In this document: piece by piece, positions 1-64,000 of the stretch | Position numbering within the stretch: position 1 is the first letter of the stretch | Layout of the letters: each line of letters opens with the position of its first letter | Assembly (NCBI GenBank): GCA_951812735.1 | Contig: OX638332.1 | Span: forward strand, 18,508-82,507 | Direction: 5' to 3' | Source of the DNA: Candidatus Dadabacteria bacterium | GTDB taxonomy: Bacteria; Desulfobacterota_D; UBA1144; Nemesobacterales; Nemesobacteraceae | Length of the DNA stretch: 64,000 bases | The notes under the pieces: generated by a model | Seen by the model: the letters and a program-made list of their open reading frames with translations, nothing else | The model's database searches: none | What the model was told of the DNA's origin: nothing | Made by a program: the position numbers and the translations under genes

Positions 1-1270
1 CGGTGGACTTTCTTTTTTCCATGTATTCGGCCGGCTCCTCGGAGAGCACTCCGAGCACCCCGCATATCTCCTTTATCTTCTCAAGCGCAAGGGTGGCGCT
101 TTGAGTCTTTCCCACGGAGTCAAGCGACCTGTTGATCGAGCGTATCAGGTCAAAAAGGTTTCCTACCACGTCGGCGGTGTTGAAGTTGTCGTTCATCGAG
201 GAATGAAAATCCTCCTCGAATTTCCTTATCGAACTCTCAAGCCCGAGGTCGGAACCCTTGGCTTCCCGCGCCTCCGCTGCTCTTAGCAGGGTGAGATATA
301 TTCTCTCAAGCGCCGCCTCGCTGTCATACATGCTTTTTTCCGAGAAATCGGCGGGGTTCTGGTAGTGGTGCGAGAGAAAGAAAAGCCTTATGGCCTCGGG
401 GGACCATTTCTTCGTCGCTTCGGAGAGAGTGAAGAAATTCCCCAGGGATTTTGACATCTTTTCCTTGTTTATCCTTATGAGGCCGTTATGAAGCCAGTAC
501 TTTGCAAACGGTTCGCCCGAGGCGGCTTCTGACTGGGCTATTTCGTTTTCGTGGTGCGGGAAAATAAGGTCCTTTCCCCCGCCGTGTATCTCGAAATTTG
601 TTCCCAGGTACTCCATGCTCATAACGGAGCACTCTATGTGCCAGCCGGGTCTTCCGTCTCCCCAGGGGCTTTTCCAGGAGGGTTCGCCGGGTTTTGACTC
701 CTTCCAGAGCGCGAAATCAAGAGGGTCTTCCTTTTCTTCGTTTACGTCTATTCTCACGCCCTCGAGCATGTGATCAAGGGATCTTCTGGAAAGCTTTCCA
801 TAATCGGGGAATTTCCTTACGGAGAAAAAGACATTGTTGCCCGAGCGGTAGGCAAAGCCTTTTTCGATTATCTTCTCTATAAGTGCCGTTATCTGCTCCA
901 GGTGTTCTGTTACGCGGGGCTCGGCGTCGGGAGTCTCAACCCCTATTGAGGCCATATCGTCTTTGTACTCCTTTATGTACTTCTCGGATATCTCCTCGCA
1001 GCTTATCCCTTCCTGATTTGAACGGGTTATTATCTTGTCATCTATGTCGGTGAAGTTTCTCGCGAACAGGACGTCGTAGCCGGCGTATCTCAGAAATCTC
1101 TGTATCACGTCAAAAGACACTGCGGAGCGGGCGTGTCCCAGATGAGCTGAGTCATATACCGTGGGACCGCATACGTACATCCGGATCTTGTCTCCTTCAA
1201 ATGGAACGAGATCTTCTTTTTTCTGCGAGAGAGAATTATAGATTTTTATTCTGGGAGGTTCTTTTTGCAT
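1..1270 (-). CDS. cysS: Cysteine--tRNA ligase (CysS). The C-terminus runs off the window start; the start codon is ATG at 1268-1270.
   Basis: My own minus-strand translation gives [21 protein letters not shown]...[15 protein letters not shown] (HIGH motif) ...KMSKSLGN (KMSKS motif). These are class I aaRS hallmarks with a CysS-like architecture. The gene is missing from the ORF track because the window edge truncates it. Confidence 0.85.
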
Positions 1271-1554
1271 GTTTTCGGGGAGATTGAAACGGGGTTTCTT
1301 TGCCCTGCAGTGTTTTTCGAAAGGAAGATTCTACGTACTCGTTTCCTAAATTCAAGGGTAGAGCGCCTGTGCGCAAGATGGCCGAGAACCTTTTCTCGGA
1401 ATCCGGGGAAAGATTGCGGATTGCTGCTTTGGGTCTAAAGTTTTTTCTTTGGAATGCAAAAAAAGTCCTTGCCAAACCAAAACCGTTCGTTAGTATGATG
1501 GTTCACTCTTTATTTTTCACTTGGAATTTGTTTTATTTTCCTTGTTCTTTTAAG

Positions 1555-1583
1555 TTGACAATTACGTGTGGGTAAGTAAGCTA
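1555..1583 (+). promoter_or_regulatory. Putative sigma70-type rRNA promoter. -35 is TTGACA (1555-1560); a -10-like TAAGCT follows after a 16-nt spacer. An AT-rich UP-like tract lies upstream.
   Basis: TTGACA hexamer about 120 nt upstream of the mature 16S. AT-rich tract at 1505-1550. Called by eye only. Confidence 0.4.
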
Positions 1584-1602
1584 TTTTACCCATTTTGAAA
1601 AC

Positions 1603-1615
1603 TGATCTTTGAAAA
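1603..1615 (+). promoter_or_regulatory. boxA-like antitermination element in the rRNA leader (TGATCTTTGAAAA).
   Basis: Resembles E. coli boxA TGCTCTTTAACAA. A second copy lies in the 16S-23S spacer. Confidence 0.5.
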
Positions 1616-1674
1616 TTTAATAGCAGATGATAGCGGGCGAACTAGAGCAGTATCCGTAAATTCTTTTAAACTTT

Positions 1675-3211
<1,537 letters not shown>

Positions 3212-3290
3212 TTCACGGAGATATCTGTCTTTTTTTCGCTCGCCATCTGCTTTTTATAAAAAAGTATTTTTGCTGCGCTTAAACGCAACG

Positions 3291-3367
<77 letters not shown>

Positions 3368-3371
3368 TCCA

Positions 3372-3444
3372 GGGGGTGTAGCTCAGTTGGGAGAGCGCCT
3401 GCTTTGCAAGCAGGAGGTCGACGGTTCGAGCCCGTTCACCTCCA
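3372..3444 (+). tRNA. tRNA-Ala (anticodon UGC). It has the G3:U70 identity pair, and CCA is not encoded.
   Basis: GGGGGTGTAGCTCAGTTGGGAGAGCGCCTGCTTTGCAAGCAGGAGGTCGACGGTTCGAGCCCGTTCACCTCCA. The acceptor stem pairs GGGGGTG with CACCTCC, with a G3-T70 wobble. Confidence 0.95.
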
Positions 3445-3472
3445 TTAAAAAAAGAATTTCTGAATGCTTTTT

Positions 3473-3485
3473 TGATCTTTGACAA
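3473..3485 (+). promoter_or_regulatory. Spacer boxA-like element (TGATCTTTGACAA).
   Basis: Second copy of the boxA-like motif, between tRNA-Ala and 23S, as in enterobacterial rrn operons. Confidence 0.5.
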
Positions 3486-3535
3486 TTGAATATAACGCTG
3501 AGAAACAGAATTGATCGTGTTGTTAGTATTATCGA
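3485..3535 (+). other. 5' half of the long 23S precursor processing stem (RNase III-type). It pairs with 6510-6559.
   Basis: AATTGAATATAACGCTGAGAAA (3485-3506) is the near-perfect reverse complement of TTTCTCAGCGTTATATTCAGTT (6538-6559). The adjacent GTGTTGTTAGTATTATCGAG also pairs with CTCGATAGCAACACAACAC. Confidence 0.6.
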
Positions 3536-3551
3536 GGATTTTCATGCCTCG

Positions 3552-6500
<2,949 letters not shown>

Positions 6501-6509
6501 GAGGCTTGA

Positions 6510-6559
6510 AAATTCTCGATAGCAACACAACACACAATTTCTCAGCGTTATATTCAGTT
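6510..6559 (+). other. 3' half of the 23S processing stem.
   Basis: Reverse complement of 3485-3535 (see above). Confidence 0.6.
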
Positions 6560-6625
6560 GCCAAGGATTTTTCCCCAAGTTGAAGGCGACTTTTCATAAG
6601 CAATGCTTCCACCTGAAGGTGTTAT

Positions 6626-7048
6626 CTATTGCGTTTCCCAGGGATTTGTGACCTTGACATCCAGTCCGGCAAAATCCTCCGTATTTCGCGTTGCGACCGA
6701 GAGGCAATGAGTTTTGGCCGTTCCCGCAATCAGCGCGTCACCCAGATGCAGCACGCGGCCGGACCTGCGAGCTTGAGACCGGAGTCGCGCTGCCAACTCC
6801 GCTTCTTGTCGGTCCAGCGGCAAAATACGCTTTTCGTATTCTATAATAAATTCTGCCAACAGTTTATCTAATCCATGACGACGCTTTCCCTCGGGAAGCA
6901 ACTGTAGGCCGAATTCCAGTTCATGCAGAACGACCGGCGACAGCCAGAATGAATCCTTCTGTTCAAATATGAATTTCATGACTTCCGGATCCGGGGAATC
7001 TTTGGTCAGTTCCGATATAACGTTGGTGTCAAGAAGATAACCTTTCAT
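6626..7048 (-). CDS. vapC: Type II toxin VapC (PIN-domain ribonuclease).
   Basis: MKGYLLDTNVISEL...D...LHLGDALIAGTA. The acidic PIN residues sit in canonical positions. Its start overlaps the upstream antitoxin stop by 4 bp. Confidence 0.85.
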   Translation of the reverse strand: MKGYLLDTNVISELTKDSPDPEVMKFIFEQKDSFWLSPVVLHELEFGLQLLPEGKRRHGLDKLLAEFIIEYEKRILPLDRQEAELAARLRSQARRSGRVLHLGDALIAGTAKTHCLSVATRNTEDFAGLDVKVTNPWETQ

Positions 7049-7326
7049 TCAAGATCATTCTCATCAATGAACGGGATTTCGCGTCCAGGTTCGCGACGGT
7101 CGGGGACCGGGAGGTTTGTCCCCCTCGGCATATTTTCGAGTAACCACTGCCCCATAGGCTTTTTAGATGACTCTTTGACCTGCCACAAGTCGGAGGGTAC
7201 AAGAATGAAGGACCTCCGTACTCCAATACGCTGAGGGCCCTCTGTCTCGGCAAGCCTCAGTATTTCGGAGAGTTTTGCCTTGGCCTCGGAGACGGTCCAA
7301 ACGCGCTGAGTTTTAGAAACGTTCAT
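7045..7326 (-). CDS. vapB: Type II antitoxin (VapB/Phd-YefM-like) paired with VapC.
   Basis: 93 aa. Lies upstream of vapC and is translationally coupled to it. The N-terminus, WTVSEAKAKLSEILRLAE, is typical of Phd/YefM antitoxins. Confidence 0.7.
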   Translation of the reverse strand: MNVSKTQRVWTVSEAKAKLSEILRLAETEGPQRIGVRRSFILVPSDLWQVKESSKKPMGQWLLENMPRGTNLPVPDRREPGREIPFIDENDLE

Positions 7327-7346
7327 GGTAGCAACTCCTCCAGATA

Positions 7347-7385
7347 ATATATACTAGTCTAGTGTAGTCTATTATATATACTAGG
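7347..7385. promoter_or_regulatory. Two 11-bp direct repeats (ATATATACTAG, with 16 nt between them) in the vapB/rmuC divergent promoter region. Candidate VapB operator.
   Basis: Repeats at 7347-7357 and 7374-7384. A TATAAT lies at about 7410 upstream of rmuC. Confidence 0.3.
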
Positions 7386-7427
7386 TTTTTATTATCAACC
7401 CCGATCATTTATAATATTAAGCCTGTC

Positions 7428-8909
7428 ATGAATATCTCCGACCTGCTTACCCATCTGGGAGCAATGGCGATTACGGCCTTTGCGTTGTTCTACTACCTGA
7501 CCAGGGAAAAAAGCGGGCGAGAGTCCGCCGAAACCGAGTTATCCATTATCAGAACCGAACTGCAGGAATCAAGGAGTAGAGGCACCTCGCTGGAAGAGGA
7601 GCTTAAAAGTTCGGCTAAGCTTGTAAGCACCCTTAATTCCGAAAAAGCCTTCCTTGAATCTGGCATAAAGGAAAAGGCGACCGCTCTTGCGGACCGTGAT
7701 TCCAGAATTTCCGGGTTCGAAAAGCAGATCAGGGACCTAAATTCCCAGCTTACGGAGAAAGAAAGCCTTCTTTCAAGGCTCAATACGACCATAGAGCAGG
7801 AAAGAAAGAGTTTCGAGGAAAAACTGGCCATCCTGGATGAGGCGAAAAAAAGACTCGGTGATGAGTTTGAGAACCTCGGGAACAGGATTTTCGAGGATAC
7901 GACCAAGAAATTCACCGATAAAAACAAGTCGGATATGGAAACCCTTCTAAATCCCCTCCGCGAGCAGATAAAGGATTTTGAGAAGAAAGTCACCGATACC
8001 CACACTGAGGCGAGCACCGACAGGGCCTCCCTCAAGGTTCACATAGAGAATCTTAAGAACCTTGGGGAACAGATGAGTCGCGAAGCCGTTAATCTCACTA
8101 CGGCCCTGAAGGGAGAATCGCAGACCCAGGGCGCCTGGGGGGAAATAGTGCTTGAGAGGGCGCTTGAGATGTCGGGTTTATCCGAGGGCAAGGAATATCA
8201 CTCCCAGCTGAGCTATAAGGGAGGTGACGGCAATACCCTGAGACCTGACGTGATTGTTCATCTTCCCGAGGGCAAAGACGTTATAATCGATTCCAAGGTT
8301 TCACTTACGGCTTATGAAAAGTACGTGTCCTGCGAGGATGAGGATGAGAAAAAAGATTATCTCAGGCAACATCTTCTCTCGTTTCGAAACCACATAAGGG
8401 AGCTTAGCTCCAAGGGATATCAGGATATTCCCGGGATCACGAGTCTTAACTACGTTTTGATGTTCGTTCCGCTTGAATCCGCTTTCATGCTGGCCATAGA
8501 GACTGAGAGTGATCTTTACTCGGAGGCTTTCGAGAAGAATGTGATAATAGTCTGTCCCTCGACTCTTCTCGCGACGCTGAGAACCATACACAGCATCTGG
8601 CAGTTTGAGTACCAGAACGCGAACACCAGGGAAATAGCCGAAAGCGCCGGGAGGATGTACGACAAGTTCGTGACTTTTGTTGACCACCTCGAAGAAGTCG
8701 GAAAGCGGATAGAACAGTCCGATCAGGCTTACCAGAAGGCGATGGGCAGCCTTCGCGACGGGAAGGGCAACCTGGTAAAAAGAGCTTTGGATCTCAAGCA
8801 GTTGGGAATAAAGACCTCAAAAGAACTTGACCCGGATATCTCGGAGAGATCCGGGCTCTCGGGACATCCGGTTTCTTGCGGCGAAGAGGCGGAAGACGGG
8901 TTGTCGTGA
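7428..8909 (+). CDS. rmuC: DNA recombination protein RmuC.
   Basis: N-terminal TM helix, long coiled-coil, and a C-terminal RmuC domain (...GAWGEIVLERALEMSGL...DVIVHLPEGKDVIIDSK...). Confidence 0.8.
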   Translation: MNISDLLTHLGAMAITAFALFYYLTREKSGRESAETELSIIRTELQESRSRGTSLEEELKSSAKLVSTLNSEKAFLESGIKEKATALADRDSRISGFEKQIRDLNSQLTEKESLLSRLNTTIEQERKSFEEKLAILDEAKKRLGDEFENLGNRIFEDTTKKFTDKNKSDMETLLNPLREQIKDFEKKVTDTHTEASTDRASLKVHIENLKNLGEQMSREAVNLTTALKGESQTQGAWGEIVLERALEMSGLSEGKEYHSQLSYKGGDGNTLRPDVIVHLPEGKDVIIDSKVSLTAYEKYVSCEDEDEKKDYLRQHLLSFRNHIRELSSKGYQDIPGITSLNYVLMFVPLESAFMLAIETESDLYSEAFEKNVIIVCPSTLLATLRTIHSIWQFEYQNANTREIAESAGRMYDKFVTFVDHLEEVGKRIEQSDQAYQKAMGSLRDGKGNLVKRALDLKQLGIKTSKELDPDISERSGLSGHPVSCGEEAEDGLS

Positions 8910-8987
8910 TCCGTCGGATTTAGGAAAAGGAGGGGAAATCGTGTACGATTCCACCCTTAATTTCCATATCTAAAGGAGTGAAGCAGA

Positions 8988-9788
8988 TTGTTTGAAAATT
9001 CTCTTAAGGGCAGTTGGGCGCTCGTGCTCGGTTCTTCAAGCGGCTTTGGGGAGGCATGCAGTCTCGAGCTTGCGCGCCGTGGAATGAATATTTTCGGCGT
9101 ACACCTTGACCGAAGGGGCACCATGGCGAAGGTAGAGGGCATAGTGGAGGAGATAAAAAGCACGGGAAGCGAGGTCAAGTTCTACAACGTAAACGTGGCC
9201 GACGCCGAGAAAAGGCAGGAAGTTATCGCGGATGTAAAAGACGTGGTGCAACAAGACGGTTCCCAGGTAAAGGTAATGATACACTCCGTAGCTTTCGGGA
9301 CGCTCAAGCACTATATTGCGGATGAACGCAAAGACGTTCTTAGCACCAGGAACATCGACATGACGCTTGATGTAATGGCCCACAGCATCGTTTACTGGGC
9401 GCAGGATCTTGTTATGGAGGGATTGATGGGCGAGGGCGGAAGAATATTCGCCATGACGAGTGCGGGGAGCCACCAGGTCTGGCCCACATACGGCGCGGTG
9501 TCGGCCGCCAAGGCGGCCATAGAGGCCCACATACGGCAGCTTGCCGTTGAGCTCGCGCCCCGCGGAATTACCGCAAACTCAATAATGGCCGGGGTAACGG
9601 ACACTCCGGCGCTGAGAAAGATCCCGGGAAACGACAAGCTGATCGACTACGCTCTCAGGGCAAATCCTTCGGGAAGACTGACTACCACCGAAGACGTTGC
9701 AAAGGCCATCGCGCTGCTCTCCCTTGACGAGGCCTCCTGGGTCACGGGTAACGTTATAGGGGTTGACGGCGGGGAAGACCTTGTTTAA
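8988..9788 (+). CDS. fabL: FabL-type enoyl-[ACP] reductase (SDR family).
   Basis: GSSSGFG dinucleotide motif. Y-x6-K catalytic spacing (YGAVSAAK), which is the FabI/FabL type rather than the classic Y-x3-K. The C-terminal half aligns with B. subtilis FabL from memory. Confidence 0.65.
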   Translation: MFENSLKGSWALVLGSSSGFGEACSLELARRGMNIFGVHLDRRGTMAKVEGIVEEIKSTGSEVKFYNVNVADAEKRQEVIADVKDVVQQDGSQVKVMIHSVAFGTLKHYIADERKDVLSTRNIDMTLDVMAHSIVYWAQDLVMEGLMGEGGRIFAMTSAGSHQVWPTYGAVSAAKAAIEAHIRQLAVELAPRGITANSIMAGVTDTPALRKIPGNDKLIDYALRANPSGRLTTTEDVAKAIALLSLDEASWVTGNVIGVDGGEDLV

Positions 9789-9797
9789 TGGGTCTGC

Positions 9798-10241
9798 TTG
9801 GTATACAATTCAAAAATCATGTTAAGTTATCGCAGAAGCACGGATATTGACCTAGGAATTTTTCTGCTCAGAGTGGGTTTCGGCTTCTCAATGCTGATTT
9901 TCCACGGCTACGGAAAGCTGATCGGGGGGCCCGAAAAATGGGCTAAAGTCGGAGGGTCATTGCAGACTTTCGGTATTGATTTTTTCCCGGTTTTCTTTGG
10001 TTTTATGGCGGCTTTTGCCGAGTTTTTCTGCTCGGCCTTCATAATCGCGGGAATTTTCTTTATGCCCGCGACTTTTCTTCTGTGCGTTAACATGATCGTG
10101 GCGGTTCTCTTCCACCTGTATCTTCCGGAAGAGTCATCTGCAGCGGGATGGCAAGGGGCTTCAAACGCGATTGAATATCTTTTCGCCTACGTGGTGTTGA
10201 TGATTACCGGTCCCGGAAGGTACAAGATAAACCTGGGCTGA
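9798..10241 (+). CDS. DoxX-family membrane protein.
   Basis: About 140 aa with 4 TM helices. DoxX-like pattern ...LLRVGFGFSMLIFHGYGKL... Confidence 0.65.
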   Translation: MVYNSKIMLSYRRSTDIDLGIFLLRVGFGFSMLIFHGYGKLIGGPEKWAKVGGSLQTFGIDFFPVFFGFMAAFAEFFCSAFIIAGIFFMPATFLLCVNMIVAVLFHLYLPEESSAAGWQGASNAIEYLFAYVVLMITGPGRYKINLG

Positions 10242-10303
10242 CGGTCTTCGTTGGTTTTTTCATCCAAACAACCTTTGGATTTTTAGAAGCGTAAGCTATA
10301 ACC

Positions 10304-11539
10304 ATGTCCAAAAACAGTAGAATCAGGTCCCTTATCTTATTTGCAGCTACAATGTCAGCCGCTTTGTTGCTGTCCGGCTGCCAGACTCTTAATTGGAACG
10401 AAAAATGGCAAAGCAACTTTATTGATCAAATGGCTGTGGCCAGAGACAGTCAGATGCTTAAAAACCTGGTGCGCATGCGCTATGGAACACCGCCTGTATT
10501 TACAACTGTTGGAACGGTAACGGAAAAATACAAACAGGCACCGAGTCAAGTTTCATTAACCGGCGCGGTAACCAGCGTCCTTGGTTCCTCAGTAGATGAT
10601 AGCGCGAAAAGCGAAAATAACCTCTTAGGGCAGGTGGGAATAGGTGGCACCCGTGAAACTACCCTTCAATACAGTCCGCTTGTCGGCAAGGAACTGAATG
10701 AGACCATGAATCAACGTTTGGGACTGGGGACGGTATTTTATCTTACCCAGTCGGGGTTTTCGATAGAACGCGTTTTGGCAATAACGGTTGAGCGTTTTGG
10801 CCCTGCGTTAAATGCCCCGTTTGCATCCGGACCTACCCCGGATTATTTGCCAAGTCAGGAAGAATTCAACAGATACGAAGCTATACTTGCCGCATTAAAA
10901 GATTTGAGACAACAAAATAAAATAAGATTTCTCAATGCCAGCCCTGATGAGATCTGTCCCTCTCCCGAAAACAAGAAAGAAGAATCACCGAAAGAATTAA
11001 TAGCCTGCTTTTTGGATGGCGACTTCGACTGCTCGTGCGAAAACAATAATGACCCGCAATGGAAAAAGTTGACGGACCTTTTGGAGGTTGAAGATGGAAG
11101 AGGAATTTTAATACTGACCGACTCTGAAACCAGGATCAGTTCCGAAATAAAAGTGAGAACCCGTTCATTGTTCGGAATAATGCATTATCTGTCGCAGAAC
11201 GTAAAAGTACCCGATAGGGACAGGGAAATAGTCAAAATTTCAAAGATCAGCAACAGTGAAGGTTGCAGTAAAGAAGGCGAAAAGCGAGATGGTTGGGACT
11301 GCAGTCCCGCTGGACAGCGATTCGAAGTCATGTCAAGCGATACGCGACCTCAGCTGATTTGTTCAAGTCCCCGAACTGATGGAGACTGTGCTTCGGTCGT
11401 TGCCAGACATAACGGTCACTGGTTTTACATCGACGCCAAGGACCATAGCAGTAAAGCAACTTTCGCGCTGCTGACAAAGTTATTTGAGATACAAATCTCT
11501 GGCAGGGAAACGAATCAAGGCATTTTTCTTGTTCAGTAA
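10304..11539 (+). CDS. Hypothetical lipoprotein, Cys-rich in its C-terminal half. The gene is AT-rich.
   Basis: Signal peptide plus lipobox LLSGC. No recognisable catalytic motif. Codon usage and GC look unlike the neighbouring genes. Confidence 0.55.
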   Translation: MSKNSRIRSLILFAATMSAALLLSGCQTLNWNEKWQSNFIDQMAVARDSQMLKNLVRMRYGTPPVFTTVGTVTEKYKQAPSQVSLTGAVTSVLGSSVDDSAKSENNLLGQVGIGGTRETTLQYSPLVGKELNETMNQRLGLGTVFYLTQSGFSIERVLAITVERFGPALNAPFASGPTPDYLPSQEEFNRYEAILAALKDLRQQNKIRFLNASPDEICPSPENKKEESPKELIACFLDGDFDCSCENNNDPQWKKLTDLLEVEDGRGILILTDSETRISSEIKVRTRSLFGIMHYLSQNVKVPDRDREIVKISKISNSEGCSKEGEKRDGWDCSPAGQRFEVMSSDTRPQLICSSPRTDGDCASVVARHNGHWFYIDAKDHSSKATFALLTKLFEIQISGRETNQGIFLVQ

Positions 11540-11652
11540 CCTTACCCACTTGAGCAGAAAGATATGGGGGTTCATGTAAAGCGGAGTCAGGGCAGTAAGG
11601 AGATCAGGAATCGGCAAGCTCCGCTCTGGGTAAAGAAAGCTTCAGCGACGCG

Positions 11653-14184
11653 TTACCAGGTGTCGTCTGGTACCTTTTCGAGGTTTGTTTTTATTACCCG
11701 AAGAAAATTCATTCCCATTATTTTCTCCACGATCCCAGCGGGATATCCTTTACCGAGAAGATACTCAGAGAGTGCGGGAAGTTCGGATATGTGCCTCATC
11801 TCCTCGGGGAAATCTTTTATGGGTGCCCCGTCCATGTCGGTTCCCACTCCCACGTGATCTTCGCCGCAGACGCTTATAATGTGGTCTATATGGGCGTATA
11901 TATCCTCCAGGGTGGCCAAACCTTCTGCCTGCCTTAGAAATTTTCCGTAGAAAACGACCCCGATCACCCCGCCTCTTTCGGAAATGGCGCGAAGCTGCTC
12001 GTCACGAAGATTTCGGGGGTGGTCCACAAGGGCTCTTGAATTCGAGTGGGTCGCGATGGGTATGAGCTCGGTGAGTTCCACGCTTTCCCAGAAACATTTT
12101 TCGTTCAGGTGGGAGAGATCAAGCGTGATGCCCAGGGCGTTCATCTGCCGTAGAAGCTCCTTTCCCTGCGAGGAGAGTCCCTTTTTGCTTTCGGGCCCGG
12201 ACGCGTAGATGTTCCTGTTGTTCCAGGAGAGTCCGACCGCCCGAACACCTCTTTTTTGGTATTCGAGAAGATGTTCCGGGTTCGATACGGGGTCCGCTCC
12301 CTCCATGAGAGTGAAAAACCCGATTTTCTCCCCTTCGCTCAGCGTGTCTATGTCCCTTCTGTGTTTTATCTGAAAGACGCTTTCTGAGTGCTCCCGGTAT
12401 ATGTCATCGTATACGTCAAGCTGGGCCATGGCCTCCGCTACTGATCCCCCGGGTTTATGCTTTGGGTGAATGAAGATGGTATTGAAAACGACCCTTGCCC
12501 CGCTCTGTTTGAGGCCGGGCAGGGTTATCATGCAGGGAACCTCGGGATTCTCAAAATCCCTTTTGTAGTGGCGTATGTGAAAGGCTATGTCCTGGTGGGC
12601 GTCGATGGTGAAAAAAGTTGTCGAGGCAGGAGTTCCCCATCCTCCTCCTCCCGGAGTCTCGATCTTCACAGCTTCTCCGGCCTTTACAGAAATAGAGCAT
12701 TTCGCGGGCAGTTTTTTCTCTTCTCCACCCGACACAAGAGTGTTCTGCCCGCTCTTTCCGTCTTTTCCTCCCCGGGCTCCCCAGGGCCGTTTCTCCCTTC
12801 TCTCGGTTATAAGGGAAACATGGGAGTCCTCAAGGAACCTGTACTGTCTTACGATTCCATCCCCGCCCGGGAACCTGCCTTCTCCTCCGGACCCCTTTCT
12901 TACGGAGTACGATTCCACCATTACGGGTAGTTCCCTCTCGATCGCCTCAACCGGGGTATTAAGCGTGTTTGTCATGTGCGTGTGCACGGCGTTTGCTCCT
13001 TTTGCGTCTGAGCGCCCTCCCATTCCGCCGGCTATGGTTTCGTAGTAGGCGTAGGAGGAGTCAGGAGGGGTATTCTCCGGAGAACCGAACGCCAGATTGC
13101 TCATTGTTCCAGCGCTTGCCGCCTGTATAGTTTCCGGGATTGCCTGTGCGAGCGCTCCGAACACCACGTCAACTACCCTCTGGGACGTCTCGACGTTCCC
13201 GCCGACAACCGCGCTTGGGTATCGGGCGTTCAGAATGGAGTCCTCATCGACTTTGATTTCAATGGGCCTGAGCGTCCCAGAGTTAAGGGGCGTGTCTTCG
13301 CCCGAGAGGCACTGAAAACAGTAAAGAACCGCGGAGGTAGTCACGCTCAGGGGAGTGTTAAGACATCCCCTGACCTTTTTAGAACTTCCCCTGAAATCCA
13401 CGGTTGCGCCGCCCCCGTCTATTTTTATTCTTACCTTTATGGGTATGTCCCTTGTTCCCGCTCCGTCGTCTTCAAGATAGTCGGAGAAGACGTAATCGCC
13501 GTCCGGTATTTTCCCTATGGCTTTTTTCATAAGCCTCTCCCCGTAGTCAAGAAGCGCTGAAGCCGCAAGGTTTATTTTCTCTAGAGAATGCTTTTCAAGA
13601 AGTTCGCGCATCCTTTTCTCCCCGGTGTCAAGCGAGGCTATCTGCGCCCGAAGGTCCCCCTCTCTTTCCTCATGATCCCTGGTTGAGAGAATTATTTCCT
13701 GTAGCAGGGTCTCACGCAGAACTCCCTCTTCACGTATCCGCGTCGGAGGTATTATAATCCCCTCTTCGTGTATCGTTGTTGAAAGCGGCATGGATCCGGG
13801 GGTGGTGCCTCCTATGTCAGCGTGGTGGGCGCGCGAGGCGAGCAGAAACTCGGGGTTGCCGTCAACGAACACTGGCGCTATGCACGTTACGTCCGGCAGA
13901 TGCGTTCCGCCGCGAAACGGATCGTTAAGAATGAAAATGTCTCCCGGGGAGAGGTTCTCCGTCGCTACCGATCTCGCGGCAAACGACATTGATCCTAGGT
14001 GTATGGGTATATGGGCAGCTTGGGCGATCATATCCCCGTCTGAGTTGAATATGGCGCAGGAGAGGTCCCTTCTTTCCTTTATGTTCGGAGAGAATCCGGC
14101 TCTTATCAGGACCGAGCCCATCTCCTCGGCGATTGTTCCGAGAAGGTTGTTGAAAATCTCGAGTTCAAAGAGTTTGAGTTCCAT
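11653..14184 (-). CDS. Fusion protein. N-terminal hydantoinase B/5-oxoprolinase B-subunit domain (HyuB, aa 1 to about 522). C-terminal M19 membrane/renal dipeptidase domain (aa about 523 to 843).
   Basis: HyuB hallmarks: FSPNIKERRDLSCAIF, HIPIHLGSM, GGGGWG. M19 hallmarks: TIDAHQD, DLSH, ATHSNSRAL, GVGTDMDG. It is a single uninterrupted ORF in the track. Confidence 0.8.
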   Translation of the reverse strand: MELKLFELEIFNNLLGTIAEEMGSVLIRAGFSPNIKERRDLSCAIFNSDGDMIAQAAHIPIHLGSMSFAARSVATENLSPGDIFILNDPFRGGTHLPDVTCIAPVFVDGNPEFLLASRAHHADIGGTTPGSMPLSTTIHEEGIIIPPTRIREEGVLRETLLQEIILSTRDHEEREGDLRAQIASLDTGEKRMRELLEKHSLEKINLAASALLDYGERLMKKAIGKIPDGDYVFSDYLEDDGAGTRDIPIKVRIKIDGGGATVDFRGSSKKVRGCLNTPLSVTTSAVLYCFQCLSGEDTPLNSGTLRPIEIKVDEDSILNARYPSAVVGGNVETSQRVVDVVFGALAQAIPETIQAASAGTMSNLAFGSPENTPPDSSYAYYETIAGGMGGRSDAKGANAVHTHMTNTLNTPVEAIERELPVMVESYSVRKGSGGEGRFPGGDGIVRQYRFLEDSHVSLITERREKRPWGARGGKDGKSGQNTLVSGGEEKKLPAKCSISVKAGEAVKIETPGGGGWGTPASTTFFTIDAHQDIAFHIRHYKRDFENPEVPCMITLPGLKQSGARVVFNTIFIHPKHKPGGSVAEAMAQLDVYDDIYREHSESVFQIKHRRDIDTLSEGEKIGFFTLMEGADPVSNPEHLLEYQKRGVRAVGLSWNNRNIYASGPESKKGLSSQGKELLRQMNALGITLDLSHLNEKCFWESVELTELIPIATHSNSRALVDHPRNLRDEQLRAISERGGVIGVVFYGKFLRQAEGLATLEDIYAHIDHIISVCGEDHVGVGTDMDGAPIKDFPEEMRHISELPALSEYLLGKGYPAGIVEKIMGMNFLRVIKTNLEKVPDDTW

Positions 14185-14261
14185 ACGGGCAAAATAATAA
14201 CCAATTTAAGGATTGCCCGTGTGAGCAGTGGGATTCGGAGTGATAGTTAATCCCGGGGGCG

Positions 14262-15131
14262 TTACGAGATCGCGCTACGGAGCGCCTCTCCCATCTCAGC
14301 CGGGCTCTTGCAGGTGGTGACTCCGGCGCGCTTAAGCGCCTGGAACTTGTCTTCGGCGCTTCCCGAACTCCCGGAAATGATGGCTCCCGCGTGACCCATT
14401 CTTTTCCCCTTGGGCGCCGTGGCTCCCGCTATGAAAGCCGCTATCGGCTTTGTGAAGCTCCGGCTTATGTACTCAGCCGCTTCTTCTTCATCCGATCCGC
14501 CGATTTCCCCTATCATTACCACCGCGTCTGTGTCAGGGTCGTTCTCAAACAGAGAAAGCGCGTCAATAAAAGTGGTTCCGATCACCGGGTCGCCTCCTAT
14601 GCCTAAGCAGGTCGATTGTCCTATGTCTAGGTTGGTAAGCTGCCAGACGGCCTCGTAGGTAAGAGTTCCGCTTCTTGAGATTATTCCCACTCTTCCGGGT
14701 TTATGAATGTACCCCGGCATTATTCCCACCTTGGCCTCTCCGGGTGTTATGACGCCCGGGCAGTTGGGTCCCACGAGCCTTGCGGGAGAACCCCTCATGT
14801 ACTCCTTTACCCTTACAACATCCAGAGTGGGTACCCCCTCGGTTATGCAGATCACAAGCTCTACGCCTGAATCAAGGGCCTCGAGCATTGAATCCATCGC
14901 GAATGCCGCAGGAACGAATACCAGGGACACGTTTGCCCCGGTTTCCCGCACCGCTTCGTCCATGGTATCGAAAACCGGGAACCCTTCGACGCTGCTTCCG
15001 CCTTTTCCGGGTGTGACGCCGCCAACGACGTTGGTTCCGTACTCACGGCACTGCGTCGCGTGGAAAAGCCCCGCGCTTCCCGTTATCCCCTGCACGAGAA
15101 CTTTAGAGTCTTTATTGACGAGAATGCTTAT
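14262..15131 (-). CDS. sucD: Succinyl-CoA ligase alpha subunit (SucD-like). The conserved N-terminus requires a start at ATA (15129-15131) or ATT; the only canonical in-frame start is GTG at 15095. No sucC is adjacent.
   Basis: ...[19 protein letters not shown]...GVTPGKGG...GHAGAII (phosphohistidine loop). An AGGGAG Shine-Dalgarno lies 10 nt upstream of the ATA codon. An in-frame TGA is 7 codons further up. Confidence 0.75.
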
Positions 15132-15454
15132 TTTTCCGGTTCTCCCTTTTGAGCTTCATTGTTTTTCAAATGAGGGGGAACTATAACATGCCTGTCCGTT
15201 TTTTCAAAGTCCTTCGCTGCGTGTTTACAAAGATAGCGAGGGATATTTTGCAGCACTGAAACATCTTTGTTTGGGAGAGCACTACGCTGCAGTCCTTGGA
15301 ACTTTATCGCCTGGTTATGGGTAGCGATTTATAAGCGGTCTCCTGTTAGAGACTTGCTAGTTCTTCTAGGACTTATCGTTTCGTATCATACTGAAATCAC
15401 TCACAAATTGTTATAATGCTGTTTATGGGCGAGCCACCGCCTATAACAGGCAGA

Positions 15455-16054
15455 ATGATACAGATATATAAAATCAGCTTTCCTGACGGATCGGCTTACG
15501 TTGGGCAGACAAGACAGCCGGTTTCCTGCCGGCTCACGCAACATCGGAGTTCAAGTCCCTGCAATTCGATTCTGCATCGAAAGCTTCTGATAATGAAGCC
15601 GACTATTGAAGTTCTCTCTCGCCACCGCAAGCAGGAAGTTGCCGACCGGGAGGAGAAGAAGTGGATCATGCGGCTTGAAAAACCGATAAACAGATACGTA
15701 GAAGGGAAGCAGATCAACGCAAATCCCAAAGCGCCGTCGCTGCGTGACAACAGGTGGCCCAAGGAAAGAAACCGGCGGGAGAGACCCAAGTACCCTCGTC
15801 GGGCCAGCGGTTACCACGTTTGTTCCTGGTGTTGGCGGAAACTTCCCGTGTCGGAGTTTTATTCGGACTGTTGCAGGTCGGTCGGTCTTTCAAGCCGGTG
15901 CAAGAGATGTGCAGAAGCCGAAAACAGGGCCCGCCGGGAAGCGATAAAAAGAAACGGAAATACCTCCGTCGCTTATTTCCGAGCGAAATTAGCGTGTCAG
16001 GCGCTGCGGACGACGAAAACCCGGCCGGTGGTCAGAGTTTTGTATGAGAAGTAA
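15455..16054 (+). CDS. Small GIY-YIG nuclease with a C-terminal Cys-rich, zinc-ribbon-like basic tail.
   Basis: IYKISFPDGSAYVGQT...R..QH...N...E...N (GIY-YIG catalytic pattern). The tail carries CSWC...CC...CKRC. The ORF-track ATG at 15416 overlaps a TATAAT at 15412-15417, so the start is placed at ATG 15455. Confidence 0.6.
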   Translation: MIQIYKISFPDGSAYVGQTRQPVSCRLTQHRSSSPCNSILHRKLLIMKPTIEVLSRHRKQEVADREEKKWIMRLEKPINRYVEGKQINANPKAPSLRDNRWPKERNRRERPKYPRRASGYHVCSWCWRKLPVSEFYSDCCRSVGLSSRCKRCAEAENRARREAIKRNGNTSVAYFRAKLACQALRTTKTRPVVRVLYEK

Positions 16055-16092
16055 GAAACAAAGCGGATTTTGTGGTAAGCGGGGTATAAAGA

Positions 16093-16965
16093 TTACTCTA
16101 TGTTCTGAATCTGCTCCCGTATTTTCTCGAGTTCAAGGCGTATGTTTATGGTAAGGTGAGAGATTCCGGCGTCCTTGCATTTTGCCGATATTGTTCCCGC
16201 TTCCCTGTTCATTTCCTGGACCAAAAAATCAAGCTCTTTCCCCACTGGCCCCTTTTTCCTGGCGGTCTTCCTGAATTTTGAGATATGGGCCTCAAGTCTC
16301 ACGATTTCTTCATCGATCTCGCTTTTCTCCGTCACTATGGCTGCGGCTTCCTGAGAGATAAGGGGATCGTTCTTATGCCTTGAGGAGAAGATTTTCTCGA
16401 TTTTCTCCTTTGTTTTTTTCTCGGATTTTTTTACGAATTCCTTTCGCTTTTTCTTTACGCTGTCAACCGCTTTTCTTATGATTTCCAGGCGCCCGAGTAT
16501 CGCTTTCTCAAGCTTCTGCCCCTCGGTTTCCCGGCTCTTGTTGAACTTTACGAGGGTTTTTATGACCGCTTCCTTGATCCTGGTCTCCGTCTCCCTTGAT
16601 ACCTCGGGTGCGATGTGGTTATCAAAGGAGTTCTCCATCATGAGCAGGTGCTCGATCCCTATATCCGTCTTAAGCCCCAGGGCGGAATTGATTCTCTTGA
16701 GGGAACTGTGGTTTTCCCGGAGCACTTTTTCGGACAGACGCTGCCTTTCCCTCCGGTTTGCCTGCACGGAAAGCCTGAGCCTGAGTTTCCCTCTCTGAAT
16801 CGAGTTTTTCATCCTGTCCTCAAGGGCGGTTTCCATCTGTAAAAACGATTCGGGGACGCTTGCCTTGACGTCAAGGAACCTGTGGTTCTCCGACCGTATG
16901 TCAACCAGGATCTTTCCGATCTCGGTGTTTACGGATGATTCCGCGAAGCCGGTCATGCTTTTCAT
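16093..16965 (-). CDS. yicC: YicC-family stress-induced protein (UPF0701).
   Basis: N-terminus MKSMTGFAES. The overall architecture matches YicC_N plus DUF1732. Confidence 0.75.
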   Translation of the reverse strand: MKSMTGFAESSVNTEIGKILVDIRSENHRFLDVKASVPESFLQMETALEDRMKNSIQRGKLRLRLSVQANRRERQRLSEKVLRENHSSLKRINSALGLKTDIGIEHLLMMENSFDNHIAPEVSRETETRIKEAVIKTLVKFNKSRETEGQKLEKAILGRLEIIRKAVDSVKKKRKEFVKKSEKKTKEKIEKIFSSRHKNDPLISQEAAAIVTEKSEIDEEIVRLEAHISKFRKTARKKGPVGKELDFLVQEMNREAGTISAKCKDAGISHLTINIRLELEKIREQIQNIE

Positions 16966-17124
16966 ATATACGCCTCTTTCCTTTTCTGTATCAGTTTTTC
17001 TTTATTTTCCAAGCAGAATACCCGCAACGGGTTCCAATTCGCAACCGCCCCCGGGCGCGCAGAGAAAATCGCGCTGAGTTTTCCCGGAACTTGCCTGTAC
17101 CATTTTTCTCATTTAACTTCTTAG

Positions 17125-17634
17125 ATGATTCAAAGGGTCTCCAGTCTCCGCTCCATGAGAAAAGCTTATCTTTTCGTTCTGCCACTGCTGCTTCTTTCTC
17201 TCTCCTGCGCCGTACCGGTGCGAGGTTCGGACCAAAGAAGGCCACAGCCGAAAGTTTCAGCTACCAGCGTTGTAATTTCTTTTCTTGAGGCGCTTAAGGA
17301 GCGGGATTTTGAATCCGCTTACGACAAAATCCATATATTCAGCTCTGATCGCGAGGGTTACGTAAGCAGGTTTGAGCTTCTTTACGAAAACTACGATATC
17401 AGGATAGTTGACTACAGGGTCTTGGCAACCCAGCTTTTTAAGGATACCGCCATAGTGGTCGCGGAAGTGGAGGTTGACTACAGAAGGCCGGGCGAGGACA
17501 AGCGCCTTAGAACTACATACAGAAACCGTTACGATCTCTCCATACCCGATAAAAAATGGAAAATAGTAAAGGACGAATGCATTGAGAACTGCAGTTACGG
17601 GCCGGAAAGCGGAGACGGAGGAGGTCAGGAGTGA
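17125..17634 (+). CDS. Hypothetical secreted/lipoprotein, possibly an NTF2-like fold. The likely start is ATG 17155.
   Basis: Signal peptide ...LLLLSLSCAV. No catalytic motifs. Its stop overlaps the dapB start (GTGA). Confidence 0.45.
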   Translation: MIQRVSSLRSMRKAYLFVLPLLLLSLSCAVPVRGSDQRRPQPKVSATSVVISFLEALKERDFESAYDKIHIFSSDREGYVSRFELLYENYDIRIVDYRVLATQLFKDTAIVVAEVEVDYRRPGEDKRLRTTYRNRYDLSIPDKKWKIVKDECIENCSYGPESGDGGGQE

Positions 17635-18431
17635 TAAAAGTTGCGGTAGCAGGTGTGTGCGGGCGCATGGGAATGAGCGTGGCTTCGCTTGCCGGTGCTG
17701 ACGGTGATATAGATCTCGTGGGAGCGACGGAGGTGGCGGGGCATGTTTCGGTAGGTCGCGACCTCGGGGATTTCGTCGCGGGCGCAAAGTCGGGAGTGAG
17801 CGTGAGCGACAGCATTGAGGAGGCTGCCGGGGCTTCGGACGTGATAATTGACTTCACCGTTCCCGAGGCGACCCTTGCCCACGCCGAATATTCGGTCCGT
17901 AACGGAAAATCGATGGTCATAGGAACGACGGGCTTTACAGCGGAGCAGAGGGAGAAGCTCCTTGGGCTCCTTGAGCAGATACCGTGCGTTTTCGCTCCCA
18001 ATATGAGCGTCGGCGTCAATATCCTTTTCGAGATATCAAGACAGGTGGCGTTTCATCTGGGAGAGAGCTACGACGCTGAGATCTTCGAGACTCATCACAG
18101 GGGGAAAGTCGATTCTCCGAGCGGAACGGCAATTGCGCTTGCAGAAGCCGTCGCCTCGGGCCTCGGGCGAGAACTTGGGGACGTGGCGAAATATGAAAGA
18201 TACGGGCGGATAGGGGCGAGAGAGAAGGGGGAGATAGGTATTCAGACGCTTCGGGGAGGAGACGTGGTAGGGGACCACACCGTCATGTTCCTTGGCGACG
18301 GAGAGAGAGTGGAGCTCACCCACAAAGCGACTACCAGGGAGAATTTCTCTGCGGGCGCGCTTCGCGCGGCGAAATGGGTTCCGGGAAACCCCCCGGGAGT
18401 CTACACGATGCGGGACGTGCTGGGATTCTGA
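17631..18431 (+). CDS. dapB: 4-hydroxy-tetrahydrodipicolinate reductase.
   Basis: MIKVAVAGVCGRMG (NAD(P)-binding motif). ...ETHHRGKVDSPSGTA... is the DapB signature. Confidence 0.9.
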   Translation: MIKVAVAGVCGRMGMSVASLAGADGDIDLVGATEVAGHVSVGRDLGDFVAGAKSGVSVSDSIEEAAGASDVIIDFTVPEATLAHAEYSVRNGKSMVIGTTGFTAEQREKLLGLLEQIPCVFAPNMSVGVNILFEISRQVAFHLGESYDAEIFETHHRGKVDSPSGTAIALAEAVASGLGRELGDVAKYERYGRIGAREKGEIGIQTLRGGDVVGDHTVMFLGDGERVELTHKATTRENFSAGALRAAKWVPGNPPGVYTMRDVLGF

Positions 18432-18451
18432 TCCCGAAGCGTTTATCCACC

Positions 18452-19558
18452 ATGTACAGGTTCAGGCTTATCGAGAAGGAAAGGAGCGGTTCCGCCAGGC
18501 TCGGGGAAATCCGCACTTCCCGCGAAACGGTTGCGACTCCTGCCTTCATGCCCGTGGCGACCCAGGGCGCGTGCAAGGCCATCTCTCCGCTTGATCTGCA
18601 CCGCCTCGGTTTCAGGATCCTTATAGCAAACGCCTACCATCTCTACTTAAGGCCCGGCACGGACGTGGTAAGCTCCCTAGGCGGGCTTCACCGCTACATG
18701 TCGTGGAACGGCGCGATCGTCACGGACAGCGGCGGTTACCAGGTCCTCAGCCTAGCGAAAAGCAGAAAGATCACGGAAGACGGAGTCTCTTTCCGCTCCC
18801 ACATAGACGGAAGCGAACATTTCTTCTCGCCCCGCACCTCCATAGAAGTCCAGGAGGATCTGGGCTCTGACGTGATGATGTGTTTTGACGAGTGCCCGGC
18901 CCATGATTCTCCCTATGACTATATGGAGAAGTCAGTCTCTCTTACTACGCGCTGGGCGAAGCTTTGCAAGGAAGCGAGGCGGGACCGCTCCAGGGCCCTT
19001 TTCGGTATAGTGCAGGGAGGGGTATATGAGGATCTTCGGGCGCGCTCGGCGGGAGAACTTGTAGATATAGGCTTTGACGGTTACTCGATAGGGGGGCTTG
19101 GAATCGGCGAGTCAAGCGGGGCCACTTTTGAAATTACCGAGCTCTGCGCGGGGCTTTTGCCCGAAGACAGGCTCCGCTACCTGATGGGTATCGGGACTCC
19201 GGGAGACATAGTGAGAGCGGTCTCGCTTGGAGTTGATCTTTTCGACTGCGTCATCCCGACCCGCAACGCTCGCAACGGAACTCTCTTTACAAGCCGGGGA
19301 AAAGTGGTTATAAAAAACTCCCGTTACGCGTACGACCGCTCCGCGCTTGACGAGAATTGCGGCTGTTACACGTGCGGAAATTTCTCAAGGTCGTATCTGA
19401 GGCATATATTCATGGCCGGAGAGATTCTCTCTCTTCAGCTTCTGACCCTTCATAACCTCTATTATTACTCCGAACTGATGAGAAAAATAAGGGAATCGAT
19501 AAAAACCGACACTTTCAGGCAGTTCCGCTCGGAGCTAAGCGATGCGGAGGAGGAATAG
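18452..19558 (+). CDS. tgt: Queuine tRNA-ribosyltransferase.
   Basis: MYRFRLIEKERSGSARLGEI...DSGGYQV...CxCxxC...H zinc site (CGCYTCGNFSRSYLRHI). The ORF-track start at 18374 gives an unlikely 26-aa extension. Confidence 0.9.
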   Translation: MYRFRLIEKERSGSARLGEIRTSRETVATPAFMPVATQGACKAISPLDLHRLGFRILIANAYHLYLRPGTDVVSSLGGLHRYMSWNGAIVTDSGGYQVLSLAKSRKITEDGVSFRSHIDGSEHFFSPRTSIEVQEDLGSDVMMCFDECPAHDSPYDYMEKSVSLTTRWAKLCKEARRDRSRALFGIVQGGVYEDLRARSAGELVDIGFDGYSIGGLGIGESSGATFEITELCAGLLPEDRLRYLMGIGTPGDIVRAVSLGVDLFDCVIPTRNARNGTLFTSRGKVVIKNSRYAYDRSALDENCGCYTCGNFSRSYLRHIFMAGEILSLQLLTLHNLYYYSELMRKIRESIKTDTFRQFRSELSDAEEE

Positions 19559-19561
19559 AAA

Positions 19562-19939
19562 TTGAGAAAACTTGCTTTTGTCGCCACTTTGGCGCTTTTC
19601 GTTTCATCATGCATGCCTCCCGGAGCGGGGCAGGGAGGAGCGGGGGGAACTACGTTCTCGGCCATACTCCCGTTTGTTGCCATATTCGCCCTTTTCTACT
19701 TTCTTATCATAAGACCCCAGCAGCGCCAGAGCCGTGAGCGAAAGCAGATGCTCGCCGAAGTGAAAAGGGGTGACAGTATTGTTACCACCGGCGGCATATA
19801 CGGCAGGGTGATAAACGTTGACGGGGACGACCTCACGGTCGAGATAGCTAAAGGCATTAACATAAAGATGGTCCGCTCCGGCATCTCGGACAAGACCGAA
19901 CCTGCAGCCGCTGACGGCAAATCCAAGGGGGGCGGCTGA
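19562..19939 (+). CDS. yajC: Preprotein translocase subunit YajC. The start is uncertain: TTG at 19562 or ATG at 19613.
   Basis: ...IIRPQQRQSRERKQMLAEVKRGDSIVTTGGIYGRV... This is the conserved tgt-yajC-secD-secF order. Confidence 0.8.
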   Translation: MRKLAFVATLALFVSSCMPPGAGQGGAGGTTFSAILPFVAIFALFYFLIIRPQQRQSRERKQMLAEVKRGDSIVTTGGIYGRVINVDGDDLTVEIAKGINIKMVRSGISDKTEPAAADGKSKGGG

Positions 19940-19942
19940 TTA

Positions 19943-21544
19943 ATGCAAGGCGTGTCCCGTGTCTGGGTTAGCGTTATCATTCTTTTTTCCTTTCTCTCCG
20001 TAATACTCCTTACGCCGACCTTTATGGGTGATAAGCTTCCCTCGTGGTGGGGGAAGGTGTTTTCAAGCAAAGGGATGAGTCTCGGGCTTGATCTTGAGGG
20101 GGGAATATTCCTTCTTCTCGGCGTTGAGACCGAAGAGGGCGTGGAACAGGAAATGCTTATCGTGGAGGAGTCCCTGGTCTCGAAATTCACGAAAGACAGG
20201 ATTCTGGTGAAAAATTCCTCCGTTTCCGACGGAACCCTCACGGTCGGTCTTTTCCCGGGCGCGGATATAGACAAGGCGCTTGAGATTGCGCGCGAGGAAT
20301 TTGAGGAGATAACGAATATAGATTCCGACGGTTTCCGGATCAGGCTTTCCGTAAAGCCGTCCTACGTGGATGAGCTTGAGCGAAACTCAATAGAACGTGT
20401 TCGCCACATAATAGAAAACCGCGTTAAGGATTTCGGTCTCGTGGAGCCGAGCATACAGAAATCAGGCGACGACAGGATCCTTGTGCAGGTGCCGGGAGCT
20501 TCCAAAAAAGACAGACAGAGAATAGTGAACCTGATCAAAAAGACGGCCGTTTTGGAATTCAAGATCGTACAAGCCGTCGGGGCGTCGAGGGAGAACCTCC
20601 TTGCGGCGGCCGAATCTGAAAACGAAAAGGATGTTGCGCAGAAAGGACTTGCCATCCATGCGGGAGACACCGGGAACGAGAACGAAAAGTTTTTTCTGAC
20701 CGAGAGGCTTGCGAGCGTGACCGGAGAGTATATCTCCGACGCGCGGATAACGTTTGATAACTATGGAAATCCTGCGGTCGGATTCACGTTCAAGGGAGAG
20801 GGCGCGAGCAGGTTCGGGAAGCTCACCGAAGACAATATCGGCGAGCGCCTCGCAATAGTTCTGGACAGCGTGATAAAATCCGCTCCCACTATCCAGGACA
20901 AGATAACTTACCAGGGCACCATAACCGGGACTTTCACCCCCGATGAGGCAAAAGACCTCGCGCTTATCCTGAGGTCCGGCTCTCTTCCCGTTCCGGTAAG
21001 GGTGGAGCAGGAAAGAACCGTGGGTCCTTCCCTGGGGCAGGACTCGATAGAAAAGGGAAGATTCTCCATGATCGTGGGCGGCATACTTGTTCTGGTGTTC
21101 ATGGTCTTTTTCTACAGGATTCAGGGCGTGGTAGCGAACGCCGCCCTAGTGCTCAACATACTTTTCATAATGGGCTTTCTCTCCGCTTTCGGCGTTACGC
21201 TTACGCTTCCGGGCATAGCGGGGCTTGTCCTCACGCTCGGCATGGCGGTTGACGGGAACATCATCATATTCGAGAGGATAAAAGAGGAACTCGTCGCGGG
21301 GAAAACCGCGGTTCACTCGATTGAGACTGGATACGCAAGATCCGTCTGGACCATACTTGACGCGAACGTAACGACGCTTCTTACGGCGCTTATACTTTTC
21401 TGGCTCGGCACGGGTCCCATAAAGGGCTTCGCGGCAACTCTTTCAATCGGAATAGTGTCGACCGTTTTCAGCAATTTAATTGTGGCGAGAGTTTTTACGA
21501 ACATGCTCTACAGGGACAAAAAACTGACAGAGGTAAGTATCTGA
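19943..21544 (+). CDS. secD: Protein translocase subunit SecD.
   Basis: Periplasmic domain plus 6 C-terminal TM helices. GLDLEGG motif. Synteny supports the call. Confidence 0.9.
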   Translation: MQGVSRVWVSVIILFSFLSVILLTPTFMGDKLPSWWGKVFSSKGMSLGLDLEGGIFLLLGVETEEGVEQEMLIVEESLVSKFTKDRILVKNSSVSDGTLTVGLFPGADIDKALEIAREEFEEITNIDSDGFRIRLSVKPSYVDELERNSIERVRHIIENRVKDFGLVEPSIQKSGDDRILVQVPGASKKDRQRIVNLIKKTAVLEFKIVQAVGASRENLLAAAESENEKDVAQKGLAIHAGDTGNENEKFFLTERLASVTGEYISDARITFDNYGNPAVGFTFKGEGASRFGKLTEDNIGERLAIVLDSVIKSAPTIQDKITYQGTITGTFTPDEAKDLALILRSGSLPVPVRVEQERTVGPSLGQDSIEKGRFSMIVGGILVLVFMVFFYRIQGVVANAALVLNILFIMGFLSAFGVTLTLPGIAGLVLTLGMAVDGNIIIFERIKEELVAGKTAVHSIETGYARSVWTILDANVTTLLTALILFWLGTGPIKGFAATLSIGIVSTVFSNLIVARVFTNMLYRDKKLTEVSI

Positions 21545-21554
21545 GGGTGTTAAA

Positions 21555-22466
21555 GTGCGGCTTATAGGAAAACTGAATTACGACTTCGTGGAGAAGATGG
21601 GGGGCGCGATGCGCATTTCCATCGCGCTTGCGGTCATTTCCATCGCTTCTTTGCTTTATCACCAGGGCCCTAACTGGGGGGTCGAGTTCACGGGCGGAAC
21701 GGAGATACACATAAAGCTTGCCAAGAGCCTTGAGACCGACGTTTTAAAAGGGGAGCTTGCCGAGAGCGGCTTTCCCTCCGAATCGGTTCAGCGCTTCGGC
21801 CTTCCGGGCGATAACGAGCACCTCATACAGTTTGCTCCCGAACTTGCGACTTTTGATCAGATAGGTGATTTTCAGAAAAGCCTTGAGGACCTTTTCGCGG
21901 AATCAGAGAATTTTCAGGGAGCTTCAATCCAGAGGATAGACTACATAGGTCCCAGGGTGGGGAAGGAACTCATAACCAAGGCTCTTCTCTCCATACTGAT
22001 TGCGTGCGTCGGCATACTCGGTTACCTGGTCTTGAGGTTTGAATTCGGTTTTGCCGTGGGAGCGGTTATCGCGCTTATTCACGACACCCTTATAACCGTG
22101 GGGGCAATATCGCTTGCGGACAAGGAGTTTACCCTCGCGATCGTAGCCGCGCTTCTGACCGTGATAGGTTACTCGGTTAACGACACCATCGTCATATTCG
22201 ACAGGATAAGGGAGAACATGGGGAATTTCCCCGAAAAGGGCTTCAGGGAGCTTGTCAACGATGGAATAAGCCAGACGCTATCGCGTACGCTGCTCACGGC
22301 GATAACGGTGTTCATAGTGCTTGTCCCGCTGTTTTTCCTCGGCGGCTCCGTAATACACGATTTTGCGTTTACCCTTATGGTGGGGGTTGTCATAGGGACC
22401 TACTCGTCGGTTTTTGTGGCAAGCGCCTTCGTGGTTTACTGGAGAAAAAGAAAGGCGGCAGGATAG
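21555..22466 (+). CDS. secF: Protein translocase subunit SecF.
   Basis: ...WGVEFTGGTEIHIKL... Follows secD directly. Confidence 0.9.
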   Translation: MRLIGKLNYDFVEKMGGAMRISIALAVISIASLLYHQGPNWGVEFTGGTEIHIKLAKSLETDVLKGELAESGFPSESVQRFGLPGDNEHLIQFAPELATFDQIGDFQKSLEDLFAESENFQGASIQRIDYIGPRVGKELITKALLSILIACVGILGYLVLRFEFGFAVGAVIALIHDTLITVGAISLADKEFTLAIVAALLTVIGYSVNDTIVIFDRIRENMGNFPEKGFRELVNDGISQTLSRTLLTAITVFIVLVPLFFLGGSVIHDFAFTLMVGVVIGTYSSVFVASAFVVYWRKRKAAG

Positions 22467-22581
22467 AAACCGCCTTGGCGTACGCTCCGCCGCAGAATAG
22501 GGCTCTCCGCTTTGATAATCGGTCCCATAACGGTTAAATATTTCCAGTTTTGCTTCTGAAAACACACAACCCGGGCAGATA

Positions 22582-23601
22582 ATGGAAAGAAGACTGCAAG
22601 AGATAAGAAACCAGATAGATTCTGACCTTGAGGAGGTCTCGACGGAAGCCGATCTCCTCAGGGTAAAGGCAAGCTACGTCGGAAAAAAAGGATCTCTCAC
22701 GCAGCTTCTTAAATCCATGAAAGACCTCCCCGCTTCCGAGCGCCGCGAGGCGGGCATTCTCATAAACAGAACCAAGAATGAAATCGAGGAACTGATCGAG
22801 AAGAGATCCGACGAGATAAAGCGCAAGATCATGGACGAAAAGCTCCTTGAGGAGGCAACCGACTTCACTTTGCCCGGCCGCGGAATGCCGGTCGGCGCCA
22901 AGCACCCCATAACCCAGGTGATGGAGCGCATAGTTTATGATTTTGAGAGGATGGGATTCGAAGTTGCCGAGGGTCCCGAAGTCGAGCTTGATTACTATAA
23001 TTTCGAGGCGCTTAACATACCGAAAAACCACCCCGCGAGAGACATGCAGGACACTTTCTACATAACCGACGACATGGTGCTTAGGACCCATACTTCCCCG
23101 GTGCAGATACGGATCATGCAGACCCAGCAGCCTCCGGTGAAGATAATAGCCCCTGGAAAGGTCTACCGGTGCGACAGCGACGTTTCCCACACCCCGATGT
23201 TCCACCAGATAGAGGGTCTTCTGGTCGATAAAGGCATAACTTTCGGAAACTTAAAGTCCGTCATTATCCAGTTCGTAAAACTCACTTTCGGTGAGAACAC
23301 AAACGTGAGGTTCCGCCCGAGTTTTTTCCCCTTCACCGAGCCCAGCGCCGAGGTGGACATAGAGTGTCAGATATGTTCCGGAAACGGATGCAGGGTATGC
23401 AAGGGGACCGGCTGGCTTGAGATAATGGGATGCGGAATGGTCGATCCCGCGGTTTTCTCGAGCGTTAACTACAACACTGACATCTATTCGGGTTTTGCTT
23501 TCGGTATGGGGGTTGAGAGAATCGCCATGCTTAAGTACGGGATAAACGACATAAGGCTTTTCTTTGAGAACGACGTAAGGTTTTTAAGGCAGTTCGTATA
23601 G
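22582..23601 (+). CDS. pheS: Phenylalanine--tRNA ligase alpha subunit.
   Basis: Class II aaRS motifs: [42 protein letters not shown]. Confidence 0.9.
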
Positions 23602-23771
23602 TTTTTCGAGGGACTGCTGTCGGATAGGACCGTTTTTTATGGTTCACTTTGTTTTACCGTATAGGAACCATCAGATTAAACAGTATTCTGGGTTTAAAAA
23701 ATATCTTTTATATGAGGGTAATACGAATCGGATATTAAACAAGATTCGAGAGACTAGAAAGGAGAACACCC

Positions 23772-24335
23772 ATGGGAATCAAACCTGATCACTGGATAAG
23801 GAAAATGGCACTTGAGCACAAGATGATAGACCCTTTCGTCGAAGGGCAGGTAAGCAAGGGCGTTATATCGTACGGCCTTTCCTCTTACGGCTACGACATC
23901 AGGGTAAGCAATGAGTTCAAGGTGTTCACAAACCTGCACAGCGCTGTTGTGGACCCGAAGAATTTTGATACCAAGTCCTTTGTGGAGATAGAGGACGATT
24001 ACTGCATAATTCCTCCAAACTCCTTCGCGCTCGCCAAAACTGTTGAGTATTTCAGGATACCCAGGAGCACCGTTACCGTCTGCGTCGGGAAATCCACTTA
24101 TGCAAGGTGCGGGATAATCGTTAATGTCACTCCTTTTGAGCCCGAGTGGGAGGGGTATGTGACGCTTGAGATCTCGAATACGACCCCCATTCCCGCAAAG
24201 ATATATTCGAACGAGGGAATCGCCCAGGTGCTCTTTTTCGAAGGTGACGAAGGGTGCGAGGTCTCCTACGCGGACAAGAAAGGAAAATACCAGAAACAGA
24301 TCGGCATCACGCATCCGAAAATTTCCCAGGCGTAG
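23772..24335 (+). CDS. dcd: dCTP deaminase.
   Basis: [13 protein letters not shown]...GYDIRV...[14 protein letters not shown]... is the Dcd signature. Confidence 0.9.
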
Positions 24336-24396
24336 ATCGGCAGTTGGCCTTTTGTACTGATTTTAAAGTACTGAGCGAAGAGATCCGACCCGGGCG

Positions 24397-25854
24397 TCAG
24401 TCAGTTTGGGGCAGACTCTCCGCCCCGAATTTCGAGATGGTTTCCAATGTCTCGCGTACGTCCTTCCAGGTCGTCGAGTAGTTGATGACGCACATCCTGA
24501 GCGCAAATGTCCCGTGAAGAAGTGTCGATGATATAAACGCGCGGTCTTCCCAGAAGATACGGACGAGTATGGTCCTGTTGATTTCTTCCAACACGTCCTC
24601 GCCAAGGTCAATGTTTGCGGGGTTGACGCGGAAGCATGCGATCCCCAATACTGCAGGAGTCAACATCTCCAGGACGGGACTTTCCTCGATGTACTTCTCA
24701 ATCCGGTGCGCAAGCTCCATCCCATTTGATACGGCTCGCCGGAACGCGGCCATTCCGAAAGTCTGAACCGACATCCAGATCTTCAACGCCCGAACGGAGC
24801 GGCTAAGTTGCAGGCCCCTGTCTGAAAGATTCGGGTGGCCAGCGCCCCAAATCGTGTCTTGGAGAATATCGTGCTTGGTGGCGAACGTCCGCTCGAGTGT
24901 GCGTACATCCTTCACCATCAGGCCGCCCACCTCATAGGGCTGGAAGAACCACTTGTGTGCGTCCATCCCGATTGAATCTGCACGCTCGATTCCGCGCAAG
25001 AGCCTCTTGCCTTCCTCGGCCACGATCGCGAATCCTCCATGCGCGGCGTCGACGTGAAGCCATATATTTTGTGCCTCGCAGCAGTCCGCCATCGCTTCCA
25101 GCGGGTCGATAGCTCCTGTGCTGCTCGTTCCAGCGTTCGCACACACTGCTATGGGGCTGAGTCCGGCGGCTCGGTCCTCGGCCACGGTCTCGACAAGCGC
25201 ATCCATGTCCATACGGAAATGTTCATCGGTCGGAATCATTCGAATGCATTCTGGACGAACACCTATAATTCTGGCTGCCCGGACAAGCGCACTGTGGCTC
25301 TGGTCACTCATGTACACGCTGGTACGTTCCGGGTTGTTCGCGGCCTCCCTCGCAGCGACGAGGGCGTCAAGGTTCGCCGCCGAGCCCCCGCTCGTCAGCA
25401 GTCCACCTGCACTCTCCGGATAGCCAAGCCAGCGCCGAAACCAGTCGATCACGACGAGCTCGAGTTGGCTCGGACCGCTCGAAATCAGCCAGGAGCTCTG
25501 GTTGATATTAAATCCGGCAACCATGAAGTCGGCCAGCACTCCGGGCCATGTGGGCTGCGAAGGGATGAATCCAAAGCAACGCGGGTGGTCCAAGCTCAGT
25601 GCGATCGGGAGGATCTTGTGTGCTGCCTGCTCAATCACTTGCGAGGCCGAACGGCCGTCCTCGGGAGGGTCCTTCAGCAGTTGGTCTTCAAGTTCTAGTC
25701 GAAACTCTCCCTCCCAGGCACCTTCTCCGGGCAAGTTCTCGATGCGCTGCACCACGAGTTCCGCCGCTCGGCGTGCAAGTTCCAGCATCTGTTCCGGTTC
25801 CATACGGAGGCCATCATCCACCCCACCATTACTGCCTGTTGTTGAGTCGTTCAT
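24397..25854 (-). CDS. Group II PLP-dependent amino-acid decarboxylase (aromatic-L-amino-acid/diaminobutyrate decarboxylase-like). The gene is GC-rich.
   Basis: ...SDQSHSAL..., ...DAHKWFFQPYEVG (PLP-lysine region), 485 aa. GC is visibly higher than the flanks. Confidence 0.7.
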   Translation of the reverse strand: MNDSTTGSNGGVDDGLRMEPEQMLELARRAAELVVQRIENLPGEGAWEGEFRLELEDQLLKDPPEDGRSASQVIEQAAHKILPIALSLDHPRCFGFIPSQPTWPGVLADFMVAGFNINQSSWLISSGPSQLELVVIDWFRRWLGYPESAGGLLTSGGSAANLDALVAAREAANNPERTSVYMSDQSHSALVRAARIIGVRPECIRMIPTDEHFRMDMDALVETVAEDRAAGLSPIAVCANAGTSSTGAIDPLEAMADCCEAQNIWLHVDAAHGGFAIVAEEGKRLLRGIERADSIGMDAHKWFFQPYEVGGLMVKDVRTLERTFATKHDILQDTIWGAGHPNLSDRGLQLSRSVRALKIWMSVQTFGMAAFRRAVSNGMELAHRIEKYIEESPVLEMLTPAVLGIACFRVNPANIDLGEDVLEEINRTILVRIFWEDRAFISSTLLHGTFALRMCVINYSTTWKDVRETLETISKFGAESLPQTD

Positions 25855-26045
25855 TGCATGTCCTCCTCAGCTTTCCTGTCTCCGGCTCATATATGTCCCC
25901 CCAATCGAAAAAATGCTAGCATGTTAACAAATAATCTGTATGTTGTATACCTACTCGAGTGTTAATCATGTGCCAGCTGTCCGGTTTTGCTTCGGATCTT
26001 ATGCGAGAAGTCCATCGGATTGATTATCCAGGAGAGAAATTCTGA

Positions 26046-28622
<2,577 letters not shown>

Positions 28623-28740
28623 TAACTTTAGTTATTCCGCTCGCCGCGATGCGATGGCTTTATAAAATTTCCCAAGAACCACAGCTAGTGATATCTGCGC
28701 TCACGAAAACCCACACGGGAATACCTTATGGAGGACTGGC

Positions 28741-29421
28741 TTGACTTGCTGGGGCTATACCGGGGCCGAAGGTCCTGATAACTGGGGATTGCTCTCGCCG
28801 GATTATGCGACCTGCGCTATCGGACGCATGCAGTCACCGATTGACATCACCGGTGCCTTTCCCGTCAAGGGACCAGCACTGAAATTTGATTACAAGCCCT
28901 CTTCTCTGAAGATTTTAAACAGCGGACATACCCTCCAGGTAAATTACGCACCCGGCAGCACACTGACTGCAGCAGGTGAAATTTACGAACTGTTGCAGTT
29001 TCATTTTCACGTTCCGAGCGAACACGCTTTTGATGGTTTGCACACGGCGATGGAGGCACATTTCGTACACAAAAATCCAGCGGGCGTACTCGTGGTGGTT
29101 GGTGTTATGATGGAAATAGGCACACAAAACCATGCTTTGGCTGCAGTATTTGACAACGTACCAACCGAGGCAGGAATAGAAGTTGGTGTTGCGGGCACGA
29201 CAGTGGATGCATCTGCGATACTGCCGACGGCGACCACCGGCTACTTCCATTACAAGGGCTCACTCACCACTCCTCCCTGCAGTGAGGGAGTACACTGGTT
29301 CATTTTTCCGGACGCAATTGAGGTGAGTGCAGAACAGGTTGCAAACTTTGAGCGGATGTTCGGACACAATGCACGTCCGTTACAAAAGCGCAACGACCGT
29401 CTGCTGATTGTATCTTCGTAG
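28741..29421 (+). CDS. Alpha-class carbonic anhydrase with no N-terminal signal peptide. TTG start.
   Basis: WGYTGAEGPDNWG, QSPIDI, QFHFHVPSEH, GSLTTPPCSEGVHW. No signal peptide is available in frame. Third-codon positions are A/T-rich relative to neighbours. Confidence 0.75.
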   Translation: MTCWGYTGAEGPDNWGLLSPDYATCAIGRMQSPIDITGAFPVKGPALKFDYKPSSLKILNSGHTLQVNYAPGSTLTAAGEIYELLQFHFHVPSEHAFDGLHTAMEAHFVHKNPAGVLVVVGVMMEIGTQNHALAAVFDNVPTEAGIEVGVAGTTVDASAILPTATTGYFHYKGSLTTPPCSEGVHWFIFPDAIEVSAEQVANFERMFGHNARPLQKRNDRLLIVSS

Positions 29422-29535
29422 GTTCCCGGAAATCGTTTTATAGTCTGGTGAAACGAGCTTTAAAACTATATCTGCTCTCAAACTAAAACCCTTTCTGATT
29501 TCTTCTGCGGGCAGGGCGTGTGAACCACTCATGAA

Positions 29536-29552
29536 TGCAATTATATGCTAAA
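29536..29552. repeat. 17-bp exact repeat TGCAATTATATGCTAAA, copy 1 (at the nuoH stop). Copy 2 is at 36680-36696.
   Basis: Identical 17-mers at both positions. A related ...TATATGCTAATA lies at 37459-37470 upstream of trxA. On the minus strand the motif reads TTTAGCATATAATTGCA and contains TATAAT. Confidence 0.5.
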
Positions 29553-30597
29553 GGATTCCAGAAACGATAAGAAGGCTTACGAGGAGCAGATTAACTATTG
29601 CTAGGGGGAAAAGTTTCTTCCAGCCGAGACTCATTACCTGATCGTACCTGAACCGTGGCAAAGTCCATCTTACCCAGATAAACAGGAAGAGTAAGAAAAG
29701 GACTTTGCCGATAAAGATGGCAGGCGGCAGATACCAATGCGTATTGATATCGATGCCGAACCAGCCTCCAAACGGTAAGGGATACCAACCACCCAAAAAC
29801 AAACAAGTTATCATGCACGAGGCAACTATCATATGAGTATATTCAGCCATGAAGAACATTGCAAATTTCATGCTGCTGTATTCGGTGTGGTAGCCGGCGA
29901 CTATCTCGGGTTCGGCTTCCGGCATATCAAATGGAAGCCGGTTGGTTTCGGCAAACGCCGAGACGACGAAAACTACAAAGCCTATAAACGACGGGATCAT
30001 AAACCACACCTTCTCCTGCGCTTCGATTATGTCCCCTAAGCGAAGCGAACCCGTTATGGCTATTACCCCCAGTATGGACAGCCCAAGTGCGAGCTCGTAG
30101 CTTATCATCTGTGCCGCCGCCCGAAGACCTCCTAGAAGGGAGTATTTGCTGTTAGAACCCCACCCGCCGAGCACCACTCCGTATACGCTTAGCGAACTTA
30201 TTCCGAGCACGTAGAGAAGGCCGACGTTTATGTCGGCTATCTGGAGCTTTATGAACACGGGGTCCTGGAGAAACCCGAAAAGATCCGTGTAAAAACCCTT
30301 TCCTATGGGAATCACGGCGAGTGCCGCTAGGGCCGTGACTAGCGCGAACGCCGGGGCCATTATATACATGGTCTTGTTTGCTTTCGGGGGAATTATGTCT
30401 TCTTTAAAAATGAATTTTATGCCGTCGGCAAGGGGCTGCAGGAGCCCCGAGGGCCCGACCCTGTTCGGTCCGTAGCGGTCCTGTATGAAAGCGCTTAACC
30501 TTCTTTCCGCGAAAGTGAGATAGGCGACCACCGTCAAAACGACGAAAAAAACAAATGCTATCTTTGCGACCGCTATTGATATTAGAAGTGGAGTCAT
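29548..30597 (-). CDS. nuoH: NADH-quinone oxidoreductase subunit H.
   Basis: ...RYGPNRVGPSGLLQPLADGIKF... and 8 TM helices. Confidence 0.9.
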   Translation of the reverse strand: MTPLLISIAVAKIAFVFFVVLTVVAYLTFAERRLSAFIQDRYGPNRVGPSGLLQPLADGIKFIFKEDIIPPKANKTMYIMAPAFALVTALAALAVIPIGKGFYTDLFGFLQDPVFIKLQIADINVGLLYVLGISSLSVYGVVLGGWGSNSKYSLLGGLRAAAQMISYELALGLSILGVIAITGSLRLGDIIEAQEKVWFMIPSFIGFVVFVVSAFAETNRLPFDMPEAEPEIVAGYHTEYSSMKFAMFFMAEYTHMIVASCMITCLFLGGWYPLPFGGWFGIDINTHWYLPPAIFIGKVLFLLFLFIWVRWTLPRFRYDQVMSLGWKKLFPLAIVNLLLVSLLIVSGIL

Positions 30598-32201
30598 CTG
30601 CCCGCGCTGTGCTCAAGAACTTTTCCGACGGTACCTATTCTGTCGTAGCTGATCCCCCCGTATCCGGGGATCTTGAGACATATGTCGTCCATCACTTCCG
30701 ATGCGGAGCCGTAGCTGAACAGGGGCTTGTCGACCCGCTCCCCGATCATGCACAGTATCTCGCATCCGGACTTAGCATTCCCGGGAGGAGAGATGGCCTT
30801 TTTTATTCTCTGAACCCGCCCGGTGTCATTTGTGAAAGTTCCGTTTTTTTCATAGGGGCTTGCCGCGGGGAGTATCACGTGGGCGTATCTCGCGGTCTCG
30901 GTGAGTTCGTAGTTGATAACGGCGAGAAATCCGATTTTCTCAAGTGCGCGCGAAAGAGCGTATTTTTCACTGGAGGAAACCAGTTCAAACAGATCCGCTT
31001 CGATGACGACCAGAGTATCGATTCCGCCGGCAAGCAGTGAGTCGATCGTCGTTTTCACATCCTCTCCGTTTACCTGCGTCATGAGTTTTCTCGCTCCCGC
31101 ACTGTTTGGATACGGATCGTTGCTTACGAGGTCGAATTTTTTCTCTATCTTCTCGGTGCCCGCGGCACAGATTGCCGGGCAGTCTCCAAGAACAGATGAA
31201 AGCTTCACCGAAAGGAACATCTCCTCGTTTGTAAGCCTGGCTGACCCCACAATAGCGCAGGGACCCGCGCCGCCTGACTTTATTCCCGAGAGCCTGGCGC
31301 CAACGCTGCTAATTGCGTCCTCCCAGGAGGCTATCTCGTAGTCTTTATCGCTTCTTATGATTGGATCTTTAAGCCTGGTTGACTCCTGGATTTCCTTGTA
31401 ATCGAATCTTCCCCTGTCGCATATCCAGTGTCCGTTTACTTCCTGGTTTATTCTCGGGCGGATACGGGAGACTTCTCCTTTCCTCGGGTCAACGCCCACC
31501 GTAATGTTGCACCCGTTGCTGCAGAGAGAACACACCGAGTCTGTAAATTCCATGTACCAGACCCTCTCTTCGTGAAGCGTGTTCTTGGGGAGCAGGGCTC
31601 CGACCGGGCAGATATCAATCACGTTTCCCGCAAGTTCGTTATCAAGCGTTTTCCCGGGGAAAACCGAGATTTTTTTCCGAAAGCCTCTTCCGGTGGTTCC
31701 AAGCTCATGGGTTTTCGTCACCTCATCCGTAAAACGCACGCATCTGGTGCACATGATGCACCTGTTGGCGTCGTACATTATGCGGTCGCTTAGGTAGCTT
31801 TTCTGCCTTACCTTCTTGTTCTCTGGGCCGCCGACCCTGCTGTAGCCGGGACCGTGAGCAAAAGCGGTCATCTGAAGCGGACATTCTCCCCCCTTGTCGC
31901 ATATGGGACAGTCAAGCGGGTGGTTTATCAGGGTGAACTCAACGGCTGCTTTTCTGGCTTCAAAAGCTTTTTCGGTGTCTGTTTTTACCACGAGACCGTC
32001 TCTTACGGCTGTGTTACACGCGGGAAGAACCTTGGGAACGCCTTCCACTTCCACGAGACACTGCCTGCACTGGGCGACTACGCTTAGCGAAGGGTGATAG
32101 CAGAAGTGAGGGATCTCTATCCCGGCCACCGCGGCGGCCTGGATGACATTCAATCCGTCGTCCACATCAAGTTCGATTCCGTCGATGGTTATCTTGGGCA
32201 T
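30594..32201 (-). CDS. nuoG: NADH-quinone oxidoreductase subunit G (short form, 535 aa).
   Basis: N-terminal 2Fe-2S ferredoxin-like region (CYHPSLSVVAQCRQC). 4Fe-4S motifs (HPLDCPICDKGGECPLQ; CIMCTRCVRF). Overlaps nuoH by 4 bp. Confidence 0.85.
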   Translation of the reverse strand: MPKITIDGIELDVDDGLNVIQAAAVAGIEIPHFCYHPSLSVVAQCRQCLVEVEGVPKVLPACNTAVRDGLVVKTDTEKAFEARKAAVEFTLINHPLDCPICDKGGECPLQMTAFAHGPGYSRVGGPENKKVRQKSYLSDRIMYDANRCIMCTRCVRFTDEVTKTHELGTTGRGFRKKISVFPGKTLDNELAGNVIDICPVGALLPKNTLHEERVWYMEFTDSVCSLCSNGCNITVGVDPRKGEVSRIRPRINQEVNGHWICDRGRFDYKEIQESTRLKDPIIRSDKDYEIASWEDAISSVGARLSGIKSGGAGPCAIVGSARLTNEEMFLSVKLSSVLGDCPAICAAGTEKIEKKFDLVSNDPYPNSAGARKLMTQVNGEDVKTTIDSLLAGGIDTLVVIEADLFELVSSSEKYALSRALEKIGFLAVINYELTETARYAHVILPAASPYEKNGTFTNDTGRVQRIKKAISPPGNAKSGCEILCMIGERVDKPLFSYGSASEVMDDICLKIPGYGGISYDRIGTVGKVLEHSAGR

Positions 32202-32234
32202 AGAGAGGGCTCAAGGGAAAAACAATTAGCGTAA

Positions 32235-32263
32235 ATACTAGTCAGAGAAAGTGTTTTTGACAA
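32235..32263 (-). promoter_or_regulatory. Putative sigma70 promoter for nuoGH. On the minus strand, -35 is TTGTCA, then a 17-nt spacer, then -10 TAGTAT.
   Basis: By-eye hexamer match about 35 nt upstream of the nuoG ATG, immediately after the tatA stop. Confidence 0.3.
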
Positions 32264-32264
32264 G

Positions 32265-32480
32265 TCAGGCGTTTTTGTTCTTTTCGGGCGCCTGAAACTC
32301 GGTTTTCTCGTCTATATCGTCTTCAAATTCTATGTTCTTTTTTATGTCATCCTTGGCTCTTTGGAGCTCTCTTATCCCCCTGCCGAGGGTTCTCGCGACT
32401 TTGGGGAGTTCCTTAGGCCCTAAAACCACAAGGGCGATAAAAAGTATTATTAGTAATTCAGCCGTGCCAAGTCCGAACAT
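32265..32480 (-). CDS. tatA: Twin-arginine translocase subunit TatA/E.
   Basis: MFGLGTAELLIILFIALVVLGPKELP... single TM helix plus amphipathic helix, 71 aa. Confidence 0.8.
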   Translation of the reverse strand: MFGLGTAELLIILFIALVVLGPKELPKVARTLGRGIRELQRAKDDIKKNIEFEDDIDEKTEFQAPEKNKNA

Positions 32481-32522
32481 GGTTTCTTTCTCCCGGTGTC
32501 TAATATAACCAAAACCGGCGGA

Positions 32523-33755
32523 TTAAGTACTGGCTTCGCTCTTTTTTTTCGTCGGCTTCTTTATGAGGAGCGTTATGAAGGCCGTTAAGAAGGACGCCGC
32601 CGTTGCCACGATTAGGGCGTTCTGGTAGCTCTGGGTCATGTCGAGGAGAAGTCCGGAAATAAGAGGACCGCTGATAGCGGCGAGGGAGAATCCGGTGCCG
32701 AAAATACCGAATATGCTTCCAAGGGACGTAAGGCCGTAGAATCTCCCAAGTATCGTTGGGAACATCGGGACCCATCCGCTGTAGAAGAGGCCGAACAGGA
32801 AGCCGAACAGGTAAAGAGACCACACGTTCACGACCGACAGGATGAGGATTATTGATACCGCCTGAAAGAAATAACAGACAAACAGTATACGCACGTTGCT
32901 TAGGTAATTGGTCATAACTCCCGAGAAGAAAATCCGCCCGAAGATGCTTCCAACCCCTATGAAAGCAGGCGCGCCGGCCGCAACAAGAGGGGATAGTCCC
33001 GCTTCTACGGAGAAGTTAAATAGGTGTACGATAATAATGAGAAAAGTGTTAAACCCGAGGAAAAAGGCAACGTACATAAGCCAGAAGCTTGAGTGTGAAA
33101 ACGCTTCCTTCGCACTCCAGTCAGAAGCTCCCGTATCTTTTGCTGCATCCTCCGAGTTCTCTCCGTAGGCCTTGAGCCCCATCTCCTCGGGGCGGTTTTT
33201 CACCAGAAGCGCGGAACAAAGTATCGCGGTGAAAATCACCGAGATGTAAACAAGGGCGCGCTCGTAACCGAAAGATTCTATGAGCCACGTGGTAAGCGGG
33301 TTTACCACAAGTCCGCTTACCGGAACCCCGGCCGTGGCGATCCCTATGGCAAGCGCCCTTTTCTTAACGAACCACCTGCTGATGACGGTGACGGGCAGTA
33401 TGTAGAGAAATCCGTCTCCTATTCCCACCATCACGCTGTAGGTAATGTAAAGCTCCCAGGTGGTTTCTGCATAAGCGGAGAGTAAAAAGCCCAATGCCCC
33501 TATGAGCCCTCCGAAAAAGGTCAGATACCTTGCGTCGTGGGTGTCTATGAGCCTCCCCGCGAATACAAACGAAAAAGCCATGCACACGCATCTCAGCGAA
33601 AAAAACGACGATCCGACGGTACTGGAGAGACCGAAAGCTTCGTTCAGGTAGGGGAGAAATATCCCGAACGAGTAGAGAACCATCCCGTCAAGCATTATGA
33701 GCAGGTGCCCTGCAACGACTATGACCCATCCGTAAAAAAATCTGTTTCTAAGCAT
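32523..33755 (-). CDS. MFS transporter (oxalate/formate antiporter-like).
   Basis: 12 predicted TM segments and an MFS loop motif. Confidence 0.75.
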   Translation of the reverse strand: MLRNRFFYGWVIVVAGHLLIMLDGMVLYSFGIFLPYLNEAFGLSSTVGSSFFSLRCVCMAFSFVFAGRLIDTHDARYLTFFGGLIGALGFLLSAYAETTWELYITYSVMVGIGDGFLYILPVTVISRWFVKKRALAIGIATAGVPVSGLVVNPLTTWLIESFGYERALVYISVIFTAILCSALLVKNRPEEMGLKAYGENSEDAAKDTGASDWSAKEAFSHSSFWLMYVAFFLGFNTFLIIIVHLFNFSVEAGLSPLVAAGAPAFIGVGSIFGRIFFSGVMTNYLSNVRILFVCYFFQAVSIILILSVVNVWSLYLFGFLFGLFYSGWVPMFPTILGRFYGLTSLGSIFGIFGTGFSLAAISGPLISGLLLDMTQSYQNALIVATAASFLTAFITLLIKKPTKKKSEAST

Positions 33756-33797
33756 AGGATTGTTTAGTGGAAACGGGATTTCGCCGCGGCGGGCGAA

Positions 33798-35081
33798 TCA
33801 GAGAAGTTTCCGAAAATCGCCGTGTCCCCGAAGGTCGGCGAGTGTTTTGAGTGGAAACGTTTTTTCCTCTCCCGTTTTCATGTTGTGAAGCGAAAAGATT
33901 TTCCTGCGAAGTTCGTCTTCTCCTATAATGACGGAATACGTCGCCCCGGTTCTGTTCGCTTTTCTCATCTGGCTTTTCAGGCTCTTGTTTTCGTATTCGG
34001 TCTCGACCCGCATGCCCTTTTTTCTTAGGTCGTCGGCTATTTTTGCTGCCTTTCCTCTGGCTTCATCCCCGATATGGATAATGCATACGAGCTGTTTTTT
34101 CCCCGGAGCGTTCCTCCGGGTCTTAGTTTTTTCAAGCAGAAGCAGTATCCTCTCAACCCCCATCGCGAAGCCCACGGCAGGTGTTTCCGGTCCCCCCATC
34201 CGCTCCACCAGAAGGTCGTATCTTCCCCCTGCGGCCACGGCGTTCTGGGAACCGAGTTTGTCAGTCGTTATCTCGAAAACCGTATCGGTGTAGTAGTCAA
34301 GTCCCCTGACTATCCTTGGGTTAAGTCTGTAGGGTATGGATTTTTCGCCAAGAGAGGAGGTAAGCGCGTCGAGATGCTCGCCGCTCTGATCAGAGAGATA
34401 ATCCTGGATCGAGAAGGGGATCTCGGACGTTATCTCCCGGCATGTCCTGGTCTTGCAGTCAAGTATGCGGAGGGGGTTTGTGCCGAGCCTGTTCTGGCAG
34501 TTCTCGCAAAGGGAGTCCTTATTCGGGGAAAGAAAGTCCGTAAGGGCTTTTTTGTATCGCTCGCGCTCAGTTGGCTGCCCTATCGAGTTAAGTTCAAGCT
34601 CCACGTGATCCGAGAGCCCAAGTTCCGTGATTGCAAGCCAGAGCATCGCGATTATCTCTGAATCCGCAAGTGGGTCACGGGAACCGAAAAGCTCTGCTCC
34701 TATCTGGTTAAAGCTTCTCTGCCTTCCTTCCTGGGGCTTTTCATGCCTGAACATCTCTCCTGAGTAGTAAAGCTTCGTCACGGGTGATTTTCTGTGAAGG
34801 GAATGCTCTATAAAGGCCCTTACCACTCCTGCCGTCCCTTCAGGTCTCATCGAAACCCACTCTCCACCTTTAGTCTCAAACGTGTACATCTCTTTTTGTA
34901 CGATGTCGGTGGTATCGCCGAGTCCCGTTGAGTAGACCCCGGATAGTTCCAAGATCGGAATGATTATCTCGGAGAAACCGAAGCGCTCGAACACCCCTTT
35001 GGTTTTACTCTCTACGAGTCGCAGTTTTTCCGTTTCGGGGTGAAATATGTCTTTGAATCCGTGAAGACGGGACGCTTTCAT
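33798..35081 (-). CDS. hisS: Histidine--tRNA ligase.
   Basis: ...GFKDIFHPETEK..., MRPEGTAGVVRAF, class II motifs, and a C-terminal anticodon-binding domain. Confidence 0.9.
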   Translation of the reverse strand: MKASRLHGFKDIFHPETEKLRLVESKTKGVFERFGFSEIIIPILELSGVYSTGLGDTTDIVQKEMYTFETKGGEWVSMRPEGTAGVVRAFIEHSLHRKSPVTKLYYSGEMFRHEKPQEGRQRSFNQIGAELFGSRDPLADSEIIAMLWLAITELGLSDHVELELNSIGQPTERERYKKALTDFLSPNKDSLCENCQNRLGTNPLRILDCKTRTCREITSEIPFSIQDYLSDQSGEHLDALTSSLGEKSIPYRLNPRIVRGLDYYTDTVFEITTDKLGSQNAVAAGGRYDLLVERMGGPETPAVGFAMGVERILLLLEKTKTRRNAPGKKQLVCIIHIGDEARGKAAKIADDLRKKGMRVETEYENKSLKSQMRKANRTGATYSVIIGEDELRRKIFSLHNMKTGEEKTFPLKTLADLRGHGDFRKLL

Positions 35082-35334
35082 AGTACGTTTTCCCGGGTGA
35101 AAGGTTATCCCCGCGGGTTGGTTAAGGTTATACGCTCTTCAGTTAAAAATAAAGTTCCTGGTACCGAAGAGCGCTCTTCTGGAAGTACGTGGAAGGGGAG
35201 GTCGGCGAATACTGCCGATAGGCCTTAAACCTCTGGAAACCGTCGTTTTCAACCGACCTCTTGGGTTTGTCTCCCCAAGCCCGCGACGAACAATACGGGC
35301 TTGTTGCGAGGGAGTTAATTTGTATTCACTCCTA

Positions 35335-36684
35335 CTACTCTGCTACTTCGCCTTGAAAATCAAGATATATTCTTTGCGCTACACCTTGAGCGTCGTATGT
35401 ATCAACCGCGTAGAGCCCGTCCGTTATGTCTCCATTTTCATTAAGGTCGATCGGGCCCGAAAGTCCTTCATAGTCAATGTCGTCGTTAATCGTGGTTTCA
35501 TCGGTAAGCGCCGCGGCGCAGGTAGCGTAACTGTGGCACTCTGCTCCACCTCTCGTGATCTCTTGGATTTTGGAAACATAAACAGAGGGGTCGTTGCTTC
35601 CGGCGCTTAAGGCCGCAAGGCGGAGTATGACCACCGCATCGTAGATGTGCGCGGTAAAGTCACTAAAATCGAACCGCTCTTTGAATTCTTCAAGCCTTTT
35701 GCCCGGAGGTGGAGTCGAAATTACCTGCTTGAATCCGTCAATATCGCCGTTTTCCTCTTCCACATGCGGGAAAAGGCCGCTTGTAAACACGAGGCCGTCC
35801 CCGACGTAATATCCGATTTCCTCGGGAATCACCGGAGAATTAAGCAGGCCTTTGATTATCTCTCCTCCCTCACTAAAAACAAGCAGCACTATAGATTCTG
35901 CGTCCGGGATTGCTGCCTCAACACTTGAGACCACAGCGGCGGCCGACTCCGAAACCATGGCGTCATCCGAAAAATCGGCGGGGTCATAGCTGACGACCTC
36001 GACCTCTCTTCCGTCAGACATTATTTCTTCTTCGACGAGTGCCGCAAGGGCTGTTCCCCATGGGTCAACACGATTCACTATAACCGTCTTGCCCTGGGAC
36101 TGCTTCGCCAGTATCGGCGCCTGAAAGAGGTCAGAGGGGGCTACTCTGAAGAAAAAATTCTGGTTGCCACCGTCCACGAGTTTTTCGTTCATATCGGTAA
36201 GTGTAGGGGAAGTGGCCGAGGGCGAAATGGCGATCATCTTATTTTCGACCAGAAAAGGAAAAACACTTACGGAGTCTGAGGAGTATGAAGGTCCTACTAT
36301 GCCGCGGACACCCATTTCAAGAAGCCGCGTCGCCTCTCCAATCACTTCGGATGGGTCGAGCAGTCCCGCCTGAAAAGAATTTCCGCTTATGATCTCTGTA
36401 TTTCCCCCTGCCTTGTTAATATCGCCTTTAGCAAGGTCCACAGCCTTTATAAGAGGCGCGTTGAAACTTTCGCCTTCAGCCAGAAGCGTTCCTATACAGA
36501 AAGTTTCCGCACAATCCACTTTTGCCTGATCCTCTTCGTTGTCAAAGCACCCTGAAAAGAGTATTCCCATAAAAACCAAAAGCAGGACAGAACCCAAAAC
36601 ACTTAATCTTTTCACGACCAGATACCTCCAATTGAAATATGTGTTGCCATCGCCGAATCTCCGATTCACTGATGTGCTCTGCAA
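35335..36684 (-). CDS. ABC transporter substrate-binding lipoprotein (type I periplasmic binding fold, branched-chain amino acid-like). No permease is adjacent. The true start is probably the internal GTG (VKRLSVLG...).
   Basis: Signal peptide plus lipobox ...FSGC. Periplasmic-binding-protein-like patterns (an impression only). Confidence 0.6.
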   Translation of the reverse strand: MQSTSVNRRFGDGNTYFNWRYLVVKRLSVLGSVLLLVFMGILFSGCFDNEEDQAKVDCAETFCIGTLLAEGESFNAPLIKAVDLAKGDINKAGGNTEIISGNSFQAGLLDPSEVIGEATRLLEMGVRGIVGPSYSSDSVSVFPFLVENKMIAISPSATSPTLTDMNEKLVDGGNQNFFFRVAPSDLFQAPILAKQSQGKTVIVNRVDPWGTALAALVEEEIMSDGREVEVVSYDPADFSDDAMVSESAAAVVSSVEAAIPDAESIVLLVFSEGGEIIKGLLNSPVIPEEIGYYVGDGLVFTSGLFPHVEEENGDIDGFKQVISTPPPGKRLEEFKERFDFSDFTAHIYDAVVILRLAALSAGSNDPSVYVSKIQEITRGGAECHSYATCAAALTDETTINDDIDYEGLSGPIDLNENGDITDGLYAVDTYDAQGVAQRIYLDFQGEVAE

Positions 36685-36696
36685 TTATATGCTAAA
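36680..36696. repeat. 17-bp exact repeat TGCAATTATATGCTAAA, copy 2 (upstream of the substrate-binding lipoprotein gene). Likely a promoter -10 region.
   Basis: See copy 1. Here it sits about 75 nt upstream of the probable GTG start, which has a GGAGG Shine-Dalgarno. Confidence 0.5.
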
Positions 36697-36783
36697 ACGG
36701 AGTTAACCGGTTGGGTCTTTTTCGATGATTTATATATCGGTAAGGAAGTTTCCTGTTGTTTAATGCTCCGGGGAAGGGAGGGG

Positions 36784-37074
36784 CTATTCGGTTATCAGTT
36801 TTTCCTCGAATTCGCCTATGGGGATTGCGGCCAGGGTTTCTATGTGGATAGTACCCCTTGAGCCGAGTTCTATTACGATTTTCGTGATTGTTTCGTTATC
36901 CGGCGCTTCCACTATGTTCACGAAGTCGTAAGGGCCGAGCGCCGCGTACTGGGCTTCTACCTTGGCGCCCATCTCCTCAAGCTCCCTGTTAACCTCTTTT
37001 ATCCTCTCGGGCCTCATTTTTATGGTCCTTCTGCCCTCATCGGTAAGGTTGCTAAGCATGATGTATTTGCCCAT
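36784..37074 (-). CDS. GYD-domain protein.
   Basis: 96 aa. MGKYIMLSNLTDEGRRTIK...KIVIELGSRGTIHIETLAAIP is characteristic of the GYD family. Confidence 0.6.
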   Translation of the reverse strand: MGKYIMLSNLTDEGRRTIKMRPERIKEVNRELEEMGAKVEAQYAALGPYDFVNIVEAPDNETITKIVIELGSRGTIHIETLAAIPIGEFEEKLITE

Positions 37075-37100
37075 TTCTTCGTGTCCGCACCCGGAACGTA

Positions 37101-37433
37101 TCAGTCCAGGGTCTTGTTCAGTACCTTTTCTATTTCACTTTTCGGGACGGCGCCGACTATCTGCTCGGCGACCTCGCCGTTTTTAAAGACTATCAGCGTG
37201 GGAATGCTTCTGATGCGGAATTTCATGGTCGTCTCGGGGTTTTCATCCACATTCACCTTTCCTACCTTCACGCTGCCTTCGTAGTCATTGGAGATCTCCT
37301 CGATGACGGGCGAAAGAGCCCTGCAGGGACCGCACCAGGGGGCCCAGAAGTCGACCAGAACGGGGACTTCGCTTTCCATTACTTCCTTATCGAACGCGGA
37401 ATCTACTACCTCAACTATGTTTTCGGATGCCAT
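37101..37433 (-). CDS. trxA: Thioredoxin.
   Basis: WCGPC active site. 110 aa from ATG 37433. The ORF-track start is 19 codons upstream. Confidence 0.9.
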   Translation of the reverse strand: MASENIVEVVDSAFDKEVMESEVPVLVDFWAPWCGPCRALSPVIEEISNDYEGSVKVGKVNVDENPETTMKFRIRSIPTLIVFKNGEVAEQIVGAVPKSEIEKVLNKTLD

Positions 37434-37631
37434 TTTAATCTCCTTGGGGGTTGTATTCCTATATGCTAATACCGATTTATAATAATACAAGAAGAAGACC
37501 GCAGATGTTCTTCATCTGCAGGAGCCGGCTGCTTAGTCATGTATAATTTGGGGGATTTTAAAACATGTCGGCACCGTCCCGCGCTTTTAGATACGATGTG
37601 CGCGGGGGTTTTTGCGGTTATTCTGAACAGG

Positions 37632-38720
37632 ATGACAAGTGAGAGAAACACCGTGATTATGCGAACAAAAGTCTTTCTGCTCTTTTTATCTTTCTTCCTC
37701 TTCCCCGGACTCTCCCTTTCCCAGCCCCCCGATGCGCCGGTGGTGGTGTCCCCGGTCGTTGAGAGGGAGGTAAGGAAGCCCCTCAGGCTTGTCGGCGCGA
37801 CGTTTCCCGCGAGAAAATCCGTCATATCAAGCGAGGTTGAAGGAGTTGTCGGGAAAATAAACGCCGAGGAGGGTAAGTACGTAAAAAAGGGTGAGGCCCT
37901 CGCCGAGATAAAAAACGACAAGATCCGCCTTGCCCTTGAGCAACTTAAAAACGAGAGAAAGGAAGCTCTTGCTAGGGCTGAGCTTTCGGAAAAAGATTTC
38001 GCGAGGATGAAAGAGCTTTACGACAAGGGCATTATCTCTGACGGAGATTTTGACAGGGCAGAGACCCAGAGGGAATCTGACCGGGCCGGGCTGCTCAGTC
38101 TTGAAAGCCGCGTAGAAATCGCCGAATACGATCTTGCGGCGTCGAGAATCGCCGCTCCTTTTAACGGTTACGTTACTAAGCACCACGCCGAAGCGGGACA
38201 GTGGCTCGGTATCGGGGATCAGGTGGTTTCCTTCGTGGACATAGACACTATAGAGGTAATGGCGGGGATTCCCGAGAGGTACATAGACGACATAAGAGAG
38301 GGCATGGAAGTCGAGGTCATACTGCCCTCCCACAATCGGCTGACCGTTCCCGCGAAAATCTCTTCAGTCATCCCGGACGCGGACCCGAGGGCCGTATCCT
38401 TCCCGGTAAGGGTGATGCTTGAGAACCCTGATCATACGATAAAATCCTCGGCTTCCGCCGTAATCATGGCAAGGATCGGCGAAACCGAGAAAATAAAACT
38501 CGTACCGAAAGATTCCATAGTCAGGTCTCCCCAGGGCTCTGTGGTTTTTGCCGTGAGGGAGGGCCTCGCGCACCCGGTGCAGGTGGAAGAGAAGGGCTGG
38601 TATGAGAGCTTTACTCACGTTGAAGGGGGAATAAGCGTAGGCGAGAGCGTGGTCGTAAGAGGAAACGAGAGACTCAGGCCCATGCAGAAAGTCAGGATCA
38701 CTGACACCAAAGAGCAATGA
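37632..38720 (+). CDS. RND efflux periplasmic adaptor (membrane fusion protein, HlyD family). The start is ATG 37632 or 37659.
   Basis: Signal/TM segment, coiled-coil hairpin, beta-barrel/MP domain pattern. Overlaps the pump gene by 4 bp. Confidence 0.8.
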   Translation: MTSERNTVIMRTKVFLLFLSFFLFPGLSLSQPPDAPVVVSPVVEREVRKPLRLVGATFPARKSVISSEVEGVVGKINAEEGKYVKKGEALAEIKNDKIRLALEQLKNERKEALARAELSEKDFARMKELYDKGIISDGDFDRAETQRESDRAGLLSLESRVEIAEYDLAASRIAAPFNGYVTKHHAEAGQWLGIGDQVVSFVDIDTIEVMAGIPERYIDDIREGMEVEVILPSHNRLTVPAKISSVIPDADPRAVSFPVRVMLENPDHTIKSSASAVIMARIGETEKIKLVPKDSIVRSPQGSVVFAVREGLAHPVQVEEKGWYESFTHVEGGISVGESVVVRGNERLRPMQKVRITDTKEQ

Positions 38721-41700
38721 ATCTTGTCGAGACCTCTATAAAAAACCCCGTAACCGTAGCCGTCGGCGTTATATTCCTCGTTATTTTCGGGGTTATCTCG
38801 CTTTTCAGGATTCCCGTTCAGCTTACCCCGGACGTCGAGACGCTCAGAGTTACCGTGAGCACTTTCTGGAGGGGGGCAAGCCCCTTTGAGATGGAAAGCG
38901 AGGTGGTAAACGAGCAGGAAGACGAACTCAGGGGAATAACGGGCCTCAGAAGGCTTGACAGCGAGAGCTCGGAGAACTCCTCCGAGGTAATACTCGAGTT
39001 TGAAACCGGCTCCGACATTGACTCTAAGGTGGTCAAGGTATCGAACAGGCTTGACCAGGTAAGGGAATATCCCGACGAGGTCGAGCGTCCCGTAATAACC
39101 ACCGTCGACCCCAGGGCAAACGCCATGGCGTGGTTTATCCTTAAGCCCCTTTCAGACAATCCCACTGACATAAATCTCTACTACGATTTTGCGGATGAGA
39201 TGATCCGCACCAGGCTTGAGAGGGTTCCCGGAGTCGGGGCTTCAAACGTGTTCGGCGGAAGGGAGCGGCGCATAGAGGTTCTTTTCGATCCCGCCGCGCT
39301 TGCCAAGAGAAATATCACGATAGCAGAACTTGCCGCTTCCATTGACAGGGAGAATGAGAATTTCAGCGCCGGCTCCTTTAACGAGGGTAAAAGGCAGTAT
39401 CTCGTTCGAACCGTCGGAGAGTACAGAACTATGCGGGATATAGGAAACATCGTAGTGGCTACGGCGCAAAGCGGCCTTCCCGTTTACCTCAGGGACGTTG
39501 CCACTGTCCGCCTCGGATACGAGGACCCGGGCTACACCGTAAGGCAGAACGGAGAGCCCTCCATCGCCATTAACGTGCTTCGCGAAAGCGGAGCGAACTC
39601 AATAGAGGTCAAGGAGGCTCTCTTTGCGGCCGTCGAGGAACTGAATTCGGGGGTTCTAAAGGACAACGGCCTCCGCCTCCGCAATGTCTACGAAGAGACC
39701 GGGTACATAAAAAACGCTATAAAGCTCGTGAGGGGCAATCTTATTATAGGCGGTGTGCTTGCCATAACGGTTCTTCTTCTTTTCCTCAGAAGCGCGAGCA
39801 GCACGATGATTGTGGCAATCGCCATACCGTCAAGCGTAATAGGGACTTTCATAGTTTTCGAGGCGCTCGGGCGCACTATAAACGTGGTCAGTCTCGCGGG
39901 AATGAGTTTCGCCGTCGGCATGGTTATAGACAATTCAATCGTGGTCCTTGAAAACATATACCGCCACATGCAGATGGGAAAATCGAGGCTCACCGCGGCT
40001 TATGAGGGCACGACCGAGGTCTGGGGGGCGGTGCTTGCAAGCACCCTCACCACGGCCGCCGTGTTCATTCCGATCATGTTCATTGAGGAGCAGACGGGAC
40101 AGCTGTTTCGCGACATAGCCATAGCGATCAGTGTTTCGGTCATACTGAGTCTTCTTGTTTCCATAACCGTCATACCGTCTGCGTCTTCAAAATACCTCTC
40201 CGCGGGGGGCGCGGAATCTCTTGAGCGCCTTGGTATCATGTCGCGGCTGCTTGGTTTCGCGGGAAGGGTCTCCGGCTTTATAAACCGCTTTACCGAGCAG
40301 ATAATGACAAGCGTTAAGAAGAGGGTGGTTCTTGTAGGTTCCTTCACCCTCTTGTCCATAGTGCTTATAATCGCCGTTTTCCCTAAGACCGAGTACCTGC
40401 CCACGGGAAACAGGAACCTGCTTTTCGGGATACTTATCCCCCCTCCCGGATACAATGTCGAGGAATATACGGCCATCGGAAAGCAGATCGAGGCTGATCT
40501 CGAACCCTACATGAACGGAAAAACCGCGACCGGAAAAGATCTCCCGCGCATAAAGAATTTCTTCTACGTCGCTAGGGGGAAACAGATTTTCATGGGCGCG
40601 ATCGCCGAAAACAGAAAGGAAATCAGGGAACTTTTCCCAGTCCTTCAGCAGACCGTATCCAAGATTCCGGGAACGTTCGGCGTGATAATCCAGCCCAGCA
40701 TCTTTAACGCCAACATAGGCGAAGGGAGATCGATAGACATTAATGTCACGGGAGATGATCTCGATGAGATACTGAGGACCGCGAGGAGCGTGTTTTTCAT
40801 GTCCATGGAGAGCATTCCCGGGGCACAGATAAGACCGATTCCAAGCCTTGATCTCGGAAACCCAGAGCTCAGGATCGTTACCGAACGGGAGTCGGCTTCC
40901 CGGGTCGGGATCACCAACAGTGAGCTCGGGTTTACCGTGAGATCCCTGATAGACGGCGTCGAGGCAAGCGAGTTCAACCTCGAGGGACAGGAGGTCGACA
41001 TAGTCTTGCGGGCGCAGCAGGATTTCTCCGAAAGAACCCAGGATATAGAGAACATAATGATCACTTCACCGAGCGGGAAGGTGATTACCGTGGGAGCCCT
41101 GGCTAGGGTCAGTCTTGAAAACGGCCCGGAGCAGATAAATCACTACGAAAGACAAAGGGTGATAACGATACAGATAACTCCTCCCGAAGAAGTTGCGCTT
41201 GAGGAGGCGATCGAGATCATCAACAACAATATAATCTCTGTGCTTCAGCAAAGCGGCCAGGTGGGGGAGCGGACCGGTTTTGCCCTTGCCGGGACAGCGG
41301 ACAAGCTCGCGACGGCAAAAGACGCGCTTCAGTGGAATTTTCTTCTGGCCGTAGTGATATCGTTTCTGCTGATGGCGGCCCTTTTCGGGAGTTTTCTCCA
41401 TCCGCTGGTTATCCTGGTCACGGTTCCATTTGCCTCCCTCGGAGGTTTCCTGGGGCTTTTCGCACTTAACCTGTTCACATACCAGCCGCTTGATATACTG
41501 ACGATGCTGGGTTTCGTGATTCTTATAGGAATAGTCATCAATAACGCCATACTCATAGTTCACCAGGCGCTTAACAACATCCGGGCGGGCATGGAGCAGC
41601 AGGAGGCCATACGCGAATCGGTAAGGGTGAGGATAAGGCCGATTTTCATGAGCACCCTCACAAGCGTATTCGGCATGCTTCCCCTTGTGCTTGCTCCGGG

Positions 41701-41839
41701 GGAGGGCTCTGAGCTATACAAGGGCCTTGGAAGCGTCGTGGTCGGCGGACTGGTTCTCTCCACGGCCTTCACCCTGTTTCTGATCCCTTCGGTCTTCAGC
41801 CTCATGCTCGAGTTCCGCAGGAGACCCTCCGTCTTATGA
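38717..41839 (+). CDS. RND efflux pump permease (AcrB/HAE1 family).
   Basis: 1040 aa with a 12-TM topology. N-terminus MNLVETSIKNPVTVAVGVIFLVIFG... is typical of AcrB-like pumps. Confidence 0.9.
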   Translation: MNLVETSIKNPVTVAVGVIFLVIFGVISLFRIPVQLTPDVETLRVTVSTFWRGASPFEMESEVVNEQEDELRGITGLRRLDSESSENSSEVILEFETGSDIDSKVVKVSNRLDQVREYPDEVERPVITTVDPRANAMAWFILKPLSDNPTDINLYYDFADEMIRTRLERVPGVGASNVFGGRERRIEVLFDPAALAKRNITIAELAASIDRENENFSAGSFNEGKRQYLVRTVGEYRTMRDIGNIVVATAQSGLPVYLRDVATVRLGYEDPGYTVRQNGEPSIAINVLRESGANSIEVKEALFAAVEELNSGVLKDNGLRLRNVYEETGYIKNAIKLVRGNLIIGGVLAITVLLLFLRSASSTMIVAIAIPSSVIGTFIVFEALGRTINVVSLAGMSFAVGMVIDNSIVVLENIYRHMQMGKSRLTAAYEGTTEVWGAVLASTLTTAAVFIPIMFIEEQTGQLFRDIAIAISVSVILSLLVSITVIPSASSKYLSAGGAESLERLGIMSRLLGFAGRVSGFINRFTEQIMTSVKKRVVLVGSFTLLSIVLIIAVFPKTEYLPTGNRNLLFGILIPPPGYNVEEYTAIGKQIEADLEPYMNGKTATGKDLPRIKNFFYVARGKQIFMGAIAENRKEIRELFPVLQQTVSKIPGTFGVIIQPSIFNANIGEGRSIDINVTGDDLDEILRTARSVFFMSMESIPGAQIRPIPSLDLGNPELRIVTERESASRVGITNSELGFTVRSLIDGVEASEFNLEGQEVDIVLRAQQDFSERTQDIENIMITSPSGKVITVGALARVSLENGPEQINHYERQRVITIQITPPEEVALEEAIEIINNNIISVLQQSGQVGERTGFALAGTADKLATAKDALQWNFLLAVVISFLLMAALFGSFLHPLVILVTVPFASLGGFLGLFALNLFTYQPLDILTMLGFVILIGIVINNAILIVHQALNNIRAGMEQQEAIRESVRVRIRPIFMSTLTSVFGMLPLVLAPGEGSELYKGLGSVVVGGLVLSTAFTLFLIPSVFSLMLEFRRRPSVL

Positions 41840-41908
41840 AACCGGTTTTGTTTGTGGCATAATAAACCCCTTGACTGAACATTGACAATTATCTGGAGGG
41901 AATCTTAA

Positions 41909-43297
41909 ATGGCTAAGACAAAATACAGGGTGGAATCCGATTCTATGGGAAAGATGGAAGTTCCCACAGACGCTTATTACGGGGCGCAGACGGCAAGGGC
42001 AGTTGAGAATTTCCCCGTGAGCGGACGCACTCTTCCAAGGGAATTCATAAGGGCGATGGGCCTTGTGAAACTCGCGGCGGCGCAGACAAACGCGGAGCTC
42101 GGATTTTTGAAGAAAAATACCGCGCGGGCCATAGCGCGGGCCGCGCAGGAGGTTGTCGACGGAAAGCTCGACGATCATTTCGTGGTTGATGTCTTCCAGA
42201 CTGGTTCGGGCACATCGACCAACATGAACACAAACGAGGTGATAGCAAACAGGGCGGCCGAAATGCTCAGGGGCAAGACCTCCGTGCATCCGAACGACCA
42301 CGTTAACATGGGTCAGTCAAGCAACGACGTAATCCCCACGGCCATGCATGTATCTTCTCTTGAGGCAATAGAAAAAGATCTTATACCGTCGCTTGAGTAT
42401 CTGCGCGACGCTCTCTCGAAAAAAGCAAAGGAGTTTGACCACATAGTCAAGATAGGACGTACCCACCTTATGGATGCCACCCCGATACGGCTCGGCCAGG
42501 AGTTCAGCGGATACGCGAGCATGGTTGACCACGGAATCTCAAGGTTAAAGGGAGTAAGAAACGATCTTTCGGAACTTGCCATAGGCGGAACCGCGGTCGG
42601 CACTGGCATAAACACCCATAAGAGTTTCGGAAAGAAGGTTGCCACAAGGATAAGCGAAGCTACCGGAGTGAAATTCAGGGAGGCGAAAAACCATTTTGAG
42701 GCCCAGGCATCAAAGGACGCGGTCGTTCAGACAAGCGGAGCGCTCAAGACGGTCTCAGTGAGCCTGATGAAGATAGCAAACGACATACGCTGGCTTGGAA
42801 GCGGCCCGCGCTGCGGCTTCGGAGAGATTCTTCTGCCTGCGATACAGCCGGGTTCGTCGATTATGCCGGGGAAGGTTAACCCCGTGATCGGGGAGTCGGT
42901 TACCCAGGTTGCGGCCCAGGTGATCGGGAACGACGCGGCCATAACGATCGGAGGGCAGGCGGGGAATTTTGAGCTTAACGTGATGATGCCGATGATGGCC
43001 GATAATCTTCTTCAGTCTATAAGGCTTTTATCGAGGGTCTGCACCGTGTTTGTCGACAAATGCATCTCGGAAATAGAGGCGGATGAGGAGCGCTGCGGGG
43101 AGATCATCGAACAGAGTCTCGCCATGTGCACGAGCCTCGCGCCGATCATAGGTTATGACAATGCGGCCGCGATCGCGAAGGAAGCCTACGCTACGGGGAG
43201 CACCGTGAGGGAAATTGCCAGGAAAAAAGGTGTGCTCTCCGATGAGGAGCTTGACAGGGTTCTTGATCCGCTGTCAATGACAAAGCCGGCTTCGTAG
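41909..43297 (+). CDS. fumC: Class II fumarate hydratase (FumC; aspartase/fumarase superfamily).
   Basis: GSSIMPGKVNPV signature and SSNDVIPTAMHV. The N-terminus is FumC-like rather than AspA-like. Confidence 0.75.
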   Translation: MAKTKYRVESDSMGKMEVPTDAYYGAQTARAVENFPVSGRTLPREFIRAMGLVKLAAAQTNAELGFLKKNTARAIARAAQEVVDGKLDDHFVVDVFQTGSGTSTNMNTNEVIANRAAEMLRGKTSVHPNDHVNMGQSSNDVIPTAMHVSSLEAIEKDLIPSLEYLRDALSKKAKEFDHIVKIGRTHLMDATPIRLGQEFSGYASMVDHGISRLKGVRNDLSELAIGGTAVGTGINTHKSFGKKVATRISEATGVKFREAKNHFEAQASKDAVVQTSGALKTVSVSLMKIANDIRWLGSGPRCGFGEILLPAIQPGSSIMPGKVNPVIGESVTQVAAQVIGNDAAITIGGQAGNFELNVMMPMMADNLLQSIRLLSRVCTVFVDKCISEIEADEERCGEIIEQSLAMCTSLAPIIGYDNAAAIAKEAYATGSTVREIARKKGVLSDEELDRVLDPLSMTKPAS

Positions 43298-43354
43298 GGA
43301 TTTCCACCCGAAAGTCGGTGGTTCGTTAAGCTGTGGTTTTTTCGGACTGGGCGA

Positions 43355-43786
43355 ATGAGAAATTTTCTTTTAGTTTTTTTGCTCTTGTTGGTGTTTCCGG
43401 TTTCTTCTTACGGAGAGGAAGAGCGTTACAAGACCTATACCGACATCGGAGAACTTGAACCGCCGACCGTAACCATTTCGCAGGTTCTTTCCTCCCGGGA
43501 TGAATTTGACAGGAAAATATTCACCCTTGACGGGCAGGTGGGTGAACTGCGGCTTAAGAGAACGGCAAACGGAAGGAAGTTCACCCTGTTTAAGTTCTTC
43601 GAGGATGATCCGGAAAAAAGAATAAGCGTTTATGCCAGAGGGTTCGTGGAAGGTATAGAGAACGGAAGCAGAGTAAGAATCTGGGGCCGCTACAGCAAGC
43701 ACAAAAGATATTTTCTCAGTAAGCGCAAGAACATTATGAAAGCGAAAAAGATCCATATTCTTCAGGGAATCTCGGAAGTTAAATAA
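43355..43786 (+). CDS. Small secreted protein, possibly a bacterial OB-fold (BOF/YgiW-like).
   Basis: Signal peptide. 143 aa, basic C-terminus, AT-rich. Confidence 0.4.
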   Translation: MRNFLLVFLLLLVFPVSSYGEEERYKTYTDIGELEPPTVTISQVLSSRDEFDRKIFTLDGQVGELRLKRTANGRKFTLFKFFEDDPEKRISVYARGFVEGIENGSRVRIWGRYSKHKRYFLSKRKNIMKAKKIHILQGISEVK

Positions 43787-44076
43787 TTTGAAGTGGCGTG
43801 CCAATGAACAGTTCGGACAAGACGAACCGCGAATCGGAGGCGCTCAGGAAGCGAATCTCCGCGCTGAGCGCGGCCATCGTGAGCAAGCTTTGCTGCTCGG
43901 GATCGGGGTATCGAATGATATCCGTCGGGGCCGAGCCGTGAGCTCTCCGATAACAGATGGTTTGATTGCAGCATATGACTGCCCTGTCAGAAGGGGGTCG
44001 GCATAACCTTGTTTTGCGGAAGAAAGAAAGAGAATCTGGTGTTTATCTTTATCGGAATATGCGGAGGCTTCCCGCT

Positions 44077-46014
44077 ATGAAACGATTCCTTGTAAGAGTC
44101 GCCCTCCTGTGTGTAGTCCTCGCATGCACCCAGGAACCGGATCCCATGATCGAGTGGCCGTATGTAGGCTCCGGGCAGGCGCACACCAAGTACTCTGTGG
44201 CCGAGGAAATCACGGCCGCCAACGTGGCCGAACTCGAAATCGTCTGGCAATGGGAGCCGAACGAGAAACCTCTCGAGAAATACGGCACGGAACCGGGGAG
44301 GTTCCAGGCAACGCCCATCATGGTCGGCAACGTCCTCTACCTTTCGACCATGTACACGCGTGTGGCGGCCCTAGACGCGGAGACGGGTGAGGAGTTGTGG
44401 ATATTTGATCCCGGGGCCTACGAGGGGGGACCGAAAGGTGCGCGGCCGACCGGCTTTGTGCATCGGGGCATCGTCCACTGGCGCGACGGGGACAGCTCGC
44501 GCATTTTCCTCAACAGCCGCGACCGGCTCTATGCGATCGATGCTGCGACCGGTGAACTGGACCCAGAATTTGGCGACAGCGGAAGCGTTTTGCTGACCGA
44601 GGACCTTGGCCGCCCGGTTACCCGCAAGGAGTTCGATCAGACCTCGCCGCCGGTGGTTTTCGAAGACCTGGTGATCGTGGGGAGTCGCGTGCCCGACCGG
44701 GTACAACGAAGGTTTGACCCTCCCGGAACCGTGCAGGCGTTTGATGTCCGCACGGGTAAGCGTCGCTGGGTTTTCTTTACTATACCGCAATCAAGTGACG
44801 ACTTCGGCGCGGACACCTGGGAAGACGAGTCGTGGCGCTATACCGGCCATGCCAACGTGTGGGGGTTTATGTCGATTGATGTCGAGCGTGGACTTCTGTA
44901 CGTGCCGGTGAGCACGCCGAGCAGCGATTTCTGGGGTGGTCGCCGGGTGGGGGCGAACCTTTTCGCTGATTCTCTGGTGTGCCTCGACGTGCGCACGGGC
45001 AAGCGGCAGTGGCACTTCCAGACAGTGCACCATGGCGTGTGGGACTACGACTTGGCCGCAGCGCCCAACCTAGTGACGATCACGGTAGACGGGCGCGAGA
45101 TTGAAGCGGTGGCGCAGGTGTCGAAGCAAGGCTTTACGTATGTGTTTGACCGCGTGACGGGCGAGCCGGTGTGGCCAATCGAGGAGCGCCCGGTGGATAC
45201 AATGACGGATGTGCCGGGCGAACAGCTTTATCCGACGCAGCCGTTTCCGACCAAGCCGCCGCCTTTAAGCGGGCAGGGGGTGTCGCTTGAAGACGCGAAC
45301 GACCTGACACCGGAGATCCACGCGCTTGCGGTGGAGGAGATGCAGAAGTTCCGACTGGGTCCCCTATATACACCGCCGAGTCTTCAGGGAACACTCCAGC
45401 GCCCGGGCGTGAGCGGCAGCGCGAACTGGGGCGGGGCGGCATTCGATCCCGAAACCGGGCTCTTGTACGTTCGGACATCGGAAAGTGCCGACACCAACCA
45501 GGTATGCGAAAATCCCGGTAACGATCCGGAGGTCGATGTTGCTTACAGCAACAATTGTCCCTATGGTGGTTCGCTCTTAGCGTTTCAGGAAGACGCTGCG
45601 GAAACCCCGGAGAGCCCGCTTGGACCGATACGGCTCATCAAGCCGCCGTATGCCTACCTAGTAGCCATAGATCTCAACGCCGGCGAGATTGAGTGGAAGG
45701 TGCCGTTTGGAGAAGGGAGCGAAGAGATCCGCAATCACCCACTGCTTCAGGGCATCGATCTGCCCGAACGACTGGGCACGCGCGGCAACTCCGGTCCGAT
45801 GGTTACCAGGGGGGGACTCGTGTTCCTCGGCGGGGGCGCGCCGTACCTGTATGCATTCGACAAGACAACGGGTGCGGAGGTGTGGCGTGGCGCAACGCCG
45901 TATAAAACGAACGCAAACCCGATGACCTACCGGACACGGTCGGGGCGGCAGTTTGTTATAATTGCGACGGGTGCCGGTCCGGACGCCGCGCTTGTTGCAT
46001 TTGCCCTGGACTGA
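44077..46014 (+). CDS. PQQ-dependent dehydrogenase (soluble quinoprotein, beta-propeller). Lipoprotein-type signal. The gene is GC-rich.
   Basis: Repeated W-containing propeller motifs. N-terminus MKRFLVRVALLCVVLAC. A GGAGG Shine-Dalgarno sits before ATG 44077. Confidence 0.75.
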   Translation: MKRFLVRVALLCVVLACTQEPDPMIEWPYVGSGQAHTKYSVAEEITAANVAELEIVWQWEPNEKPLEKYGTEPGRFQATPIMVGNVLYLSTMYTRVAALDAETGEELWIFDPGAYEGGPKGARPTGFVHRGIVHWRDGDSSRIFLNSRDRLYAIDAATGELDPEFGDSGSVLLTEDLGRPVTRKEFDQTSPPVVFEDLVIVGSRVPDRVQRRFDPPGTVQAFDVRTGKRRWVFFTIPQSSDDFGADTWEDESWRYTGHANVWGFMSIDVERGLLYVPVSTPSSDFWGGRRVGANLFADSLVCLDVRTGKRQWHFQTVHHGVWDYDLAAAPNLVTITVDGREIEAVAQVSKQGFTYVFDRVTGEPVWPIEERPVDTMTDVPGEQLYPTQPFPTKPPPLSGQGVSLEDANDLTPEIHALAVEEMQKFRLGPLYTPPSLQGTLQRPGVSGSANWGGAAFDPETGLLYVRTSESADTNQVCENPGNDPEVDVAYSNNCPYGGSLLAFQEDAAETPESPLGPIRLIKPPYAYLVAIDLNAGEIEWKVPFGEGSEEIRNHPLLQGIDLPERLGTRGNSGPMVTRGGLVFLGGGAPYLYAFDKTTGAEVWRGATPYKTNANPMTYRTRSGRQFVIIATGAGPDAALVAFALD

Positions 46015-46062
46015 GCTTCTCGTACCAGTTGAACTCCAAAGTGCAACACTGACAAAATATAC

Positions 46063-46090
46063 TTGCAAAATGTACTTTGCTTGGTACAAT
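46063..46090 (+). promoter_or_regulatory. Putative promoter for the toxin-antitoxin pair. -35 TTGCAA, 16-nt spacer, -10 TACAAT. The transcript would be leaderless. A TGTAC...GTACA inverted repeat suggests an operator.
   Basis: The -10 ends 5 nt before the toxin ATG (46096). Confidence 0.4.
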
Positions 46091-46095
46091 GTCAA

Positions 46096-46446
46096 ATGAC
46101 AGAAAAGAAACGACTTCCGGCAAGATTCTTTGAGTCTAACAGGGGTAGGGTGCCTGTTCGTGAATGGCTTTTGTCTCTGAGTTCCGAAGACCGCAAGGTA
46201 ATCGGTGACGATATACGCACAGCCGAGTTTGGGTGGCCGATAGGAATGCCGCTATGCCGTTCAATAAAAAGCCGCAAGGGGTTATGGGAAATCAGAACGA
46301 ATTTGCCGGGTAGTCGCATTGCTCGTGTGTTGTTCTGTATACATGATGGGGCAATGGTGCTTTTGCATGGATTCATTAAGAAAACGCAGAAAACACCTGC
46401 TGAAGAGCTTGATCTTGCGCAGAGGAGAATGAGTGGTTTGAAATGA
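46096..46446 (+). CDS. Type II toxin, Gp49-like (DUF891, HigB/RelE superfamily).
   Basis: ...VLFCIHDGAMVLLHGFIKKTQKTPAEELDLAQRR... is the Gp49/HigB-like signature. Overlaps the antitoxin by 4 bp. Confidence 0.75.
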   Translation: MTEKKRLPARFFESNRGRVPVREWLLSLSSEDRKVIGDDIRTAEFGWPIGMPLCRSIKSRKGLWEIRTNLPGSRIARVLFCIHDGAMVLLHGFIKKTQKTPAEELDLAQRRMSGLK

Positions 46447-46736
46447 CTGAAGAAATTGAAAAAGGAAAAGTTGGTGCTCTGTTTGAGGATTTTCTTAAAG
46501 AGCAAGGAACCTATGAAGAGACGACCGAACAGGCGGTCAAACGAGTTCTGGCATTCCAGATTGCCCAAGTTATGAAGGAACAGAAAATCACGAAGATGGA
46601 AATGGCCAGACGACTTAAGACAAGTCGCTCGCAACTCGACCGGCTTCTCGACCCGGAGAATGATAGAGTGACTCTAGGTGTTCTGTCACGAGCAGCACGG
46701 GTTTTAGGACGTTCCTTGAAGCTTGAATTGCGGTAA
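46443..46736 (+). CDS. HTH (XRE-family) antitoxin, HigA-like.
   Basis: HTH segment ITKMEMARRLKTSRSQLDRLL. Coupled to the upstream toxin. Confidence 0.75.
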   Translation: MTEEIEKGKVGALFEDFLKEQGTYEETTEQAVKRVLAFQIAQVMKEQKITKMEMARRLKTSRSQLDRLLDPENDRVTLGVLSRAARVLGRSLKLELR

Positions 46737-46906
46737 GAATAAGTCATCGGGTTTACCGCTTTTTCCTCGAATTGCTTGGGAAGACCCTTTGTTTCCCCTT
46801 CTTTTTACGGTTGGATATAATTTATCTGAGGAGTTCCGTCCCTTAGAGTTTTTAGTCATGGGTTGAGAATCGGCCTTTCTTGAAATCTCCGGCATTTCTT
46901 TGCTAG

Positions 46907-49894
46907 ATGAAGCTAATTTATCACGCCAAAGAACTCACTTTCAAAAATCTTTTCAAAAAATACGGGCTTGACCCAAGCAATGAGACGACCCTTTTTCTTC
47001 TTCCCGGGGTATCGGTTGTACAGGAAATAGAAGATTGCTACTCTGGCGGAGGGGTGTGGGGGAAAAACCTGCTCACGTTCAACGAACTTTCGGATTTTGT
47101 AAACGAGGCCTCCCCAAACCTGAAAAAGAAAAGGATATCAAGGACCCAGACATTATCGGTAACCAGAAAAGCGGCGGAGTTGGTCTCTGGAGACCTTGAG
47201 GTCTTCGGAAAATTCTCGCAGAACCGGGATTTTCTAGACGCCGTAGCTTCCATTGTTTCGAAACTTAAGCAAAGCAAAATTCCCGTGGAGGAACTTGCCG
47301 GGTCCGCCAAGAGAATCAAGGCGCGCGGCCTTCGCAAGAAACTCTCGGATATAAGGCTTGTTTACGAAAAATACGAGGCGCTTATCACCGAGAGAGGTTT
47401 TCTTGATGATGCGGATTCCGTCCGTGTCGTTTCAGGGGAGCTGGAGAGGGAAGGGATTGCCCCGTTTTTCCCGTCTGCGAGAAAGCTCGTTATCTTCGGT
47501 TTCTCCGATTTTACTCTCTGCGAACTTGACGTGATAAAAAGCCTTTCCTCGGCGGTCTCCGAGACTTTCTTTTTCCTAAGCGATTTCGGCGGTCTGGATG
47601 AATACAGAGACTGCTTTCTGGGCCGACTTCGCGAAGCAGAGGTGGCCTATGAAGAAAATTTCGCAATGACAGACGAAGTTCCCGAAGCCAAGACGCAAAG
47701 CAAGTTCAGTGAGTTTCGAGACTCTCACGACGAAATTGAATATGCCTCAAGGACGATTAAGAAGCTCATCCTGAATGAGGAGCGGAAAGCCTCTGATTTT
47801 AAGGTTCTTGTGAGGTCGGCGCAGAAACGCGATCGATCCATGATTCATATATTCGAGAAAAACGGAGTTGCCGTTGACATGAGAAACTCAGGAACCTTGG
47901 CCGGGAGCGTATACGGGCGCCTTGCGGGTGATATTCTCCGCCTCAAGTCAGGCAATTTTCACAGAAACGACCTGATCGGGCTTCTTCACAACCCGCTTTT
48001 TACTCTCTACCTGGGAGAGTCCGAATCCTCGCACCGTTGCGTTAACATGATAAAGGAGATTTCCTCCGCGGACCTGAAATACAGAACCGTAAGCGGCATT
48101 CCGGGTTGGAAGAGGATTCTTGAACACATAGTGGAGCGGGACGCCCGGCTCTCCGCGGTCGCCCATAATATAGGCTTGGCGCTTGATTCGGTATCGTCAA
48201 AGTTCGGCAGAAGAAGTTTCGCCGAGATGACCTCTGATCTCAGGAAGATTTCTTCAGAACTCAGAGTTTCCGAGAACTCGGCGCTGCTTATGGAGAGAAA
48301 TCAGACCACCAGGGAGTGTTTCGATGAGTTTTTCTCTTTTCTGAGGGAGCTTTCCTTTTCTTACGGAGAGTTTGATTTCCGGGTTTCAGGCCCCGGGGAG
48401 TATCTTTTTCTTCTGGATGAGTTCATGGGAGAGAGGACGGTTCCCTATAAAACTCCCTGCGACGGCGATTCGGAAAGGGTGAGCGTTACCGATTTCTCCT
48501 CGGCCCGCGGGATAAACCCGAAGTTTCTTTTCCTGATAGGTCTTTCGGACACTTCTTTTCCTTCCGCTCTTCCCGTGGACCCCGTGCTCAAACCCAGGGA
48601 GAAGGCGGAAATAAACCGGGTGCTAAAAAAAAGGGTGTTTGACGAGGAGGGTCTTCATTACGAGAAGGAAAAACATCTTTTCTCTACCCTTAGTGCCGCG
48701 GCTTCCGAGAAAGTATTTTTTTCCTGCTTCCGCTACGACCAGAAATCAAAGGATGTGAACCGCTCAGACTTTCTTGGGGAAATGGGGGTTTCTGCTGTGA
48801 AGAGGAGTTCCGGGGACTTTCCGGAACCGGGGGAGGTTTTTTCAGGGGAAGATGCTCTTTTTCACTGCCTTTCACCCTCGGGGGCAGCGTACGGCGATCC
48901 GAAGATTGCCGAGGTCCTGAAGCGGCAATATGGTTCCGATATAGTCGCTCATCTCTCCGGCGGCATTTCCGCTGAAAGGCGGAGGCTCGCGCTCGCAGGG
49001 GCCTATACGGGCTTTGAGGGAGTTCTCCTCAGCGCCCCTCCGAAACGGGACGCCTTCTCGCCCACAGAGCTTGAGGACTATGGGACATGTCCGTTTATGT
49101 ATTTTTCCAAGAGAGTGCTCGGGCTCAGGACGCTTGGGGATATCGATGAGCAAAGGGCTTCCCAGCTTGACCTGGGTTCGCTCGCTCACAATATGCTGAA
49201 AGAGCTAATGGAAACTGTTTTTGCCGGGGGCTCCGGTTCTGTTGGGACCAGCCGACTTCTTGACGCTTATGAGGAAGTAAAAGAGAAATACGAAGCCAGG
49301 TCCGGCGCTTTTTCCCATCTTCCGAAAAGCGTTGCGGAAATTGAGAAGAAGAGGTTTTTTGACCGCGTCCTGCCGAATTTTATCATGGACGAGGTTTTAA
49401 GGATCGAAAAGGATGAACATGCTCCCCGGTTTTTTGAGAAAGAAGTGGAGTTTCGCATGGCCGACGCGGTAATAAGAGGGAAGGTAGACAGGGTCGACGT
49501 TCACAAGCGCAACGTCGCGGTTATTGATTACAAGATCGGAAGGGTGAAGGACAGAAAATACTCTGATTTTAAAAATCTGCAGCTCCCGCTTTACCTGAGA
49601 GCCCTGTGCGAGGAGGGGTTTGTTCCCTCCTGGGGCCGTTATCTTTCAATCAGCAGGCCCGCGGACAACAGCTCTTTGCCCGAGGACTCCTCTTTTGATG
49701 AAGCGGTTTTGCTCAGCCACTACTACATAAAGGGCATAAGAAATGGTTTTTTCCCTCCCTACGTGGGGAAAAAGGAGCCGGACCAGGAAGAACATGCTCT
49801 CTACATGTCAAAGGGCCGTCCCTGTTCCTACTGCGATTACAGGGATCTTTGCAGGGTTAAAGACGGGGTGACCAGAAAGACCGGTCGCCTGTAA
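46907..49894 (+). CDS. addB: Helicase-nuclease complex subunit AddB (RexB-like), with a C-terminal PD-(D/E)XK nuclease and Fe-S cysteines.
   Basis: C-terminus: ...DRVDVHKRNVAVIDYKIGR... CPFMYF...CSYCDYRDLC. 995 aa. Followed directly by addA. Confidence 0.75.
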   Translation: MKLIYHAKELTFKNLFKKYGLDPSNETTLFLLPGVSVVQEIEDCYSGGGVWGKNLLTFNELSDFVNEASPNLKKKRISRTQTLSVTRKAAELVSGDLEVFGKFSQNRDFLDAVASIVSKLKQSKIPVEELAGSAKRIKARGLRKKLSDIRLVYEKYEALITERGFLDDADSVRVVSGELEREGIAPFFPSARKLVIFGFSDFTLCELDVIKSLSSAVSETFFFLSDFGGLDEYRDCFLGRLREAEVAYEENFAMTDEVPEAKTQSKFSEFRDSHDEIEYASRTIKKLILNEERKASDFKVLVRSAQKRDRSMIHIFEKNGVAVDMRNSGTLAGSVYGRLAGDILRLKSGNFHRNDLIGLLHNPLFTLYLGESESSHRCVNMIKEISSADLKYRTVSGIPGWKRILEHIVERDARLSAVAHNIGLALDSVSSKFGRRSFAEMTSDLRKISSELRVSENSALLMERNQTTRECFDEFFSFLRELSFSYGEFDFRVSGPGEYLFLLDEFMGERTVPYKTPCDGDSERVSVTDFSSARGINPKFLFLIGLSDTSFPSALPVDPVLKPREKAEINRVLKKRVFDEEGLHYEKEKHLFSTLSAAASEKVFFSCFRYDQKSKDVNRSDFLGEMGVSAVKRSSGDFPEPGEVFSGEDALFHCLSPSGAAYGDPKIAEVLKRQYGSDIVAHLSGGISAERRRLALAGAYTGFEGVLLSAPPKRDAFSPTELEDYGTCPFMYFSKRVLGLRTLGDIDEQRASQLDLGSLAHNMLKELMETVFAGGSGSVGTSRLLDAYEEVKEKYEARSGAFSHLPKSVAEIEKKRFFDRVLPNFIMDEVLRIEKDEHAPRFFEKEVEFRMADAVIRGKVDRVDVHKRNVAVIDYKIGRVKDRKYSDFKNLQLPLYLRALCEEGFVPSWGRYLSISRPADNSSLPEDSSFDEAVLLSHYYIKGIRNGFFPPYVGKKEPDQEEHALYMSKGRPCSYCDYRDLCRVKDGVTRKTGRL

Positions 49895-49903
49895 GAAGAG
49901 ACT

Positions 49904-52900
49904 ATGGACAGGATTTCCAAATTTCTGGAGCTAAACGAAGAGCAGTCCCGGATACTGCCCTCCACGGGCAAAGTCGCCGTCAGGGCGGGAGCGGGGTCGG
50001 GAAAGACCAGGGCCATAATAGCCAGGTATCTTCGTATTCTCGAGGCCGACGAAGCGGATATTCCCCAGATCGTGGCCGTTACCTTTACGGAAGCCTCCGC
50101 GACGGAACTCAAATCCAGAATAAGCTCTGAAATCACAAAATATATCTCCACCTACGGACCTGAGGGAAACATAGCCGAGGGGTGGCGCAGGAAGTTCTTT
50201 TCCGCCCCCATAGGAACTATTCACGGCTTCTGTACGAAAATACTTAAAGAGAACATCTTCGATTCCAAGCTCCCATTCAGTTTTTCCGTGATTGAAGATT
50301 CGGAGCAGCCGGCCTTTTACGAACGCAATATCGGGAAATTTCTTCGGACGAGAATGGAAGAGGGCGATCCCCGCCTCGGGAGGCTGTTTGAGATGGAATC
50401 TTATGATTACGCAGAGATCGTAAAGATAATAGGAATGATACTGAAAGAAGCGGCAAAACTGCACTTGGTTCCACCTTTTCTCCATTACGGAGGCAATACG
50501 CGCCGCGAGGAACCTTCCGTCGATGAGCTTGAATCAATCGGCGGGGAGCTTCGTCGGTTGATCGGGGAGCATGTCTCCACCCTTTCCGCCAGGTCTAGGA
50601 AGAAAAAACTCATCCTTAGCGATCTCGGCGCAAAAATAGACATGACCCTGGGCATTGACCGCAACGTCCGCCACCTGCAGGCCGTTTACGAACAGATAAG
50701 AAGGGAGAGCCAAACGCCCGAAGTCGAGACATCGAGGCAGGCGCTTCTAAGGCAGTTGTTTTCTGTAGTGGAGCTTTATGATTCTAAGATCAATTCTCTT
50801 TACCTTGATTTATCGGGCGAAGCGTATGATTTCCTCGTGGAGACGAAAATCTCCGAGGAGAAAATAGAGTATGAGGACATGATACGTTTCACAATCGATC
50901 TTCTCACGGAAAATCCAGAGATACTGGCGTATTACAGAAGTTTCTTAAAGTTTATTATAGTTGATGAGTTCCAGGATACCGACTCTCTTCAGCTGGCACT
51001 TCTGGGACTTCTGACGGAAGGAGACCCGGCCGGCAATCTTATCGTGGTGGGCGATGTCAACCAGTCAGTTTACGGTTTCAGGGGCGCTCAGCCCGAGATG
51101 TTCGGGGACATACTTGAAGATGAGGATTTCGAGAAGATATCCTTTGCGACCAATTACCGCTCCCGCAGGAGCCTGATAGAGTTTTTCAATATCTTTTTCG
51201 CCGGGACCTTCTCCAAGGAATATTACGAGACGATGCAGGCACACTCTTCCGATCCCGCCCCCGGTACTTCCGTGGGAATCATCGCTTGCGAAGGTGAAAA
51301 CGCCAAGGAGTCTGCCGAAGCGGAGGCAAGGGCCGTGGCCTCGAGGATAAAGGAACTCCAGAGGAATTCCCGAGGAGAGATCGCCCTTCTGTTCAGACGG
51401 TCTTCAAACGTGGTCATATACGAGAATATCCTGACGGAGGAGGGAATAAGATTTCAGTCTCTTATAGGACGCGATTTCTACGACCTTCCCGAAGTGAGGG
51501 ACGTTATGTCCATGCTCAGGTATTTTCTCGACCCCCTTGACGTCATCGCGGAGGCGGCGGTGCTGAGGTCTCCCTACTTCGGGGCTTCTGATGACGAGCT
51601 TTTCTTCCATTTCCGCGGCGATAATGAAGACAAAAACGCCGCAAGAGCCCGGGAATACCTGCGGTTTCTCGGGGAGAAAAGAAAGGAATGCATCAACGGA
51701 GATGCTTTCGGGGCGGTTGATCTCGCTGTAAACGGACTTGGTTACTCCTCCGCGGCGCGGGCGCTTCCCGGCGGTGAAATAAAGCGTCTCAACCTGAAGA
51801 AACTTCTTCTTATGGCAGAAGACCTTGTTTCGGGGCAAGGATACGGGCTTTACCAGGTAGTGGAGCATTTTGATTCGCTGCGCGGTTCGCAGGAAGAACG
51901 GGCGTTTGAGGAAGTAGACGACGGCGGGACCGTGAAACTCATGACGGTGCATAAGGCCAAAGGGCTTGAGTTTGACACGGTTTTTCTCTGCCACACGAAC
52001 TACCAGAGGGTAGTTACGTCCGATAGGGTTATGGCGGATACTGAAGGAGGAGGATTCATAGTCAGGTACCCGGCGTTCTCTTCGGACAACTGGCAGCATC
52101 TTAAATCCCGCGCTGAAGCAAAAGAAGCCGAAGAGGAGAAAAGAGCCCTCTATGTGGCCATGACACGGGCCAAGAAAGAACTTTTCATATGCTTAAGCGG
52201 CAGCAGGGTGGCCAGGAAAAAGCAGATACAGGTGCGAAGGGGCAGCTTCGCGGAACTTGCCGATTCAAGGCTGTCTTTGTCTTCACGATGTCTTGAGATG
52301 CCCCAGGGATTTACCGACGAACCCTGGGGAATTTCCTTCCCGGGGCTCTATGAGGACGAAGCTTCAAAGGAATCTGCCTCTATTTCAGATGCCCCTTCTT
52401 TGGAACCGGAAATTCCTTTGGACCTTAAGTACGTGGAACCCATATACGGCAAGGAGGATGTGCCGAAACGGGCGGAAGCATCTTCGCTCCCGGACCTGTT
52501 TTCACCGACCGACCGCCTAAAGGATCCGGAGAGGGCGGGAAGCATAATGCACAGGTTCCTTGAGATCTGGGATTTCAGGGAGGAAACCGTCGAGAAAGAA
52601 ATTGAATTCGTCCTGGGGGAATTCCTCGTCTCAAACCCGAACATGAAGGATCTGCTGCGTGAGCTTTCCTCGAATTTTCTTTCTTCCGAGCTTCTTCCCC
52701 TTATTCGTGCGGCCAGAGAAGTCAGAAGGGAGCTCAAATTTGTCTTTCACCCCGGAGAGGGCGCTTCAAAAAGGGGCAGGATAGATCTTCTGACCGAAGA
52801 GGAAGGGGGAATGCGTCTTTTTGACTACAAGTACAGAAAATCGATGAATGACGACGTCCGTGAGGCTTACGAAGAGCAAATGGACGGTTACTGCGATGCC

Positions 52901-52978
52901 ATATGCTCAAGGTTCGAAAAGCCGCTGCTCTCGCGCCACATAGTCCTTATCCCGCAGGTTGAGCTTGTCTCCATATAA
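49904..52978 (+). CDS. addA: ATP-dependent helicase/nuclease subunit AddA (UvrD-family helicase plus C-terminal nuclease).
   Basis: GAGSGKT Walker A. VAVTFTEASATELKSRI (helicase motif). C-terminus GRIDLLTEEEGGMRLFDYKYRK (nuclease). Confidence 0.8.
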   Translation: MDRISKFLELNEEQSRILPSTGKVAVRAGAGSGKTRAIIARYLRILEADEADIPQIVAVTFTEASATELKSRISSEITKYISTYGPEGNIAEGWRRKFFSAPIGTIHGFCTKILKENIFDSKLPFSFSVIEDSEQPAFYERNIGKFLRTRMEEGDPRLGRLFEMESYDYAEIVKIIGMILKEAAKLHLVPPFLHYGGNTRREEPSVDELESIGGELRRLIGEHVSTLSARSRKKKLILSDLGAKIDMTLGIDRNVRHLQAVYEQIRRESQTPEVETSRQALLRQLFSVVELYDSKINSLYLDLSGEAYDFLVETKISEEKIEYEDMIRFTIDLLTENPEILAYYRSFLKFIIVDEFQDTDSLQLALLGLLTEGDPAGNLIVVGDVNQSVYGFRGAQPEMFGDILEDEDFEKISFATNYRSRRSLIEFFNIFFAGTFSKEYYETMQAHSSDPAPGTSVGIIACEGENAKESAEAEARAVASRIKELQRNSRGEIALLFRRSSNVVIYENILTEEGIRFQSLIGRDFYDLPEVRDVMSMLRYFLDPLDVIAEAAVLRSPYFGASDDELFFHFRGDNEDKNAARAREYLRFLGEKRKECINGDAFGAVDLAVNGLGYSSAARALPGGEIKRLNLKKLLLMAEDLVSGQGYGLYQVVEHFDSLRGSQEERAFEEVDDGGTVKLMTVHKAKGLEFDTVFLCHTNYQRVVTSDRVMADTEGGGFIVRYPAFSSDNWQHLKSRAEAKEAEEEKRALYVAMTRAKKELFICLSGSRVARKKQIQVRRGSFAELADSRLSLSSRCLEMPQGFTDEPWGISFPGLYEDEASKESASISDAPSLEPEIPLDLKYVEPIYGKEDVPKRAEASSLPDLFSPTDRLKDPERAGSIMHRFLEIWDFREETVEKEIEFVLGEFLVSNPNMKDLLRELSSNFLSSELLPLIRAAREVRRELKFVFHPGEGASKRGRIDLLTEEEGGMRLFDYKYRKSMNDDVREAYEEQMDGYCDAICSRFEKPLLSRHIVLIPQVELVSI

Positions 52979-52984
52979 AATTCC

Positions 52985-53677
52985 ATGAAAAAAACGGTCG
53001 TGATAATTCCGGTGCTTAACGAAGAGCGCTCCATAGGACAGGTAATCTCGGATATTCCCCGGGACCTCGTAACGGAGATAGTGGTTGTGAATAACGGCTC
53101 GACCGACTCCACCGCGCAGGTTGCTTCAGGCTGCGGAGCCACGGTCATAGACGAAGTTAGGAGGGGGTACGGGTGGGCATGCCTTGCGGGGATAGATTAC
53201 ATTAAGAACTCTTCCTATATGCCTGATATTATAGTATTTCTGGATGGAGACTATTCTGATTATCCGGGGGAAATGAAAACCCTTCTCTCCCCGATAACCA
53301 AGGGGGGATACGATCTCGTCATAGGATCAAGAACCATCGGTGAAAGACAGAAAGGAGCCCTTTTGCCCCAGGCCCTTGTGGGCAACTATGTGGCGACCAG
53401 GCTTATAAGACTGTTTTACGGAGTGAGCTTTACCGACCTTGGTCCCTTCAGGGCCATAAGATACGACAAGCTGCTTTCTCTTGGCATGAGAGACAAAACT
53501 TTCGGATGGACGGTCGAGATGCAGGTAAAGGCCGCAAAGAAAGGGCTTCGTTGCGCGGAGGTTCCGGTGAGTTACAGAAAAAGAATAGGAACTTCAAAAG
53601 TAACCGGAACAATCACGGGAAGCGTCATGGCCGGAGTGAAGATCATCTGGGTGATATTCAGGCAGCTTTTTTCGTAG
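52985..53677 (+). CDS. Family 2 glycosyltransferase (polyprenyl-phosphate sugar synthase, DPM1-like).
   Basis: VIIPVLNEE...DGD (DxD) ... 230 aa. Confidence 0.75.
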   Translation: MKKTVVIIPVLNEERSIGQVISDIPRDLVTEIVVVNNGSTDSTAQVASGCGATVIDEVRRGYGWACLAGIDYIKNSSYMPDIIVFLDGDYSDYPGEMKTLLSPITKGGYDLVIGSRTIGERQKGALLPQALVGNYVATRLIRLFYGVSFTDLGPFRAIRYDKLLSLGMRDKTFGWTVEMQVKAAKKGLRCAEVPVSYRKRIGTSKVTGTITGSVMAGVKIIWVIFRQLFS

Positions 53678-53691
53678 GGTTTTTTCGGGCG

Positions 53692-53765
53692 CGTCCCCGG
53701 CAGGATTCGAACCTGCGGCCTCAGGATTAGGAATCCTGCGCTCTATCCAACTGAGCTACGGGGAC
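53692..53765 (-). tRNA. tRNA-Arg (anticodon CCU). CCA is not encoded.
   Basis: The reverse complement GTCCCCGTAGCTCAGTTGGATAGAGCGCAGGATTCCTAATCCTGAGGCCGCAGGTTCGAATCCTGCCGGGGACG folds into a cloverleaf. Anticodon loop is TTCCTAA. Confidence 0.9.
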
Positions 53766-53804
53766 ACAGAAGGAAAAATGAGTCTACCCGCTTAAGTTTC
53801 CGCT

Positions 53805-54620
53805 TCAAGGGAAGACGGGGCCAAGCTCTATCTCGAAAACCTCGGACCAGCGTTTTCCGGTGATAAAGAAGGTGTCGGAAGCAGATTTCCAGGCAATACC
53901 GTTTAACACTTCCGCTTTTTCGGGAAGGCTCAGTCTTTTTCTTAATTCCCCGAGGCTTATACGTCTTTCCACCACACCGCTCTCCGGGTTTACGACCACG
54001 ATATCGTCTGAATGCCATATGTTGCAGTAGATTTTTCCCCCTGCGTATTCAAGTTCGTTAAGCCCCCTGACCGGGGATCCTCCCTCTTTTACGCTTAAGA
54101 CTTTTGCTACCCTGAAGCTCCTGGGGGAGAGAAAATACAGTTTTTCGGTTCCATCGCTCATTATGAGGTTAGTTCCGTCGTCGGTAAGCCCCCAGCCCTC
54201 TTTGGAGTAGGTAAACGATCCCTTGCGCCCCAGGTTTTCCTTGTCGTATATGAAACCCTGTCTGGATTTCCAGGTGAGCTGGTATATGCTGTCGCCCAGT
54301 ATGGTAAGGCCTTCGCCGAAGAACTCTCGGGAGAGGCTTGTCTTAGCAATCACCTCTCCCGTGGCCGGGTTGGTTTTTCTAAGAGATGACTTTCCGTAAA
54401 GGCCAGTACTTTCATAAAGAAAACCGTCTCTGTAGACAAACCCCTGAGTGAAGGCGGTCGGGTCGTGCGGAAAAGAGTTAAGCACCTTAAAGGTGATCTG
54501 GTCGGGAGGATTCTCCTTGGTTTCCGTCGTGGAACCTGCGGAGAAGATAAGGAGAAAGAGGCAGATAAAACCTGCTATACCCGGAAGGGTATCTATTCTT
54601 TTATGGTACTGCTTCCGCAT
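53805..54620 (-). CDS. Glutaminyl-peptide cyclotransferase (bacterial/plant beta-propeller type). The start is probably Met29 of the ORF-track ORF.
   Basis: ...FTQGFVYRDGFLYESTGLYGKSSL... is the glutamine cyclotransferase signature. N-terminal TM/signal segment. Confidence 0.75.
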   Translation of the reverse strand: MRKQYHKRIDTLPGIAGFICLFLLIFSAGSTTETKENPPDQITFKVLNSFPHDPTAFTQGFVYRDGFLYESTGLYGKSSLRKTNPATGEVIAKTSLSREFFGEGLTILGDSIYQLTWKSRQGFIYDKENLGRKGSFTYSKEGWGLTDDGTNLIMSDGTEKLYFLSPRSFRVAKVLSVKEGGSPVRGLNELEYAGGKIYCNIWHSDDIVVVNPESGVVERRISLGELRKRLSLPEKAEVLNGIAWKSASDTFFITGKRWSEVFEIELGPVFP

Positions 54621-54768
54621 GGGGCTGATTCTAAGGCATAAATACCTCTTTTTGAAACCCGATAACGCTTTAAATCTTTCGCAAATTAAAAAGGAAGGCG
54701 GCATTTCTTCATGAATCCGGTTAGATAAATAGTGCTCTTAAATTTATTTAACAGGAGGAAACACCGCC

Positions 54769-55980
54769 ATGAGAGATTATACAGCGAAGAGCCCCAAAAA
54801 GGTAATTCAGATTAACCACGAGGAGCTTAGGGATCATCTAAGCTCCATAGTCACCGATACGGTAGAGGAAGTATTGAACAAGGTTCTTGACTCTGAAGCA
54901 GATGAGATGGTTGGGGCAGCGCGGTACGAGCGAAATTCGGATCGCCAGGACTATCGTTGCGGAAGCTACACAAGAAAGCTCCAGACCAAAACGGGGGAAG
55001 TTGAGCTTAAGGTACCCAAGCTTCGGGAGCAGAGATTCCAGACCGCTATAATAGAGCGGTACAGGCGAAGGGAGTCATCGGTGGAAGAAGCTCTGGTGGA
55101 GATGTACCTTGCGGGGGTATCCACGCGGCGGGTGGCGGATATTACAGAAGCACTTTGGGACACGCGGGTGAGTTCGGCCACGGTATCGAAGCTCAACTGT
55201 AGCGTGTACGAGCACATAGAGAAGTGGAGAAACAGGCCCATAGAGGGAGAGTTTCCCTATGTTTATCTTGACGGGGTGAGTCTCAAGCGCAGCTGGGGAG
55301 GAGAAGTGGGCAACGTATCGGTTCTTATAGCCATAGGGGTGGGCAGAGATGGTTATCGCAGGGTTCTGGGGGTTGTGGAGGGGGCGAAAGAGGACAAGGC
55401 CGGGTGGAGCGGGTTTCTGCGTCATCTTAATCAGAGGGGGCTTTGCGGGGTGCGGATGTTCATAAGCGACGCGTGTTTGGGGTTGGTTGAGAGCATAGGG
55501 GATTTTTACCCGGAGGCGCTTTGGCAGCGGTGCGTGGTTCACTTCTACAGAAACGTGTTCAGTCACGTGCCTCGGGGGAGAGTCAGGGAGGTGAGTCTGA
55601 TGTTAAAGGCCATACATGCTTCAGAGAGCAAGGAGGTCGCGAGGGCAAAAGCAAGGGAAGTTATAAAGAAGCTGAAAGAGATGCGACTGGGCTCGGCGGC
55701 TAAGTGGGTAGAGGAGAATATTGAACAGACTCTTGGTTACTACGGGTTTCCGTCTTCTCACTGGCGCAGGACCCGAACGAACAATCCGATGGAGAGGATC
55801 ATAAAGGAGATAAGGAGAAGATCCCGGGTGGTGGGGGCTTTCCCTGACGGGCAGAGCGCGTTGATGTTGTGTGCGGCGAGGTTAAGGCATATATCGGGGA
55901 CCAAGTGGGGAAGCAGGAGGTATCTGGACATGGATTTGCTGAGGGAAATGTACAGCAAGGAGAAAATTGAGGTAGGGTAA
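54769..55980 (+). CDS. IS256-family (mutator-type) transposase, apparently intact.
   Basis: ...YVYLDGVSLKRSWGG...VLIAIGVGRDGYRRVLG...FISDACLGL...QRCVVHFYRN... DDE motif, 403 aa. Confidence 0.9.
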   Translation: MRDYTAKSPKKVIQINHEELRDHLSSIVTDTVEEVLNKVLDSEADEMVGAARYERNSDRQDYRCGSYTRKLQTKTGEVELKVPKLREQRFQTAIIERYRRRESSVEEALVEMYLAGVSTRRVADITEALWDTRVSSATVSKLNCSVYEHIEKWRNRPIEGEFPYVYLDGVSLKRSWGGEVGNVSVLIAIGVGRDGYRRVLGVVEGAKEDKAGWSGFLRHLNQRGLCGVRMFISDACLGLVESIGDFYPEALWQRCVVHFYRNVFSHVPRGRVREVSLMLKAIHASESKEVARAKAREVIKKLKEMRLGSAAKWVEENIEQTLGYYGFPSSHWRRTRTNNPMERIIKEIRRRSRVVGAFPDGQSALMLCAARLRHISGTKWGSRRYLDMDLLREMYSKEKIEVG

Positions 55981-55992
55981 TTGAACAACCGG

Positions 55993-56032
55993 AGTTCAGG
56001 AACAAAGACTCATGAGTCTTTGTTCCTGAAAC
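55993..56032. repeat. Perfect 40-bp palindrome (20+20, no loop) inside the IS right end, 13 bp after the transposase stop.
   Basis: AGTTCAGGAACAAAGACTCA/TGAGTCTTTGTTCCTGAACT. Confidence 0.7.
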
Positions 56033-56193
56033 TGAAGAAATGCTAAAAACTTAAATTTGCGAAAAATTCCGAACACTACCTGAAACCCCCATGTTTTTAT
56101 TGCATTTCAACTTCAGCTTTGATTTAATAAGGTGACTTTTGGCCGTCATTTGTTATTTAAGTGCGGTAAAAAATTATTGGAGGGGTAATTAGC

Positions 56194-57651
56194 GTGAAGA
56201 TTAAAATACACGGGATTTTCTTAAGTTTGTTTTTTGCACTTGGTGTTAGTTTCTTATTCGGCACCGAAACGTCCGCTCATGAATACAGGGGTTATTCCCA
56301 CAGGTCGGACCTCGATGTAAGTGCGGAAAACGTCGGTATTGGAGATGTAGATTATGCGGATTCCATAGAAAAAATAACTCTTCACATAGCAGAGCACATT
56401 GCCCTGATTCAGGGGGACTCAAGCCTCAGCCGCCCGGAGCAAGCCAAAGAATTGGTGATACTGGCACAACGGACGAGGGAGCGTGGGGTCTTCAATAACG
56501 GCGAGGTCTACTTCATACTTGTAAATCCCGAGGGATATATAGTAAATCACGGGTTGTATTCCGACCTGCATTTCAGCAAGTATCTCCCTTCTTTCGAGTT
56601 TAGAGATGAGAGCGGCATGACGACCGGAACTGTGCAGACACTGCTCGACAGCGAGGGCGAGGACCCGACATGCGTAGATTACCACTATGACGGACAAGAT
56701 AGAAAGGTATGTGCAATGGGTACGGAGGTCTTCTCCGCCGGTGGCCATACAATCATTGTAATGGGTCTTCATCACGCAAAGGATGACTATGATCTAATCG
56801 AGAGAGACAATCCTAACTGCAATGACCCCCTGTTTAGCCTTCCCGTCACTGCAAAGCAGGTCAACGATGAGGAAGACCCGGAAGAGAAGGAAGAACTTCT
56901 CAAGCAATATGTAAAAGCAGTTGCCGAGAAATTCAAAGAACGTCAGGACAGGGTAGCATCGGAACTACTCGAAGATGACCCTGACCTCGTCCGTCTTGCC
57001 ACAGGACTTGTTCAGGACAGCACACCGGAACAGATACAGTCTGCGGGGGAAGAACTCGAAGAAGAATCTGTCCGGATATCTCTCAGGACAACAGGCTGTA
57101 TCGGCAAAGGAGATTACAGCGAGGGTTCTATATATCCTTTCATGCTGGAACCAGTCGAGGGCCTCGCTGTTCTAAACGGACTTGATTTTCATCTCTACGG
57201 AGTAAGCGTCTCGTTAACCGACCCTGACCCGATTCAGTGCGACGGAGCAAATATTCTGGAGGCTTTTCGCAATGTAGTGACAGATGGAAGCGGAGACCTA
57301 GCGGATTTGGCAGTGGGGAATAACGGCTTCGTTACGTATCATTGGGACCACCCCGAGCTTGAGGACAACAACGAGGGATATCTTGAAAAAGACGAAGTCC
57401 CAGGCTTCTCCATAAAGAAAAGCTATATTGAGGTGATAGACGTAACACCACCTGAGTTTTCCGCTCTTGCTCCTCCGTCTTGGCGTATCGTCGGTTCAGG
57501 AATTTATCTCGACGACGCAGAATACTGTAAAGAGGGGGACGAAGGGTGCGCAATTGCCGCAACCGCCAATACGCCTCAAAGCACTTTGCTTAACCTGTTT
57601 TTGATAGCGTCCGTCTTGTTCTCGGCTGTTTTCTTGAGAAAGCATATTTAG
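56194..57651 (+). CDS. Secreted, C-terminally membrane-anchored protein. It has a split Cache_2-like sensor fold interrupted by an acidic insertion of about 200 aa. No output domain.
   Basis: Signal peptide. GEVYFILVNPEGYIVNHG (Cache N-terminal strand motif). GFVTYHWDHP...KKSYIEVI...WRIVGSGIYLDD (Cache_2 C-terminal motif). C-terminal TM plus RKHI. AT-rich. Confidence 0.55.
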   Translation: MKIKIHGIFLSLFFALGVSFLFGTETSAHEYRGYSHRSDLDVSAENVGIGDVDYADSIEKITLHIAEHIALIQGDSSLSRPEQAKELVILAQRTRERGVFNNGEVYFILVNPEGYIVNHGLYSDLHFSKYLPSFEFRDESGMTTGTVQTLLDSEGEDPTCVDYHYDGQDRKVCAMGTEVFSAGGHTIIVMGLHHAKDDYDLIERDNPNCNDPLFSLPVTAKQVNDEEDPEEKEELLKQYVKAVAEKFKERQDRVASELLEDDPDLVRLATGLVQDSTPEQIQSAGEELEEESVRISLRTTGCIGKGDYSEGSIYPFMLEPVEGLAVLNGLDFHLYGVSVSLTDPDPIQCDGANILEAFRNVVTDGSGDLADLAVGNNGFVTYHWDHPELEDNNEGYLEKDEVPGFSIKKSYIEVIDVTPPEFSALAPPSWRIVGSGIYLDDAEYCKEGDEGCAIAATANTPQSTLLNLFLIASVLFSAVFLRKHI

Positions 57652-57831
57652 ACAGAGCAGGCGAAACGAAGGAACTGGGAATTCTCTCCCGGCTGGATAT
57701 ACCCCTCCCCGAATTTTCCCTTGACAACACATCGGTTTTTGCTAGAATTAAAAAGAAATTTAGACAAGGCTAAAATAATTTTTTGCCTGTATGAATCTTA
57801 GGCGATCTTTTTGGAGATTAGAGAGGAAAAA

Positions 57832-58491
57832 ATGCTTTCGCAGTCAATAGAAGATTACCTCAAAGCCATTTACGAGATTGAGAGTTCCGAAGGGAAGGTT
57901 TCAACAAGCGCGCTTTCGGAAAAACTGGGCGTGTCCCCGGCTTCGGTGACAAGCATGGTGAAAAAGCTCTCTGAGAGAAAGCTCATAACCCACAAGCGCT
58001 ACCAGGGAGTGAAGCTTACCCCCGCGGGCAGGAAAATAGCCCTTGAAATAATCAGGCACCACAGGCTTGTTGAGCTTTACCTCAAGGAGGCGCTCGGAGT
58101 TCCCTGGGATCAAGTGCACCAGGAAGCCGAAAAATGGGAGCATGTGCTCTCGGAGGATCTTGAGGACAGGATTGACAAGTTCCTGGGCTATCCAGTCACC
58201 GACCCGCACGGTTCTCCGATTCCGCGGCGGGACGGCACCATGATTGTAAGGCAGTGCAACGCCCTTGTGGACGTGGAGCCGGACACTCTGGTGAAAGTGG
58301 TTGAGGTGAGCGATCACGACCCGGAACTGCTTCGCTATCTGGGCGGGATAGGTCTTTACCCGGAAACCGAGATGACGGTTGTTTCGAAGCAGCCGTTTAA
58401 GGGCCCCATAATTGTTGAACTGACCGGGAAGGAGCACCCCATAGGACGAAACGCGGCCAAGTACATAATGGTTGAGAAAGCGAGAAACTGA
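57832..58491 (+). CDS. DtxR/MntR-family metal-dependent transcriptional regulator with a C-terminal FeoA/SH3-like domain.
   Basis: N-terminal wHTH (...EDYLKAIYEI...VSPASVTSMVKKL...VKLTPAGRKIA...). Metal-binding helices. 219-226 aa. Confidence 0.85.
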   Translation: MLSQSIEDYLKAIYEIESSEGKVSTSALSEKLGVSPASVTSMVKKLSERKLITHKRYQGVKLTPAGRKIALEIIRHHRLVELYLKEALGVPWDQVHQEAEKWEHVLSEDLEDRIDKFLGYPVTDPHGSPIPRRDGTMIVRQCNALVDVEPDTLVKVVEVSDHDPELLRYLGGIGLYPETEMTVVSKQPFKGPIIVELTGKEHPIGRNAAKYIMVEKARN

Positions 58492-58499
58492 GAGAAAAA

Positions 58500-59483
58500 A
58501 TGAGAGTCATAACGGGTATGCGGTTTTTGCTGCTGTCTGCGCTGCTGGTCTTCTGCGCGGCCTGCGCTGAGAGCAGCGGAAGTATAAAAAGAGAAGGCGT
58601 TATAAAGGTGGTTACGACCACGGGAATGGTCGGAGATCTTGTTAAGAACATCGCCGGGGAGGTAGTAGAAGTAACTTCCCTCATGGGGACGGGGGTTGAC
58701 CCGCATCTCTACAAGGCAAGCGCCAGGGACGTGGGGAAGCTTGCCGGCGCCGACATGATTTTCTATAATGGCCTTCATCTTGAGGGCAAGATTACGGATG
58801 TTCTGGGGCAGATGAGAAAAAGCGGAGTATTCACCGTGGGTGTCGCGGAGGGAATTGACGAGTCCCTGCTTGTTTCTCCTGAAGAATATGAAGGATATTA
58901 CGACCCGCATATCTGGTTTGACGTGGCGCTGTGGAAAAAGGCGGCTAAGGTGGTAATGGAAGCGTTTTCTCTCTACGATCCTGAAAACGCCCCCGTTTAC
59001 AGGAGCAACACTGAATCCTACCTCAAAGAACTTGACCTCCTGCAGACTTACATACAGAAGAAAATCGCCACGCTGCGACCCGAAAGAAGGGTGCTTATAA
59101 CGGCTCATGACGCGTTTAATTATTTCGGAAAGGGCTACGGCTTTGAAGTTATGGGGCTCCAGGGGATAAGCACTGATTCTGAGGCCAGCGTCGCGGACAT
59201 AAAGAACCTCTCAAAGACAATCACCGAGCGGAAAATTCCAGCCGTTTTCGTTGAGACTTCGATCTCTCCAAGATACATGCGCGCCCTCAGGGCCTCTGTA
59301 AAGGCAAGAGGTTTTGATGTTCGTATAGGCGGCAGCCTTTACTCCGATTCAATGGGCAGCCCGGAAACGGAAGAAGGCAGCTACATAGGGATGTTCAAGA
59401 GCAACGTGGATACGATAGTTGAGTCACTTAGCCGCAGTATCGAAGTTGCCGACTCCGAAGCCAAGGCCGCCGGAGATGGGTGA
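58500..59483 (+). CDS. Metal (Mn/Zn/Fe) ABC transporter substrate-binding protein (TroA/MntC/ZnuA cluster-9 family).
   Basis: Lipoprotein signal ...FCAAC. ...DPHIWFDV... and ...HDAFNYF... are conserved His ligand regions. Confidence 0.85.
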   Translation: MRVITGMRFLLLSALLVFCAACAESSGSIKREGVIKVVTTTGMVGDLVKNIAGEVVEVTSLMGTGVDPHLYKASARDVGKLAGADMIFYNGLHLEGKITDVLGQMRKSGVFTVGVAEGIDESLLVSPEEYEGYYDPHIWFDVALWKKAAKVVMEAFSLYDPENAPVYRSNTESYLKELDLLQTYIQKKIATLRPERRVLITAHDAFNYFGKGYGFEVMGLQGISTDSEASVADIKNLSKTITERKIPAVFVETSISPRYMRALRASVKARGFDVRIGGSLYSDSMGSPETEEGSYIGMFKSNVDTIVESLSRSIEVADSEAKAAGDG

Positions 59484-60259
59484 TGAGCGGAAGAGGGGAA
59501 AATCCGGTCGCTCCGGCGATCCGTGTGACGGACCTCACGGTTGCTTACGGCGACAAGACCGTTCTTTGGGATATAGATCTTGAAATTCCAAAGGGATCGA
59601 TGGTTGCAGTTGTGGGGCCAAACGGCGCCGGCAAGACAACGCTCATAAAATCCATACAGGGTCTTCTTCCCCGCGTCGCGGGGGTCATATCCATCCACGG
59701 CAAATCTTACGAAAAGCAGAGAAAAGAAGTCAGTTACGTTCCCCAGAGAGGTTCTGTGGACTGGGATTTTCCAACGTCCGTTGTGGATACGGTGAAAATG
59801 GGAAGTTACGGGGACCTTGGATGGATAAGGCGTCCCGGAAGAAAGGAACACGAAAAGGCGCTCGGTGCGCTTGAGAAAGTCGATATGCTTGAGTTTGCCC
59901 AGAGGCAGATAAGCCAGCTCTCGGGGGGACAGCAGCAGAGGGTCTTTCTCGCGAGAGCCCTTGTTCAGAGTGCCTCGGTCTATCTGCTTGATGAGCCTTT
60001 CCAGGGGGTTGACGCCACGACCGAAAAAGCGATAGTCACGATACTGAAAGAGCTTGTCGGCGGGGGGAAGACGGTGCTCGCGGTTCATCACGACCTTAAC
60101 ACAGTTTCCGAGTACTACGAACGTATTGCCATTCTTAACGTGGGGCTTGTGGCATCGGGAAGGGTGGAGGATGTTTTCAATTCCGAGAACCTGATGAAGG
60201 CTTACGGGGGCAAAACCTCCTTTTTCCCCGAGAGAAAAGCGGCCAAAAGGGCAGTGTGA
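59480..60259 (+). CDS. Metal ABC transporter ATP-binding protein.
   Basis: Walker A GPNGAGKTT, signature LSGGQQQR, Walker B LLDEP. Confidence 0.9.
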   Translation: MMSGRGENPVAPAIRVTDLTVAYGDKTVLWDIDLEIPKGSMVAVVGPNGAGKTTLIKSIQGLLPRVAGVISIHGKSYEKQRKEVSYVPQRGSVDWDFPTSVVDTVKMGSYGDLGWIRRPGRKEHEKALGALEKVDMLEFAQRQISQLSGGQQQRVFLARALVQSASVYLLDEPFQGVDATTEKAIVTILKELVGGGKTVLAVHHDLNTVSEYYERIAILNVGLVASGRVEDVFNSENLMKAYGGKTSFFPERKAAKRAV

Positions 60260-61383
60260 TGCTTGAATTTGCGGTTGAGCTTTTCTCTGACTATACGGCC
60301 AGGACCATTTTGCTTGGAGCGGCTTCTCTCGGAGTCGTAAGCGGCGTGGTGGGCTCGTACGCGGTGCTTAGAAAGCAGAGCCTCGTGGGTGACGTCATGT
60401 CTCACGCGGCGCTTCCCGGAATAGTGCTTGCCTTCATGATAGTGGGAGTTAAGGAACAGCTCCCGATTTTTATCGGGGCCGCTCTCTCCGCCGTTCTGGC
60501 GGTTTTTGTAATCAATCTCGTAACGCGGAATTCAAGGGTAAAGACTGACAGCGCTATGGGAATAGCGCTTTCGGTTTTTTTCGGGCTGGGGCTTGTTCTT
60601 TTAACCTACGTGCAGAGAATGCCCGATGCCAATCAGGCGGGGCTCGATAAGTTCCTTTTCGGTCAGGCCGAGGCGCTTGTCGAAAAAGACGTTCTGATTA
60701 TAGGTCTTACGGGTTTTTTCGCCCTTTTGGTCGTGGGACTTTTCTGGAAGGAGTTCAAGCTTCTCTGTTTCGACCCGGATTTCGGCGGGACCATGGGTTT
60801 TTCCATGAAGTCTCTCGACATACTCGTTACGGCCGTAATAGTTTCGGCAATAGTGATCGGGCTGCAGACCGTAGGGGTCGTGCTCATGAGCTCAATGCTG
60901 ATCGCTCCCGCGGTTGCGGCTAGGCAGTGGACCGGCACCATGGGTTCTATGGTGATTCTCGCGGCCATTATAGCGGCGGTCTCTGGTGTTACTGGCGTTG
61001 CGCTTAGTGCCGGGTTCGAGAACGTACCGACTGGACCCGCTGTTATAGTCTGCGTGAGCGTCATCGCTTTTTTTTCCGTTCTTTTCTCCCCGAACGGATT
61101 TTTCACCCTGAAACTCAAAGACGCGCGAAGCAGGAGGGAAATAAAAAAGGATTACGTCCTAAAAGCCCTGCACGATCTTGCGCTTGAGCATGATGACCCC
61201 GGCTACGCGCACTCTGAGAGGCTGCTTGCGCTTGGAAGCGAGAAGGGGTTTAGCGTTAAAAAAAGTCTCTGGGCACTTCGGACGGCGGGATACGTGGAAA
61301 GTGTGGGGGAAGACAACTGGCGTCTTACCCAAAGCGGTATTCGCGAGGTTAAGAAACTTTCCCCGTTGGAGAAAGACCTATGA
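60256..61383 (+). CDS. ABC-3 family metal transporter permease with a C-terminal DtxR-like winged-helix extension of about 90 aa.
   Basis: TM core of about 280 aa. The tail KDYVLKALHDL...SVKKSLWALRTAGYVESVGEDNWRLTQSGIREV aligns by eye with the wHTH of the adjacent DtxR regulator. Confidence 0.8.
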   Translation: MMLEFAVELFSDYTARTILLGAASLGVVSGVVGSYAVLRKQSLVGDVMSHAALPGIVLAFMIVGVKEQLPIFIGAALSAVLAVFVINLVTRNSRVKTDSAMGIALSVFFGLGLVLLTYVQRMPDANQAGLDKFLFGQAEALVEKDVLIIGLTGFFALLVVGLFWKEFKLLCFDPDFGGTMGFSMKSLDILVTAVIVSAIVIGLQTVGVVLMSSMLIAPAVAARQWTGTMGSMVILAAIIAAVSGVTGVALSAGFENVPTGPAVIVCVSVIAFFSVLFSPNGFFTLKLKDARSRREIKKDYVLKALHDLALEHDDPGYAHSERLLALGSEKGFSVKKSLWALRTAGYVESVGEDNWRLTQSGIREVKKLSPLEKDL

Positions 61384-62480
61384 GTCCGCATCAGTTCGAT
61401 ATACAGCTGGTAGCCATTATAGTGGCGGCTTCATGCTCCATACCCGGGGCGTTTCTTGTTCTCAGAAGAATGTCCATGATGACCGATGCGATCAGCCACT
61501 CCATTCTGCTCGGCATAATACTCGCTTTTTTCCTCGTAAAGGACTTGTCGTCGCCGATTCTCATAATAGGGGCTGCCGCAAGCGGAGTGCTTGCGATTTC
61601 CCTCATAGAGGCGGTCAACCGCTCAAGGCTGGTGAAAAAGGACGCGTCCATAGGAATCGTCTTCCCGTTTCTTTTCAGCGTGGCGGTCATACTGCTTTCC
61701 AAATACGCGCGAAACGTGCATATCGACACCCACTCCGTGCTTCTTGGGGAGATAGCGTTTGCTCCTTTTGACCGGTTCATTCTCTCGGGGATGGACATGG
61801 GACCCAAATCGGCCTACGTGATGGGTTCAATTCTTCTTTTGAACCTGTTTTTTATCTCCTTTTTCTACAAGGAACTCAAGGTGTCGACTTTTGACGAGAG
61901 CTTCGCGTCGTCAATAGGCTTTCGTCCCCGCCTGATTCACTATCTGCTTATGGCGGTCGTGTCGTTTACCTGCGTGGGAGCGTTTGACGCCGTGGGCTCG
62001 ATACTGGTTATAGCTCTCATAGTGATTCCGCCTTGCTGCGCCTATCTTCTTACGGATTCGCTTTCCAGGATGATTTTCCTGAGCGTGGTTTTCGGCATTT
62101 CGGCTGCCATCTCCGGATTCTGGGTCGCCAACTGGCTTGACGTAAACATAGCGGGCTCAATGGCCTTTGTGTGCGGTGTGTTTTTCCTTGTGGTTTTTCT
62201 CCTTGCTCCAGAAAGGGGACTTTTCGGCATAATGAGAGAAAAAAGGAGACAGAGAATGGATTTTGCCGAGGCCTCGCTTCTCGTGAGTCTCTACAATCAG
62301 GAAAAAGGGGAAGCGGTAAAAAACCATCCCGACAGCAGGGGGATGTTTCAGTCCACTGACTTCGCCTCGAAAGTGGTCGGGTTTCTAAAAGGGAAGGGGG
62401 AAATAGCCGTTACGGGTGGAGGGCTTTTTCTTACTGAGAAAGGAAGAGAAAGAGCACGGATGACTTTGGAAGGGAGATAG
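61380..62480 (+). CDS. Second ABC-3 permease, also with a C-terminal DtxR-like wHTH extension.
   Basis: TM core. The tail ...FASKVVGFLKGKGEIAVTGGGLFLTEKGRERARMTL is wHTH-like. Confidence 0.8.
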   Translation: MSPHQFDIQLVAIIVAASCSIPGAFLVLRRMSMMTDAISHSILLGIILAFFLVKDLSSPILIIGAAASGVLAISLIEAVNRSRLVKKDASIGIVFPFLFSVAVILLSKYARNVHIDTHSVLLGEIAFAPFDRFILSGMDMGPKSAYVMGSILLLNLFFISFFYKELKVSTFDESFASSIGFRPRLIHYLLMAVVSFTCVGAFDAVGSILVIALIVIPPCCAYLLTDSLSRMIFLSVVFGISAAISGFWVANWLDVNIAGSMAFVCGVFFLVVFLLAPERGLFGIMREKRRQRMDFAEASLLVSLYNQEKGEAVKNHPDSRGMFQSTDFASKVVGFLKGKGEIAVTGGGLFLTEKGRERARMTLEGR

Positions 62481-62510
62481 TTTGCGGCAATGAACGGAGA
62501 AAGGCCTAGC

Positions 62511-63200
62511 TCATAGTATTTCAATTTCCTCCGCATCCACGGTCTTACCTATGAGCAGTTCCCCCTTATGTACCCTGATCTTGCGTCCCTCGACTATTTC
62601 TTCACACGGAAGATTTCGTTCGTCGTCTCTTTCTATATTTGTTCCTGATGTTAGATTGACTGCTACTTCTGTTTCGCTGCCCTCAGATGATATTGTTACC
62701 TTTATGCTTCCGGTCTTTGAGGTCTCACTAAAACAGTTTTTCGAGTCTACCTGCCCCTCAAAATCTACGTTAATGTAACCATAGTTTGTGACTCCATTCT
62801 CGATGGAGATATCTTGAATGTCGACCGTCGCCCCGGGGAAAACGGGAACCCTTATCGTGCCTAGCGGAGGATTTTCATTCCCGCTCTCAAGAATTTCAAG
62901 CTCAGCTGTTGGATCGAGATTACCCTCTATGTAAAAATCGTTCCCTATAGAGGTTGTATCCTCGCAGCAAGCTACTGTTTCGTTTACTACACTTGCTCTC
63001 ACAATAAGGTTTGAATTTCTGTCTATATCTGGAATTTCCTTGATGAATCCCATAATTACTTCATTTTCTTCCACATCATCGTCATTCCCGGTTCCGCCCC
63101 CAAAATCGATATCCAGGCCACATCCTGAAACTGCGAATAAGGAAATAAAAAGGAAAAACAGGTAGATTTTCACCGCGCTTGCGCGGGTTTCGGTATGCAT
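62511..63200 (-). CDS. Hypothetical acidic lipoprotein (AT-rich).
   Basis: Signal plus lipobox FAVSGC. No recognisable domains. Confidence 0.45.
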   Translation of the reverse strand: MHTETRASAVKIYLFFLFISLFAVSGCGLDIDFGGGTGNDDDVEENEVIMGFIKEIPDIDRNSNLIVRASVVNETVACCEDTTSIGNDFYIEGNLDPTAELEILESGNENPPLGTIRVPVFPGATVDIQDISIENGVTNYGYINVDFEGQVDSKNCFSETSKTGSIKVTISSEGSETEVAVNLTSGTNIERDDERNLPCEEIVEGRKIRVHKGELLIGKTVDAEEIEIL

Positions 63201-63314
63201 TACGATCCTCTGATTTTTAGTTTGCTTACGGTAAATGATAACATGAAATTTGTATTAGTTTATTTTTCCGTTCCGCTCTAACGTTCCGGGCATTCTACCT
63301 CAATATCCGCCGAT

Positions 63315-64000
63315 ATGAAAAAAACAAACGTACTTTTTATCAACCACTCGGTAAGGGATGGAGGACCGGGAAGAAGTCTCCTCTACATACTTAAGTATAT
63401 CGACCGGGAAAAAATAAATCCATTTGTGCTTGTCCCGAAACACGACATATTTTCTGAGAGCCTGAAATCCGAGGGCATTTTTGAAAACGTCATAGTCGAC
63501 CCCAGGTTTCCCGAGAACATACAGAAATCAACAGTGGTAGCGGATACCAAACGGGCCCCTGGTCTGCTAAGAGTTTTCTCCATAGTCGTAAACATAGTGA
63601 ACATGCTCCGTCTGCTCTGCGATTCCCCGAAGATAGTCAGGCAGAATGGAATCGACATTATCTACTGCAACGGAACCCTCGCCAAAATTGTTGGAACTCT
63701 GATCGGAAGAAAAAATAAAAAACCCGTTATCTGGCATGTAAGGAACATACAGCAGACATGGTTTATGAAATCTCTCATGGAAACACTCTCGGGGTTTCAG
63801 TGCGTGAAAAAGATAGTATGCGTTTCCCGGGCCACGGCCGAGCCGTTTAAGAGAGTAAAAAGCAAGGTTCACGTCGTCTATAACGGCATCGACCCTTCGG
63901 ATTTCGACAGGGACTCTATACGGGGTTCTCTTAGAGAGGAGTTCTCCATACCCGCTGATACTGTGCTCGTCGGAAACACAGGAAGGGTCGTCCCCAGAAA
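63315..64000 (+). CDS. Family 1 (GT4-type) glycosyltransferase, N-terminal part. It runs off the window end.
   Basis: MKKTNVLFINHSVRDGGPGRSLLYILKYID... is typical of a GT4 N-terminal domain. Open to the window end, so the ORF track does not list it. Confidence 0.6.
   Translation, partial: MKKTNVLFINHSVRDGGPGRSLLYILKYIDREKINPFVLVPKHDIFSESLKSEGIFENVIVDPRFPENIQKSTVVADTKRAPGLLRVFSIVVNIVNMLRLLCDSPKIVRQNGIDIIYCNGTLAKIVGTLIGRKNKKPVIWHVRNIQQTWFMKSLMETLSGFQCVKKIVCVSRATAEPFKRVKSKVHVVYNGIDPSDFDRDSIRGSLREEFSIPADTVLVGNTGRVVPR

Follow-up and report, generated by a model that had tools for sequence, protein, structure and literature searches.

The window, a stretch of 64,000 nucleotides from a Candidatus Dadabacteria bacterium, encodes an uncharacterised enzyme variant built from known enzyme kinds: a single 843-residue protein in which a HyuB-type (Hydantoinase_B/oxoprolinase beta-type) domain is joined in frame to an M19 dipeptidase. 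The gene occupies positions 11653..14184 of the minus strand. Taken as a whole, it is probably best explained as a bifunctional cytoplasmic metallo-amidohydrolase, created by a one-time fusion of operon neighbours, that combines ring opening with dipeptide cleavage. In the proposed mechanism, a HyuA-type ASKHA ATPase subunit, acting in trans, would activate a cyclic amide by phosphorylation, and the Asp/His/Asp/His metal site of the HyuB domain would hydrolyse the activated lactam-type ring. The binuclear zinc site of the M19 domain would cut a dipeptide bond in the product, or in a co-product, of the HyuB reaction, so that the net outcome would be the conversion of a ring-containing, peptide-like nutrient to free amino acids. 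Lactam-bearing or cyclic dipeptides, such as pyroglutamyl dipeptides and diketopiperazines, would be the most economical class of substrate.

Read as a natural "Rosetta stone", the fusion assigns a HyuB-type lactam/hydantoin hydrolase subunit and its M19 dipeptidase companion to one pathway, a connection that is new to the literature searched. The original prediction, made from the DNA letters, suggested that the architecture could be undescribed, and this view has held: no paper in the literature searched pairs the two families, and a set of 1.84 billion protein representatives contains a single cluster with the HyuB-M19 architecture.

The fusion gene and its two domains

The ORF listing and a Pfam domain scan bear out one uninterrupted ORF with two complete domains, beginning with ATG and ending at a stop codon at 11653-11655. 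Hydantoinase_B covers residues 6-519 (E 4.9e-200; profile positions 3-519 of 519) and Peptidase_M19 covers residues 523-832 (E 1.3e-80; profile positions 5-318 of 319). All of the HyuB and M19 motifs quoted in the original prediction are found in the translation, and the junction, expected near nt 12618, was correctly placed. Comparison with fused and split relatives locates it at residues 520-525 (12610..12627, minus strand). The description of the join as lacking a linker was slightly off, as 5-6 residues (TPASTT here) separate the domains, flanked by the conserved segments ...ETPGGGGWG before and FFTIDAHQD... after. The linker sequence differs between relatives (60% mean identity), with a near-neutral dN/dS of ~0.2-1.3, compared with 0.05-0.13 for each half. 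An AlphaFold model of the fusion (pTM 0.62) gives no support for a rigid arrangement of the two domains or for a channel.

The occurrence of the same fusion in 27 independently assembled species-level genomes rules out both chance and an artefact and confirms a genuine, intact gene. A rare architecture in metagenome-derived sequence calls for caution by default, and nothing more specific speaks for two separate genes having been joined by an assembly chimera or a missed frameshift. Such an error is effectively excluded by the recurrence of the architecture in 27 independent assemblies, which come from several projects and include closed long-read chromosomes, by the strong purifying selection acting to either side of the junction, by the reading frame kept across a variable linker, and by the M19 half, which has no internal Met for a restart.

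The HyuB half (residues 1-519; 12628..14184, minus strand) matches PF02538 with 665.8 bits against a gathering cut-off of 26.8. Alignment to the caprolactamase subunit CapB (6yra_B) places its putative metal ligands at D40, H95, D98, and H120, corresponding to Asp41/His99/Asp102/His124 of CapB (PMC8453981); it also aligns to the 1288-aa N-methylhydantoinase 7hk5 (285 bits). All 28 fused sequences examined keep this tetrad unchanged.

The M19 half, a renal-dipeptidase-type amidohydrolase TIM barrel (residues 526-843; 11656..12609, minus strand), matches PF01244 with 271.4 bits against a gathering cut-off of 26. Its closest solved structures are 3neh and 3lu2, of the Listeria Lmo2462 type (E 1e-40). 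Ligands were mapped with a human DPEP1 sequence whose numbering agreed at the published positions. The predicted Zn ligands are H530, D532, E628, H692, and H713, accompanied by R724 and D783. The ligands of human renal dipeptidase are His20/Asp22/Glu125/His198/His219 (PMC9305348). None of the five Zn ligands varies among the 28 sequences. The M19 half has no equivalent of His152, one of three histidines reported to be essential in human renal dipeptidase, the corresponding region being deleted (LSWNN). Listeria Lmo2462-type enzymes lack this residue as well, so its absence is a subfamily trait and not a sign of inactivity. On the three essential histidines, PMC9305348 cites Keynan 1997 and names only His20 and His198. 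Judged by their sequences, both domains look catalytically competent.

Distribution and origin of the fusion

The spread of the Hydantoinase_B and Peptidase_M19 combination, which had been put forward as a check, proved to be narrow. The fusion is found in 27 Dadabacteria genomes, each the representative of a species; many of these are closed chromosomes, with sizes of 1.5-2.4 Mb. Closed chromosomes of the phylum include, for example, OZ219878.1, OZ220700.1, OZ242322.1, and OZ220467.1. One protein, P0001, is 99% identical to the fusion described here, and 36 more fused clusters were recovered. The fused sequences form one exclusive clade, monophyletic in both the HyuB tree and the M19 tree. 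The trees are best read as a single fusion event in the common ancestor of this clade, which appears to be the sponge-associated lineage of Dadabacteria.

In the HyuB tree, the sister of the fused set is L002, in which hyuB and M19 are split by ~80 bp. In free-living relatives, hyuB and M19 are distinct neighbouring genes, and a Memo-family gene often intervenes. The genes of split relatives overlap or nearly abut, with hyuB and memo overlapping by 4 bp, which suggests translational coupling. The coupling is not strict, as M19 is missing from the vicinity of hyuB in two or three Dadabacteria genomes. The loci compared here show an ancestral order hyuB-memo-M19, from which Memo was lost in some lineages, leaving hyuB and M19 side by side or overlapping; once the hyuB stop codon and a short spacer had been lost, the two read through as one ORF with a linker of 5-6 residues. 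Because hyuB and M19 are neighbours in unfused relatives, the fusion merged genes that already shared an operon.

Upstream of the fusion gene on the same strand lies sucD, encoding the 289-aa alpha subunit of succinate-CoA ligase (14262..15131, minus strand). Described originally as sucD-like, it is a genuine SucD equivalog (NF004230, 458.3 bits; cut-off 336), and its stop codon is separated from the start of the fusion gene by exactly the 77 nt given in the prediction (14185..14261, minus strand). Its start codon is ATA, not ATG, and the ATA is conserved. A consensus scan found no terminator-like or promoter-like site in the 77-nt spacer on the minus strand. Upstream of sucD, the same type of scan returned a sigma-70-like promoter candidate, a pattern match only (TTGAAA-16-TATAGT; 15180..15207, minus strand; 10 of 12 matches, with a TG extension), which could drive a transcript carrying sucD and the fusion gene. 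Here sucD is probably co-transcribed with the fusion gene. The predicted absence of sucC from the window was borne out by Pfam scans, which found no sucC/ATP-grasp_2 among ORFs of at least 150 aa, essentially all of which were scanned; an E. coli SucC probe, itself unvalidated, gave no match. In the relatives whose gene tables were examined, yicC lies upstream of sucD.

The same-strand 77-bp gap lacking a terminator-like site, the promoter-like site above sucD, and the failure to find sucC nearby would fit a three-part module of sucD, hyuB, and M19, in which SucD provides phosphoryl or CoA chemistry instead of HyuA. In the same vein, sucD is found upstream in all 27 fused-clade genomes, directly in most and ~0.7-1.3 kb off in L030, L032, and L050. 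Against this stand its score as a true SucD equivalog and its 74-98% conservation across the Dadabacteria phylum, as expected of a housekeeping gene. The adjacency is also broken in L003 and L005, where sucD and hyuB are kept apart by an epimerase gene on the opposite strand and by another ORF, and sucD is missing from the hyuB locus in L006/L039, L042, and L047. Nor do the proteobacterial HyuAB-M19 operons described below contain sucD, and the SucD alpha subunit is not known to bind nucleotides at a site of its own. Such a module is highly improbable and is largely refuted by these comparative data; the membership that the original prediction had left open for sucD is thus not borne out, and we judge the gene to be a syntenic bystander, a conserved chromosomal neighbour rather than a module component.

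A shared pathway, the HyuA partner, and candidate substrates

Outside the phylum, the two families meet again in proteobacterial loci. The plasmid AP022309.1 of Burkholderia sp. SFA1 and a Bordetella-like contig carry an SBP_bac_5 peptide ABC importer, a HyuA-HyuB fusion, and M19, with an aspartase-type lyase at the end of the Burkholderia operon. In Sphingopyxis sp. USTB-05, HyuAB and M19 lie ~5.5 kb apart with an adjoining TonB receptor. No gamma-glutamyl enzyme was seen in the proteobacterial HyuAB-M19 operons, and HyuB/M19 adjacency occurs in 1 of 1159 HyuB-bearing plasmids. These loci lend independent support to a functional coupling of HyuB and M19. That the two halves serve one pathway, as originally predicted, is strongly backed by three lines of evidence: the adjacency conserved in unfused kin, the single-origin fusion under purifying selection, and the independent proteobacterial operons. 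The sequence would fit action of the two sites in sequence and in parallel alike, and does not tell the two apart.

HyuA, defined here by PF05378 together with PF01968, is absent from the 64-kb window, as had been claimed, both in Pfam scans of essentially all ORFs of at least 150 aa and in tblastn searches with six HyuA probes; as a positive control, the probes matched 8 of 8 control loci. Nor was HyuA found in the 6-10 kb surrounding hyuB in 53 Dadabacteria sources (781 kb of locus surroundings only), so the term "orphan" used for this HyuB is shown for the locus only. In the sampled outgroups, HyuA always sits next to HyuB or is fused with it. In this enzyme family, ATP binding and substrate activation fall to HyuA/CapA, and HyuB/CapB has the metal hydrolysis site (PMC8453981). 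We assume that HyuA is supplied in trans from an unlinked gene. In natural fusions, HyuA is attached at the HyuB N-terminus, and since this end is free here, docking in trans would be possible.

Alternatively, HyuA may have been lost from Dadabacteria altogether, leaving a HyuB that is ATP-independent or has another activating partner and works with M19 and, ancestrally, Memo. The absence of linked HyuA in 53 of 53 sources, when every sampled outgroup has it adjacent or fused, fits such a loss, as do the small genomes (1.5-2.4 Mb) with conserved synteny and the coupling of hyuB to Memo and M19 instead, including the 4-bp hyuB/memo overlap. We nevertheless consider the loss of HyuA unlikely. 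The HyuB half is still ~50% identical to HyuA-dependent kin, its four ligands are intact, and it displays no accelerated change; its N-terminus is free for docking, and the absence of HyuA is established around the hyuB loci only. Furthermore, lactam hydrolysis by the HyuA/HyuB family without ATP is reported to be thermodynamically unfavourable (PMC8453981). It is quite improbable that Dadabacteria have no HyuA and that a stand-alone HyuB ring-opener wired to M19 represents, together with the proteobacterial operons, a bacterial catabolic route for cyclic or lactam dipeptides (diketopiperazines, pyroglutamyl dipeptides). Diketopiperazines and pyroglutamyl dipeptides are abundant in sponges. 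The enzymology of their breakdown is reported as poorly known (PMC3852281).

The original prediction suggested a role in glutathione or 5-oxoproline salvage, for which we found no positive evidence. In this gamma-glutamyl route, HyuB (with HyuA) would act as a 5-oxoprolinase and M19 as a Cys-Gly dipeptidase, as parallel sites possibly supplied with 5-oxoproline and Cys-Gly by a ChaC-type or GGT/GGCT route. Several observations fit: the nearest outside kin of the HyuB half include HyuA-HyuB proteins of ~1200-1290 aa with the eukaryotic 5-oxoprolinase architecture, Cys-Gly is classically cleaved by mammalian M19 enzymes, and the ChaC products are 5-oxoproline and Cys-Gly. In addition, the E. coli glutathione importer belongs to the SBP_bac_5 importer family, members of which accompany the enzymes in the proteobacterial operons. 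However, neither GGT, ChaC/GGCT, nor glutathione synthesis genes were seen among window ORFs of at least 150 aa or in the sampled neighbourhoods of relatives, and the proteobacterial operons carry a peptide importer instead. The fusion matches no NCBIfam oxoprolinase equivalog or specific model; the best NCBIfam match of the HyuB half, the caprolactamase beta equivalog NF050157, reaches 235.3 bits, far below its cut-off of 1000. Enzymes of the 5-oxoprolinase (OPLAH/OplAB) type combine HyuA and HyuB halves, of which the fusion contains the HyuB half alone. The M19 half belongs with the short enzymes of the Listeria Lmo2462 type and has no His152 equivalent, and the aspartase-type lyase closing the Burkholderia operon is a misfit for Glu, Cys, and Gly as products. 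Glutathione salvage is rather unlikely, and lactam ring opening with dipeptide cleavage fits slightly better. No transporter or regulator hinting at the substrate lies near the fusion gene.

The uncharacterised importer/HyuAB/M19 operons of cultivable Burkholderia, Bordetella, and Sphingopyxis offer a place for genetic tests. In Dadabacteria, HyuB has never been seen beside its supposedly obligatory ATPase partner (53 sources). The identity of the substrate could fill a gap in the bacterial mineralisation of stable cyclic amides or cyclic dipeptides, and might also account for a characteristic trait of the sponge-associated Dadabacteria lineage. If the enzyme serves ordinary 5-oxoproline and dipeptide housekeeping with HyuA encoded elsewhere, the result would be a modest improvement in annotation.

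Comparison with known systems

The HyuB half resembles the corresponding subunits of caprolactamase CapAB (6YRA), N-methylhydantoinase, and OplAB: it is a full-length HyuB/CapB-type subunit with the same Asp/His/Asp/His ligands and the C-terminal poly-Gly motif GGGGWG. It differs from CapAB-type systems in that HyuA is neither adjacent nor fused at the locus, and in that the ~50-residue C-terminal domain of CapB is missing, with the M19 dipeptidase in its place. The nearest non-Dadabacteria relatives (49-50% identity) are fused HyuA-HyuB proteins of ~1200-1290 aa with the 5-oxoprolinase (OPLAH) architecture (for example P0123, P0125; 7HK5/9H03). In these OPLAH-type proteins, the ATPase HyuA sits on the HyuB N-terminus, whereas here a second hydrolase sits on the HyuB C-terminus and the locus encodes no such ATPase.

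The M19 half is a full-length M19 TIM barrel, as are Listeria Lmo2462 (3LU2/3NEH), Streptomyces Sco3058 (3ID7), and human DPEP1, and it shares with DPEP1 all five Zn ligands and the equivalents of Arg230 and Asp288. Those three enzymes are free-standing, in contrast to the M19 half of the fusion, which has no signal peptide or membrane anchor. Non-hydrolytic M19 homologues of the PvdM type belong to the same fold family, but PvdM lacks four of the five Zn ligands (PMC9305348); as the M19 half has all five, it is not of this inactive type.

Compared with the Dadabacteria locus, the proteobacterial operons have two components that it lacks, HyuA (fused to HyuB) and a dedicated importer. Their M19 is a separate gene of another subfamily, with 29% identity and Gly at the Asp22 position. 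What both arrangements have in common is the genetic coupling of the same two families, with M19 directly 3' of the HyuB-containing gene.

Architecture, recurrence and single origin of the fusion

Translation of window 11653..14184 (-) gives one unbroken, ATG-initiated ORF of 843 aa, as the original prediction held, and all the motif strings it had quoted are present in the product. Both domains are complete in Pfam: Hydantoinase_B covers residues 6-519 at the N-terminus (E 4.9e-200; profile positions 3-519 of 519), and Peptidase_M19 covers residues 523-832 at the C-terminus (E 1.3e-80; profile positions 5-318 of 319). The join, first described as having no linker, does contain one, a stretch of 5-6 residues at residues 520-525 (nt 12610-12627) that reads TPASTT in the window and KTNTV, SRRAKT, APALPD and others in relatives. 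This stretch is flanked by the conserved HyuB end ETPGGGGWG and the conserved M19 start FFT(I/V)DAH(Q/E)D. The protein, at whose N-terminus no signal peptide or membrane segment is evident, is predicted to carry two intact metal-hydrolase active sites on a single cytoplasmic polypeptide. Sequence and active-site tests place it in both PF02538 and PF01244; it scores below the caprolactamase equivalog threshold and, with its HyuA half missing, does not have the defining architecture of a 5-oxoprolinase. Sequence comparison gave decisive matches to solved structures for both domains, and our literature search did not reveal the origin of the 7hk5/9h03 structure. An AlphaFold2 model built on a 44-sequence alignment (pLDDT 83) shows both domains folded, with a pTM of 0.62 and their mutual orientation unfixed; we therefore make no claim of substrate channelling, nor of the M19 domain lying on the HyuA-binding face.

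A scan of species representatives revealed the contiguous fusion in 27 genomes, labelled as Dadabacteria or Thermodesulfobacteriota MAGs and including many closed chromosomes, and an ORF check found a single reading frame in each. Across these 27 sequences and the window, the HyuB metal ligands D40, H95, D98 and H120 are invariant and align with Asp41, His99, Asp102 and His124 of the caprolactamase HyuB-type subunit CapB (PMC8453981). The M19 zinc ligands H530, D532, E628, H692 and H713 are likewise invariant, corresponding to His20, Asp22, Glu125, His198 and His219 of human renal dipeptidase (PMC9305348). Pairwise dN/dS in the same set is 0.05-0.13 in each domain and ~0.2-1.3 in the linker. 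The fused sequences form one exclusive clade in neighbour-joining trees of both the HyuB part and the M19 part, and an exhaustive HMMER search of 1.84 billion cluster representatives (50% identity) returned exactly one end-to-end match, the database entry P0024, the remaining top matches being HyuB alone or HyuA-HyuB fusions. Taken together, these results exclude the chimeric join or missed frameshift that had been a concern: the frame is the same in 27 genomes and the domains are under purifying selection. On this comparative evidence, the fusion is genuine, has a single origin and is kept by selection.

The protein database holds 37 clusters with both Pfam domains (74-99% identity), several of them named Candidatus Dadabacteria and some with members on contigs up to 2.4 Mb. 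The architecture is confined to one lineage. Genomes of this lineage carry MAG names (RHO1, CAR2, PNGco, Langseth) that we take, partly on our own reading, to be sponge-derived. These names, together with a sponge MAG survey that lists 22 Dadabacteria MAGs (PMC8163846), suggest that the fused lineage is the sponge-associated Dadabacteria clade.

Several individual sequences show variations. The fusion product is longer in L020 (923 aa, via C-terminal read-through) and in L023 (868 aa), both numbered loci of relatives. Arg replaces the second Asp of the GTDMDG motif in one sequence of the 28-sequence alignment (D785 column). P0039, a 547-aa database entry (82% identical), contains the HyuB domain only, and might reflect a later re-splitting of the gene or a gene call that was cut short.

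Split-gene relatives and the gene neighbourhood

The nearest unfused relatives, at 60-66% identity to the fusion, encode HyuB and M19 as separate genes. Locus L002 has the order yicC-sucD-hyuB-M19, with products of 521 aa (HyuB) and 316 aa (M19) and an 80-bp gap between the two genes. The hyuB-M19 gap is 3 bp in L006/L039 and ~0.1 kb in L037, while in L040 the genes overlap in different frames. The commonest split order is hyuB-memo-M19, with Memo verified by Pfam in L003 and L005, where hyuB and memo overlap by 4 bp, and deduced from a ~1.25-kb insert in nine further loci (L033-L036, L038, L041, L044, L045, L048). hyuB and M19 have thus been genetically coupled since before the fusion. In the L042 and L047 genomes, however, hyuB has recQ and an SLT transglycosylase gene as its neighbours and no M19 gene close by, so that the coupling, though strong, does not hold everywhere. 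L002 is sister to the fused clade in the neighbour-joining HyuB tree. In the simplest history, memo would have been lost from an ancestral hyuB-memo-M19 arrangement, followed by loss of the hyuB stop codon and spacer; from an overlap like that of L040, a one-base indel would suffice. The Memo-family (PF01875) genes of the free-living Dadabacteria L003 (11581-12804) and L005 (11566-12807) encode 407-413 aa, with an N-terminal extension of ~110 residues.

The gene 77 nt upstream of the fusion, at 14262..15131 (-), encodes a true succinate-CoA ligase alpha subunit, SucD (NCBIfam equivalog, 458 bits versus a cut-off of 336). No SucC-like ORF was found by Pfam among the scanned window ORFs, also as predicted; an E. 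coli SucC probe, of unproven sensitivity and less firm than the Pfam scans, gave no matches either. A consensus scan, suggestive only, places a promoter-like site upstream of sucD and no terminator-like site in the 77-nt gap, and the two genes are probably co-transcribed in the window clade. The original prediction had allowed sucD a possible part in the module. Yet sucD and hyuB are kept apart in L003 and L005 by an epimerase gene on the opposite strand and one further ORF, sucD is not at the hyuB locus in L006/L039, L042 or L047, and it is absent from the proteobacterial operons described below; sucD is a bystander, outside the HyuB-M19 module. Since yicC is followed by sucD in all relatives with an inspected gene table, the separation of sucC from sucD looks like a property of the phylum rather than of the module.

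The conserved N-terminus of sucD begins without a canonical start codon: an ATA at window 15129-15131 (-) lies 9 nt downstream of a strong Shine-Dalgarno sequence, AAGGGAGA. We examined the same position in L008-L032, L046 and L050. The codon is ATA in the window and 23 fused-clade genomes; one lineage has ATC, one has ATG, and 13/13 split-gene relatives have ATG. The fused clade seems to have a conserved non-AUG start codon in this TCA-cycle gene. A 212-aa ORF on the opposite strand (15416-16054 (+)), located between yicC and sucD, lacks a Pfam match; its N-terminus bears a GIY-YIG-like motif, IYKISFPDGSAYVGQT, and the ORF also encodes CxxC pairs. It occupies the same spot in many fused-clade genomes (69-88% identity, some copies apparently frameshifted) and was not detected in split-gene relatives or L001.

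The rest of the window is ordinary bacterial chromosome, with an rRNA operon, gyrB, secDF, tgt, dapB, pheS, hisS, nuo genes and others. A tRNA-Arg(CCT), a Glu_cyclase_2 glutaminyl cyclase (53805-54704 (-)) and a Mutator-family transposase (54769-55980 (+)) lie together at 53691-55980. Glutaminyl cyclases form pyroglutamyl N-termini, a theme close to 5-oxoproline chemistry, and this one is encoded 40 kb away from the fusion. A eukaryotic-type (alpha-class) carbonic anhydrase (28741-29421 (+)) and a 682-aa PQQ-dependent dehydrogenase (43966-46014 (+)) are also encoded. ORFs of 411 aa (10304-11539 (+)), 485 aa (56194-57651 (+)) and 229 aa (62511-63200 (-)) have no Pfam match; the product of the first begins like a lipoprotein (…LLLSGCQT), and 114 nt separate the end of this ORF from the stop codon of the convergent fusion gene.

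HyuA linkage and the proteobacterial operons

We searched for HyuA, the ATP-using partner of HyuB, with six diverse probes (E <= 1e-3) that detected all eight HyuA-containing control loci. As had been noted for the window, no HyuA-like ORF occurs there, and the probes had no match in the window, nor in any of 52 Dadabacteria-type loci covered with flanks of up to 10 kb (781 kb total). In contrast, the nearest outgroups retain HyuA adjoining or fused to HyuB: hyuB overlaps a 734-aa hyuA gene in P0121 (49% identity), hyuA and hyuB overlap in Thermomicrobium roseum, and P0123, P0125 and P0126 are HyuA-HyuB fusions. HyuA is therefore unlinked to hyuB throughout Dadabacteria, as judged from these 53 sources. 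A ~620-aa ORF divergent from hyuB in L042 and L047, considered as a HyuA candidate, was identified as RecQ.

A tblastn search of 72,556 plasmids with the fusion protein detected a HyuB-like gene in 1,159 records, and a single one of these has M19 directly downstream. On this Burkholderia sp. SFA1 plasmid (AP022309.1; L062 309-12311), one strand carries a five-gene SBP_bac_5 peptide-type ABC importer, a 1,295-aa HyuA-HyuB fusion, M19 starting 18 bp after it, and an aspartase-family lyase. Relatives of this M19 led to a Bordetella-like contig (L063 1-8984) with the same importer/HyuAB/M19 operon, where the M19 and HyuAB genes share 8 nt. They also led to Sphingopyxis sp. USTB-05 (L064 8001-17041), in which a gene for a TonB-dependent receptor lies between same-strand M19 and HyuAB genes spaced ~5.5 kb from each other. 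The HyuA-HyuB fusions of these sets are of roughly 1290 aa.

Candidate function and comparison with known systems

Within this enzyme family, ATP binding and substrate activation fall to the HyuA/CapA subunit, and the activated intermediate passes via a tunnel to the HyuB/CapB metal site for hydrolysis; caprolactam ring opening is thermodynamically unfavourable without ATP (PMC8453981). We hypothesized that a trans-encoded HyuA makes an ATP-activated cyclic amide whose ring is opened at the HyuB site, and that M19 hydrolyses a dipeptide bond of the resulting product or co-product. An importer, ring-opener and dipeptidase would form a self-sufficient set for a lactam-containing or cyclic dipeptide. 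Glutathione salvage, the function first proposed, is chemically coherent, with HyuB and M19 handling 5-oxoproline and Cys-Gly, the two products of ChaC, and the HyuB half is closest to proteins of oxoprolinase architecture. However, this route requires an additional gamma-glutamyl enzyme, none of which was seen near these genes, and the aspartase-type enzyme ending the Burkholderia operon is at odds with glutathione products. The proposed salvage module thus stands as a HyuB/M19 module, while its glutathione function is unproven. We rank the lactam-containing or cyclic dipeptide somewhat above glutathione because its enzyme set is self-sufficient. Sponge symbionts are reportedly linked to creatine use, which prompted us to consider creatinine or N-methylhydantoin degradation. 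We rejected this reading as unsupported, because creatininase or carbamoylsarcosine amidase context is absent and the pathway was not enriched in symbionts in a sponge MAG survey (PMC8163846).

Our literature search returned nothing on Dadabacteria with hydantoinase and no paper pairing Hydantoinase_B with M19, and the single end-to-end representative agrees with the prediction of an undescribed architecture. The finding would weigh much more were HyuA missing from closed Dadabacteria genomes, or were HyuAB-M19 a route for cyclic-dipeptide catabolism. We regard the fusion as a new domain architecture and gene coupling, in one lineage only, of known kinds of enzyme. The proteobacterial M19 proteins are only 29% identical to that of the window, and each of the four sequences checked carries Gly at the zinc-ligand position of Asp22, where the window M19 has Asp. 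In the proteobacterial HyuAB-M19 sets the two families were thus recruited independently, which lends weight to the view that HyuB and M19 serve one pathway; in Proteobacteria this pathway would involve HyuA and the import of a peptide-like compound.

Follow-up and report, generated by a model that had tools for sequence, protein, structure and literature searches.

A tandem sCache_2-like protein of Candidatus Dadabacteria with a cysteine-containing C-terminal tail that resembles a sorting signal

The gene and its chromosomal surroundings

We identified a complete ORF encoding a 485-aa protein at positions 56194..57651 of the forward strand (stop codon included) in the window, the 64,000-nucleotide stretch of Candidatus Dadabacteria DNA analyzed here. 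The ORF begins with a GTG codon that follows, at a distance of 8 nt, a putative ribosome-binding site read from the DNA (GGAGGGG, 56179..56185, + strand) and kept in the orthologue at locus L001. The ORF originally noted is thus confirmed as real. Comparison with the orthologues at L010 and L001 gives dN/dS values of 0.31–0.32, and the gene is therefore protein-coding and under purifying selection. The homologue search returned 123 homologues at E<=1e-3, most with a query coverage of 99–100%, and the named ones are from Candidatus Dadabacteria MAGs. No Pfam or NCBIfam model recognizes the family. The gene is lineage-specific, being a gene of Candidatus Dadabacteria, and it encodes an exported protein. 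In the L012 assembly the gene has a frameshift or is a short ORF.

An IS256-family element lies directly upstream, as had been predicted (54660..56075, + strand, ends approximate). Its transposase (54769-55980) matches PF00872 (E 3.7e-107) and NF033543 (E 1.1e-102), and terminal inverted repeats are found at 54673-54690 and 56051-56068. The right repeat ends at approximately 56068, 125 bp 5' of the start codon. The gene had been proposed as mobile cargo of this element. However, it neither lies inside the inverted repeats nor moves with them. A query with the single protein identified eight close loci, and the gene order GT2-tRNA-GluCyc-X-MntR-Tro is found without IS256 in five related loci (L001, L008, L010, L012 and L013) that represent four distinct genomes, as L001 and L008 are the same contig. 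The flanks of the element align to the uninterrupted spacer upstream of the L001 orthologue, and the promoter-proximal region to the right of the IS256 end (56080..56193, + strand) does so nearly base for base (alignment A3); no sigma-70 consensus was called in this region. The gene had also been described as AT-rich, but its GC content of 0.48–0.50 is that of the window, and lower values (0.42–0.44) occur only in the upstream spacer (approximately 55750-56500). The gene is resident in the Dadabacteria chromosome independently of IS256, and the element, which inserted recently into the upstream spacer, is an incidental neighbor.

The downstream gene encodes MntR/DtxR and has its own sigma-70-like promoter (TTGACA-16-TAGAAT, 11/12; 57721..57748, + strand), making it a separate transcription unit. 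We considered a functional link to this adjacent Mn/Zn (MntR-TroABCD-like) operon and rejected it as weak, as the neighborhood is restricted to the close clade; the regulator's own promoter weakens the link further. Distant family members are found with a nucleoside deoxyribosyltransferase/BioB-BioA-BioF block on one side and Aldedh/ECH genes on the other. When we looked for signalling or sorting genes across the 64-kb window, we found core housekeeping genes only.

Signal peptide and tandem Cache modules

The protein begins with a predicted Sec-type signal peptide (aa 1-28, 56194..56277, + strand), which reads as MKIK, a hydrophobic core and the cleavage-type site TSA|HEY, in line with the original prediction. 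The peptide is unusually conserved in the family (column identity 0.67–0.69), and it has no lipobox because it contains no cysteine. The modules described below are bracketed by this signal peptide and by a C-terminal transmembrane (TM) segment with a basic end, features that, as read from the sequence, support the predicted extracytoplasmic location. We also considered a histidine-brace or N-terminal-histidine metal site at the start of the mature chain (ASA|H) and set it aside, as the histidine is at +1 in some subgroups only and at +2 in others.

Among extracellular sensor modules, Cache domains form the largest class. The Cache-like motifs originally noted in this protein are present at aa 103-120 (GEVYFILVNPEGYIVNHG) and aa 378-441 (GFVTYHWDHP...KKSYIEVI...WRIVGSGIYLDD). 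They had been read as the opening and closing motifs of a single Cache domain that is interrupted by a low-complexity acidic insertion of approximately 200 aa, with transport as IS256 cargo as one possibility. The order of the motifs, the runs of acidic residues (aa 226-235 and 286-292) and the neighboring IS would fit this explanation. However, the full-length AF2 model (pLDDT 87.4, pTM 0.82) consists of two helix-plus-PAS-sheet modules, and each motif falls in a different complete module that has its own helices and opening strands. The supposed insertion (aa 121-320) is confidently folded, with pLDDT mostly >90, and in the model spans what is left of the first module, a linker, and then the long helices at the start of the second module, which account for the acidic stretch. 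The whole ectodomain is acidic (pI 4.35, D+E 19.6%), and only aa 222-300 are markedly so (D+E 29%). The opening strands of the two modules align with each other (hhalign E 2.9e-5). Fold models, module alignments and the IS-free synteny, in which the element is missing from the relatives' loci and interrupts a conserved spacer, together with a gene GC equal to that of the window, refute the split-domain cargo explanation, which we regard as wholly improbable. As modeled, the protein is one with two tandem sCache_2-like modules and not one split Cache, which settles in favor of a double Cache the choice that the original prediction had left for structure prediction.

The N-terminal module (aa ~50-200, 56341..56793, + strand) is predicted to consist of two helices and a PAS-like sheet. 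Y106, H119, C160, Y163, C173 and H194 are invariant and R170 is nearly so. Modeled alone (aa 30-215), the module has a pLDDT of 92.6. A linker (aa 201-221, 56794..56856, + strand) carrying the invariant C209 connects it to the C-terminal module (aa 222-441, 56857..57516, + strand), for which the model shows long acidic helices (229-304) and strands at 316-319, 324-328, 377-384, 406-416 and 430-439. The invariant residues of this module are C302, Y314, F316, Y382, W384, P403, G404, K408, Y411, G434-S435-G436 and Y438. The four invariant cysteines of the modules and linker suggest disulfides. The proposed pairs are C160-C173 and C209-C302, the latter judged from its invariance only.

The best structural matches for both modules are sCache_2 chemoreceptor domains, namely those of PscD (5G4Y), Adeh_3718 (4K08), V. 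parahaemolyticus (2QHK/4EXO) and H. pylori TlpB (3UB6-9). These are the top Foldseek PDB matches for the N module (prob 1.0, TMt 0.45–0.54) and for the whole protein (prob 1.0, TMt ~0.5). The TM-scores to solved sCache_2 domains are only ~0.5, with rmsd of 5–6 A. The same sensors, which are extracytoplasmic like the 485-aa protein, are the best sequence matches for the C module, whose profile finds 4K08, 5G4Y, 2QHK and 4EXO as its top four among PDB sequences (E 0.017–0.3). The C module also keeps the sCache_2 signature of Y-x-[WF] in beta1, Y-x-W in beta3, K in beta4 and G-S-G-x-Y-x-D-D in beta5. The N-module profile found nothing meaningful among PDB sequences, and the fold of that module is assigned by structural comparison only. 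Distant family members match the sCache_2 region of MctS (E 7e-7).

The predicted Cache_2-like fold is thus upheld by structure, not by Pfam score: both modules have the secondary-structure order of Cache_2, and solved sCache_2 domains are the closest structures. The protein itself has a sub-threshold match to Pfam dCache_2 (PF08269) at aa 368-388, which scores 13.7 bits where the cutoff is 26.5 (E 0.034). Apart from one sCache_2 (PF17200) match in 75 family members (E 0.075), dCache_2 is the only Pfam family with weak matches (20 of the 75, best E 2.7e-4), and none of the 75 reaches the gathering threshold of either model. dCache_2 has been described as a duplication of sCache_2 (PMC4822843), and we propose that the two modules here are likewise the product of an internal duplication. 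However, dCache_2 has one shared stalk and output domains, whereas in this protein each module has its own N-terminal helices.

Unlike sCache_2 sensors, the protein combines tandem modules and sub-threshold Pfam scores with the absence of a TM2-HAMP-MCP or kinase output. As originally noted, domain searches find no kinase, MCP, GGDEF or other output domain in the 485 residues, and the chain ends four residues after the TM helix. More than 100 homologues have their stop codon at the same position. This conservation and the separately transcribed MntR/DtxR gene downstream speak against a fusion partner split off by a sequencing error, and none of the gene contexts examined has a kinase, MCP or GGDEF gene next to it.

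A conserved C-terminal tail

Conservation within the protein is highest in the last 39 residues, where column identity is 0.72–0.89 compared with 0.25–0.65 in the folded part. This sorting-signal-like tail (aa 447-485, 57532..57648, + strand) has the sequence EGDE-GCAIA-ATANTPQ-STLLNLFLIASVLFSAVFL-RKHI, that is, an EGDE linker, the motif G451-C452-A-I-A, a spacer, a TM helix, and a basic end. The codon of Cys452 is at 57547..57549 (+ strand). This cysteine is invariant in the tail profile (C6 of A2), is kept in at least 90% of A1, and also occurs in unrelated tail-bearing proteins. The hydrophobic TM segment STLLNLFLIASVLFSAVFL comprises 19 residues (aa 463-481, 57580..57636, + strand) with a mean Kyte-Doolittle value of 2.42, and the region forms a helix at 462-484 in the AF2 model.

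The tail profile A2 identified 118 proteins at E<=1e-3, nearly always at the extreme C-terminus, with matches stopping within a few residues of the protein end. In addition to the Cache family, the tail is found on LRR proteins (P0194, P0199 and P0223), Calx-beta/PKD proteins (P0191, P0202 and P0225), a repeat protein (P0213) and an FN3 protein (P0224). A single circular 1.92-Mb Dadabacteria contig encodes a member of the family (P0090), a two-tail doublet (P0121) and a tail-bearing LRR protein (P0253). Because it is found at the C-terminus of unrelated proteins, including proteins of the same chromosome, the tail has the behavior of a modular sorting signal from the MYXO-CTERM class, whose motifs contain a cysteine. 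The single hydrophobic helix followed by RKHI was correctly recognized in the original prediction; however, it is not a plain anchor but the TM and basic part of this modular signal.

The architecture of the class was defined by Haft 2023, and the tail of the 485-aa protein matches it. As in MYXO-CTERM and related signals, a tripartite tail of approximately 35–39 aa with an invariant-Cys motif, a TM helix and an Arg/Lys cluster occupies the extreme C-terminus of otherwise unrelated signal-peptide proteins, several per genome. The Dadabacteria tail differs from these in having a single cysteine in G-C-[AS]-[IV]-A, a spacer of approximately ten residues (T-x-Q-S), an asparagine inside the helix (LLNLFL) and no DP, GP or Pro signature, as well as in its lineage. 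It is also missed by the NCBIfam models. Ten tail-bearing proteins gave no sorting-signal match at E<=1 (including TIGR03901 MYXO-CTERM, JDVT-, Synerg- and CGP-CTERM), and isolated tails matched none of MYXO-, JDVT-, Synerg-, CGP-, GlyGly- and PEP-CTERM at E<=10. The tail appears to be an unrecognized lineage-specific variant of Cys-containing sorting signals.

A tail of this kind could instead be a stable C-terminal anchor that remains after signal-peptide cleavage, making the protein a permanent type-I membrane protein and a partner-dependent co-sensor. The conserved TM face would dock on the TM region of a separate kinase, chemoreceptor or cyclase and relay the ligand occupancy of the Cache modules. 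YycH and YycI, which dock on the TM region of WalK, provide a model for such an arrangement, and a WalK-YycH model is among the Foldseek matches, although its TM-score is very low (0.15–0.18). In its topology the protein mimics the sensory portion of a kinase or chemoreceptor, and the TM helix is conserved far beyond the needs of a passive anchor. Additionally, in P0121 and P0122, which are genuine fused doublets, the tail is kept internally and is followed by another signal-like TM, an arrangement also compatible with the tail as a stable TM segment. However, the same tail and Cys motif occur on LRR, Calx-beta, FN3 and PKD proteins unconnected with sensing, and no signalling gene is adjacent in the conserved contexts or present in the window. 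TM docking also leaves the invariant cysteine and the acidic/Gly linker unexplained. We consider the co-sensor explanation unlikely compared with a sorting signal.

If the tail is a sorting signal, the enzyme that recognizes it might be a rhombosortase (GlyGly-CTERM-like) or an exosortase and not a CPBP protease/myxosortase, with the rest of the model unchanged. GlyGly-CTERM proteins such as V. cholerae VesB resemble the tail-bearing proteins in their many-to-one C-terminal sorting tag with a Gly-rich motif, TM and basic residues, and in surface retention, which is the outcome proposed for the tail-bearing proteins. In weaker tail matches glycine runs immediately precede the cysteine (GGGGGC, SGGGAC). 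The passengers of tail-bearing proteins resemble both rhombosortase- and myxosortase-dependent proteins (SVAGG GlyGly-CTERM; M36 families dependent on myxosortase and on rhombosortase). However, GlyGly-CTERM has no invariant cysteine and is processed by a rhomboid protease, whereas an invariant cysteine is the hallmark of the CPBP-processed class. The GlyGly-CTERM and PEP-CTERM models do not match the tail, and there is no PEP motif. A rhombosortase or exosortase signal is more doubtful still than the co-sensor, and a sorting signal of the CPBP-processed type is the reading followed below. A crude scan for CPBP proteases (EExxxR/FxxxH/HxxxN) of the window and 17 loci, approximately 400 kb of Dadabacteria DNA, was empty, although this is a weak test. 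We found no sorting-enzyme candidate in the gene neighborhoods of tail-bearing proteins (L005 and L014-L017).

Proposed surface display and putative ligand

The C-terminus carries no signalling domain but a sorting tag that unrelated surface proteins also have, and the protein is therefore most likely a ligand binder displayed at the surface, not a receptor. We propose, with a probability of roughly 0.6, that it is a Sec-exported tandem sCache_2 protein whose Cys-type C-terminal signal is processed, leaving a surface-anchored, non-transducing ligand binder. A cleavable Sec signal peptide would take the protein across the inner membrane, and the mature part would consist of the two ligand-binding modules. 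In place of a TM2-plus-cytoplasmic transmitter, the chain ends in the tripartite signal of acidic/Gly linker, G-C-A-I-A, TM helix and basic cluster. If this signal works as MYXO-CTERM, JDVT-CTERM and Synerg-CTERM do, it would keep the protein in the inner membrane for a short time. Recognition of the tail would fall to a dedicated intramembrane protease for sorting, most probably one of the CPBP/myxosortase type; the cysteine would be modified, presumably by lipidation, and the TM and basic part would be cut off. The product would be an ectodomain anchored either in the periplasm or at the surface of the cell, where it may bind a small ligand without transduction. Of this model, the analysis shows the fold, the tandem arrangement, the lack of an output domain, the conserved and modular tail, the chromosomal residency and the independence from IS256, whereas cleavage, lipidation, the type of sorting enzyme, the final location and the kind of ligand are inferred. 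For MYXO-CTERM, experiments have demonstrated that cleavage by MrtX depends on the cysteine (PMC11980579).

Conceivably, Dadabacteria possess an undescribed Cys-type sorting system, for which we suggest the name GCAIA-CTERM, with the tandem sCache_2 protein as its most widespread and best conserved cargo; we offer this tentatively, as somewhat less than an even chance. If true, GCAIA-CTERM would be the fifth member of the MYXO/JDVT/Synerg/CGP class, and these largely sponge- and marine-associated bacteria would use it to display eukaryote-like LRR and Calx-beta proteins as well. Through the tail, the surface proteome of an uncultivated phylum would become accessible, with its eukaryote-like LRR proteins. 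For annotation, a "TM anchor" at the extreme C-terminus that is accompanied by a conserved Cys motif is a trap, and should be read as a sorting signal.

Cache domains have been catalogued as inputs of signalling proteins with one noted exception, partly because the models were trained on proteins with output domains. The conserved architecture described here, with a surface-sorting tag where a transmitter would otherwise stand, suggests that Cache domains have non-transducing uses such as capture, recognition or co-reception. Under the GCAIA-CTERM proposal, a bacterial Cache ectodomain would be held on the cell surface by a lipid-type anchor and unwired to a transmitter, comparable to the GPI-anchored alpha2-delta. 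The C-terminal lipid (GPI) membrane anchor of alpha2-delta is added after cleavage of a C-terminal signal. The exception named among Cache families, without signalling output, is SMP_2 (PMC4822843). SMP_2 and the eukaryotic alpha2-delta are precedents for Cache-type ectodomains unfused to a transmitter; however, they are unrelated in sequence, belong to another Cache subtype (DUF2222-like or dCache_1), and differ in anchoring chemistry.

The ligand contacts of PscD are Y90, W92, H103, Y143, W145 and K156 (PMC5062169). For comparison we used the carboxylate set of the PscD/Adeh_3718 type, in which Tyr90, His103, Tyr143 and Lys156 form hydrogen bonds and Trp92 and Trp145 sandwich the ligand. In the sequence alignment, as distinct from superposed coordinates, the putative counterparts are Y314, F316, N328, Y382, W384 and K408 in the C module and Y106, H119, Y163 and R170 in the N module. 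Unlike the sCache_2 sensors, the protein has four invariant cysteines; in its C module the tetrad residue His103 is replaced by Asn (N328), and in its N module Lys156 is replaced by Arg. The putative pocket residues of both modules resemble those of monocarboxylate-binding sCache_2 sensors, and the ligands are possibly carboxylates.

Architecture and fold of the Cache protein

The Cache gene (56194-57651, + strand) has a GTG start codon with a GGAGGGG ribosome-binding site and encodes a 485-aa protein containing the sequence motifs quoted in the original prediction. At its N-terminus the protein has a classical signal peptide (MKIK, then a hydrophobic core, then a cleavage-type site between TSA and HEY) that lacks a lipobox; at its C-terminus, RKHI follows a hydrophobic helix of 19 residues. 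The gene had been described as AT-rich, but its GC content (0.48-0.50) equals that of the window, and low values (0.42-0.44) are confined to the upstream spacer.

The match of the protein to Pfam dCache_2 is sub-threshold (13.7 bits, cutoff 26.5). Among 75 family members, 20 show weak dCache_2 matches and none passes. The structural evidence, which is based on predicted models, is clearer. An AlphaFold2 model of the protein (pLDDT 87.4, pTM 0.82) consists of two modules (aa ~50-200 and aa ~222-441), each with N-terminal helices followed by a PAS-like sheet. In Foldseek comparisons of the whole model with the PDB, the top matches are the sCache_2 sensor domains 4K08, 2QHK/4EXO, 5G4Y and 3UB6-9, and the same entries lead when the N module is modelled alone (pLDDT 92.6; prob 1.0, TMt 0.45-0.54). 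From sequence alone, a profile of the C module places 4K08, 5G4Y, 2QHK and 4EXO at the head of the PDB ranking (E 0.017-0.3), with alignments that are colinear across beta1-beta3 plus the GSGxY strand. Additionally, distant family members match MctS, a kinase, in its sCache_2 region (E 7e-7), and hhalign pairs the opening strands of one module with those of the other (E 2.9e-5). Based on this evidence for two modules, GEVYFILVNPEGYIVNHG is the opening of module 1, and a separate set of opening strands (GSIYPFMLEPVEGLAVLNG) belongs to module 2, which closes with the canonical Cache_2 motif.

The Cache protein consists of two sCache_2-like modules in tandem that are too divergent for Pfam membership, rather than the split Cache domain proposed earlier. 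The proposal of an output-less Cache-like protein holds, as the structural matches are to sCache_2 sensors and no output domain was detected in the protein. The supposed 200-aa low-complexity acidic insertion is confidently folded in the model, where it corresponds to the remainder of module 1, the linker and the long module-2 helices. The whole ectodomain is acidic (pI 4.35), and only aa 222-300 are strongly so (29% D+E).

We identified 123 homologues in a collection of 5.8 billion proteins (313-511 aa, most 430-511), the majority of which span 99-100% of the query. None of the 123 carries a precomputed Pfam domain, and those that are named are hypothetical proteins from Candidatus Dadabacteria MAGs. 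Eight loci occur among GTDB species representatives, with titles indicating Candidatus Dadabacteria or Thermodesulfobacteriota MAGs. Four cysteines (160, 173, 209 and 302) are invariant in the family alignment, as are Y106, H119, Y163, H194, Y314, F316, Y382, W384, K408, Y411, G434-S435-G436 and Y438.

In PscD a carboxylate is held by Tyr90, His103, Tyr143 and Lys156 and sandwiched by Trp92 and Trp145 (PMC5062169). The putative counterparts in the C module are Y314, F316, Y382, W384 and K408, all invariant, with Asn in place of the His. For the N module the alignment points to Y106, H119, Y163 and R170. This mapping, which follows sequence register rather than superposed coordinates, suggests that the modules may bind small anionic ligands.

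Genomic context and the IS256 element

The Cache gene occupies the same position in five related loci from four distinct genomes (L001 and L008 are one contig), in the order AddA/UvrD, GT2, (tRNA), glutaminyl cyclase (-), Cache gene (+), MntR/DtxR, ZnuA/TroA, ABC, ABC-3, ABC-3. In the window the tRNA gene lies at 53692-53765 (-), between the GT2 and glutaminyl cyclase genes. The downstream MntR/DtxR regulator has a strong promoter of its own. Distant members share a second conserved context, with a nucleoside deoxyribosyltransferase/BioB-BioA-BioF block on one side and Aldedh/ECH on the other, and here the Cache genes are sometimes tandem paralogues. No gene for a kinase, chemoreceptor, cyclase or sorting enzyme was found in either context or elsewhere in the 64-kb window.

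An IS256-family transposase (54769-55980; PF00872, E 3.7e-107; NF033543, E 1.1e-102) lies just upstream of the Cache gene in an element spanning approximately 54660-56075, with inverted repeats at 54673-54690 and 56051-56068. IS256 is present at none of the five syntenic loci. Both flanks of the element align to the uninterrupted spacer of locus L001, and ~115 bp 5' of the Cache start codon are conserved between the two. In locus L010 the same spacer (6780-10000) carries an IS1595-type transposase (309 aa) and a 304-aa lipoprotein with a HEIMH metalloprotease-like motif; the L001 spacer contains neither these nor IS256. Because different elements are inserted in the window and in L010, the spacer between the glutaminyl cyclase and Cache genes is an insertion hot spot. 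Together with the IS-free synteny and the flanks that match the intact spacer, this indicates that the Cache gene is resident and not mobile cargo of IS256, as had been suggested. A perfect 18+18-nt loopless palindrome (TTCAGGAACAAAGACTCA/TGAGTCTTTGTTCCTGAA; 55995-56030) lies within the right end of IS256, just past the stop codon of the transposase.

The Cache protein is 81% identical to that of the near-conspecific L010 (10001-11398), compared with 92-99% for most neighbours. Its gene has a dN of 0.104 (neighbours 0.004-0.039) and a dS of 0.33, which equals that of GT2 and is above all remaining neighbours. With a dN/dS of 0.31-0.32 versus 0.03-0.10 in the adjacent transporter genes, selection is purifying and comparatively relaxed. 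Such divergence is typical of an exposed protein, though allelic exchange may contribute; its extent is a hint that a surface protein has undergone allelic replacement or come under diversifying pressure. Some orthologues or paralogues are split into shortened ORFs, which are frameshifts or pseudogenes, in long-read MAG assemblies (L012, 10363-11448; L013, 10772-11446; L003, 11959-13147), and the second tandem paralogue in L003 is in two pieces of 118 and 264 aa.

The window is core chromosome, encoding SecDF, GyrB, Nuo subunits, AddAB, RND efflux and similar functions and a complete rRNA operon (1673-6500; 16S 1673-3211, two tRNAs 3291-3444, 23S 3553-6500). A gene for a eukaryotic-type (alpha) carbonic anhydrase (28741-29421, +; PF00194, E 4.9e-40) is flanked by gyrB and the nuo genes. 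A single 843-aa ORF (11653-14184, -) joins a Hydantoinase_B/oxoprolinase domain (E 4.9e-200) and a Peptidase_M19 membrane dipeptidase domain (E 1.3e-80), an unusual fusion.

The C-terminal tail

The key feature of the Cache protein is its C-terminus. Column identity across aa 451-485 is 0.72-0.89, exceeding all of the folded domains (0.25-0.65), and that of the signal peptide is also unusually high (0.67-0.69). In consensus form the tail reads DDDD-G-C-A-I-A-x-T-x-x-T-x-Q-S-A-LLNLFLIASVLFSVVFL-R-K/R-R. A profile built from its 39 residues matched 118 of 1.84 billion representative proteins at E<=1e-3, nearly all at the extreme C-terminus. In addition to family members and fragments, the profile identified unrelated architectures: plant-type LRR proteins (P0194, P0199, P0223), Calx-beta/PKD proteins (P0191, P0202, P0225), a repeat protein (P0213) and an array of FN3 domains with a single Cache-like module after it (P0224). 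P0090 (a member of the Cache family), P0121 (a doublet carrying two tails) and P0253 (an LRR protein that bears the tail) are all encoded on a single circular Dadabacteria contig of 1.92 Mb.

Such doublets (~866-894 aa; P0121 at L016 10001-12676, P0122, P0124, P0158 and P0172) consist, in one ORF, of a signal peptide, two Cache-like modules, a sorting tail and a basic loop, followed by a second signal-like TM, two Cache-like modules and a tail. They are not assembly artefacts, since they recur in many independent assemblies (the P0122 cluster has 19 members).

The tail has the defining features of C-terminal sorting domains: it is short, tripartite and C-terminal, carries an invariant Cys, follows a flexible linker and is reused on unrelated signal-peptide proteins within one genome. 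It fits the Cys-containing sorting-signal class of Haft (bioRxiv 10.1101/2023.06.07.544157). Within that class, experiments have demonstrated that MrtX, a CPBP protease, cleaves MYXO-CTERM in a Cys-dependent manner (PMC11980579). The present tail differs in detail, having a single Cys in GCAIA, a ~10-residue spacer and an Asn in the helix, and none of the NCBIfam sorting-signal models recognises it. A crude scan for CPBP motifs was negative across the window and 17 loci (~400 kb of Dadabacteria DNA). The novelty lies in pairing a tandem sCache_2-like family outside Pfam/NCBIfam with an apparently undescribed Dadabacteria variant of the Cys-type sorting signal.

The Cache protein would be exported via Sec and its signal peptide cleaved, and its two modules would fold in the periplasm, where the four invariant cysteines probably form disulfides that staple them. 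The TM helix and basic end would hold the protein transiently. By analogy with the known Cys-type signals, a dedicated intramembrane protease would then recognise the GC motif; with the Cys modified and the TM removed, the ligand-binding ectodomain would stay attached to the envelope or cell surface. The main alternative, which we retain, is a stable type-I anchor that docks onto a separately encoded transducer. The unusual TM conservation and the internal tails of the fused doublets speak for it; the reuse of the tail on non-sensory proteins and the absence of a linked signalling gene count against it.

Further proteins of note lie on Dadabacteria contigs at L015/L017 (10001-13072 and 18816-20025) and L005 (10001-13054). 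Eukaryote-like among them are tail-bearing LRR arrays of plant type and a protein with an SRCR domain. One tail-bearing Calx-beta/PKD protein (P0225) is encoded inside an F-type conjugative T4SS cluster (TraL/E/K/V/C/U/N/F/H/G). The L015/L017 genome also encodes a 365-388-aa protein with a Pfam-recognised sCache_2/dCache_2 domain, truncated by the locus end (L017 22728-23072, -; L015 22708-23057, -).

Follow-up and report, generated by a model that had tools for sequence, protein, structure and literature searches.

Between 57.7 and 62.5 kb of the window (the whole 64,000-nucleotide stretch of DNA analysed here) lie genes for a DtxR/MntR-type regulator, a ZnuA-family binding protein, an ATPase and two ABC-3 permeases, in the order described by the sequence-only reading, and with them the complete content of a Tro/Mnt-type operon (Table 1). 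Neighbouring genes overlap by 4 nt at three of the junctions. A single operon encoding a Tro/Mnt-type (ABC-3, type II) importer of divalent transition metals, headed by its own DtxR/MntR-type repressor, is strongly supported. The gene order is R-A-B-C-D as opposed to A-B-C-D-R, and relatives show both arrangements.

Table 1. Features of the metal-importer operon, numbered by position in the window.
Feature	Position	Strand	Evidence
Sigma-70-type promoter-like site	57721..57748	+	TTGACA, 16 nt, TAGAAT; TG precedes the -10 hexamer; upstream of the regulator gene
Candidate DtxR-type operator	57758..57776	.	Imperfect dyad ATTTAG-acaagg-CTAAAAT directly downstream of the -10 hexamer, by eye
Stand-alone DtxR/MntR-family metalloregulator, 219 aa	57832..58491	+	Pfam Fe_dep_repress 1.1e-19, Fe_dep_repr_C 3.7e-32, FeoA/SH3-like 1.1e-16
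ZnuA/TroA/MntC-family substrate-binding protein, 327 aa	58500..59483	+	Pfam ZnuA 4.5e-80; N-terminal signal or lipoprotein-like sequence
ABC ATPase, 259 aa	59480..60259	+	Pfam ABC_tran 4.5e-31
Permease 1 membrane core, residues 1-280, TroC position	60256..61095	+	Pfam ABC-3 6.4e-67, residues 16-277
Tail 1, predicted cytoplasmic winged-helix domain, permease 1 residues 281-375 + stop codon	61096..61383	+	AF2, Foldseek, family alignment A2
Tail 1 His/Asp cluster, putative metal site, H1/H2 junction	61189..61212	+	H312-D313-D314-P-G-Y317-A-H319
Permease 2 membrane core, residues 1-280, TroD position	61380..62219	+	Pfam ABC-3 8.2e-45, residues 10-274
Tail 2, predicted cytoplasmic winged-helix domain, permease 2 residues 281-366 + stop codon	62220..62480	+	AF2, Foldseek, family profile

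As to metal specificity, NCBIfam models for Mn, Mn/Fe and Zn systems all matched, each of them under its cut-off. The top model for the regulator was the Thermus-type MntR (under cut-off), the binding protein matched the AztC, EfaA and MntC models (all under their cut-offs), and the top matches of the ATPase were ATPases of Mn and Mn/Fe importers. An alternative TTG start at 57811 would lengthen the regulator to 226 aa. The promoter-like site upstream of it is predicted only, with 11 of 12 matches, and is the best such site of the region. The dyad that follows resembles what we take to be the TTAG/CTAA half-sites of DtxR boxes; it was not returned by a repeat search (seed 6) of the promoter region, and we list it as a weak candidate for a DtxR-type operator.

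Coordinates and lengths of permease 1 (60256-61383, 375 aa) and permease 2 (61380-62480, 366 aa) were confirmed from the open reading frames. Both scored far above the ABC-3 (PF00950) cut-off of 20.1 bits (226.2 and 153.8 bits, respectively), and both aligned to PsaC, permease 1 over PsaC residues 4-277 and permease 2 over residues 20-272. Permease 1 keeps the Asp/His coordination pair in TM2 of PsaC (D46/H50; PMC8346216) with its residue numbers unchanged, and permease 2 has it as D36/H40. PsaBC and ZnuBC share with the present permeases a homologous membrane core and the TM2 Asp/His site. The ABC-3 match stops at residues 277 and 274, and the chains of the solved homologues, PsaC with 282 aa and ZnuB with 260 aa, reach no further than the start of the tails, which were on this basis placed at ~61096-61380 and ~62220-62477, close to the coordinates that the sequence-only reading had proposed for tails of ~85-95 aa. 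As PsaC and ZnuB carry no C-terminal domain, the position of the tails is seen in no solved structure.

AlphaFold2 (AF2) models of the tails had pLDDT values of 81 (tail 1) and 83 (tail 2), and their predicted secondary structure gave both the topology H1-(b1)-H2-H3-b2-b3 with a hairpin wing; the elements of tail 1 are H1, a beta bridge, H2, H3, the hairpin wing and H4. In Foldseek searches, all 50 of the top matches listed for each tail were winged-helix proteins or domains, none of them at E ≤ 0.001, with Thermoplasma acidophilum IdeR at ranks 2-3 for tail 1 and with MntR and IdeR giving the highest identity for tail 2. The winged-helix fold is accordingly a prediction, but a solid one, for both tails. 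It is strongly supported that in the ~90-aa cytoplasmic end of each permease the final transmembrane helix runs on as a long basic helix, which is followed by a compact winged helix. Both tails end 13-16 residues past the wing and lack the dimerisation/metal-binding domain PF02742, which the stand-alone regulator possesses. C-terminal GFP fusions generally fluoresce only when the C-terminus is cytoplasmic. On the basis of the C-terminal GFP fusion used in the purification of PsaC and of the net charge of about +4 over the initial ~20 tail residues, the tails are predicted to be cytoplasmic.

The sequence-only reading had called the tails DtxR-like from an alignment to the regulator made by eye; the winged helix stands, and the relationship to DtxR is suggestive. 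BLASTP of the tails against the regulator was not significant (E = 12 and 1.5) and returned no alignment between tail 1 and tail 2, and no Pfam or NCBIfam model matched either tail (Pfam at E ≤ 1), including Fe_dep_repress, for which a match had been expected. Profile comparison by hhalign aligned tail 1 to tail 2 with 94% probability (E 1.2e-7), which strongly supports the two as paralogues belonging to one domain family that has no Pfam model. Against the N-terminal domain of the regulator family (an alignment of 121 sequences), tail 2 scored 25.4 and tail 1 scored 23.8 (probabilities of 47% and 32%), 7-8 standard deviations above a control of 40 column shuffles per tail (mean near 10, standard deviation 1.9, maxima 14.3 and 16.6). 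The register found for tail 1, which covers DtxR residues 7-73, was the one seen by eye (DYVLKAL with EDYLKAI and WRLTQSG with VKLTPAG). The similarity of the tails to the regulator domain is therefore weak, yet well above shuffled controls.

DtxR-family proteins are among the best sequence and structure matches of the tails: the DtxR-family N-terminal domain (PF01325) is the best or near-best match by PDB profile search and Foldseek, and shares with the tails the fold, the order of secondary structure elements, the hydrophobic pattern and the ...LT..G... after the wing. The tail-2 family profile retrieved IdeR, MntR and DtxR from the PDB on top (E 0.006-0.1), and matches of the tails to these three proteins spanned E 0.006-0.5; for tail 1 the best sequence matches were eS10 ribosomal winged helices. 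Since the MarR, eS10, AF1382 and HxlR winged-helix families match the tails about equally well, the likeness to DtxR is only suggestive, in contrast to the winged helix itself. Among 25 tail-1 family members scanned with Pfam, one touched Fe_dep_repress (E 0.095), and this family was absent among the 25 families listed (of 37) for 55 tail-2 relatives. Unlike the DtxR-family domain, the tails have no PF01325 match and a DNA-contact region that is not basic, and the positions that we take to correspond to the MntR D8/E11-type ligands are not conserved in the hhalign register. The tail family probably branched off very early from the DtxR/MntR N-terminal domain.

The survey of ABC-3 permeases fused to winged helices that had been suggested found the tail-2 signature in at least 477 species genomes, using a seed pattern that includes the His motif described below, so that the frequency of motif loss lies beyond the survey's reach. 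In many phyla the tail family is found on the second (TroD-position) permease, and outside Poribacteria the first permease is usually tailed too. At 72 evaluable loci, both tails were present in 34 and only the second in ~36-38, the latter being the TroC/TroD length pattern. Identity was lower in the tail than in the core both within Dadabacteria (82% vs 94%) and across the wider family (55% vs 73%). Full-length homologues of equal length number in the hundreds, and identical paired lengths and architecture recur in distant genomes from unrelated assemblies. The recurrence of this architecture, with these lengths, in hundreds of genomes shows that the tails are not a frameshift artefact, and their description as genuine cytoplasmic extensions has held up. 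A read-through or frameshift fusion of a separate small ORF, or a non-functional extension, was rejected as next to impossible given these homologues, the paired architecture, and the conservation and confident folding of the tails; no observation spoke in its favour. The tails are under selection, and the domain is real, widespread and almost undescribed.

What is conserved within the tails is a cluster of His and acidic residues. In the tail-1 family alignment (A2), H32 and H39 are invariant (25/25), D/E34 is present in 23/25 and H or Y occupies position 37 in 21/25; in the present tail 1 the cluster is intact (H312, D314, Y317 and H319), and we infer from these residues that it may bind metal. 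The tail-2 family has nearly invariant polar residues at H23, H27, E28 and a column-37 Glu, and His at column 42 in 46/51 and at column 46 in 39/55 sequences, its His residues being arranged as an HxxxH pair on H1 and another on H2. The present tail 2 has a degenerate cluster, with S303 and Q307 in place of His; of the family's five nearly invariant ligands E28 remains and the other four are lost. Exposed positions of the recognition helix (H3) are variable, while a Trp and a Phe are conserved. The net charge of the H3-wing-H4 region, +6.7 ± 2.0 in 121 genuine DtxR domains, is +1.6 and +0.5 in the tails, and in its globular part each tail has a net negative charge and 3.5-4.8 His, compared to 1.1 in genuine DtxR domains. 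Together, the His/Asp/Glu cluster and the lost basic surface suggest that the tails sense metal directly and do not bind DNA.

Two precedents were unknown to the sequence-only reading, the YtgCR fusion of Chlamydia and a 2026 preprint on a winged helix of Treponema pallidum TroD. The Treponema TroABCD-TroR system has identical gene content (ZnuA-family protein, ATPase, two ABC-3 permeases and DtxR-family repressor), although its regulator gene comes last where the present one comes first, and the present first permease is tailed. Treponema TroD (366/367 aa) is about the size of the present permease 2 (366 aa), whereas TroC is shorter (304/298 aa) (PMC2628430). A C-terminal winged-helix domain was predicted on T. 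pallidum TroD and considered unique to that species, as a product of genome reduction (bioRxiv 10.64898/2026.05.05.717303). From the length and the preprint, we infer that the TroD tail is homologous to tail 2; the TroD winged helix is not unique to T. pallidum, for our survey places the domain in free-living genomes of 5-6 Mb.

Chlamydia trachomatis YtgCR (CT069) fuses an ABC-3 permease to a DtxR repressor, and such fusions have been reported in 11 phyla. Its YtgR part is a complete repressor of ~28-30 kDa with conserved DtxR metal ligands, which is cleaved from the permease, binds DNA and represses ytg. As in YtgCR, a DtxR-family module would stand here at the cytoplasmic C-terminus of a TroC-position ABC-3 permease, and tail 1, aligning as it does to DtxR residues 7-73, starts where YtgR would start. 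In place of a complete repressor, the permease C-terminus here carries only a winged helix of ~90 aa; unlike YtgR, the tails are of ~10 kDa and have neither dimerisation/metal domain nor basic surface, and they differ from YtgCR further in their His/acid cluster and in the presence of a separate full-length repressor. The regulatory domains of MetN (C2), ModC and MalK are of other folds, sit on the ATPase, and bind methionine, molybdate or EIIAGlc. They would share with the tails the character of a small cytoplasmic substrate-binding brake domain, which for the tails is a proposal only, and differ from them in position, the tails being on permeases and the ATPase here having an ordinary size of 259 aa.

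High-affinity Mn, Fe and Zn importers need a fast shut-off to avoid metal poisoning, and to our knowledge their established control is transcriptional only, through DtxR/MntR, Fur or Zur. A coupling of transport to regulation, as the sequence-only reading had proposed, is plausible, and the residues described above suggest a form that it had not considered, direct sensing of metal. Tentatively, and with more doubt than confidence, we propose that the tails may sense metal in the cytoplasm and slow the pump by feedback inhibition. The His/Asp/Glu cluster at the helix 1/2 junction would bind the transported metal as its cytoplasmic level rises, and the metal-loaded tails would restrain the ATPase or the permease; trans-inhibition of this kind, exerted on the protein itself, would run in parallel with transcriptional repression by the soluble DtxR protein and act faster than it. 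Since the tail-2 cluster is mostly lost, sensing in this organism would fall to tail 1 alone, with tail 2 as a structural partner. The present tail 1 is more basic than its family average (net +4 over H3-H4), and YtgCR, the one studied permease-DtxR fusion, acts by DNA binding after cleavage; both observations speak against metal sensing. The trans-inhibition domains of ABC importers that we know of (MetN, ModC and MalK) are all on the ATPase and none is on a permease, and the literature searched contained no report of trans-inhibition-type regulation for ABC-3 metal importers.

The tails might instead stabilise the permease heterodimer, clamp the ATPase dimer or pass the exiting metal to cytoplasmic acceptors without controlling the rate of transport, which we regard as possible if rather unlikely. 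Winged helices are often protein-binding modules, as the eS10 matches of tail 1 recall, and a paralogous pair of tails on two subunits is what a heterodimer contact predicts; the present tail 2 is conserved at 72% within its clade despite its lost His cluster, and a His/acid cluster would fit transient metal binding equally. The tails are, however, not needed for assembly, because PsaBC and ZnuBC work without them and 38 of the 72 loci have a single tail, and the 5-6 near-invariant potential ligands in most tail-2 sequences exceed what docking would need. Binding of the operon operator by the tails, either while still anchored in the membrane, like ToxR and CadC, or once released by proteolysis, like YtgR, with the heterodimer supplying dimerisation, is improbable. 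It would follow the YtgC-YtgR precedent of a cleaved DtxR repressor on an ABC-3 permease, the best transcription-factor matches and the fold are those of the DNA-binding domains of DtxR, IdeR and MntR, the 2026 preprint labels the TroD tail a 'winged helix DNA-binding domain', paired tails of one heterodimer could mimic a dimer, and the +4 charge of tail 1 would suit it. Against this, the tails lack the dimerisation/metal-binding domain, their H3-wing-H4 region is near neutral where true DtxR domains are strongly basic, conservation in the recognition helix falls on the Trp and Phe instead of the exposed positions, and Pfam recognised no domain in the present tails and Fe_dep_repress barely in one tail-1 relative; moreover, the same operon encodes a complete soluble DtxR repressor, and in the working transporter the ATPase dimer occupies the cytoplasmic face.

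Least probable among the functional readings, and in our estimate very unlikely, is that the tails bind or sequester the soluble regulator, serving as its decoy or heterodimer partner, and that the amount of free repressor thereby follows the transporter's state. Here, as in 46 of the 72 surveyed loci, a DtxR-family gene is a neighbour, and the suggested distant homology of the tails to the regulator N-terminal domain would accord with such docking. The decoy or dimerisation idea, put forward in the sequence-only reading, is nevertheless unsupported, because the DtxR family uses domain 2 (PF02742) for dimerisation and the tails, ending ~15 residues past the wing, have no such domain. Tail-less operons (tro, mnt) normally adjoin a DtxR gene too, and only 12 of the 34 double-tailed loci have one within the fetched locus (≤6 kb on each side). 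In T. pallidum a 367-aa TroD coexists with a minimal TroR of 153 aa that lacks the 70-aa C-terminal extension (SH3-like domain) of T. denticola TroR (PMC2628430), so that contact between tail and SH3-like domain is no general requirement. Docking of the repressor would also leave the conserved His/acid cluster without a role.

The analysis identifies a domain family for which Pfam and NCBIfam have no model and which apparently includes the TroD of the syphilis spirochaete, and it corrects the recent view of the TroD winged helix as an oddity of one reduced genome. The analysis also links Chlamydia YtgCR to a much broader and older habit of carrying DtxR-like modules on ABC-3 permeases. Extended to the whole family, metal sensing becomes a still more doubtful proposition: the tails would be a widespread and so far unrecognised metal-sensing gate in the membrane subunits of Tro-type ABC importers, a former DtxR DNA-binding domain that lost DNA binding, gained a His/Glu/Asp site and now shuts the pump directly on a rise of metal in the cytoplasm. 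A conserved cytoplasmic His-cluster domain carried by permeases in at least 477 species would offer a mutable handle on post-translational feedback, and such a gate, if real, would be the first case of trans-inhibition in a transition-metal ABC importer and the first to be located on the permease instead of the ATPase.

We place, with high confidence, a conserved cytoplasmic winged-helix domain at the C-terminus of each of the two permeases of a Tro/Mnt-type metal importer encoded in the window. The importer operon comprises five open reading frames (ORFs) in the same direction, and each of its last three gene junctions has a 4-nt overlap, suggestive of translational coupling. Both permeases were aligned to PsaC (282 aa) and ZnuB (260 aa), which are the only ABC-3 permeases with solved structures. 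As these alignments stop at residues 273-289 of the window proteins, each permease has an extra tail of ~90 residues: tail 1 on permease 1 (TroC position) and tail 2 on permease 2 (TroD position). The TM2 Asp/His coordination pair that Mn import in PsaC requires (PMC8346216) is retained in both cores (D46/H50 in permease 1; D36/H40 in permease 2), and both look like working transporter subunits.

Features of the metal importer operon and its flanks (window positions)
Feature	Position (nt)	Strand	Length	Pfam match or content
ORF upstream of the operon	56194-57651	+	485 aa	
Promoter-like site and dyad	57721-57776			
Metal importer operon	57832-62480			Five ORFs
DtxR/MntR-family regulator	57832-58491		219 aa	Fe_dep_repress, Fe_dep_repr_C, FeoA/SH3-like
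ZnuA-family binding protein	58500-59483		327 aa	ZnuA (4.5e-80)
ABC ATPase	59480-60259		259 aa	ABC_tran
Permease 1	60256-61383		375 aa	ABC-3 (residues 16-277)
Tail 1, as taken for analysis	61096-61380			
Tail 1 His/acid cluster	61189-61212			H312, D313/D314, Y317, H319
Permease 2	61380-62480		366 aa	ABC-3 (residues 10-274)
Tail 2, as taken for analysis	62220-62477			
Tail 2, as compared across Dadabacteria	62220-62480			Residues 303-320
Convergent ORF	62511-63200	-	229 aa	

A C-terminal FeoA/SH3-like domain (residues 145-216) is present in the regulator, as in DtxR and T. denticola TroR, but absent from T. pallidum TroR; the regulator's best NCBIfam match was the Thermus-type MntR model (189 bits, far under the cut-off of 350). 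The strongest sigma-70-type site in the region lies directly 5' of the regulator gene (TTGACA, 16 nt, TAGAAT; 11/12 matches), with TG preceding the -10 hexamer. Directly 3' of this promoter-like site is an imperfect dyad, ATTTAG-acaagg-CTAAAAT. Its half-sites, TTAG and CTAA, resemble those of DtxR/IdeR operators, and it may be an operator through which the whole operon is autoregulated. An automated inverted-repeat search upstream of the regulator found none, and an Rfam scan of window 56-64 kb gave no matches. Adjoining the promoter on the upstream side is a 485-aa ORF with a signal-like N-terminus, an acidic low-complexity middle and a hydrophobic C-terminal segment ending ...LFLIASVLFSAVFLRKHI, which may be a sorting or anchor signal. 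At the other end, a convergent ORF whose N-terminus resembles that of a lipoprotein (…LFAVSGC…) stops 31 nt past the permease 2 stop codon, marking the operon boundary.

Same-length homologues of the permeases numbered in the hundreds (98-100% query coverage, identity down to 55%), and paired long permeases were found in unrelated contigs, either as 374 and 365 aa with a DtxR gene after them or as 378 and 369 aa with a DtxR gene in front. Because the architecture is conserved, a frameshift, assembly or fused-ORF artefact was rejected, and we give it a negligible probability. Sequence identity was 82% in the tails versus 94% in the cores within Dadabacteria, and 55% versus 73% across the wider permease-2 family; the tails evolve faster than the membrane cores and yet are clearly constrained. 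The first ~20 tail residues are strongly basic (net charge ~+4), which fits the positive-inside rule, and PsaC had been produced as a C-terminal GFP fusion. Such fusions generally fluoresce only with a cytoplasmic C-terminus. Since the juxtamembrane helix is basic and the PsaC GFP fusion is C-terminal, a periplasmic location was rejected, and the tails are very probably cytoplasmic.

Pfam and NCBIfam scans of both window tails returned no matches, and BLASTP gave no alignment between tail 1 and tail 2. Family alignments were the basis of further comparison: A1 with 55 non-redundant tail-2 sequences and A2 with 25 tail-1 sequences, the latter being all that an exhaustive search of representatives with tail 1 alone returned, too insensitive for a census. 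AlphaFold2 models were confident (pLDDT 83 for tail 2 and 81 for tail 1), and in both a long helix extends out of the membrane and is followed by a loop, helices H2 and H3, a beta-hairpin wing and one last helix. All of the 50 best Foldseek matches of each model were winged-helix proteins, although none reached E ≤ 0.001, as is usual for domains of 60-70 residues. Tail 2 matched MarR-type domains, MntR, IdeR and LmrR, and tail 1 matched AF1382, Thermoplasma IdeR (ranks 2-3; 26% identity; 2.6 Å over 69 columns), HrcA, HxlR and MarR. By hhalign, the tail 1 and tail 2 families are homologues of one another (94%, E 1.2e-7, 85 columns). A sequence-only reading of two permeases with winged-helix tails beside a DtxR regulator was essentially right.

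Its label "DtxR-like" fits the tails in part and has weak support. It had anticipated a Fe_dep_repress-like Pfam match, which neither window tail gave; across all tail-family members the Pfam scan hit scattered winged-helix families (HemN_C, WH_AprA, HVO_A0261_N, MarR_2) and Fe_dep_repress once. The best PDB sequence matches of the tail-2 profile were IdeR, MntR and DtxR (27 of 33 matches, E 0.006-0.2), aligned in register at the recognition helix, wing and H4. The tail-1 profile preferred eS10 winged helices (E 0.007), with DtxR-family entries at only E 0.4-0.5. Against an alignment of 121 regulator-family N-domains, hhalign scored 25.4 for tail 2 and 23.8 for tail 1, above reversed profiles (9-14) and 40 column shuffles each (~10 ± 1.9; maxima 14.3 and 16.6), but with probabilities of only 47% and 32%. 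The register between tails and regulator proposed by eye was reproduced by the tail-1 hhalign alignment, which covers DtxR residues 7-73, whereas BLASTP of the tails against the regulator was not significant (E = 12 and 1.5). No counterpart of the DtxR dimerisation and metal-binding domain was found in the tails. As the defining features of PF01325 and of the DtxR repressor family proper are missing, membership in either was rejected. We regard the tails as a winged-helix family of their own, with DtxR/MntR probably their closest relatives among transcription factors.

The extent of the fusion was surveyed in species-representative genomes by using two short peptide patterns from tail 2 and an alignment of an 8-sequence subset. 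At least 600 places were matched, of which 477 were confirmed relatives, a lower bound biased to motif-bearing copies because the patterns contain the His motif. Confirmed tail-2 lineages included Chloroflexota (Ardenticatenaceae, Anaerolineae, Thermomicrobiales), Poribacteria, Zixibacteria, Ignavibacteria, Desulfobulbaceae (including the cultured Desulfobulbus alkaliphilus), Actinomycetota, Gemmataceae and Acidobacteriota. In 80 fetched loci, with up to 6 kb on each side, ORFs were called and then searched with core, tail-1, tail-2 and DtxR HMMs; 72 of the loci were evaluable. Both tails were present in 34 of the 72, from almost every non-Poribacteria lineage, with a DtxR gene in the fetched locus in 12 of the 34. 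Tail 2 alone, beside a short first permease, was found in 36 (33 from Poribacteria), 34 of which had a DtxR gene. In the remaining two, both from Poribacteria, tail 2 was present, the adjacent first permease was not found, and neither had a DtxR gene. Two tails and an adjacent DtxR gene thus appear inversely associated. Among the Poribacteria (loci L017-L082), the tail was confined to the second permease in 33 of 36 evaluable loci and the DtxR gene almost always adjoined, while other phyla mostly had both tails and less often that neighbour. One 415-aa database protein (P0251) has a real extra N-terminal stretch of ~40 aa; apparent N-terminal permease extensions, or very long ORFs across both permease genes, were seen at loci L004, L014, L027 and L038, and in the high-GC genomes these are probably over-extensions by naive ORF calling.

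In the tail 2 family, H23, H27, E28 and the Glu at column 37 are nearly invariant, and His occurs at column 42 in 46/51 and at column 46 in 39/55 sequences. These His make up two HxxxH pairs, of which one closes H1 and the other lies on H2; two Glu stand between the pairs. In the tail 1 family (A2 numbering), H32 and H39 are invariant, D/E34 occurs in 23/25 and H or Y stands at position 37 in 21/25; the end-of-H1 His coincides between the two families in a profile-profile alignment. Window tail 1 keeps its cluster. In window tail 2, as in its relatives from Dadabacteria, S303 and Q307 replace His and four residues are deleted, which makes it a degenerate partner and leaves the operon with an intact site and a degenerate one. 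The Dadabacteria copies of tail 2 (the window's own and relatives P0128-P0130) have lost 4 of the 5 nearly invariant His/Glu positions, keeping E28, and share a clade-specific HPDSR motif instead.

Tentatively, we favour the reading that the tails are cytoplasmic metal sensors that restrain the pump when imported metal accumulates. This would be trans-inhibition as in MetN or ModC, except that the sensing domain would belong to the permease; in this operon, tail 1 has the cluster and tail 2 would be its degenerate partner. A purely structural or metal hand-off role is somewhat less likely. Residual DNA binding, in the YtgCR manner, is improbable: exposed positions of the recognition helix are variable, the net charge of H3-wing-H4 is +1.6 and +0.5 in the tails versus +6.7 ± 2.0 in 121 true DtxR domains, and the globular parts are net negative with 3.5-4.8 His versus 1.1. 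Taken with the conserved His, Asp and Glu, these features read as marks of a transition-metal site rather than of a surface that binds DNA. The sequence-only reading had suggested that the tails could be decoys or dimerisation partners for the soluble DtxR repressor. We consider this very unlikely and found the decoy mechanism unsupported, because the tails lack the dimerisation domain, T. pallidum TroR is minimal and the neighbouring DtxR gene is frequently absent. Contact between tail and SH3-like domain as a general mechanism was also rejected, since T. pallidum has a long TroD even though its TroR has no such domain.

ABC-3 permeases with a DtxR-like module are already known as a kind. Two reports (PMC7755916, PMC5599777) describe Chlamydia YtgC as an ABC-3 permease that carries a full DtxR-type repressor, YtgR, as a fusion; YtgR is released by cleavage and represses ytg and trpBA, and similar fusions were reported in 11 phyla. 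The Treponema sizes (TroC 304/298 aa, TroD 366/367 aa; PMC2628430) match the loci with a short first permease and tail 2 only. A 2026 preprint groups the predicted T. pallidum TroD winged helix with combinations of domains that had not been described before, and explains it by the consolidation of domains in a genome undergoing reduction (bioRxiv 10.64898/2026.05.05.717303). No other description of the short tail was found in the searchable literature, papers on B. subtilis ABC models and Deinococcus Mn transport being silent on such tails, and the only Pfam families on all homologues listed were PF00950 and PF01032. What appears new is that the short form without domain 2 is a large family in big free-living genomes, that it commonly occurs on both permeases, and that it has its own conserved His/acid signature. 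The census corrects the recent claim of uniqueness for the TroD winged helix, and the tails offer a way to test whether metal ABC importers are controlled after translation.
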